A stretch of 32,000 bases of DNA from Alkalimarinus coralli (lineage in GTDB: Bacteria > Pseudomonadota > Gammaproteobacteria > Pseudomonadales > Oleiphilaceae), in the NCBI RefSeq assembly GCF_023650515.1, contig NZ_CP096016.1, positions 523,130 to 555,129 on the forward strand. Reading direction: 5' to 3'. A program made the translations under genes and the position numbers. This document shows, piece by piece, positions 1 through 32,000 of the stretch. Numbering within the stretch: the stretch's first letter is position 1; each line of letters begins with the position of its first letter. Below the pieces are notes generated by a model, which did not search any database, was not told the origin of the DNA, and saw only the letters and a program-made list of their open reading frames with translations.

Positions 1-1
1 C

Positions 2-226
2 ACTGAGTCTGACGTCATAGCCGATGTACAACAGATTTTTTTCAACAGTGATGACGCATTGGTTTTGTGCTCTGATGGCTTAACGGGGGCGGTGAATTCT
101 AAGGAGTGGCCATCAATAGTTACGTCTGAACACTCCGTTCAGCAGCAAGTTAAGTGCTTGATTGAAGCGAGTCTGAGCAATAGAGCAAACGATAATGTGT
201 CGGTGATTATGGTTCGCCGGCAGTAA
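2..226 (+). CDS. PP2C-family Ser/Thr protein phosphatase, C-terminal fragment (5' end lies outside the window)
   Basis: The frame is open from the window edge to TAA at 224-226. The translation ...SDDALVLCSDGLTGAV...NRANDNVSVIMVRRQ shows the C-terminal PP2C motifs (LCSDGL and DNxSVI). An FHA gene starts 24 nt downstream. Confidence 0.7.
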   Translation, partial: TESDVIADVQQIFFNSDDALVLCSDGLTGAVNSKEWPSIVTSEHSVQQQVKCLIEASLSNRANDNVSVIMVRRQ

Positions 227-250
227 TGTAGTTAGATTATGAGGTGCAGT

Positions 251-601
251 ATGGCAGCATTAGCACAGTTAGTAGACGATGTGGTGACCAATACCTTTGA
301 ATTGAACACTGGGAGTATCAGTGTGGGGCGTCACCCCAAGAATGATATTCAAATAAATGAAATCTCAGTGAGCGGCGAGCATGCGAAGATTGATGTGGAG
401 AAGAATCAATATCTCGATGGCGTCATTGACTGTTATATTGAAGACAAAGGCAGCACCAACGGTACGTTTGTAAACGAACTGCCTGTGAAGGCGAGGCAGC
501 GACTCAATAATAACGATGTCGTTCGCATCGCCTGGAATTCCTTCAAGTTTATTGATGAAACTGAAAATGAACTAGAAAAAACGGCTTATTTATTAGAGTA
601 G
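251..601 (+). CDS. FHA (forkhead-associated) domain protein
   Basis: SD GAGGTG (241-246) lies 4 nt before ATG 251; the ORF is also open from ATG 239. The FHA core is visible: SVGRHPKNDIQINEISVSGEHAKI ... EDKGSTNGTFVN ... NNDVVRI. Confidence 0.8.
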   Translation: MAALAQLVDDVVTNTFELNTGSISVGRHPKNDIQINEISVSGEHAKIDVEKNQYLDGVIDCYIEDKGSTNGTFVNELPVKARQRLNNNDVVRIAWNSFKFIDETENELEKTAYLLE

Positions 602-639
602 TGCATACTGTCACTCCGACACTGTTTTCGCGGGAACAG

Positions 640-711
640 ATGGTTTAGCCGGAATCTATGGTTTAGCCGAAACATATGGCTTTGATCGGCTCTTTTATCG
701 GCTATGTCTGT
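640..711. repeat. Degenerate short tandem repeats in the convergent gap between the FHA and NYN genes
   Basis: atggtttagccggaatct (640-657) is followed by atggtttagccgaaacat (658-675), 14/18 identical. Then tttgatcggct (681-691) is followed by tttatcggct (694-703). Confidence 0.7.
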
Positions 712-728
712 TTATGAATCTTGCTTGT

Positions 729-1253
729 TTAAGAGCTTTGCCTGTTCATCAGTAGAGGCTCATAAATAGGGTTAAACTGGCTGGCCGCATCAATAATTGA
801 GGTCGCGGTCAGCGAGGGCACGCCATATACCTCGAAGCGGGTATTAAAGCGTTTCTTAACCCGGAGCGCGAGCAGGTCAAAGTCACCGTCGCCGGAGGCA
901 AGCACGACCGTATCAACGTCGCTTGCTGCTTCGAAGGCATCCAGTGCGATGCCGACGTCCCAGTCACCTTTTGCAGACCCGTCACTTCTCTGTATATAAG
1001 GTTTAAGCTTTACTTCAAACCCCAGTTGCTTGAGAAAATTCTGAAAGCTTCGTTGCTTAGGGTCTCCACGGTCGATAGCGTAGGCGTAGGCCGTTACAAT
1101 CTCTCCCTTCTGGCTGACTTCATTCCAAAATGCCGTGTAGTTAAATTGAGCCTGATAGGCTTGCCGAACGGTATAGTAAATATTCTGAACATCAACGAAC
1201 AAAGCGATCTTGGCAGTCATGAAAGGCTCATCTATTGGTTTAATGGTACTCAA
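729..1253 (-). CDS. NYN / LabA-like (DUF88) domain protein, putative PIN-like RNase
   Basis: 174-codon ORF starting at TTG 1253, with an alternative ATG at 1220. KIALFVDVQNIYY near the N-terminus and VVLASGDGDFDLL later are the hallmark NYN/LabA motifs. Confidence 0.7.
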   Translation of the reverse strand: MSTIKPIDEPFMTAKIALFVDVQNIYYTVRQAYQAQFNYTAFWNEVSQKGEIVTAYAYAIDRGDPKQRSFQNFLKQLGFEVKLKPYIQRSDGSAKGDWDVGIALDAFEAASDVDTVVLASGDGDFDLLALRVKKRFNTRFEVYGVPSLTATSIIDAASQFNPIYEPLLMNRQSS

Positions 1254-1385
1254 TAACTGATAATATTACCCAGTTACTGGTACTTCGTTACTATTTCAGC
1301 GAGCTAGCAAGAAAAAACGAAGCAAAGGCTGTTAGTATAGAGCATCTCTACACCTTAAATATTGCCCTTTTTTGAGATAAAACAG

Positions 1386-1787
1386 ATGAATAAATGGAAA
1401 ATCGCTGGATTGGCATTTGTCTTTCTTTGGTTTATGGCCGGAGGAATAGGCCACTTCACTAATACTGAATTCTTTGTGCGGATAATGCCGCCCTCTTTTC
1501 CCATGCACTATGAAGCGGTTTATATCAGCGGCGTGTTTGAGATATTAGGTGCGCTGGGTTTGCTTTTGCCTGCCACCCGTCGCTGGGCTGGCAATGGCTT
1601 GATATTGCTAACATTGTGCGTGACGCCCGCCAATATCCATATGTGGCTAAACCCGCAAATGTATCCTGAAGTGCCTGAGTGGGCGTTGTCTGTCAGGCTG
1701 GTGGTGCAGGTGCTGTTGTTGATGTGCATATGGTGGAGTAGTCGAGACGTTGCGGCTAGAGAGCCTGAAATGGTGGCTGTTAAATAA
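1386..1787 (+). CDS. Small integral membrane protein, DoxX-like
   Basis: ATG 1386 gives MNKWKIAGLAFVFLWF...; the ORF is open from TTG 1362. It has four hydrophobic helices. The family call is a weak recollection. Confidence 0.45.
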   Translation: MNKWKIAGLAFVFLWFMAGGIGHFTNTEFFVRIMPPSFPMHYEAVYISGVFEILGALGLLLPATRRWAGNGLILLTLCVTPANIHMWLNPQMYPEVPEWALSVRLVVQVLLLMCIWWSSRDVAAREPEMVAVK

Positions 1788-1811
1788 CTTGAATACCATA
1801 TGTTAAATATG

Positions 1812-1839
1812 AGTCATCCCTGCCTTCGCAAGGATGACT
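1812..1839. terminator. Hairpin between convergent genes (possible bidirectional terminator)
   Basis: agtcatcc (1812-1819) and ggatgact (1832-1839) form an 8-bp stem around a 12-nt loop. The hairpin sits between the DoxX-like stop (1787) and the aroG stop (1867). Confidence 0.4.
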
Positions 1840-1866
1840 ATAGAGTACCAATGGTTATATGCCGAT

Positions 1867-2922
1867 TTAATTTTTAGCTCGCTGAGCTGATGCATCTGCC
1901 AACTCGGCAAGCAGTCGCTCGGTATCATCCCAGCCGATGCAGGCATCGGTAATGCTCTGGCCATAGGTTTCTGCTTTGTTGCCGACCAGGTTTTGCCGAC
2001 CCTCAACCAAATGGCTTTCAACCATCACACCAAAAATAGTGTTGTCACCTGCTTTAATTTGCTCACATACATTGCTGCACACATCCATCTGCTTTTTAAA
2101 CTGCTTGCTGCTATTGGCGTGGCTGAAATCAATCATGACCTTTTTGGGCAGCTTGGCTGTTTCAAGTTCACTGACGACCTTGGCCACACTTTCAGCGTCA
2201 TAATTTGGGGCCTTTCCGCCACGTAGAATAATATGGCAATCGCCATTACCGGCGGTTTCTACAATCGCTGAGTGGCCGAATTTCGTAACAGATAAAAAGT
2301 GGTGTGAAGCCGCCGCTGCACCAATCGCATCAATCGCCACTTTGGTGGTGCCGTCGGTGCCATTTTTAAAACCGACAGGGCATGACAGGCCGGATGCAAG
2401 TTCGCGATGCACTTGTGACTCGGTCGTACGTGCACCAATGGCGCCCCAGCTTAACAGGTCTGCCATATATTGAGGGGTGATCATGTCGAGGTATTCAGTC
2501 GCAGTAGGCAACCCCATATCGTTAAGATCCAACAACAGCTTGCGGCCCATGCGTAGTCCGTCATTGATCTTAAAGCTGTTATCCATAAACGGGTCATTAA
2601 TCAGACCTTTCCAGCCCACGGTGGTTCGTGGTTTTTCAAAGTAGACGCGCATAACAATATCGAGGCTATCTTTGTATTTTTCTCTGAGTTTGACCAGCCT
2701 TTGCCCGTATTCAATAGCGGCTTTGGGATCGTGGATCGAGCAGGGGCCAATGATAACCAGCAGACGATTATCTTCGTCGTTTAATATACGGTGTATGGCT
2801 TCTCTGCCTTGGAATACGGTTTTTGCTGCCTTTTCCGTTGCAGGGAATCGCTCAAGCAGTGCGACCGGTGGAAGAAGCTCTTTAATTTCTTTAATACGTA
2901 TATCGTCTGTTTGGTAATGCAT
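1867..2922 (-). CDS. aroG: 3-deoxy-7-phosphoheptulonate (DAHP) synthase, class I alpha, AroG-like
   Basis: From ATG 2922 the protein starts MHYQTDDIRIKEIKELLPPVALLERFPATEKAAKTV. This is nearly colinear with E. coli AroG (MNYQNDDLRIKEIKELLPPVALLEKFPATENAANTV, as I recall it). It also has GPCSIHD, KPRTTVGWKGLINDP and GARTTESQVHRELASGLSCPVGFKNGTDG. The ORF extends 15 codons further upstream to 2967, but homology favours 2922. Confidence 0.92.
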   Translation of the reverse strand: MHYQTDDIRIKEIKELLPPVALLERFPATEKAAKTVFQGREAIHRILNDEDNRLLVIIGPCSIHDPKAAIEYGQRLVKLREKYKDSLDIVMRVYFEKPRTTVGWKGLINDPFMDNSFKINDGLRMGRKLLLDLNDMGLPTATEYLDMITPQYMADLLSWGAIGARTTESQVHRELASGLSCPVGFKNGTDGTTKVAIDAIGAAAASHHFLSVTKFGHSAIVETAGNGDCHIILRGGKAPNYDAESVAKVVSELETAKLPKKVMIDFSHANSSKQFKKQMDVCSNVCEQIKAGDNTIFGVMVESHLVEGRQNLVGNKAETYGQSITDACIGWDDTERLLAELADASAQRAKN

Positions 2923-2990
2923 ACTTATCTCAAATGCTCTCGTTCTGGTTGTCCTGTGATGGCTCATATAGCGAGCCTTAAAATTAGGTA

Positions 2991-3860
2991 TTAATTTCTA
3001 TTAGTTGGTTTTGACACAAGTATACCAGCAACAATGGCTCCGCATGCAGCTATTTGCCAAATAGAAAGCGTCTCATCAAGTACAAAGTAAGCAATGATAA
3101 TGGTGAATACCGGGATAAAGTTAATATAGGCTGTGGCTTGTGAGGCGGGCACCTTACTGACTGCGAAATTGTAGAGACCGTATGCGCCGATTGAAACGAT
3201 AATACCCAGGTAGACAATGGCGATCGCCGCATCGACAGAGTACACCTCTGGCAGTGGGAACCATAATGCAGCGGGCAAGAAGAACAGTGCGCCACTGGCT
3301 GACTGTAGTGCGGTAAGAAAAAGCGCCGAGTAGCGCAGGGTGAGGTGTTTTAGCAATAACGTATAGCCACATGCGCACAGCATGGCTAAAAATTCAAAAA
3401 AGTTGCCCAAAATGGGGTTCGGAGCCAGCTCTGTTTCGTCGCTTAACAGGCTAAGTGCTATCGCCCCGGCTACCGCTACCACAAAACCTGCTACGGTCTT
3501 TCTGCTCAGCTGCTCCTTTAGGAAAAAGTAAGCACCAACGGCGACCAGCAATGGCAGTAATGATGTTATGACTCCGGCCTGTGATGCACTGGTATTTTTT
3601 AAGGCAATCGACTCAAAAATAAAGTAGAGGCAGGGCTCGAACAGGCACATGCCTGCCAGGTACTTCCAGTCACCTTTTTCATAATGTCTTTTGCCGAGGC
3701 GACGAAAGGCCAGCATAAAACAGATCGTCGCAATAAACATGCGAAAGAACAGCACATGCACAGGGTGAAACTCAATAAACGCAATCTTGAGTGCAATAAA
3801 AGAGCTTCCCCACAAGAAGGTTGCGATAATCAAGGCAAAATAGGGTAGGTTTTTTATCAA
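2991..3860 (-). CDS. EamA/DMT-superfamily transporter (10 TM)
   Basis: 289 aa, hydrophobic throughout, with two EamA-like halves (WGSSFIALK... and a second half with ...YLGIIVSIGAYGLYNFAV). Confidence 0.8.
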   Translation of the reverse strand: MIKNLPYFALIIATFLWGSSFIALKIAFIEFHPVHVLFFRMFIATICFMLAFRRLGKRHYEKGDWKYLAGMCLFEPCLYFIFESIALKNTSASQAGVITSLLPLLVAVGAYFFLKEQLSRKTVAGFVVAVAGAIALSLLSDETELAPNPILGNFFEFLAMLCACGYTLLLKHLTLRYSALFLTALQSASGALFFLPAALWFPLPEVYSVDAAIAIVYLGIIVSIGAYGLYNFAVSKVPASQATAYINFIPVFTIIIAYFVLDETLSIWQIAACGAIVAGILVSKPTNRN

Positions 3861-4077
3861 GATGGTTATGCTCGTGTTAATGGGTGATCTATTTGGGAAT
3901 GGCTGTTTGGAGAATGCATTCTCAAAAAAAGTGCTGTGTTGTTCTTCTCTATAAGGCTTTTCGTTACACTGTAAATTGTTGCTTTATGGGCTCTTTGTCG
4001 CCTTTTAGAAACCTTGAACGCTATACAGGCGCTGGGGTTCTTTCAGACCAAGCCCTCTGACAGTAGTGAATTTTATT

Positions 4078-4971
4078 ATGTACATCAAGACAACTTTAGT
4101 ATTGGTCGCGTTCTTTTTTTCAGTCAATGTTGCTGCCAACTGCTCAGTAAAGGCAAAAACGGATTTTGAGCGGATCTACTGCGAAATTGTCAAACGCGGG
4201 GAGGGCAAAACACTACCTGCATTTGAGGATTTCAAACGAAATGACGCAACGGTTCAGAGGCTGCTATTAAAACGGCCAGCGCAGAAGCTCAAAATAATTC
4301 TTCCCGCGTCCAGCCAGGGCAGCGCAGGCTATGCGTCTAAGCCTCATTCGGCTGAAACTCAACCGCGCACGCTAGCTTCAAAGCCTCAAACAGTTGCTAC
4401 TAAGGCTAGAACTGATACTCCCAAGCCTCTAAAGGCTGTGCCTGCACCTTCCAGGCGTGCTCAGAGTCTGCCTGATAACTCTTTGGCGCAAGGGAGCCTA
4501 GCACTGGCGCAATGCCGGTTAGCTGAAAGTTATATACAGTGTGGTAGCCGTCGCTTTGAATTGGTTGTTAATAAGCCGAATAACCGGCTGGCAAAAGGTG
4601 TTCTGGATGATCAGTTCTTGATGGGGCTGCCGCGTTATCGTGGCCCTGCAAGCGATGATCAGGAGATACAGTTTTATCTCTCGGAGATCTATAGTCTCTA
4701 TATTGAAAGAATGATTGATATTGGGTTAGGAGGCTCAACGATGAACTATGCCCGCTTTTACCATACCTTCAAAGACCTTCAGGCAAAGGGTATTGATTTC
4801 AGTGAACGATTTGAAACGATGTACCGCTTTCTTAAAACAGACAAAAAATATATGACAGTTCAACCGGTGCTGAGCGATAAACGACCGAGACATATCAAAC
4901 AGTGTGATGATGTCTCTGAGCGAATTATTGTATGTGATAGTGACTCGGTTAACTGGGTCTATATCAACTGA
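4078..4971 (+). CDS. Secreted hypothetical protein
   Basis: ATG 4078 gives the signal peptide MYIKTTLVLVAFFFSVNVAA; the ORF is open from GTG 4066. Cysteines are paired at both ends and the central linker is P/T/K/A-rich. I recognise no family. Confidence 0.5.
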   Translation: MYIKTTLVLVAFFFSVNVAANCSVKAKTDFERIYCEIVKRGEGKTLPAFEDFKRNDATVQRLLLKRPAQKLKIILPASSQGSAGYASKPHSAETQPRTLASKPQTVATKARTDTPKPLKAVPAPSRRAQSLPDNSLAQGSLALAQCRLAESYIQCGSRRFELVVNKPNNRLAKGVLDDQFLMGLPRYRGPASDDQEIQFYLSEIYSLYIERMIDIGLGGSTMNYARFYHTFKDLQAKGIDFSERFETMYRFLKTDKKYMTVQPVLSDKRPRHIKQCDDVSERIIVCDSDSVNWVYIN

Positions 4972-4990
4972 GTGACTGGCTACCATGTCT

Positions 4991-5070
4991 ACTTGTGACC
5001 AGACCTGCTTGTGATCAGGTCTGCTTACGATCAGGTCTGCTTACGATCAGGTCTGCTTACGATCAGACCT
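4991..5070. repeat. Five tandem copies of a 16-bp unit that also form two facing hairpins; they overlap the MCP stop codon
   Basis: The units are acttgtgaccagacct, gcttgtgatcaggtct, gcttacgatcaggtct (twice) and gcttacgatcagacct. The outer units carry agacct, the reverse complement of the inner aggtct. This gives stems 5000-5007/5016-5023 and 5049-5055/5064-5070. Confidence 0.9.
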
Positions 5071-6700
5071 TAAATTGACCAACCTTCTCTGTTAATAGCT
5101 GGCTTAATAAATGTATCTCTTCGGTTGAATCGCTGACTCTGGCAAAATTATCTGAACTCTCATCAACCAGTTCCGCAATATTATGGGTGTTATTGCTGAT
5201 CTCATTGGCAACTGAGGCTTGCTGTTCGGTGGCCGTTGCGATTTGAATGGTGATCGATGTGATCTCTTGCATTGCCTCATTTACGTCTGTCAGCATCTCC
5301 TCTGCTGTTTCTGCCGATGACTTGGTATCAAGAGAGTGAGTGTGTGCCAGGTCAACGGAGTGGGTGACACCCTGAACCCCATTTTGAATCTGCTCAATCA
5401 TGGTTTGAATTTCATCTGTAGACTCTTGCGTTCGTGTCGCAAGCCCCCTTACTTCATCAGCCACCACGGCAAACCCTCGGCCCGCTTCACCCGCTCTCGC
5501 CGCCTCTATGGCCGCATTTAACGCTAACAGGTTGGTTTGCTCTGCAATGCCCCTGATAACATCGAGGATAGAGCCTATTTTGGCAGAATTTTCAGTCAGT
5601 TCGCCTACCACTTTTTTACTGTTGTCCAGCTCGTCAGACAGCCGGGTTAGGCCCGACATTGAGGTACTGATATCCTGGCTGCTCTTAGAGGACTTTTCTA
5701 ACCCTGACTCTGTTGCATCGGCTGCCTGTTGTGCATTTTTTGCAATTTCTTCGGTTGATGCGGCCATTTCAGTGATGGCTGACGCGGCACTGTGGGTTTC
5801 GCTTTTCTGCCGCTCTGTTCCTTGCATATTGCTTTCGACAATGTCCTTCATTTCAGTCGCAAGCGTATTGAGCTGCAAGCTTGCCTCTTTAAACTCCTGA
5901 ATGGTTGATTGGGTACGAGCTACAAAACGGTTAAATAGAGAGGCTACGGAACTAAGCTCGTCTTTACCTTTTTCATCAAGTCGAAGCGTGAGGTCTCCCT
6001 CTCCGTGAGCGATGTTTTCCATGGCTGTGAGGGTATTGGTCAGAGGTTGTCGAATACTAATGATGATAAGAAACAAGATGGCGACCAGTGGCACGGACAA
6101 TACCAGTACTATCAGGATATAACGCCACAGAAAAGTATACTGTTGTGCTCGCAGGTCATCGATATAAACGCCTGTGCCGATGATCATATCCCACGGGGCA
6201 AAGCCTTTTACAAATGAGACCTTTTCTACCGGGTCATCATGGCCGGGCTTTGGCCATAAATAATCAACATAACCTTCACCATCGCTCTCAACGATATCGA
6301 CCATTTCTCTAAACAACCGTTTTCCATTAGGATCTTCTGACTTATCGAGGTTCTTGCCCTGAAGCTCTGGTTTCATCGGGTGCATGATAAGGGCAGGTTG
6401 ATGGTCGAGGATAAAGAAGTAGTCGTTGTCTCCGTATCGTAGATCTCGAACGTCTGATATTGCCAGGTTTTTAGCCTCTTGTTCTGAAAGTTCGCCGGAT
6501 TTTGCCAGCTTGTGATAGTGCTTCAGTATGCTGTAAGAGGTTCCGACCAAATGCTTGGTGGTTGTCTGCCGTTCGTTGTAGCTGGTATTAAAGAATTCGT
6601 TGAGTGTTATAACGCTCAGTATGAGAGTTCCAAATGCTGCTATTGCAATGACTATAGCTAATCGGTAGCCGATACGAATATTGCGTAACCATGAAATCAT
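5063..6700 (-). CDS. Methyl-accepting chemotaxis protein with a periplasmic single-Cache-type sensor
   Basis: The order is N-terminal TM, a Cache-like region ([16 protein letters not shown]...[11 protein letters not shown]...GTGVYIDD), a second TM, HAMP, then the conserved MCP hairpin [47 protein letters not shown] lies upstream of ATG 6700. Confidence 0.92.
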
Positions 6701-6968
6701 TCAGTCATCCACCTTGTGCTACTGCACTCACCCTTAAAACGTCAATATGAGACCTTTGCACGACTACTGCGCTTACAAATACAGCGTTAAAAAATGACTC
6801 AAAATGGTGCGCTCTCCTGGGTCGACCGGGACTTATTACTTATAAACTGCGCTTTTTCTTCATTTTTTGCCTTGTCTTTGATTCGCTCGTAACGTCATGC
6901 AAAGATCTCAATATATTATTGTTGTTTTAAAAGTATAGCGGATGATTTTGGTTTGACTTTGCTATTGC

Positions 6969-6999
6969 AAAAACAGCTGTACCACTAACGGTTTTACAG
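6969..6999 (-). terminator. Putative rho-independent terminator of the 7007-8113 gene
   Basis: The minus-strand RNA reads CUGUA-AAACCGUUAGUGG-UACAG followed by CUGUUUUUG. It starts 8 nt after the stop codon. Confidence 0.5.
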
Positions 7000-7006
7000 T
7001 GTTTGA

Positions 7007-8113
7007 CTACTCAATTTTTGACGCGCATTCACCATCACTTGGGGTATGTTTACAACGTACTTTACGCATCAGTCTCAGCGCTTTGGGTTCGTAAAGGCCT
7101 TCATCGCGTAGAGACAGCCGGGAGTCTCTCATATATTCGTTATATTTGCTTTTGTCTGTTTCTGCGATTTTGATCCAATACTCGTCAGGTATCTCGCTTT
7201 CAGCGGCTTTTACAATCGCCAACATGCTGTCCAGCCTCGATAATGAGTAGTCTCTTAACTTTTGCCCGTAGTCATCTGGAAACAGTGCGTGGTGTATGAC
7301 GATTTGCAGCGATGTGTGGAGCAAGGGGTACTCCAAAATTCCGCCACCTGCTTCAAGCCCTTTGTATAACTCCATGGTATTAAACGCAACCGCAGGCGCG
7401 AACACGATATCGACACTGCCATTGTTGAACATGCCTGCGAAGTTGGCGAGGCTTGAGGGGACAGGAGAACCGCCCACACGACGAACCATTTTTGTGCCAA
7501 CAGGGTCGCCATTTAATACCGCCATTTTTTGACCTTGAAACTGCTCAACATTGTCGATGGCTTTATCTCGCACAAAAACAAACACGGGACCAATAGGCAG
7601 AATTCCCGCGATTTCGTAGTGATCCTGCCTCATCAGTTTTGCTGCTTTGGGGCTGGACAAGGTGGTTAGCAGTGTACGTAGCTCCGGCTCTCCAGGAATG
7701 GCACCAACGGCGTTAACGGTAGAGGTAAAATGGTTAAAGTCTCTTATTGATGCATCGGTTAGCAGCACTGCATCACAGGCTTTACCTTTAAAGTCATTGG
7801 CTGCCACTTTCTCGTCGGTGTAGGCTTCAATGTTAAGCTTTACTCCCCAGCTCATAGATTTTGGAATCAGCTCTTTCACCATGCTGACCACTGGGCCGCC
7901 TGTTCCTACCGGATCCCAGACACAAAAGCTTCTCTCTTGTACTTCAACTTTATTTGTACGCGTTGAGTGTGTGTTCGCTGATGGTTGTGCGATAGCCTGA
8001 GCCGTCAATGAGCTGACTAATGCAAAGACTAAGCTATGCAGGAGTAGCGCTGAGAATACAGTGTTCCGACGTGGTTTGATCAGGTGGTTTATTTTTGTTG
8101 TCCCGACGTTCAT
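7007..8113 (-). CDS. Periplasmic solute-binding-like protein (TRAP/AdeT-like), orphan
   Basis: A signal peptide ends ...SLTAQAIA. The overall pattern resembles the putative solute-binding family typified by Acinetobacter AdeT (recalled, not searched). No permease genes are adjacent. Confidence 0.4.
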   Translation of the reverse strand: MNVGTTKINHLIKPRRNTVFSALLLHSLVFALVSSLTAQAIAQPSANTHSTRTNKVEVQERSFCVWDPVGTGGPVVSMVKELIPKSMSWGVKLNIEAYTDEKVAANDFKGKACDAVLLTDASIRDFNHFTSTVNAVGAIPGEPELRTLLTTLSSPKAAKLMRQDHYEIAGILPIGPVFVFVRDKAIDNVEQFQGQKMAVLNGDPVGTKMVRRVGGSPVPSSLANFAGMFNNGSVDIVFAPAVAFNTMELYKGLEAGGGILEYPLLHTSLQIVIHHALFPDDYGQKLRDYSLSRLDSMLAIVKAAESEIPDEYWIKIAETDKSKYNEYMRDSRLSLRDEGLYEPKALRLMRKVRCKHTPSDGECASKIE

Positions 8114-8162
8114 AAAGACCTCTTATGCGTCCATTTACGGCTATGTTGTTAAGATAGGAAAT

Positions 8163-8193
8163 GATAAGCAGCGGACTTCTATCGCTGCTTATC
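8163..8193 (-). terminator. Hairpin downstream of the lipoprotein gene
   Basis: gataagcagcg (8163-8173) and cgctgcttatc (8183-8193) form an 11-bp stem with a 9-nt loop. The minus-strand tail is AUUUCC, so the U-tract is weak. Confidence 0.4.
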
Positions 8194-8203
8194 AAAACAA
8201 AGA

Positions 8204-9268
8204 TTAGTGGCTACAGCTTTTAAGAGCAGAAATAGCCGTATTCATATTGGTGAGCTTGACGTTGCGCTGTAGTACCTGTTTACCCACTTCCTTGCCATTA
8301 ATAAATATATGAAGCTCTTTACCCGCTGAAAGCTGGGATGTGATATCACCTTTAACAATGGCCCGTGTTGAGTTAACTTTTTCGGCAAATGGCAGTAGTG
8401 CTTGATTATCTATTTGTATGCCTGTTTTCGGGTGGTTGATATTAAGGGGCATGTAGGCGTTAACAATAACCTGCTGCTCTTCGATATCCATCCAGATCTG
8501 TGATGAGTATTCGGTATTGCTGATCTGAAGTGTAGGGGTTTTGAGTTTGCAAAAACCGTTGTCAGCACTTCTCAGGGTCCAGATTCCATAAGATTTCCCC
8601 AAATTGTTGCTGGAGCGCACGACAGGCTGGTCAGCTGGGTTCTCGCTGTTGGCATCTTGAAGGTTGCCTGCGTCGTGTGTGTTGCTGCCTGTTAGTGCCT
8701 CTGCTGCCACGGTATTGGCTGGTTGGGTCGAGTCTGGTAATGGAGACTCAGCGTCAGTGGTTACGCCTTCGTCGGCTGTTGCTGGGGATACCTCTGCCTG
8801 GTTCGCGGTAGCTGCTGTTGTTATTTGAGCCTCAGGTTCAGTGCTAGGAGGCTCAACGGAAGCTGTTTCTGCATCGCTCTCCGGGTTAACTCCTGCTTCG
8901 GCAGACGTTTCGGCAGGCGTTTCGGCAGATGGTTCTGGCTGAATGGTGTCCTCAGCGGTTACAGTAGCGCCTTCGATGGTTGACGCCTCATTCTGCTCGA
9001 TTTGATCCTGAGTTGTTTGTTGCTGAGTTGCTTGACCCTGAGTCGCAGCCGGCTTGGCTGCTTCAGGCTCTGCCGCCTGAACCTGGGGGGCGTCTGACGG
9101 AGTCACATCAACTGACTCACTGGGTTGCTCTCGTTCGGTGGTACTCGCACAGCCGACAAGCATCGATAAGCATAGCAGTGATGCACCTAAACCCTTGCTA
9201 ATAGCGGGCTTGGTTGATGCTGGAGCATTACTTTGGCGGGCGATGTGAGTCATGGTTCGTTCAGGCAT
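8204..9268 (-). CDS. Lipoprotein with a long acidic low-complexity linker, function unknown
   Basis: Lipobox ...LSMLVGC-AST is followed by about 190 aa rich in T/E/A/P/Q and then a C-terminal globular part of about 140 aa. An alternative start is ATG 9253. Confidence 0.6.
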   Translation of the reverse strand: MPERTMTHIARQSNAPASTKPAISKGLGASLLCLSMLVGCASTTEREQPSESVDVTPSDAPQVQAAEPEAAKPAATQGQATQQQTTQDQIEQNEASTIEGATVTAEDTIQPEPSAETPAETSAEAGVNPESDAETASVEPPSTEPEAQITTAATANQAEVSPATADEGVTTDAESPLPDSTQPANTVAAEALTGSNTHDAGNLQDANSENPADQPVVRSSNNLGKSYGIWTLRSADNGFCKLKTPTLQISNTEYSSQIWMDIEEQQVIVNAYMPLNINHPKTGIQIDNQALLPFAEKVNSTRAIVKGDITSQLSAGKELHIFINGKEVGKQVLQRNVKLTNMNTAISALKSCSH

Positions 9269-9615
9269 ATTTTTCTCGCGAGTAACTGTTGGTCATTTAT
9301 TGTTGGGTTGGCGCTGTTGATCTATTAAGCCTATTGCTGTTAACCCTGTAATCGTAGCGGGTTGCGCCTGCTTATAATGGGGTCAAGCGCACAATTATAA
9401 AAATCGCTGTAGCGTTATTCTCTCTATCACTGTTCGATTCGGTTATATGTATCTATTCCTATTCACATACCCAAACTGCCAATATCAGCTATCTTTAATT
9501 CGGTGGTTGTTTATTGATCAATAATAAGTGGCCTGCTTCCGCTGAGGGCCAACTAGTTTAAAGGTCTTCAATGCTGTATTCGTGAGGCTCGCTCAGATAA
9601 TTCAGGGAGAGAGGT

Positions 9616-10551
9616 ATGAGAATAAGCGTTCAGTTATCAGCTATTGTCATCGTTGCGATGTCGATGATTTCTGCACCGGCTGCATTTGCCGGTGGTTATA
9701 CTTCTACAAAATATCCGATTGTATTAGTACATGGCTTTATGGGGTTTAATGAGATTTCGGGGGTCGATTACTTTTACCGTATTCCTGACAACCTAAAAGT
9801 CGGTGGGGCATCGGTGTATGTTGTTAAGCTTTCAGCGTTGAATAGCAACGAAGAACGGGGTGAGCAGCTGGTTAACCAGGTTGAGGAGATCATTGCATTA
9901 TCTGGTGCCAGTAAGGTTAACTTGATTGCACATAGCCAAGGTGGATTGGCGGCCCGGTATGCATCGTCTGTGACCCCTGGCAGCATCGCTTCGGTGACAA
10001 CCATTGGAACGCCAAATGAGGCCACAGGCTTCCCATTGGGAGAGTGGGTTGGGCAAGCGCACCCGCCAGGCAGCGCGCAAGGTAACTTGATTGCCGCCGT
10101 AGTAACGGCTTTGGCCCAGCTGGTCGACAGTTATTCTGGAATGCCCTATCAGCCACAAGACTATGCTGCATTCTTAAGTTCAATGAGTGTGGCATCTCTA
10201 AACCGGTTTAATGCTGATCACCCACAGGCACTGCCTGCGAGCTATTGTCAGCAAGGTGATCACTCTGTGGGTGGAATACGTTATTACTCTTGGAGTGGCG
10301 CGAAAGTCGTCACTAATTTGTTTGACCTTTCAGACTATGCACTGGCCATTGCATCAGGGGTTACCGGAACGGATAGTGATGGTTTGGTTACGCGCTGTGG
10401 CAGCCATTTAGGGCTCGTTATTCGCGATAACTACAGCATGAACCACCTGGATGAGATCAACCATTTATTTGGCTTTTATGGTTTGTTTTCGACTTCACCT
10501 GTGGTCACCTACAGAACCCATGCGAACCGTTTAAAGAATAGCGGCCTCTAG
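9616..10551 (+). CDS. lipA: Secreted triacylglycerol lipase, bacterial family I.1 (Pseudomonas LipA type)
   Basis: SD GGGAGAGAGG precedes ATG 9616, and there is a signal peptide. The protein is colinear with P. aeruginosa LipA as I recall it: TKYPIVLVHG, RGEQLVNQVEEIIALSG, nucleophile elbow NLIAHSQGG, SDGLV (Asp), MNHLDE (His), the Cys pair SYCQQG/TRCGSH, and the C-terminus HANRLKNSGL. Confidence 0.9.
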   Translation: MRISVQLSAIVIVAMSMISAPAAFAGGYTSTKYPIVLVHGFMGFNEISGVDYFYRIPDNLKVGGASVYVVKLSALNSNEERGEQLVNQVEEIIALSGASKVNLIAHSQGGLAARYASSVTPGSIASVTTIGTPNEATGFPLGEWVGQAHPPGSAQGNLIAAVVTALAQLVDSYSGMPYQPQDYAAFLSSMSVASLNRFNADHPQALPASYCQQGDHSVGGIRYYSWSGAKVVTNLFDLSDYALAIASGVTGTDSDGLVTRCGSHLGLVIRDNYSMNHLDEINHLFGFYGLFSTSPVVTYRTHANRLKNSGL

Positions 10552-10553
10552 AA

Positions 10554-10594
10554 TAAGGCTTCGGCCTGTACAGGGTATGCAGGCCGAAGCCTTA
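10554..10594 (+). terminator. Strong hairpin immediately after lipA
   Basis: taaggcttcggcctg (10554-10568) and caggccgaagcctta (10580-10594) form a 15-bp perfect stem with an 11-nt loop. No U-tract follows directly. A second, weaker hairpin (actgtc...gacagt) followed by TTTT lies about 20 nt downstream. Confidence 0.6.
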
Positions 10595-10703
10595 ATGGCA
10601 ATTGTTGGCACTGTCTGTGGCGGTCTGCTGACAGTTTTCGTAATATAGTCTTAAGCGTTTAATGAAATCATAGAGTACTTAATTGTTGTTAATGAGGTGG
10701 TTG

Positions 10704-11222
10704 ATGCGTTTATTGTTGTTGATAATGGTTCATTGGGTGCTGGCGGGGTGTGCTGCGACAGTGGTGTATGACTTTGATGAAACGGCAAATTTTCAGCAAG
10801 GTAAGCAATACCAGTTTGAACAGACGGAAAATGGCGATGTTCAGAGCCTGGATCGAGCGCGCATTCACAAGGCGATAGCGAAACAGTTAAGTTTAAAAGG
10901 GTTTAGTCAGGTCGACAGCGGCGCTGGTTTAACCGTTCGCTATAGAATTGAGGAAGATGTGCGCATTGAGTCTACAGGTGTTTCTTATGGCGTGGGGATG
11001 TCGCGAAGTCATTTGGGGGTTGCAATGCATACACCGGTTCGAGCGCGTGAAATTAAAGAGGGCAAACTGGTGGTAGAAGTGGTCGAAACCGATAACAGCC
11101 GTGTGATCTGGCGAGCGGTATCTCAAAAACGCCTGACTGAACAGATGCGCCCTGAAAAAAGAACCGAGCTGGTGAATGAACTAGTGAAAGAAATGTTTCA
11201 GAACTACCCGCCACAACGATAA
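10704..11222 (+). CDS. DUF4136-type lipoprotein
   Basis: GAGG (10694-10697) precedes ATG 10704. The signal peptide MRLLLLIMVHWVLAGC carries a lipobox. The remainder matches the pattern I associate with DUF4136. The ORF is open from 10683. Confidence 0.6.
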   Translation: MRLLLLIMVHWVLAGCAATVVYDFDETANFQQGKQYQFEQTENGDVQSLDRARIHKAIAKQLSLKGFSQVDSGAGLTVRYRIEEDVRIESTGVSYGVGMSRSHLGVAMHTPVRAREIKEGKLVVEVVETDNSRVIWRAVSQKRLTEQMRPEKRTELVNELVKEMFQNYPPQR

Positions 11223-11406
11223 CAACCTTGTCTTTTGACCTCTTTTTAGGCAAACGTATGGCCTGATAGTGATTTTCCGGCATATGAAACTCCCATGGCG
11301 ATATGGGGGGAATTTTTTTCAATTTTACAACTCCAACGTATTTGTTATTCAGCTGCTATGCTTGAGGTATGACTAACGTAAACAAGAGACCTTTGCAGGG
11401 CGTATA

Positions 11407-12201
11407 GTGACAATATTTGAATGGAAGAGCGAATATGATACTGGTGTCGAAGAAATAGATAACCAGCATAAAGTGCTCGTGAGCCTGATTAACGAACTGG
11501 ATAGTTTGGTGGGGGAGCGGTTTGACCGAGGAGCGGCTGAAGAGGTTTTCAATAAGTTAAAGAGCTATACGGTGTTTCACTTTGCCACTGAGGAAAGTTT
11601 GATGGCCGAGTACCACTATGTTGAACGTGACCTTCATGCCCATCTGTTGCAGCACCGACAGTTTGAAGAGGAAATAGGCTCCGTTCAGCATGACTTCAGC
11701 CAAGTAAGCAGGGAAGACTGCAATGTCATTCTTTCTTACTTGACTAACTGGCTGATCAAGCATATCTGCAAGGTTGACCAGAGGCTTGCGGCCTTTATTC
11801 TTGCCAAAAAACAGGCCGCCTCTCAGTATCCATTGCCTGACGATGATGTTAACCTGCCGGATGACAGTTTGTCGCTGTCTGACAGTTCGCTTCCCAAACG
11901 TAATTTTTGGGGCTTATCCGCCGATGATGAAGAGCAAATTCATAGTCAACTGACTGTAGTGAGAGAACATATAGAAGGCACGGACAAAATGCTGTGTGAG
12001 CTAGAAGTCTGCATTGGTGAATTGAGGGGGCACTGCGACTCGCTGGTAAAATCAGTCCCGAATGAGAGTCAGTCCCAAGTATCCGATGAAGCCTATACAC
12101 ATTGTGTTCAAGGTATCTATTTAGTGAAATCTCTGCAAAATAAACAAACCAAGCTGCGAGAGCTGTTAAATGATATTGAGCTGGGTGACTTTGAAGCCTA
12201 G
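11407..12201 (+). CDS. Bacteriohemerythrin domain protein with a C-terminal extension of about 128 aa of unknown function
   Basis: GTG start. The full set of diiron ligands is present: H21 (IDNQH), H58/E62 (HFATEE), H79-x3-H83 (HLLQH), and H119-x4-D124 (KHICKVD). Confidence 0.75.
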   Translation: MTIFEWKSEYDTGVEEIDNQHKVLVSLINELDSLVGERFDRGAAEEVFNKLKSYTVFHFATEESLMAEYHYVERDLHAHLLQHRQFEEEIGSVQHDFSQVSREDCNVILSYLTNWLIKHICKVDQRLAAFILAKKQAASQYPLPDDDVNLPDDSLSLSDSSLPKRNFWGLSADDEEQIHSQLTVVREHIEGTDKMLCELEVCIGELRGHCDSLVKSVPNESQSQVSDEAYTHCVQGIYLVKSLQNKQTKLRELLNDIELGDFEA

Positions 12202-12239
12202 TTCTTAAATTTAGTTCTTAACTGTCGTTCTTAAATTCA
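12201..12239. repeat. Three tandem copies of a 13-bp unit starting on the hemerythrin stop codon
   Basis: The copies are gttcttaaattta (12201-12213), gttcttaactgtc (12214-12226) and gttcttaaattca (12227-12239). The first G is the last base of the TAG stop. A degenerate fourth copy follows, to about 12255. Confidence 0.85.
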
Positions 12240-12289
12240 GTTTTTGTTAAATTTGACCGTTATATGAGCCATAAACAGAGGATCATCGC

Positions 12290-12559
12290 ATGAACCGTAT
12301 TAACCGAATTTTTACCATGGTGATAACGGGGGCGCTTATATCTGCGTGTAATGCTTCGCCAGAGAAACCGTCGGCAGAAACGCGATGCAAAGATCCGCGC
12401 CCACAAATGTGCACGATGATCTATCAACCTGTTTGTGGCCTGGATGAGGGAGGGCAGTGGCAAACCTACTCCAGTGGCTGCAATGCGTGCTCTCACCCAG
12501 AGGTAGTTGGGTATAATCAGGACGCCTGCAACGTTCCCGAAGTCAAGAAAGGGCAGTAA
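12290..12559 (+). CDS. Kazal-type serine protease inhibitor domain lipoprotein
   Basis: SD AGAGGA lies 7 nt before ATG 12290. The lipobox is LISAC (Cys20). The cysteine spacing C33-x7-C41-x7-C49-x14-C64-x2-C67-x12-C80 and the core CTMIYQPVCG match the Kazal signature. Confidence 0.7.
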   Translation: MNRINRIFTMVITGALISACNASPEKPSAETRCKDPRPQMCTMIYQPVCGLDEGGQWQTYSSGCNACSHPEVVGYNQDACNVPEVKKGQ

Positions 12560-12564
12560 GATCG

Positions 12565-13110
12565 TTGATTGATAAAGAAGTTATCCGCAAACTGATACTG
12601 CAGCAACTGAAGGCCGATTATAAAAATGCAATCAGCTCTGCCTGTGCTGCACACGAGGCCGCTACAAACGAAGAAAGTAAAGCAGAGAACAAGTACGATA
12701 CGAGAGGCCTGGAGGCCTCCTATCTGGCAGAGGGACAATCCCGCAGGGCCGCAGAGTTGGAACAGGACATAACGGCTTATGAGAACCTGGTACTGGTATC
12801 GCTTTCCCAAGACTCAAAAATACGACTCACCGCCACGGTTGTGCTGGAGGATGAGGATGAAAACCAACGAACAGTGTTTATCGGCCCAACTTCTGGCGGC
12901 ATGAAGATTGTTTTGGAAGACAACGCTCATTCTGAGGGTGAACGAATGCCGGGCGACCGTATGTCGTGCAATCGTATTTCAGGGGGCTGCATTGTGGTTA
13001 CACCTAAAGCGCCGCTCGGATCGGCCTTAATAGGCAAACGAGTAGGAGATGATATTGCTTTGGATGCCGGTGGGTGTAGGACTCACTATGAAATTATTGA
13101 TATCTGTTGA
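12565..13110 (+). CDS. GreA/GreB-family (C-terminal domain) transcription factor-like protein
   Basis: The TTG start lies 5 nt after the preceding stop. ENKYDTRGLEASYLAEGQ in the N-terminal coiled coil, and VVTPKAPLGSALIGKRVGDDIAL...YEIIDI at the C-terminus, match the short Gre-like family as I recall it. Confidence 0.6.
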   Translation: MIDKEVIRKLILQQLKADYKNAISSACAAHEAATNEESKAENKYDTRGLEASYLAEGQSRRAAELEQDITAYENLVLVSLSQDSKIRLTATVVLEDEDENQRTVFIGPTSGGMKIVLEDNAHSEGERMPGDRMSCNRISGGCIVVTPKAPLGSALIGKRVGDDIALDAGGCRTHYEIIDIC

Positions 13111-13342
13111 CCCCCCCCTCCTGGTCTCACCCTGTAAAAACTACTCGCTTGAATTTATACCAACCCCTCGTCTAAATAGCCTATTTATGCGATAATACGC
13201 GCCGCAATTTTGTGGCCTTAAACTTTCATTGTCTTATTAGCAGGTTATATCGATTTGTTAATAGGTAAGGTCTCTATCCCGGTTTATTACCATCATCTTG
13301 GCTTTGCCTGAAACGGCAGCCGGCTAATTCTGGACTAAGAAC

Positions 13343-14935
13343 TTGATATCTACAGCTAACATCACCATGCAATTTGGGGTTAAACCTCTTTTTGAAAACG
13401 TATCTGTTAAATTTGGCGAAGGTAACCGATATGGTCTGATTGGCGCCAATGGGTGCGGAAAATCGACCTTTATGAAGATTCTGGGCGGAGATCTGGAGCC
13501 GACTTCCGGAACCGTTGTAACAGACCCGAATGAACGCATCGGTAAGCTACGTCAGGATCAGTTTGCGTTTGAAGAGTTTACTGTGCTTGATACGGTGATT
13601 ATGGGACACAACGAGCTGTGGGAAGTCAAGCAGGAGCGTGACCGAATATACTCATTGGCTGAAATGAGCGAAGACGATGGCATTAAGGTCGCAGAGCTGG
13701 AAGTAGAATTTGCCGAAATGGATGGTTATACCGCAGAGTCCAGAGCAGGAGAACTTCTTCTGGGTGTGGGTATTCCTTTGGAGCAGCACAATGGGCCAAT
13801 GAGTGAAGTGGCACCAGGTTGGAAGCTAAGGGTTCTGCTGGCTCAGGCGCTATTCTCTGCACCTGACATCATGTTGCTCGATGAGCCGACCAACAACCTT
13901 GATATTAATACCATTCGCTGGCTTGAAGGAGTGCTTAACGAGCGCAACTGCACGATGATTATTATATCGCACGATCGACACTTCCTTAACAGTGTCTGCA
14001 CGCACATGGCAGACCTCGATTATGGCGAGCTGCGCCTGTACCCTGGGAACTATGATGAGTATATGACCGCATCCACCCAGGCGCGTGAACGACTGCTTTC
14101 AGACAATGCCAAGAAGAAAGCCCAGATTGCTGAACTGAAAGGGTTTGTGAGCCGTTTTTCTGCCAATGCGTCGAAAGCAAAACAGGCGACCTCAAGGGCA
14201 AAACAGATAGATAAAATCAAGCTCGAAGAAGTTAAACCATCTAGCCGTGTTAACCCGTTTATTCGTTTTGAGCAAGAGAAAAAGCTTCATAGACTGGCGC
14301 TTGAGGCTAATGACCTGAAGAAGAGTTATGACGGTGAAACCCTATTTCAGGGTCTCAAGCTAATGGTTGAGGTTGGTGAAAAAATTGCCATTATTGGCCC
14401 GAACGGCATTGGTAAGACAACACTGCTTAGATCACTGCTAGGTGATATAACGCTTGATTCAGGTGAAGTTAAGTGGTCAGAAAATGCCGTTATCGGAAGC
14501 TATGCACAAGACCATGCAGCAGACTTTGAAGAAGATAAAACGCTGTTCGACTGGATGGGGCAGTGGGGGCAGGAAGGTGATGACGAACAGGTTATCCGCG
14601 GCACTCTTGGCCGTTTGTTATTCTCTCAGGATGATATTAAAAAATCAGTCAAAATAATTTCTGGTGGAGAGCAGGGGCGCATGCTGTTCGGTAAAATGAT
14701 GCTGCAACGTCCGAATATACTGCTGATGGATGAGCCGACCAACCACTTGGATATGGAGTCAATCGAGTCGCTTAACGCTGCGCTGGAAGAGTATCCAGGC
14801 ACGTTACTGTTTGTCAGTCATGACCGTGAATTCGTTTCATCCCTGGCAACACGTATTATCGAATTGACACCTGAAGGAATTGTAGACTTTAATGGTAGTT
14901 ATGAAGACTACTTGAAGAGCCAAGGCGTCGAGTAG
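13343..14935 (+). CDS. ybiT: ABC-F family ATPase YbiT
   Basis: 530 aa, the same length as E. coli YbiT and almost colinear with it as I recall it (...[49 protein letters not shown]...). There are two Walker A motifs ([18 protein letters not shown]). The start is TTG. Confidence 0.92.
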
Positions 14936-14981
14936 CCTGTTACTGTGTTATAAATACGCTTGAAAGCAAAGGGAGGAAGCT

Positions 14982-15173
14982 ATGAACATGCTGGAAACGG
15001 TTTCGGAGCTTTGCCCTTTGTGCGGTGAACCGATAGAACTGGTGATTGATTGTAGCGTTGTGGAACAACAATACCAGGAAGATTGTCAGGTTTGCTGTGC
15101 CCCGATGCTCATCTCTGTCATGGTTGATGAGCAGGGAATACCTACCGTCGCGCTAAAACCAGAAAATGGTTAA
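14982..15173 (+). CDS. CPXCG-motif cysteine-rich small protein (putative zinc ribbon)
   Basis: Strong SD GGGAGGAA precedes ATG 14982. The motifs are CPLCGEPIE ... EDCQVCCAPM. Confidence 0.7.
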   Translation: MNMLETVSELCPLCGEPIELVIDCSVVEQQYQEDCQVCCAPMLISVMVDEQGIPTVALKPENG

Positions 15174-15208
15174 GCACTAAATGGTTAAGCACTAAATGGT
15201 TAAGCAAT
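15164..15208. repeat. Three tandem copies of a 15-bp unit that repeats the last two codons and the stop of the CPXCG gene
   Basis: aaatggttaagcact occurs at 15164-15178 and 15179-15193, followed by aaatggttaagcaat at 15194-15208. This gives in-frame TAA codons at 15171, 15186 and 15201. Confidence 0.9.
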
Positions 15209-15317
15209 AGTCGCGTATTCAATACGTGTGCAAAGTGCTCGTGTGGTGTGTTGCATCGAGAGATAGCCTTTTGCCACCTCTCGATGTCTCTCGTTAAATG
15301 GTCTAGATGTTTACTGT

Positions 15318-15734
15318 TTAGTGGATAGAGCTAAGCGCTGACCAGTAGTCCATGGCACCTACCAATACAACCAGGTGCTCGCCTAAATCTTCCTGACTTC
15401 TAAGTACATAAGCCGCGACTGCCTGGGCTGTATCGTACATCAGATCCTGCTCATCAGGAGTAAGGGTCTGGTTGCCGCCGGTCAACTCCAGACGACTGTT
15501 TTTAAGGTCAAAGCTGGCCTCTCTTACCTCTCCATCAATACTTACTGTAAAACTCACTTGAGTCTGGCTTTCCAGCGTGCTGCTAAACTTGATGGTATGA
15601 GCATCAGCCTGAAAGGTTCCTGAAAAACCATTCACCGAGCTATTCGCGATACTCAACGAATCACCCGCAAATGCACCTACAGACACCAATGCTGAAATGA
15701 GCCCGGTCGCGATGTAGTTAATTGCTTTTCTCAT
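15318..15734 (-). CDS. Small secreted hypothetical protein
   Basis: AGGA lies 8 nt before ATG 15734; the ORF is open from GTG 15740. The signal peptide is MRKAINYIATGLISALVSVGAFA. I recognise no family. Confidence 0.5.
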   Translation of the reverse strand: MRKAINYIATGLISALVSVGAFAGDSLSIANSSVNGFSGTFQADAHTIKFSSTLESQTQVSFTVSIDGEVREASFDLKNSRLELTGGNQTLTPDEQDLMYDTAQAVAAYVLRSQEDLGEHLVVLVGAMDYWSALSSIH

Positions 15735-15803
15735 AGTCACGTTCCTATCAGGTTAGCTAGTTAAAAATATAGGTCTCTAATAAAATAATGACGCTATATT
15801 AAA

Positions 15804-15836
15804 ACAATTGTTTCAAACAGTCGTTTGAAAAATTGT
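15804..15836. promoter_or_regulatory. Near-perfect 33-bp palindrome in a divergent promoter region (candidate operator)
   Basis: The sequence is ACAATT-g-TTTCAAAC-agtc-GTTTGAAA-AATTGT. It overlaps the self-complementary box aacaattgtt (15803-15812), and a related box aacaatcgtt lies at 15838-15847. Confidence 0.4.
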
Positions 15837-15915
15837 AAACAATCGTTAACTACGCATATGGCCTTGTTATTAATGGATTTTTCGGTATGAGATAAGTTAA
15901 TGGGTGAAATCTTTA

Positions 15916-15935
15916 TGAATACTGACTAGTATTCA
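15916..15935. promoter_or_regulatory. 8-bp inverted repeat 33 nt upstream of the enoyl-CoA hydratase start (candidate operator)
   Basis: The repeat reads tgaatact-gact-agtattca. Confidence 0.35.
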
Positions 15936-15967
15936 GCTCATCTTGAGCAAAAATAGAGAACACTCTA

Positions 15968-16729
15968 ATGTCCGGAGATACAAAACAATTTGAAGATGTG
16001 GTGCTGAACATTGATGCGGGAGTGGCTTACATTACCATCAACCGCCCTGAAAAGCTTAATGCCATTCGCATTCAGACCTATCAGGATATTATTGCTGCAT
16101 TAAAAGAGGCGGACCAAAATGACCAGTGCAATGTGCTGATTGTCAGTGGTGCTGAGGGCAAGTTCACAGCAGGCAATGACTTGGCAGATTTGGTAAGTGG
16201 TCAGGCTGATCAGGTGATGGCGGGGGTTCAAGGCATTTTTGATGCCCTGAGTAGCTTAAACAAACCACTAATCGCCGCAGTGGAAAGTGTTGCAGTGGGA
16301 ATTGGTACCACTCTGTTATTGCACTGCGATATGGTTATTGCGTCTACGGGCACAAAATTCAGAATGCCGTTTGCGAATTTAGGTGTGTCTCCCGAGGGGG
16401 CATCAAGTGCTTTGCTATCCTCTACCATTGGGTCAAAAGCGGCGAGTGAATTGTTGCTGACTGGCCGCTTTTTTAGTGCCGAAGAAGCATCAATGTGGGG
16501 TTTGGTGAATCAGGTGAGTGATAAGGGGCAGGCTATGGAAGTTGCACAAGGCGTTGCCAAGCAATTGCTTAAGCAGCCACTGCCATCGCTGATTGCAACC
16601 AAGGCGGAGCTACGAAAATATTTGCCATACAATGTGAGCGATGTCGTAGCGGCAGAGTTGAAGACGTTTGTGAGGTTGCTTGAGTCAGAAGAGACGCAAG
16701 CACGTATCAATGCCATGGTTAGCCGGTAA
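15968..16729 (+). CDS. Enoyl-CoA hydratase/isomerase (crotonase) family protein
   Basis: Crotonase motifs are present: ITINRPEKLNA, GAEGKFTAGNDL and PLIAAVESVAVGIGTTLLLHCD. Confidence 0.85.
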   Translation: MSGDTKQFEDVVLNIDAGVAYITINRPEKLNAIRIQTYQDIIAALKEADQNDQCNVLIVSGAEGKFTAGNDLADLVSGQADQVMAGVQGIFDALSSLNKPLIAAVESVAVGIGTTLLLHCDMVIASTGTKFRMPFANLGVSPEGASSALLSSTIGSKAASELLLTGRFFSAEEASMWGLVNQVSDKGQAMEVAQGVAKQLLKQPLPSLIATKAELRKYLPYNVSDVVAAELKTFVRLLESEETQARINAMVSR

Positions 16730-16779
16730 CGCGGGTCGAACAGGTAATAAGCACGATGAATGAATAGCCAAATGACCCG

Positions 16780-17001
16780 TTGCACGGCGTCACACTAGAG
16801 CAGATCGTTAATAGATTGGTTGACTATTTTGGTTGGGAAGAGTTGGGGCAGCGAATTAATATTCGCTGTTTTAACTCCGACCCTTCGGTTAAATCAAGCC
16901 TTAAATTCTTGCGAAAAACGCCTTGGGCACGCAAGAAAGTAGAAGAACTCTATATTTCAAAGCACAAAAATATGTCTTTGTGGAAGGGGAGTGATACTTG
17001 A
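16780..17001 (+). CDS. VF530/DUF2132 family small DNA-binding-like protein (start problematic)
   Basis: [57 protein letters not shown] matches the VF530 family pattern as I recall it. The only start after the upstream in-frame TAG (16765-16767) is TTG 16780. Confidence 0.7.
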
Positions 17002-17053
17002 TTATCTGACCCAGACAAGGAAGGCATAATTCATAGGCGATATTTTCGTTCGT

Positions 17054-19636
17054 TTATGACTTTAAGATTGCTTGTTGGCTGGTTAGCCACTGAGTCAGTT
17101 CTGTTAACGGAATAGGGCGACAGAGCCAGTATCCTTGTAAATAGTCGCACCCCATATGCTTGAGTAAACGCGCTGTGTCTTCATCCTCAACGCCTTCTGC
17201 AACGAGTTTGTAGCCAAGACTGTGGGCCATATTAATCGTTGTCTCTACAATAATCCTGGCGCTATCGCTAGTACATATGTCCATGACGAGAGATCTGTCT
17301 AATTTGATTTCCGTAGCAGGCAATTCTTTTAGATAAGAGAGGGATGAATAACCGCTGCCAAAGTCATCAATTGAGACACGAAGCCCGGAATCTGTCAGCT
17401 CTTTTAGAACGACCAAACCGTTTTTCGGGTTTTCCATAACGGCTGTTTCAGTCAGCTCTACTATGAGTCGCTCAGCTTTAACATTATGACGGTTTAAACT
17501 TGATTTGATTAGCTCATTGAGCCCACCTGAATCGAGGTCGCGAGCGGAAATGTTGATCGATACGTTTAGTTTAGGGTAGTCGCCAAGTAGCGATGCCAGG
17601 TCACTAATAGCGCGCTCAAATGCCCAACGCGTTAACTGGGTGATTACGCCTGTTTCTTCCGCAAGCGGGATAAAATCGTTCGGGTAAACCCAGCCTCGTT
17701 CAGGGTGGTGCCAGCGAATGAGTGCTTCCAGGCCGATAATATCACCATCAATCAGGCAGGCTTTAGGTTGATAGTAGAGCTGTGTTTGATTCTGAAGTAA
17801 CGCCTCTCGCAAGTCGGACATCAGTGTCAGCCGGCTCTCACTGTATATATCATAATCTGGAGAATAGACGCCTGCTTCTTGTCTACCGTGTGGCGCAATC
17901 TCCATCCCGACATGAGCGTTGCGGATTAGAAGGGCTGCATTATCACCGTGCACAGGGTAACTTGCTGCACCAAATTTAGGGTGTAGCTCTATCGCTAAAC
18001 TATCCATTAATACAGGCTCTGACAGGCGTTTAAGCAACTTGTCAAGGTGCGAAAATTGATCACCTATATCATTGGCGTTGATGAGAATACCAAAACAATC
18101 TCCTGACAGTTGATAGACCCACTCTTCACGTCCAACACTATCGTATACACTATGAATACCGGGCAATTGGGTCGCTAACTCAGTCATTTTCTTAGCTATA
18201 CGATCGAGAAGGCGTTCGCTTCGAGTTAGTCCGAGTGTTCTGTTTACTTCATCGATGCGAGTTACCCGTGCGACTCCCACTATGTAGTGACCATTGGGAT
18301 CGCGTTCCAGTTGTTGGTTAACCACCCACTCAAACTGGTTTCGATTGGGAAGTTGTGTAATAGGGTCATGCAACATTGCATCGGTAAGTTTGTTATGAGC
18401 TTCATGCCTCGCTTTTTCTTTTCGTAAACTATCGGATTGCGCTTGAATTTTTTCTTCTCTTTCACGATATAGTCGGTCTGCAAGGGCTAAAGTGAGAATA
18501 AACGCTTCTAGCCCTGAGCCGATTTGCATGGCGTACTGGGTCACAAAGTTTTCAGGAAAAAAACCAACTGACCGGCCTGCAGTTGCTAATACGCCGATTG
18601 TGAGTGGTGACCATGCGATCGTAAAGAAAGCCCCGGCACGTGAGCCTGTCATCCATGTAATCGGACCTGCGGCGAATAAGATGGAGAAGAAGAAAAAGGC
18701 TGAAATAGCAGAAATCATGATGGCGGTGTTATAGCCGAAGAGTAATGCGGAGAAAAAATTGAAAATTTCAAAGTACAGCAACGCCCTGAGGGTTAGGTCT
18801 AGTTTTGGGCTGTGGGATTTTGTTTTCAGAAACTCTCGGCAGAAAAGCACTGAAAAGAATGCCAGAATTGGCATTGATACTAATAGTGCACGACCATGGA
18901 TGGTTGGGGATTGAGGGTACAGGTGTTGAAAACTGTATCCAAGTATGGATGTGAAAAACAAAAGGTATCCAGCAATGGCAAGTGCATAATAGAGATATAG
19001 CTTTTCTCTTAATGTTAAAAATACCGCCAGGTTGATTAAAATAATAACGGTTAGGCAGCCGTAGTAGAAAAAATGAAGTTTTTGTTCTTTGGCTGTAGCC
19101 GCAAAATAATTATTCTCACGCCATATTTGAAACGGCAAAATCATTGAACCATTGGTCTGTATTCGAATATAGAGTGTCTTTGTCTGCTCTGCTTCAAGGT
19201 TAAAACGCAACTGCATATTAGGGTGATCGACCTCTCTCGGGTAAAAAGGGCGAGTGTCGCCTGTTGCGAATGTATGAATTTGCTTTTTCCCCATGAAGAC
19301 ATAAAAAACAACATCGTCTAATTGAGAGTAATCAAGCGCTGCAATTAGGTTAAGGTTCATAGGCGTTTGATTGTTGATAGAAAGCCTGAGCCAATAGGGG
19401 GATTTGGTTATGCCAAAGTTTGCACTACCGTCGGGGATCAGTTGCCATTGACTGTCTGGAAGCGCCATAACGTCGCTGACGTCAGCCTGCCCGGAAGCGT
19501 CTTCTACATACTGGAATTGAGATTGAATGGGGGAAGAATCAGTAATCGTGATGGTTGGTGTATCGGCTAGGGTTAAATTCCAGGCGCAAACCAACAAAAC
19601 AGCTAAAACGAGTCGTAGGTGGGGGAATAGGGCCAC
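17054..19636 (-). CDS. 7TMR-DISM sensor / degenerate GGDEF / EAL c-di-GMP phosphodiesterase
   Basis: After a signal peptide comes a periplasmic 7TMR-DISMED2-like region, then 7 TM helices (aa ~186-385) and a coiled coil. The GGDEF-like domain has SGDCF in place of GG[DE]EF (aa 511-515). The EAL domain has intact EALIRW, NISA, ELTE, DDFGSGYSS, KLD, EGVE and QGY. The start is GTG. Confidence 0.85.
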   Translation of the reverse strand: MALFPHLRLVLAVLLVCAWNLTLADTPTITITDSSPIQSQFQYVEDASGQADVSDVMALPDSQWQLIPDGSANFGITKSPYWLRLSINNQTPMNLNLIAALDYSQLDDVVFYVFMGKKQIHTFATGDTRPFYPREVDHPNMQLRFNLEAEQTKTLYIRIQTNGSMILPFQIWRENNYFAATAKEQKLHFFYYGCLTVIILINLAVFLTLREKLYLYYALAIAGYLLFFTSILGYSFQHLYPQSPTIHGRALLVSMPILAFFSVLFCREFLKTKSHSPKLDLTLRALLYFEIFNFFSALLFGYNTAIMISAISAFFFFSILFAAGPITWMTGSRAGAFFTIAWSPLTIGVLATAGRSVGFFPENFVTQYAMQIGSGLEAFILTLALADRLYREREEKIQAQSDSLRKEKARHEAHNKLTDAMLHDPITQLPNRNQFEWVVNQQLERDPNGHYIVGVARVTRIDEVNRTLGLTRSERLLDRIAKKMTELATQLPGIHSVYDSVGREEWVYQLSGDCFGILINANDIGDQFSHLDKLLKRLSEPVLMDSLAIELHPKFGAASYPVHGDNAALLIRNAHVGMEIAPHGRQEAGVYSPDYDIYSESRLTLMSDLREALLQNQTQLYYQPKACLIDGDIIGLEALIRWHHPERGWVYPNDFIPLAEETGVITQLTRWAFERAISDLASLLGDYPKLNVSINISARDLDSGGLNELIKSSLNRHNVKAERLIVELTETAVMENPKNGLVVLKELTDSGLRVSIDDFGSGYSSLSYLKELPATEIKLDRSLVMDICTSDSARIIVETTINMAHSLGYKLVAEGVEDEDTARLLKHMGCDYLQGYWLCRPIPLTELTQWLTSQQAILKS

Positions 19637-19856
19637 TAACAGTTTACCAATTTGGTCAATGAATTCTCAATGAAAAAAACAGCTGATTGTACTGAACGAT
19701 GACTGTTTAAGGTGAGCGCTCCCATCACTGAATTCTCCGCAATTATCTCAGTGTAGACTAGTTGAGAGAAAAAATAACTAAGCAGTGTGTGTTGACGCGC
19801 GCTCAACGTTATTAGTGTTACATTGCGTCAACATTGTACCGCCTTCAGGCATACGA

Positions 19857-22154
19857 TTATCCATTCCATGACAAGAGATCGTGCTGTTTGAATCCAAATA
19901 ATTTGGTCAGTAGTACATCCGGAAAGGTCTGTATGCGGGCGTTATAGATCTCGACTGCATCCAGGTAGCCCTCCCTCATCATCGATAACTCGTCCTCAAT
20001 ATCGGTGATAGAATCCATCAGTTGCTTGATTACCTGATGGCTCAAAAGTTCAGGATATTGCTCTATGATAGCTTTCATGCTTGTTGATAGTGGGTGCGCA
20101 TTTGGCGTTTGCCCCGCCTTATCTTGGTGACTCATATTATCTGGTTGATACCGACGCCTTAATGCTGTTATCTGTTCGAGTAATGATTTTTCATGCGCTA
20201 AATAGTGCTTAACGCTTTTCTCGAGATTGGGGATTAAATCAAATCTCTTTTGAAGTACCACCTTGATGTTGGCGATGTTTCGTTCAACCCGCTGGCGTAA
20301 AAATATAATATCGTTGTAGTGAAGAATAACCATAAACCCGATCATAAATATCGGGGCCGTTAGCGCTGACAGTAGAAAGTTGTCTGGGCTGAGACCACCG
20401 CTACTGGCAAACAGAAGCAGAGCACCCAATAATAGAGCACTAAATGCCATGTTGAGAAAAATCATGCCGTTTCGGGCTTTTCGCAGCATGACTTGTTGTT
20501 CTGACAGGTTGCTCAAAATAAACGGTACTGACTTATCGCCATCGGCTATCTGTAAGCGAGCAGGGTCATTTTCATCTACCTGGGCAGAACCAATCGCGTA
20601 AAGTGTTTCATTGGGCTTCAGATACTCCTCCGTGTAGCGGTAGCGACCTTCTCGGGTTACCTTTTTGTTGCTTGAAATAACGTCGGCATTGTCGGCGATA
20701 ATTTTCATCTTGCCGGTGTAATCGGAGACGAAAAATGGCAGCTGTTTTCTCTCTTCAACCAGCGTTACCCATTTCTCGTTCTTTCCGCTTTTTCGTTTCT
20801 CTTCCTTCTTGTAGTAATACCATACGGACTTTTTGCCGGTGACAGGTGTCGTTAAATAAGCTTCACTGTCTGCGCACTCTATTTTGCCTTTTATCTCTGC
20901 CAGACCGTAAACAACACCAGAAACTTTAGAGGTCGGTATGCTTTCAATAAAACGCTTAAAGCGTATTTTACGAAACCCCACGTAACTGGCGATCAGCATA
21001 CCTGCCAAAGCGGCTAAGGCGACCCAGCGAACCCAGCTATCTGAAATACTGGTCGCTTTGAGTTGGTTAAGCTGCTGCTCTACTTTGTCTTTTTCTTCTT
21101 TAGTTAGGCCTATCGTTTTTTGTTGAATATCTATACCCATTGACCAGCCAATCAGGCTGTCGGGAAACTGTGCCAGCTGTCGTTTTAATTGGGCTTGATA
21201 GAGTGCAAGATTGACTTTTAAATCTGATAGCCGTTGTAACGCTGAGACATCAACGCCAGCATCGGCATACTCGTTGTAATTGGTGGGCGTCTCTAGTGAC
21301 AGCTCTGACTCAAGTTGTGGCACATTGGCAGCACTAATTGCTTGTTGAACGACCTCATATTGTGAGGATAGGCGTGTCATACTTGCGTTGAGGTCACCGC
21401 TTAACATGGTTATACCCAAGTGCAGCAAAACCAGTGTGAGAGTGAAGGTGAGTATTGATAGGTAGGTGATGATCCGGTGAATCTTGATCGCCCAGATAAC
21501 AAAAAGTACTGCAAATGCTAGCGCTACCAAGCCGAGCCAAATAAAAAATATACCGCTTTTGCCTTTCTCTCCCCGTTCATAGTCAAGACCGTATTTTGAA
21601 ACGATAGGGGTATAAACTCCTTCGGGTGTAAAAGCCAATCTGGCCGAACCGCTGTTTCCTAGCGCGTAGGCGGTTACACTGACCTCTTGTCCGGGCTCGA
21701 TTCGCCACTCGGTGTGACGGTACTTGCCTACGGTTGTACGCATTGATGAAGGCATTGACCAAAGAATAGGCTGGGTACGACTTTCGTTAGTTGACACGTT
21801 AATCGAGCCAGTAGCGTCAGTAATGGTAAAGTCCACGGCCCTATGCTCATCTGTTACAGTGACCCAGTGGCGATCCCCATCCGAATCGACCCTCTCTTCT
21901 TCGTGCAAATAGCGGTAGTAGACAGAGGGCGTGTCGCTATATCTGCTTTGGAGAAGGGACGCCTGAGGTGTGACTTTACCTTTAACACTGACTTCGCCCT
22001 GTAAAACCGTGTTGATTGAAATTTCCGGAATACGTTCAAGTTGTCTGATACGTTCTATTTCATCGAACCCTTTTGGCAGCAGCATGAAGGCGACAAAACA
22101 GAGCGCTGCCGCAATGCAAAGAAATAGAAGAGGAGAGGTGAGTGCTTTTTTCAT
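19857..22154 (-). CDS. Polytopic membrane protein: [TM-GIDE-like module] x2 fused to a C-terminal LemA domain
   Basis: This is a single 765-codon ORF. Hydrophobic helices lie at aa 8-26, 201-222, 228-250, 374-394, 563-585 and 592-612. Two homologous soluble modules span aa ~40-195 and ~400-555. The LemA hallmarks lie at aa ~613-765 (KRFDLIPNL, EQYPELL, YNARIQTFP..FGF). Confidence 0.7.
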   Translation of the reverse strand: MKKALTSPLLFLCIAAALCFVAFMLLPKGFDEIERIRQLERIPEISINTVLQGEVSVKGKVTPQASLLQSRYSDTPSVYYRYLHEEERVDSDGDRHWVTVTDEHRAVDFTITDATGSINVSTNESRTQPILWSMPSSMRTTVGKYRHTEWRIEPGQEVSVTAYALGNSGSARLAFTPEGVYTPIVSKYGLDYERGEKGKSGIFFIWLGLVALAFAVLFVIWAIKIHRIITYLSILTFTLTLVLLHLGITMLSGDLNASMTRLSSQYEVVQQAISAANVPQLESELSLETPTNYNEYADAGVDVSALQRLSDLKVNLALYQAQLKRQLAQFPDSLIGWSMGIDIQQKTIGLTKEEKDKVEQQLNQLKATSISDSWVRWVALAALAGMLIASYVGFRKIRFKRFIESIPTSKVSGVVYGLAEIKGKIECADSEAYLTTPVTGKKSVWYYYKKEEKRKSGKNEKWVTLVEERKQLPFFVSDYTGKMKIIADNADVISSNKKVTREGRYRYTEEYLKPNETLYAIGSAQVDENDPARLQIADGDKSVPFILSNLSEQQVMLRKARNGMIFLNMAFSALLLGALLLFASSGGLSPDNFLLSALTAPIFMIGFMVILHYNDIIFLRQRVERNIANIKVVLQKRFDLIPNLEKSVKHYLAHEKSLLEQITALRRRYQPDNMSHQDKAGQTPNAHPLSTSMKAIIEQYPELLSHQVIKQLMDSITDIEDELSMMREGYLDAVEIYNARIQTFPDVLLTKLFGFKQHDLLSWNG

Positions 22155-22270
22155 ACGTTGACTTCAAGGCCTCAAAATGGCTATTCAAAGGGTTAGGGTT
22201 TGGGGGGGCTATTTGTCATTTATACGCTAACGCTAAGATTTGTGCGCCCAAGCGGTGAATTTTACCTATC

Positions 22271-22312
22271 AATTTAAATCTATGAATTTAAATCTATGAA
22301 CTTAAACCTATA
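22271..22312. repeat. Three tandem copies of a 14-bp unit overlapping the polB stop codon
   Basis: aatttaaatctatg occurs at 22271-22284 and 22285-22298, followed by aacttaaacctata at 22299-22312. A degenerate copy aattttacctatc lies at 22258-22270. The polB TAG is the reverse complement of 22308-22310. Confidence 0.85.
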
Positions 22313-24740
22313 GAAGGTTCATTTGATTACTGGTTAATTCAGAAAATGACTCTCCCAGAAACATTACAATACCATCGACAATGGGCGCAATCTGGCGTTC
22401 TAGATAGAGGTCATAATCCAGTGGAGAAACCAGGCACTCCGTTGGCTCAGGGCCTCGAACAGTATAGGCATATTCAACCCAGCCCCGGTTTTGGTAGCGA
22501 GGCCGTCTACCTTGTTGTTGTAGCCAGTCATCCGCTTTTCTGGCGGCTTGTACATGTGGAGGGATATTCTTTTGATAGTCCGCCAATTTGCGGCGAAGAC
22601 GTTTGCGGAACAAGAGCTTCTGGTCATGTCGGCCTTCTCTGATCTCTTTGACGGTTTGTAATACGAACTCTTTATATGGCTGGCCTGTAAAAATACGTTC
22701 ATAAAGTAACCGCTGGAACTCCCTTGCCAGTGGCGTCCAGTCAGTGCGAACATTTTCAAGGCCTTTAAACACCAGTTTATAGGGGGGCTCGTCTGTGTTA
22801 CCGGGCTGAGTTGGTGGCGTTTTTATCAGGCCTGCATAACGCTTTTTGGTACCCTGGTTTGAGCCTCTCATGGTAGGCATTAAGAATTTTGAATAGTGAT
22901 TTTCATACTCCAGTTCAAGCGCGCTATCGAGTTTGTATTGCTGTGCTAAATGGTTGCTCCACCACTGGTTAACCTGTTTCACTAGCTTGTGGCCGATCTC
23001 ATCTGCCTCAGCGTTTGAAACCGGGTGCTCAATCCAGACAAATATGGAGTCGGTATCACCGTAAATAACGTGGAACCCCTGGTTTTCGATCAACGTTCGC
23101 GTCTGATTCATGATGGCATGCCCTCTAAGGGTGATCGAGCTTGGAAGGCGAGGGTCAAAGAATCGACAACCGGGTGTGCCCATCACACCATAGAATGAGT
23201 TCATGATGATTTTTATCGCTTGTGATAGTGCACTATTATTGTGTTGCTTGGCGTTATCCCTGGCATGCCAAAGTTTTTCGATAAGTGTTGGCAGAATGCT
23301 CTGTTCTTTTTTGAAGTACGCGCTGCGATAGCCTGGAGAGTATCGTGATATATCTTTTAGCGGCTCCGGGGTGTGTTCATCGTCGTCACGCCAAAGTGCG
23401 TCTGCCTCAGCTAGCCCGTAAGGGTCAATTTTGAATGAGCGAATGATGCTTGGGTACAGGCTTTTAAAATCTAACACAATCACGTTTTCGTAAAGCCCGG
23501 GCATCGAGTTCATGACGTACCCGCCAGGGCTGCCTACGCCTTGTGGGTTCTTTGGCAGATTGGGGGCAACATAGCCCTGCCGGTGAAGGCGGGGTAAATA
23601 GAGGTTTTCAAATGCGGCGACGGAGCCGCCAACTCTGTCAAGTGCGAGGCCTGTCAGCCGAGCGCGCTCTATGGCGAAATTGACCAGATCGGTTTTTGCA
23701 AAGATATCCCAGACCAGTTTACAGTCTTCAAGGTTATAGGCTGCCAGTGCGGGCTTGTCTTCGTTAAATAATCTGATGATCTCTTCACCCCGGTCATCAG
23801 GGTCGTGAATCAGCTTGCCTCTACCTAGCAGGTGCTGGCCTACATACTCCAATGAAAAGCTCTCGAAGTGGTAGGTGGCTGAACGTAAAGTGTCGATGCC
23901 ATCCAGAACAGCTCTACCAGGAACCAGCACAAAATAGTGTTTGTCTTCCTCATTCTCGTTGTCTCGGTTACCCGATGTTCTCCACTCAACAGGCTCACGA
24001 TTTCTACCGAGGCTAAATGGAATACCGAGTGCTTCGCACTTTCGGGCAAGAAACCTGAGGTCGAAGTTAATACAGTTCCAGCCAATCAGAATGTCTGGGT
24101 CGTACTGTTCGATCCAGTTAAGGAAGCCATGGATTAAATCTGATTCAGTCGCGAAATATGTACAGTGATCTGTTGTTGGGCCGTTGCCTCGCATCAGCAC
24201 GGTTTTCCTCGTTGCACTATATAACGCAATAGAGTAGAGGTGATCACCGGTAAACGATGTTTCAATATCAAATGATACGACATTGAAGCGTGGGGTGAAC
24301 TGGCAGGGCTTTAGCTTGGTGTTGAGCAGGTTCTCGCCGGCTTCTGCCTCAAAGGTAACAGGGCCAGTGATAAACCTTTCCATCAAGTAGCGGTCGGGCG
24401 CTTTTATATCCGCTTCGAGAGCGGTTATACCTGCCTTTTCCAGCCGCTTTTGGGCGTCCCGCATATTTTTTAATGAGGGAAAGTAGAATGCCGAAACCGG
24501 CTGTTGATCGAATGTTTTTAGCGGTAACGCGCGACGTCTATAAGAGATGTTCTGGCATAGCTGACTGGCTCGAGAGTCGTGCCGTGATTCGATAAAAAAA
24601 ATAGCGTCTTGCTGATGGTGTATAACGAGTTGGGGGCCTGATGGCGTATGAATCCAGAATCTGAGCTCTAATGTTGGCTTGCCATTATAATAGTGATCTT
24701 TCCATTGGCGGGTCAGTACGAAACCGTTGAAGACTGTCAT
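22308..24740 (-). CDS. polB: DNA polymerase II (family B)
   Basis: The exonuclease motifs are ExoI SFDIETS, ExoII WNCINFDLRFL and ExoIII YNLEDCKLV. The polymerase motifs are A (LDFKSLYPSII), B (KIIMNSFYG) and C (YGDTDS). The N-terminus GFVLTRQWKD and DRYLMERFITGPV parallel E. coli Pol II. Confidence 0.93.
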   Translation of the reverse strand: MTVFNGFVLTRQWKDHYYNGKPTLELRFWIHTPSGPQLVIHHQQDAIFFIESRHDSRASQLCQNISYRRRALPLKTFDQQPVSAFYFPSLKNMRDAQKRLEKAGITALEADIKAPDRYLMERFITGPVTFEAEAGENLLNTKLKPCQFTPRFNVVSFDIETSFTGDHLYSIALYSATRKTVLMRGNGPTTDHCTYFATESDLIHGFLNWIEQYDPDILIGWNCINFDLRFLARKCEALGIPFSLGRNREPVEWRTSGNRDNENEEDKHYFVLVPGRAVLDGIDTLRSATYHFESFSLEYVGQHLLGRGKLIHDPDDRGEEIIRLFNEDKPALAAYNLEDCKLVWDIFAKTDLVNFAIERARLTGLALDRVGGSVAAFENLYLPRLHRQGYVAPNLPKNPQGVGSPGGYVMNSMPGLYENVIVLDFKSLYPSIIRSFKIDPYGLAEADALWRDDDEHTPEPLKDISRYSPGYRSAYFKKEQSILPTLIEKLWHARDNAKQHNNSALSQAIKIIMNSFYGVMGTPGCRFFDPRLPSSITLRGHAIMNQTRTLIENQGFHVIYGDTDSIFVWIEHPVSNAEADEIGHKLVKQVNQWWSNHLAQQYKLDSALELEYENHYSKFLMPTMRGSNQGTKKRYAGLIKTPPTQPGNTDEPPYKLVFKGLENVRTDWTPLAREFQRLLYERIFTGQPYKEFVLQTVKEIREGRHDQKLLFRKRLRRKLADYQKNIPPHVQAARKADDWLQQQGRRPRYQNRGWVEYAYTVRGPEPTECLVSPLDYDLYLERQIAPIVDGIVMFLGESFSELTSNQMNLL

Positions 24741-24790
24741 TATTATCGCTTGTTGGTGGTGGCTAGCCTTTTGTGTGCTCTAGCTTTGAT

Positions 24791-25300
24791 TTACTCGTCT
24801 GTTTCACCTGCTATCGGGAAATTAACGCCTATTGTCCACATGGCTCCAGCGGCGCCAAAAAGTGCGATTTCAGACTGAACCCGCTTATATCTAACCCCAA
24901 TAGATGGCAATATGGCGGGGGCTACGCCAGCCTGATTTAACGGGATCTTATCTTTATACTTCCCATCGTAACCATGCATCAGCCCGCCTACAAGCTTGAT
25001 ATACATAAAATCTTGCGTATGTGGGATTGTCCAGTTGTAACCCAGGTAAGCAAACTGGGAGTTTTGGCCAAAAGAGTTCTTGAAAAATGCCAACCCGCCA
25101 AGCCAGTTTGATGCTTTTTGAAGTTCTAAATTGATCAGGTCCTGTTTGTTGTTATGATCATCTTGAGGGTCAAAGTGCACCGTATACAAGCTGGTTTGAA
25201 AATAGAACTGATCTCCTTCTTCCAACCAGTCTCCATAAACGTTAATTGAGGTGACACTGAGTACAAAAAGTAGAGAGAGGGCTGCTATATTTTGGATCAT
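24791..25300 (-). CDS. Small outer-membrane beta-barrel protein, PagP-like (possible lipid A palmitoyltransferase family)
   Basis: From ATG 25300 the signal peptide is MIQNIAALSLLFVLSVTSINVYG; the ORF is open from 25363. A by-eye alignment to E. coli PagP pairs TVHF with TWHA, GLAFFKNSF with AMAFKDSW, LGYNW with GYGW, and IP...LPSIGVRY with IP..LPLASVGY. Confidence 0.4.
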   Translation of the reverse strand: MIQNIAALSLLFVLSVTSINVYGDWLEEGDQFYFQTSLYTVHFDPQDDHNNKQDLINLELQKASNWLGGLAFFKNSFGQNSQFAYLGYNWTIPHTQDFMYIKLVGGLMHGYDGKYKDKIPLNQAGVAPAILPSIGVRYKRVQSEIALFGAAGAMWTIGVNFPIAGETDE

Positions 25301-25445
25301 TGTTCCGGCTGTTAATGGCAAGTCTAAAAATCGTGGATTATAGACGATTTTTATGGCAATCAATATGAATTTAAGCTGAAATAGTCAACAAACACCCCCA
25401 TATATTGTTTTAACTATATTTATCAGTGGGTTCCCTTTCTATTAC

Positions 25446-26276
25446 GTGAGGTTTTTTATTTTGACAGCTGTTCATTTTTTGATATTTCTTTGCTCTTGTG
25501 CCGCTATTTGGCTTATTTGGAAGCAATTTAAAAAATGGCAGTTTAAAAATCAGCCTTTTCCAACTGAGTGGAACGAGATATTGAATACCAATCTTCCTAT
25601 CTACTCAAAGCTACCGCAGCCATTAAGGCAGCAACTTGACCATAAGGTCAAATATTTTATACGGGATAAAACGTTCTATGGCTGCGATGGTTTGGTTGTC
25701 ACCGATGAGATTCGAGTCACTATTGCTGGTCAGGCTTGCCTGTTGCTGCTGAACCGGCCAACTAACCACTACTATAAACTGCACCATATATTGGTTTACC
25801 CCTCTTCTTTTGTTGCCTCAAGAAGTGAGCAAAATGAGTCTGGCGTTGTTTCCCACAAGCGGACAGGAATGCTGGGAGAGTCGTGGAGCCAAGGAAAAGT
25901 GATTCTTTCATGGGATGATGTGATCAAAGGCGCTAATAACTTTAGTGATGGCCAAAATGTCGTGTTGCATGAGTTTGCGCATCAGTTAGATCAGGAGTCA
26001 GGGTCAACCAATGGCGCACCGCTATTGGGGACTCAGTCTAGTTACCAGAGCTGGGCGAAAGTGCTTTCTAAAGAGTTTGAGACACTGCAACGTCAAACAA
26101 ATTCCGGCTACGGTAGTTTGATTGACCAATATGGGGCAACTAACCCTGCTGAATTTTTTGCGGTGGTGACGGAAACGTTCTTTGAGCGACCGGTTCAACT
26201 TCGCCATCGCCACCCAGAGTTATTTGAGGAAATGAAGCTGTTTTATGCGGTTGACCCCACCGAATGGGTTGATTAA
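25446..26276 (+). CDS. MtfA-like (M90 family) zinc metallopeptidase with an N-terminal membrane anchor
   Basis: GTG start. The N-terminal hydrophobic helix is FFILTAVHFLIFLCSCAAIWLIW. The zinc motif is HEFAHQLD, and NPAEFFAVVTETFFERP matches E. coli MtfA (DPAECFAVLSEYFFSAP). Confidence 0.7.
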   Translation: MRFFILTAVHFLIFLCSCAAIWLIWKQFKKWQFKNQPFPTEWNEILNTNLPIYSKLPQPLRQQLDHKVKYFIRDKTFYGCDGLVVTDEIRVTIAGQACLLLLNRPTNHYYKLHHILVYPSSFVASRSEQNESGVVSHKRTGMLGESWSQGKVILSWDDVIKGANNFSDGQNVVLHEFAHQLDQESGSTNGAPLLGTQSSYQSWAKVLSKEFETLQRQTNSGYGSLIDQYGATNPAEFFAVVTETFFERPVQLRHRHPELFEEMKLFYAVDPTEWVD

Positions 26277-26348
26277 CGCAAGGCTGTGAAGGCTTACGCA
26301 CTGTTTTTGTTGGGGGGTGGCGGTGTTCGGTAGATCGTCAACCAGTGT

Positions 26349-26372
26349 AACCGGGATGTATGGCCGGTTTTA
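26349..26372 (+). terminator. Putative terminator downstream of the MtfA-like gene
   Basis: aaccgg (26349-26354) and ccggtt (26364-26369) form a 6-bp stem followed by a T-rich tail (ttta). Confidence 0.35.
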
Positions 26373-26491
26373 TCAACTATTGGGCTATTTTCTACTTTCC
26401 TGCTCCAGCACAAAGGGGTAGAGTTTTTGCTCTAAGTGTGGTGATATAAAACCAGCAATAACGTGTAATAAATTAGAGATAGTAAAGCTGT

Positions 26492-27394
26492 ATGCCTAGT
26501 CCTCAAAACAAAGCAACTCGGTGGGTGGTCAAGAAACTCGTCGCACCTATTCTTAATGCAGACATACCGGTGACAACCCAAAGAAAAAGACTCAATCGGT
26601 TGTTAGGGGTGGTGCCAATGCCTTTAGGCGTTAAATCCAGGCCCTTGCAGATAAGGGATATTCCCGCTTTATGGATTGATGTTAACGCCAAGAATCATCG
26701 AGTAATCTTATTTCTCCATGGCGGTGCGTATAACATAGGCTCTATCGATACGCATAAGGAGTATGCGGCTCGTTTGGGGAGATCAGCCAATGCCAATGTT
26801 CTTTTAATCGATTATCGGTTAGCGCCAGAGCATCCCTTTCCCGCAGGCCTGGAGGATGCCGAAGCGGCCTATCAATGGTTGTTGATTCAAGGTTATCGAG
26901 GCGAAAATATAACGATTTCGGGAGACTCCGCAGGCGGAGGGCTTGCACTGTCAACGGCAATGAGACTGCGAGACGAAGGCGTTGAATTACCTGCTTGTCT
27001 CTGCCTAATGTCACCCTGGACGGATTTGACAATGAGTGGAGATAGTGTTCGTGATAACGCGAAAACGGATATTATGCTGAATGCGCAATGGACAAGACAG
27101 CTTGCTCACAACTATGCGGGGCCGGATGGTTTGGCAAACCCTTTAGCCTCGCCACTGTTTGGTCAGTTCAAAGGTCTTCCACCCATGCTTACCCATGCTG
27201 CGGACGATGAAATTCTGCTGAGTGATGCGGTTAGAGTCACTGATAAGGCAAAGGATGCAGGTGTTGATGCTTCGTTGGAGGTATACCGTCATGTTTGGCA
27301 TATCTGGCATGCCCATGCCGGAGTTATGCCTGAATCAAAGCAGGCAATGGAAAAGATGGGGCATTTTATACAGCGGCATGCCAACGCTGAGTGA
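26492..27394 (+). CDS. Alpha/beta hydrolase fold-3 esterase/lipase (HSL-like family IV)
   Basis: The oxyanion motif is HGGAY and the nucleophile elbow is GDSAGG. A conserved Asp region (ADDEIL) and a late His (HVWH) are also present. Confidence 0.85.
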   Translation: MPSPQNKATRWVVKKLVAPILNADIPVTTQRKRLNRLLGVVPMPLGVKSRPLQIRDIPALWIDVNAKNHRVILFLHGGAYNIGSIDTHKEYAARLGRSANANVLLIDYRLAPEHPFPAGLEDAEAAYQWLLIQGYRGENITISGDSAGGGLALSTAMRLRDEGVELPACLCLMSPWTDLTMSGDSVRDNAKTDIMLNAQWTRQLAHNYAGPDGLANPLASPLFGQFKGLPPMLTHAADDEILLSDAVRVTDKAKDAGVDASLEVYRHVWHIWHAHAGVMPESKQAMEKMGHFIQRHANAE

Positions 27395-27498
27395 GTATGC
27401 CAGGCGAACGCCTGAGAACTGTCAATTATCAATAAAGGCATACTCTCAATAAATTACAACGGCCAACAAAGAGCAACGACCCAGAGGGACTTTCACCA

Positions 27499-27951
27499 AT
27501 GACCAAACAATATATTGACCTTATGCAAGAGTTTAAGGCGCCCGTTAATGCGGTGTTTGCAGACCTGACCGATCATGAAAAGTTTGGAACGTTGCTTAAG
27601 GCAAAGATAACGAGGGTAGTCGACGGGCAGGATGGCCATCTCAACGGGTTAGGGTCTGTAAGAAAAATTACACCAGTGCCGCTGGCTGACTTTGAAGAGA
27701 CTGTCGTCACGTTTGAACCCAACAAGCTAATGGAATACGTAGTGAGCAAAGGTAGTCCGATTAAAAACCATATCGGTCGCATGGAGTTTAGTGCCGTTGA
27801 CTCGCCAGACGGCAGAGAAAACACTCGTGTACGTTATACGATTGAATTCGAGCCTAGGCTTCCGATCCCATTTTTGGGCAGTATTTTAAGAAAAGCCATC
27901 GAGATGCCTGTGAAGCAAGGCTTTTCAACGTTAGCGGCCAGTTATCAGTAA
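27499..27951 (+). CDS. SRPBCC (START/polyketide cyclase-like) family protein
   Basis: The size is 150 aa. The pattern, including FEPNKLMEYVV and YTIEFEP, is typical of SRPBCC ligand-binding proteins. This is recognition by overall pattern only. Confidence 0.55.
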   Translation: MTKQYIDLMQEFKAPVNAVFADLTDHEKFGTLLKAKITRVVDGQDGHLNGLGSVRKITPVPLADFEETVVTFEPNKLMEYVVSKGSPIKNHIGRMEFSAVDSPDGRENTRVRYTIEFEPRLPIPFLGSILRKAIEMPVKQGFSTLAASYQ

Positions 27952-27968
27952 CAGCCTCATGGCCTGTT

Positions 27969-30761
27969 TCAGGTTACTGGAGGTTTTCTTGTCCACTTAA
28001 TTATGGCGTTGGCAACATCCTCAGGTTCAAAAGGCTTGGGGAGGTGGTCATTCATTCCAGCTTCTATGCATCGCACCCGGTCACTATTGAGAGCATTGGC
28101 TGTCATGGCAATGATGGGGATATGCTCGAAACTCGGGTTTGCTCTTATCCTTTCTGTTGCTTCGTAGCCATCCATTTCGGGCATTTGGATGTCCATTAAT
28201 ATGGCTGAAAAATCTCCATCGCTTTGGAGTTTTTCTAATCCGATCCGACCATTGTCTGCAAGAACGACCTCCGCGCCATAACTCTTTAATACCTCTTCTG
28301 CGATTAGCTGGTTAACGAGATTGTCTTCGACAACCAAAATCCTGAGCCCAGCCATGGGGGCATCGTCATTTTCAGGCGCAAGACTGTGTTCAGGTTGCCT
28401 GTCGATAACATCTGTAGAGGGGCGAAAGGAGACGGCAAACGAGAATGTGCTGCCTTCTCCTTCCTTGCTTTGCAGTGTTATTGACCCGCCCATCAGTTCG
28501 ATCAACCGTTTACTGATGGTCAATCCCAGGCCTGTGCCGCCATATTTTCGAGTCGTCGAGGTGTCAGCCTGTTTAAAGGATGAAAACAGATGCTTTTGGT
28601 GTTCCGCGCTAATGCCGATACCTGTATCTGAAATACTGAATAACAGCGAAACGGACGTCTCTGTAATTTGCCTGGTTGATACGGTTACTGAGACGCTGCC
28701 ACGTTCTGTGAACTTGAGTGCGTTACTGCACAGGTTTAGCAGCACCTGTTCAAGTCGCAATGGGTCTCCTATCAAGCGGGTAGAAAAGTCTTGCGGCCCA
28801 CTTACCTTAAATCTGATATTTTTATCGTGAGCAGTGTGCTGAAATAGCGTCTCGATTTTGGTTAGCAGCTCATTGAGGTCAAAAATGGTATTTTCCAGCT
28901 CCATCTGGCCTGCTTCAATTTTTGAGTAGTCCAGCGTGTCGTTGATCAGATTAAGCAGTGTGTGGGAGGCACTCTTGGCTTTGCTCAAGTAGTCTCGCTG
29001 TCTTGAGGTCAGTTCTGTTTTGAGTATGATGTCATTGAGGCCGATGATGGCATTTAACGGGGTTCTAAACTCATGACTCATGTTGGCCAGGAAGTCACTC
29101 TTTGCCTGGTTGGCATCTTCTGCTTCTTTTCGTGCCTTGTCGAGTGCTCTGGTTTTGCGTTCGATTTCATCCTGCTTTGCTTCATTAAAGCCGGTGATCA
29201 ATAAGATAAAGGCCTGTAGCAATATTGCCAGTACAATCCCGCCTGTTAGCACACTCCAGCTGGTCCAGTCTTTAGCTAACAAGTAATATAACTTGTTGGG
29301 ATAAAAAGATACTTGCCAAACCCTGTCGGCGACCTTTACATCAAACACGTTGCTGAGGTGATTTGAGGAATCGCTGATCGTGGTAAGTATATTGATAGGG
29401 TTGTCTGTTTCTGTGATGTCTATGATAGTCAGCTCGATATGGTTTGACTGAGCGAACTCCAGCGCCTGTTTGACTACTTTTTCAGTGCTATAGACGCCGA
29501 GAACGTAGCCGGAAACTCTGTCTCTTCGGTCTTTTAAGGTGGCTGGAACACCAAACCCGGAGTGTTCATACAACGGCGAAACGACAATAAAGCCTGGATG
29601 GTGCATTACCTCTTGTACTAAATTGATAGGAGGGGAGGCAACCTGCTTACCCGTATCTCTGGCTTGATTCAGCACGCTTTTTCGACCACTGTTTGAACAT
29701 ACGTCGAACCCTAGTGCCTTCTCGTTTCCTTCGTATGGCTCCACATAATACACGGGACAGTAATATTCTCTTGAGGCGGCCTTAGTTAACTCGCCACTCG
29801 GTGACAACTCTGTGAACTCAAAGTGAGGGTATCCCTCACTTCTGGCCAGATACTCATAGTTAACTCTCTCGTCTGCGTGAATGATCGGCACCCACTCCAA
29901 TGCTTGAATCGAGTCATCATTTTCGAGCAATATCTTTGAGAATGTGGTGAACTCCTGTCGATCAACAAATTTGCTGCCTCGATAAATAGCAGTAAGGGCG
30001 AGTAGTTTGTTTCTGATCAGCAATGCTTGTTTATCGATTGTTTGGGTGAACTGAGAGGCTTTGTCCTCCAACTCTTGCTGCTGACGTTTATGCTGGTCGT
30101 CACGGGAACCTTCAAAGAATGCGGACACGATAATAAATATAATGAGTGACGGCAAAACCACCTGAAAACGTCGGCTATTGTTGAATAATTTTTGGGAGGA
30201 AAAGGCGATGATGGTTAGAGGGGCAAAGAATAGTGTGCCAATGGTATCACCCACCCACCATGTAAACCAGGTAAATGGTATTTTTGAAATAGGCACTGTG
30301 TCAGTGGTTATAAATGCCACAACGGCTAACGTTGCCGATATCAGGCAGGTAACAGGGCCGGCGATAATGAGAAACGTCAGCGTCTCTTGTTGATTGATGA
30401 AGCGCAGTGGAAATGAAATAAACCTGTTGAGGATAAGGTAACCCACCAGTAACTGTATTGCAGCGCCTGATGCCATGATTAATGGCAGTATGAGACTATT
30501 AAGGCTCAGCTCTTGTCCGCTGAATATTATATTCAGTGTATTGACGCAAAATGAGCCGATATAGGTTCCTGTAACAGCTGGCGTGACACCCAGCAGAAAT
30601 GCGCTGGCCAGAGCGATGCCAGCCGCAGGCCATACGGCGGATGCAAACCCTGGCGGGATAGAAAAAAATGAACCAGCGACACCGGCTACCCAGTAAGCTA
30701 AGGCAACGATCAGTGTTTTAAACAGTGGCGGAACGTTTTTAATTGGTTGGTGTGTTTCCAT
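27969..30761 (-). CDS. Hybrid sensor histidine kinase: MASE1 - CHASE - HisKA - HATPase_c - REC
   Basis: The N-terminal MASE1-like membrane region is AYWVAGVAGSFFSIPPGFASAVWPAAGIALA. It is followed by a CHASE-like periplasmic region (IQALEWVPIIHADERVNYE...), the H-box SHEFRTPLN, the N-box NLCSNALKFT, G-boxes DTGIGI and GGTGLGL, and a receiver (ILVVEDN...DIQMPEMDG...TANAL). Confidence 0.9.
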   Translation of the reverse strand: METHQPIKNVPPLFKTLIVALAYWVAGVAGSFFSIPPGFASAVWPAAGIALASAFLLGVTPAVTGTYIGSFCVNTLNIIFSGQELSLNSLILPLIMASGAAIQLLVGYLILNRFISFPLRFINQQETLTFLIIAGPVTCLISATLAVVAFITTDTVPISKIPFTWFTWWVGDTIGTLFFAPLTIIAFSSQKLFNNSRRFQVVLPSLIIFIIVSAFFEGSRDDQHKRQQQELEDKASQFTQTIDKQALLIRNKLLALTAIYRGSKFVDRQEFTTFSKILLENDDSIQALEWVPIIHADERVNYEYLARSEGYPHFEFTELSPSGELTKAASREYYCPVYYVEPYEGNEKALGFDVCSNSGRKSVLNQARDTGKQVASPPINLVQEVMHHPGFIVVSPLYEHSGFGVPATLKDRRDRVSGYVLGVYSTEKVVKQALEFAQSNHIELTIIDITETDNPINILTTISDSSNHLSNVFDVKVADRVWQVSFYPNKLYYLLAKDWTSWSVLTGGIVLAILLQAFILLITGFNEAKQDEIERKTRALDKARKEAEDANQAKSDFLANMSHEFRTPLNAIIGLNDIILKTELTSRQRDYLSKAKSASHTLLNLINDTLDYSKIEAGQMELENTIFDLNELLTKIETLFQHTAHDKNIRFKVSGPQDFSTRLIGDPLRLEQVLLNLCSNALKFTERGSVSVTVSTRQITETSVSLLFSISDTGIGISAEHQKHLFSSFKQADTSTTRKYGGTGLGLTISKRLIELMGGSITLQSKEGEGSTFSFAVSFRPSTDVIDRQPEHSLAPENDDAPMAGLRILVVEDNLVNQLIAEEVLKSYGAEVVLADNGRIGLEKLQSDGDFSAILMDIQMPEMDGYEATERIRANPSFEHIPIIAMTANALNSDRVRCIEAGMNDHLPKPFEPEDVANAIIKWTRKPPVT

Positions 30762-30763
30762 CG

Positions 30764-30825
30764 TACCCTTATGGAAGGAATGCCCACTTTAGGTGGCTGT
30801 GTTTTTATTCGTTTCCTTAAGGGTA
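30764..30825 (-). promoter_or_regulatory. Predicted 5'-leader hairpin pairing the SD of the hybrid kinase gene
   Basis: The minus-strand RNA reads UACCCUUAAGGAA-(30 nt)-UUCCUUCCAUAAGGGUA-CG-AUG. UACCCUUA pairs with UAAGGGUA, which contains the only SD-like AAGGG. Confidence 0.3.
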
Positions 30826-31048
30826 GCAGAGCTCGGTCTGTAATAAAGTTTCCACTGATTTTATTTAAAGCGTAAGTATTCGCAACCAACTAGAGCTGGC
30901 CCTATAGTCGTGCTGCACTGGTTGCCTCTTTTATAGAGTGTGCTTGCGCACCGATAGCGAGTTAGCGAACAATATTATACGTAATGACCTGGGATTCTTC
31001 GTAAAATTTGATTTAATCAGATGTTTCTTAACTTTGCTCATGCCTTAT

Positions 31049-31876
31049 TTATCGCTGGCCTCGTCTTATTTTCCTATCTCGCTGTGCTTTTTTGCCCTGT
31101 TTTGCCAGCACTCCACCCAGTAGAAATGATGCCTTAGGAAATGCACTTCCGAGTTTAGCTAAAGCGCCCCGGTGCCAGGGGAGGGTTATTTCAATTGGCG
31201 CATTGGGAATAACTTCTGAAAATAGTGCTTTTGAAATATTCTCCACGGTCAGAGGTTCTGGGCCTGAGAACGTTAGTGCGGCTTCATCATAATCTTCTTG
31301 AAGATCCAGCATCGGTGTTTGGATCGCATCTGGGCAGATCACTGTTACCTGAACGCCATGGGGCTTGAGTTCTTGGGCTAGTGCAAGCGAGAACCCCCTA
31401 ACTGCAAATTTAGATGTGCTATACAGCGCAATGCCTGGGATAGGTGCAATGCCAGCCAGTGATGCGATATTGATAATATGTCCGCAGCCTGCTTTCACCA
31501 TATGTTTGGCTGCAAGTTGGCTGCCCAATATTAGCCCTTTGACATTAATATCAATATGGCGGTCTACTTCATTGCTGTTGGTTTCATGTATATAGCCAGG
31601 TTTAAGATATCCCGCGATATTAAGCAGTCGGTCAATACGGCCCCACTGCTTAATTGCTATATTGTAGGTCGCCTGCCAGTCTTTATCGGATGTGACGTCA
31701 AGCTTGGCTATCAGCGCGTTGCTGCGGTTCCACTTATGCTGACTTGCAAGGCGCTCAAGCTCTTCAATATTGATATCTGTGGCGATGACACGATAGCCTA
31801 GTTTTAAAAACTCGCCAGTCAAGTGAAGGCCAATGCCGCTGGCACTGCCTGTTAACCAGATTACGTCATTACTCAT
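31049..31876 (-). CDS. Short-chain dehydrogenase/reductase (SDR)
   Basis: The cofactor motif is TGSASGIG, the catalytic motif is YSTSK (YxxxK), and there is an NIAS/NIAG-type segment. Confidence 0.85.
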   Translation of the reverse strand: MSNDVIWLTGSASGIGLHLTGEFLKLGYRVIATDINIEELERLASQHKWNRSNALIAKLDVTSDKDWQATYNIAIKQWGRIDRLLNIAGYLKPGYIHETNSNEVDRHIDINVKGLILGSQLAAKHMVKAGCGHIINIASLAGIAPIPGIALYSTSKFAVRGFSLALAQELKPHGVQVTVICPDAIQTPMLDLQEDYDEAALTFSGPEPLTVENISKALFSEVIPNAPIEITLPWHRGALAKLGSAFPKASFLLGGVLAKQGKKAQRDRKIRRGQR

Positions 31877-32000
31877 TGCCCAGCTCTCTCATGCTTTGTG
31901 CCAATACGTTTATTAACGCGTATTCAATGCGGCGTTATTTTTTTGTTGTACTTTGGATATCAATTTGGCCATAGCTTAATTCACCAAATGAAAAGGTTGG

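Follow-up and report, generated by a model that had tools for sequence, protein, structure and literature searches.

A widespread GIDE-GIDE-LemA fusion protein as a candidate single-chain form of a two-gene bacterial membrane module

Introduction

A 32,000-nt stretch of DNA from Alkalimarinus coralli (hereafter the window) contains an ORF whose product joins two GIDE modules and a LemA domain in one chain. A typical LemA is a single-TM protein of ~190 aa, with the order TM, bundle; standalone GIDE proteins have the order TM, domain, TM. The locus raises the question of whether such a fusion is real and recurrent, whether it reports on LemA and GIDE working together, as originally predicted from the window, and what a protein built in this way might do at the membrane.

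Results

The fusion gene occupies positions 19857 to 22154 of the window on the minus strand, a strand that the original prediction had not given. It is one uninterrupted ATG-started ORF of 765 aa plus stop, as had been described; all peptides quoted at that time were found in the translation, which is 100% identical to the NCBI 'LemA family protein' of A. coralli. The GC content of the gene is 45.7%, against 46.2% for the window.

Domain assignments were made by Pfam scan. LemA (PF04011) was found over aa 627-762 with 116.4 bits (cut-off 26.2), and the domain matched PDB 2ETD at E=9.2e-24, query residues 611-758 being aligned to residues 8-154 of the chain, with the conserved polar residues of the LemA family kept; R637, H654, E655, E698 and E720 are the invariant ones. 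GIDE (PF12483, cut-off 23.6) was found with 66 bits in two stretches of the whole protein. When scanned alone, module B scored 50 bits and module A 21.9 bits (E=1.3e-4), the latter slightly under the cut-off. Modules A and B share 29% identity across 157 aa by BLASTP (E=4e-16), and profile-profile comparison in hhalign gave a probability of 99.65% (E=3.9e-25, 150 columns). Judged by these alignments, the internal duplication of the GIDE module is far beyond chance. Both domain assignments and the homology of A and B proposed earlier were thus borne out. The conserved Glu in the Pfam description of GIDE, which we take to be the Glu of the two RYTE motifs (E149 and E509), was invariant among 18 homologues, and the motif was conserved over 79. 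No RING or zinc-finger family was found in the protein by Pfam scan, and structure searches detected no informative solved relative of the GIDE fold.

Six hydrophobic segments were identified by Kyte-Doolittle hydropathy (Table 1), which bracket both GIDE modules (TM1-A-TM2 and TM4-B-TM5). The AF2 model was confident (pLDDT 82.7, pTM 0.71). Module A is all-beta, acidic and nearly Cys-free, with conserved motifs RDSDGD..W and RYTEW. The loop between TM2 and TM3 has four residues, is basic and contains the invariant H226. Of the two copies, module B resembles standalone GIDE proteins more closely. In the linker region, helices were modelled at 228-275, 303-328, 332-338 and 352-364 with a non-helical stretch between; of the coiled coil originally described, the helices were retained but not a single long coil. 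The linker is the least conserved region, with a mean pairwise identity of 21%. TM6 is the counterpart of LemA's own N-terminal TM and runs on into LemA helix 1, the two being modelled as one helix (590-669), with further helices at 688-705, 707-741 and 746-753.

Table 1. Features of the fusion gene and its upstream region, in window coordinates.
Feature	Position	Strand	Basis
Whole ORF, GIDE-GIDE-LemA fusion protein	19857..22154	-	translation, NCBI match
TM1, aa 8-26, preceded by MKK, signal-anchor-like, N-terminus predicted cytoplasmic	22077..22133	-	hydropathy, charge
GIDE module A and stalk helices, aa 27-201	21552..22076	-	Pfam, AF2, hhalign, composition
TM2 (aa 202-223), loop KIHR and TM3 (aa 228-250), hairpin	21405..21551	-	hydropathy, conservation
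Helical linker, aa 251-374	21033..21404	-	AF2, composition over 79 homologues
TM4, aa 375-394, followed by strongly basic RKIRFKRFIE	20973..21032	-	hydropathy, charge
GIDE module B, aa 395-563	20466..20972	-	50 bits vs PF12483, composition
TM5 (aa 564-584), short acidic loop (aa 585-592) and TM6 (aa 593-612)	20319..20465	-	hydropathy, AF2
LemA domain, aa 613-765, helical bundle	19860..20318	-	Pfam, AF2, 2ETD match
Exact tandem 14-nt repeat, TTCATAGATTTAAA x2	22273..22300	-	immediately behind the polB stop codon, within the 153-nt gap

Membrane topology was predicted from the positive-inside rule and from composition (loop charge, domain charge, Cys) over 79 members. A net positive charge is found on the short TM2-3 loop in 74/79 and on the flank after TM4 in 78/79; the TM5-6 loop is positive in none and acidic in 59. 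Module A is acidic in 64/79 members with a mean of 0.5 Cys, and the linker is Cys-free in 78/79. Module B is basic in 61/79 and contains Cys in 78/79. These values point to a cytoplasmic N-terminus, a periplasmic module A, linker and TM5-6 loop, and a cytoplasmic His loop, module B and LemA. The two modules, first described as GIDE-like membrane modules, are not equivalent; the sequence statistics place them on opposite membrane faces. C-terminal TerB fusions occur in some relatives, although rarely, and are consistent with a cytoplasmic C-terminus. In standalone GIDE proteins, basic residues flank the TMs on the domain side; in standalone LemA, K/R residues are absent ahead of the TM but abundant behind it. 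The C-terminal half of the fusion (TM4, B, TM5, TM6, LemA) would have the topology of a standalone GIDE joined to a standalone LemA.

Related proteins were collected by alignment-based and exhaustive searches; a word-index search with module B alone gave two proteins and missed the family. The fused architecture was found uninterrupted in at least 111 species-level genomes, from Gammaproteobacteria, Verrucomicrobiota and other PVC bacteria, Planctomycetota, and Bradymonadales/Myxococcales. The exhaustive search gave 828 cluster representatives at E<1e-30, and among the best 150 of these ~125 are at least 700 aa long. Hahella, Saccharophagus, Kangiella/Aliikangiella and Roseibacillus are among the carriers. 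A single ORF spans HMM positions 1-762 in nearly all of 79 loci. The fusion is a conserved family and not a one-off, and the fused architecture is neither an artefact nor unique. The architecture is abundant, but no characterised member was found. The C-terminal extension of homologues from the PVC group matched no Pfam family. Two apparent single-module GIDE-LemA proteins (P0144 and P0164) were considered as evolutionary intermediates and rejected, because their genes begin 25 and 5 nt from contig ends and their reading frames stay open as far as the edge. Both are almost certainly double-module proteins that have been truncated.

Neighbours of the closest standalone GIDE genes were inspected, a check that the original prediction had proposed. 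A lemA gene encoding ~190 aa lies immediately upstream on the same strand at 21 of 22 assessable loci, with a 12-nt gap or a 4-nt overlap in example operons. The partner is a TM-GIDE-EF-hand-TM protein of ~310-320 aa that is 34% identical to module B. The canonical EF-hand loop DxNxDGxIDxxE is present in 22/25 of the lemA-paired standalone GIDE sequences, and of the best 120 clusters (from at least 965), over half carry annotated Pfam EF-hand families. Since other bacteria encode both domains in adjacent genes, the LemA and GIDE families, on this genomic evidence, very probably work together, and the prediction that they do so passed this check. The operons have lemA before GIDE and the fusion has GIDE before LemA; with this reversed domain order, the fusion is no simple read-through of the operon. 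The open literature searched contained nothing tying LemA to GIDE and no description of the lemA-GIDE two-gene operon; for LemA with a TPM domain and LemA with TerB, it held nothing mechanistic.

Around the fusion gene, the same-strand intergenic gaps of 50, 153 and 220 nt had been given correctly. The neighbour called 'PagP-like' had no Pfam or NCBIfam match even at E<=10. Across 81 loci of the family, no neighbouring gene family occurred in more than 11, at scattered positions, and polB was a neighbour in only 3. Upstream of the fusion gene, the tandem repeat of TTCATAGATTTAAA coincides in part with the -35 of a promoter-like site and may be regulatory; terminator and promoter scans gave results at background levels.

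Discussion

The preferred reading, to which we give a probability slightly above one half (about 0.55), is that the protein is a self-contained six-helix inner-membrane protein, the single-chain form of the widespread two-gene LemA-GIDE module with a second, inverted GIDE copy added, and that it serves as a membrane scaffold or sensor. The function within this reading, membrane remodelling by LemA and regulation or sensing by GIDE, is a best guess and the weakest step of the explanation. By analogy, LemA would use its long first helix and its bundle, on the cytoplasmic membrane face, to organise the membrane around it or the partners bound there, or to remodel them. This proposal was drawn from those made for MamQ, the sole LemA member that has been connected with a process, magnetosome membrane formation (PMC4902198), and for mycobacterial ML0451c, in models of which the LemA-like domain acts as a scaffold on the cytoplasmic side of the membrane (bioRxiv 10.64898/2026.07.15.738315). 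Cytoplasmic GIDE-B, which adjoins LemA, would regulate it, and periplasmic GIDE-A and the linker would relay a signal from the envelope through TM2-TM4; as guesses, this signal could be divalent cations or damage to the envelope. The protein probably acts alone or as a homo-oligomer, because the 81 loci hold no conserved gene partners.

Several other explanations were weighed. The chance that the ORF is an assembly or frameshift artefact joining separate genes is negligible; its unusual length is all that would suggest this, and the idea is already refuted by 78 independent full-length orthologues, which come from both isolates and MAGs in several phyla, have 30-68% identity and keep the same single ORF. 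It is improbable that both GIDE modules are extracytoplasmic, or that the protein has the opposite orientation throughout, which would put LemA in the periplasm and confine the action of the protein to that side, although the BAM/GIDE domain of human MAPL/MUL1 faces the intermembrane space (PMC4457424) and the C-terminal domain of MamQ/LemA was once predicted to be lumenal or extracytoplasmic (PMC3905215). The three hydrophobic helices between A and B force the modules onto opposite faces, and a flipped orientation is at odds with the short-loop charges, the basic flanks after TM4 and TM6 and the Cys asymmetry over 79 members. Slightly less probable again is a role in an envelope or DNA-damage stress unit with polB and the c-di-GMP phosphodiesterase, co-regulated with the fusion gene. 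The genes in the window share a strand; in A. alittae, the sister species, their order is kept and the fusion gene overlaps polB by 4 nt, and a 7TMR-DISM GGDEF gene adjoins the Reinekea orthologue, though in convergent orientation. Against this, the Exilibacterium and Reinekea orthologues have unrelated neighbours, and between polB and the fusion gene in A. coralli lie a 153-nt gap and a promoter-like site. As the polB/7TMR-DISM neighbourhood recurs in so few of the loci, it says nothing about general function and was dropped as a clue; lineage-specific co-expression with polB is possible.

A cation-triggered sensor of membrane damage, in which LemA-GIDE responds to influx or binding of Ca2+ or another metal with an additional, cation-binding copy supplied by the fusion on the periplasmic side, would account for the EF-hands of the lemA-paired GIDE proteins and of the wider clusters, and could also explain the near-invariant acidic hairpin RDSDGD..W of module A, where module B has RGSGKN.KW. 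TerB, a putative metal-binding domain, ends some family members. We consider this explanation unlikely, if still a candidate, since the window protein itself is without an EF-hand, DSDGD, located in the turn of a beta-hairpin, may be purely structural, and the TerB fusions are rare. TerB domains also occur in some defence systems, and together with a weak PADLOC match to the '4TM effector' model they could hint at an anti-phage or abortive-infection membrane effector, or a toxin. That match (E=0.0038, 14.5 bits) was the best in PADLOC-DB, where no defence model was matched significantly. There are no defence genes nearby, no mobile-element genes among the Pfam-annotated neighbours in the window and no partner genes conserved in the 81 loci; the chromosomal context is stable and the GC content of the gene matches that of the window. 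A defence role is accordingly very improbable.

Returning to the single-chain LemA-GIDE module, a bolder extension, which we offer as a long shot, is that the inverted duplication forms a trans-membrane relay, in which a periplasmic, cation-binding GIDE would signal the condition of the envelope to a cytoplasmic GIDE-LemA pair, and this pair would remodel or repair the membrane. If true, it would, with the EF-hand lemA-GIDE operons, amount to a widespread bacterial membrane-maintenance system responsive to Ca2+ or damage, and would provide the first functional clue to the ancestral role played by the BAM/GIDE domain of MUL1/MAPL. Homologous soluble domains on opposite faces in one chain are unusual and, if confirmed, relevant to membrane-protein evolution. 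Through the cross-phylum fusion and the near-obligate gene pair, two large and broadly distributed orphan families become one testable module.

Among known systems, the C-terminal 150 aa are canonical for the LemA family (PF04011; Listeria LemA; Thermotoga maritima LemA, PDB 2ETD). As in standalone LemA, a TM helix directly precedes a bundle with a long first helix, but standalone LemA has ~190 aa and one TM, and here LemA forms the C-terminal end of a six-TM chain of 765 aa. MamQ shares the LemA domain; the fusion protein scores only 69 bits against NCBIfam MamQ NF040966 (cut-off 250), which rules it out as a MamQ orthologue, and it has no magnetosome context. ML0451c likewise has a LemA-like domain fused to another module, and a proposed role as a cytoplasmic-face scaffold that itself comes from structure prediction; its partner is NUDIX instead of GIDE, and it belongs to a PIM biosynthesis operon.

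The eukaryotic mitochondrial outer-membrane E3 ligase MUL1/MAPL/GIDE has the TM-GIDE-TM unit in common with the fusion, and the same Pfam family PF12483. In contrast to MUL1, which carries a RING finger at its C-terminus behind the second TM and whose GIDE domain faces the IMS, the fusion has LemA at its C-terminus and one GIDE copy predicted to be cytoplasmic; lacking a RING domain, it is no E3 ligase. No prokaryotic BAM proteins have a RING (PMC4457424). The 'E3 ubiquitin ligase' names on bacterial GIDE members are carried-over annotation. MUL1/MAPL is medically studied, and a function for bacterial GIDE would inform the role of its GIDE domain. The lemA-GIDE operons bring the same two domains together, with soluble domains in the same predicted cytoplasmic orientation; the fusion differs in having no EF-hand and in its additions, a periplasmic linker and a further GIDE unit in inverted orientation.

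Domain architecture and internal duplication

Translation confirmed the single uninterrupted reading frame of the fusion gene, in which all peptides cited in the original prediction were found, and the gaps of 50, 153 and 220 nt between neighbouring genes were correct on re-measurement. Feature positions are listed in the table. Six hydrophobic segments (residues 8-26, 202-223, 228-250, 375-394, 564-584 and 593-612; TM1 to TM6) were located by a Kyte-Doolittle scan with a 19-residue window, which detected none in the linker (251-374). The GC content of the gene is 45.7%, against 46.2% for the window, which contains no further LemA or GIDE ORF.

Features of the fusion locus (window coordinates)
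Feature	Position	Strand	Description
Fusion ORF	19857..22154	minus	ATG start, 765 aa, uninterrupted
Tandem 14-nt repeat	22273-22300	minus	Two exact copies of TTCATAGATTTAAA, directly after the polB stop codon
ORF upstream of polB	24791-25363	minus	190 aa, 'PagP-like' in the original prediction

The whole protein was scanned against Pfam, giving LemA (PF04011, 116.4 bits, aa 627-762) and GIDE (PF12483, 66 bits across two stretches). Scanned on its own, module B scored 50 bits against PF12483, module A scored 21.9 bits (E = 1.3e-4; the cut-off of 23.6 bits lies marginally above), and the linker had no Pfam match. The T. maritima LemA structure 2ETD matched the LemA part at E = 9.2e-24. Assignment as a MamQ orthologue was rejected (69 bits versus a cut-off of 250). 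No RING or other catalytic family was found in the fusion protein, and the 'E3 ubiquitin ligase' names on relatives are therefore regarded as carried over.

Modules A and B share 29% identity over 157 aa including the TM helix before each (E = 4e-16). Profiles built from 14 orthologues per module aligned over 150 columns with 99.65% probability (E = 3.9e-25). Common motifs are R..E.IP after the TM, G-E, YY/WY, W, F..D..G and RYTE, the Glu of the last being invariant (E149 in A, E509 in B).

Distribution of the family

A first, word-indexed search yielded 18 full-length homologues at 30-68% identity in Alkalimarinus, Exilibacterium and Reinekea. An exhaustive profile search of 1.84 billion cluster representatives gave 21,169 matches at E<=1e-3, mainly ordinary LemA proteins, and 828 at E<=1e-30; of the best 150, about 125 reach 700 aa or more and align end to end. 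Relatives were found in 111 genomes by a pattern scan with one genome per species. They occur in Gammaproteobacteria (Oleiphilaceae, Kangiella/Aliikangiella/Pleionea, Kistimonas/Endozoicomonadaceae, Hahella, Saccharophagus, Luminiphilus, Nitrincola, Litoribacillus, Ketobacter), Verrucomicrobiota and other PVC bacteria (Roseibacillus, Akkermansiaceae, Victivallales, Kiritimatiellia), Planctomycetota (Kolteria) and Bradymonadales/Myxococcales. One ORF spans profile positions 1-762 in nearly all of 79 fetched loci. Because of this wide spread and the single ORF, the fusion is considered old or widely transferred, and under selection as a single chain.

PVC-group members (Verrucomicrobiota, Victivallales, Kiritimatiellia) are 1050-1120 aa long (e.g. 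L012:5860-9207, L020:5887-9156, L040:5989-9237), with a soluble, helical C-terminal extension of 230-320 aa that no Pfam family matches. Some members carry one or two copies of TerB (PF05099) C-terminal to LemA (P0153, 1016 aa; P0154, 877 aa). Two full-length fusion paralogues lie in tandem in a Myxococcales MAG (L055:341-2887 and L055:3224-5722). On metagenomic contig L113 a standalone 199-aa LemA gene (1261-1860, minus) and a truncated fusion gene stand in convergent orientation; since both are on one contig, ordinary LemA and the fusion can coexist in one genome. Single-module GIDE-LemA proteins of 415-450 aa were considered as evolutionary intermediates and dropped: the genes begin only 25 and 5 nt from the ends of their contigs, their frames are open there, and they are therefore truncated.

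Standalone lemA-GIDE gene pairs

The closest standalone relatives of module B, P0165 and P0166 (316-319 aa), are each preceded on the same strand by a lemA gene of 190-192 aa, which either ends 12 nt before the GIDE gene or overlaps it by 4 nt. A metagenome scan queried with both proteins gave 27 loci, in which lemA and GIDE were called by HMMs from the window family. Immediately upstream of GIDE, on the same strand, lay lemA in 21 of the 22 loci with sufficient upstream sequence (the exception being L108), bearing out the predicted LemA-GIDE association. The standalone GIDE family comprises at least 965 clusters, almost all of 305-325 aa. Judged from gene content, LemA and GIDE are linked in two ways, by fusion and by conserved adjacency. 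The order is lemA then GIDE in the operon and GIDE then LemA in the fusion, so the fusion was not made by simple stop-codon loss.

Of 25 standalone GIDE proteins encoded after lemA (L086-L112, L004, L005; e.g. L004:2661-3620), 22 have a canonical EF-hand loop (DxNxDGxIDxxE), placed after the beta-domain and ahead of the C-terminal TM, and precomputed Pfam EF-hand families are assigned to over half of the 120 best standalone GIDE relatives. In 8-11 of 29 operon loci, lemA-GIDE is followed by a Peptidase_M3 gene (~679 aa, oligopeptidase-A-like; L004:3660-5699 and its counterparts in L086-L112), whose presence may point to a third partner or to mere lineage synteny.

Membrane topology

Provided that all six segments are membrane-spanning, A and B must lie on opposite faces, because three helices (TM2, TM3, TM4) intervene. 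Charge and Cys statistics were taken from 79 family members, plus the 18-member set, and several of them concur in assigning the faces. The TM2-3 loop (4 residues, holding the invariant H226) is net positive in 74/79, and the TM5-6 loop (8 residues) is positive in none and acidic in 59. Of the flanks, the one following TM4 is positive in 78/79 (mean +3.1); the one following TM6 is positive in 66 and negative in none. Module A is net acidic in 64/79 (mean 0.5 Cys), the linker lacks Cys in 78/79, and module B is net basic in 61/79 with Cys present in 78/79 (mean 2.8). At the N-terminus, MKK precedes a hydrophobic core, which is signal-anchor-like. The best topology, held with moderate confidence, would place the N-terminus inside, module A and the linker in the periplasm, and the His loop, module B and LemA in the cytoplasm.

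Standalone proteins agree with this arrangement: LemA is rich in K/R after its TM and has none ahead of it, and GIDE has YRKR... and ...NRAGK flanks on the domain side. C-terminal TerB in some relatives fits a cytoplasmic C-terminus. Joining standalone GIDE (periplasmic C-terminus) to standalone LemA (periplasmic N-terminus) would give exactly TM4-B-TM5-loop-TM6-LemA. Standalone GIDE is nearer to B (HMM E-values 1e-17 to 1e-32) than to A (1e-8 to 1e-15), which suggests that A is a derived, relocated copy.

Genomic neighbourhood

The order ORF190-polB-fusion-7TMR-DISM PDE is retained in Alkalimarinus. Outside it, in Exilibacterium and Reinekea, the neighbours of the fusion gene differ. When all ORFs of 81 loci were clustered, no neighbour family occurred in more than 11 loci, positions were scattered, and polB was present in only 3. 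On this gene-order evidence the fusion gene is read as functionally autonomous and the window neighbourhood as lineage synteny; the run with polB and 7TMR-DISM thus loses its proposed value as a clue to envelope or stress co-regulation. The 'PagP-like' label was likewise abandoned, the 190-aa ORF having no Pfam or NCBIfam match even at E<=10.

In A. alittae the equivalent position holds a 176-aa ORF with no Pfam match. There polB (L003:5569-8004) and the fusion gene (L003:8001-10199) overlap by 4 nt, which suggests translational coupling; in the window a 153-nt gap separates them. In that gap, upstream of the window's fusion gene, the tandem repeat coincides in part with the -35 of a promoter-like site; no further copies of the repeat occur within the window. 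A GFA-family gene (PF04828) adjoins or is near the orthologue in Exilibacterium (L001:10339-10800) and Reinekea (L002:12032-12394). In Reinekea a convergent 7TMR-DISM GGDEF gene (L002:10166-11947) overlaps the 3' end of the orthologue and echoes the 7TMR-DISM PDE neighbouring the window's fusion gene.

Proposed function and comparison with known systems

The fused, duplicated LemA-GIDE module is kept as one chain. An assembly or frameshift artefact is poorly supported, given the single ORF over the full profile in nearly all 79 loci. So is a polB-linked role, with polB at only 3/81 loci, and so is a role in defence. An inner-membrane scaffold or sensor is favoured with low confidence, on the basis of three precedents. 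MamQ, the only LemA tied to a process, is indispensable if magnetosome membranes are to form (PMC4902198). A LemA-like domain, that of mycobacterial ML0451c, has been modelled as a scaffold at the cytoplasmic membrane face, with a long first helix that may disturb the packing of lipids (bioRxiv 10.64898/2026.07.15.738315). The third is MAPL/MUL1, a factor in membrane dynamics and the one GIDE protein that has been studied, with no known role for its GIDE domain (PMC4457424). In such a scaffold or sensor, LemA, regulated by GIDE-B, would act on bound partners or the cytoplasmic leaflet, and GIDE-A with the linker would sense the envelope. A variant in which Ca2+ or another metal is sensed draws on the EF-hand loops of the standalone GIDE partners, an acidic RDSDGD hairpin that module A has and module B lacks, and the occasional TerB fusions; the EF-hand insert is absent from the window's protein, and the variant is therefore kept as a rival.

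Nothing here is categorically new, since NCBI already has the protein as an automatically annotated entry ('LemA family protein', Alkalimarinus coralli, Alteromonadaceae, Gammaproteobacteria; 100% identity) and LemA and GIDE are both known families. No description of the LemA-GIDE partnership, of the broad GIDE-GIDE-LemA family or of the predicted opposite-face placement of a duplicated GIDE domain was found in the searched literature. With its function proposed at low confidence, the fusion family gives a solid lead, open to testing, on the orphan families LemA and GIDE.
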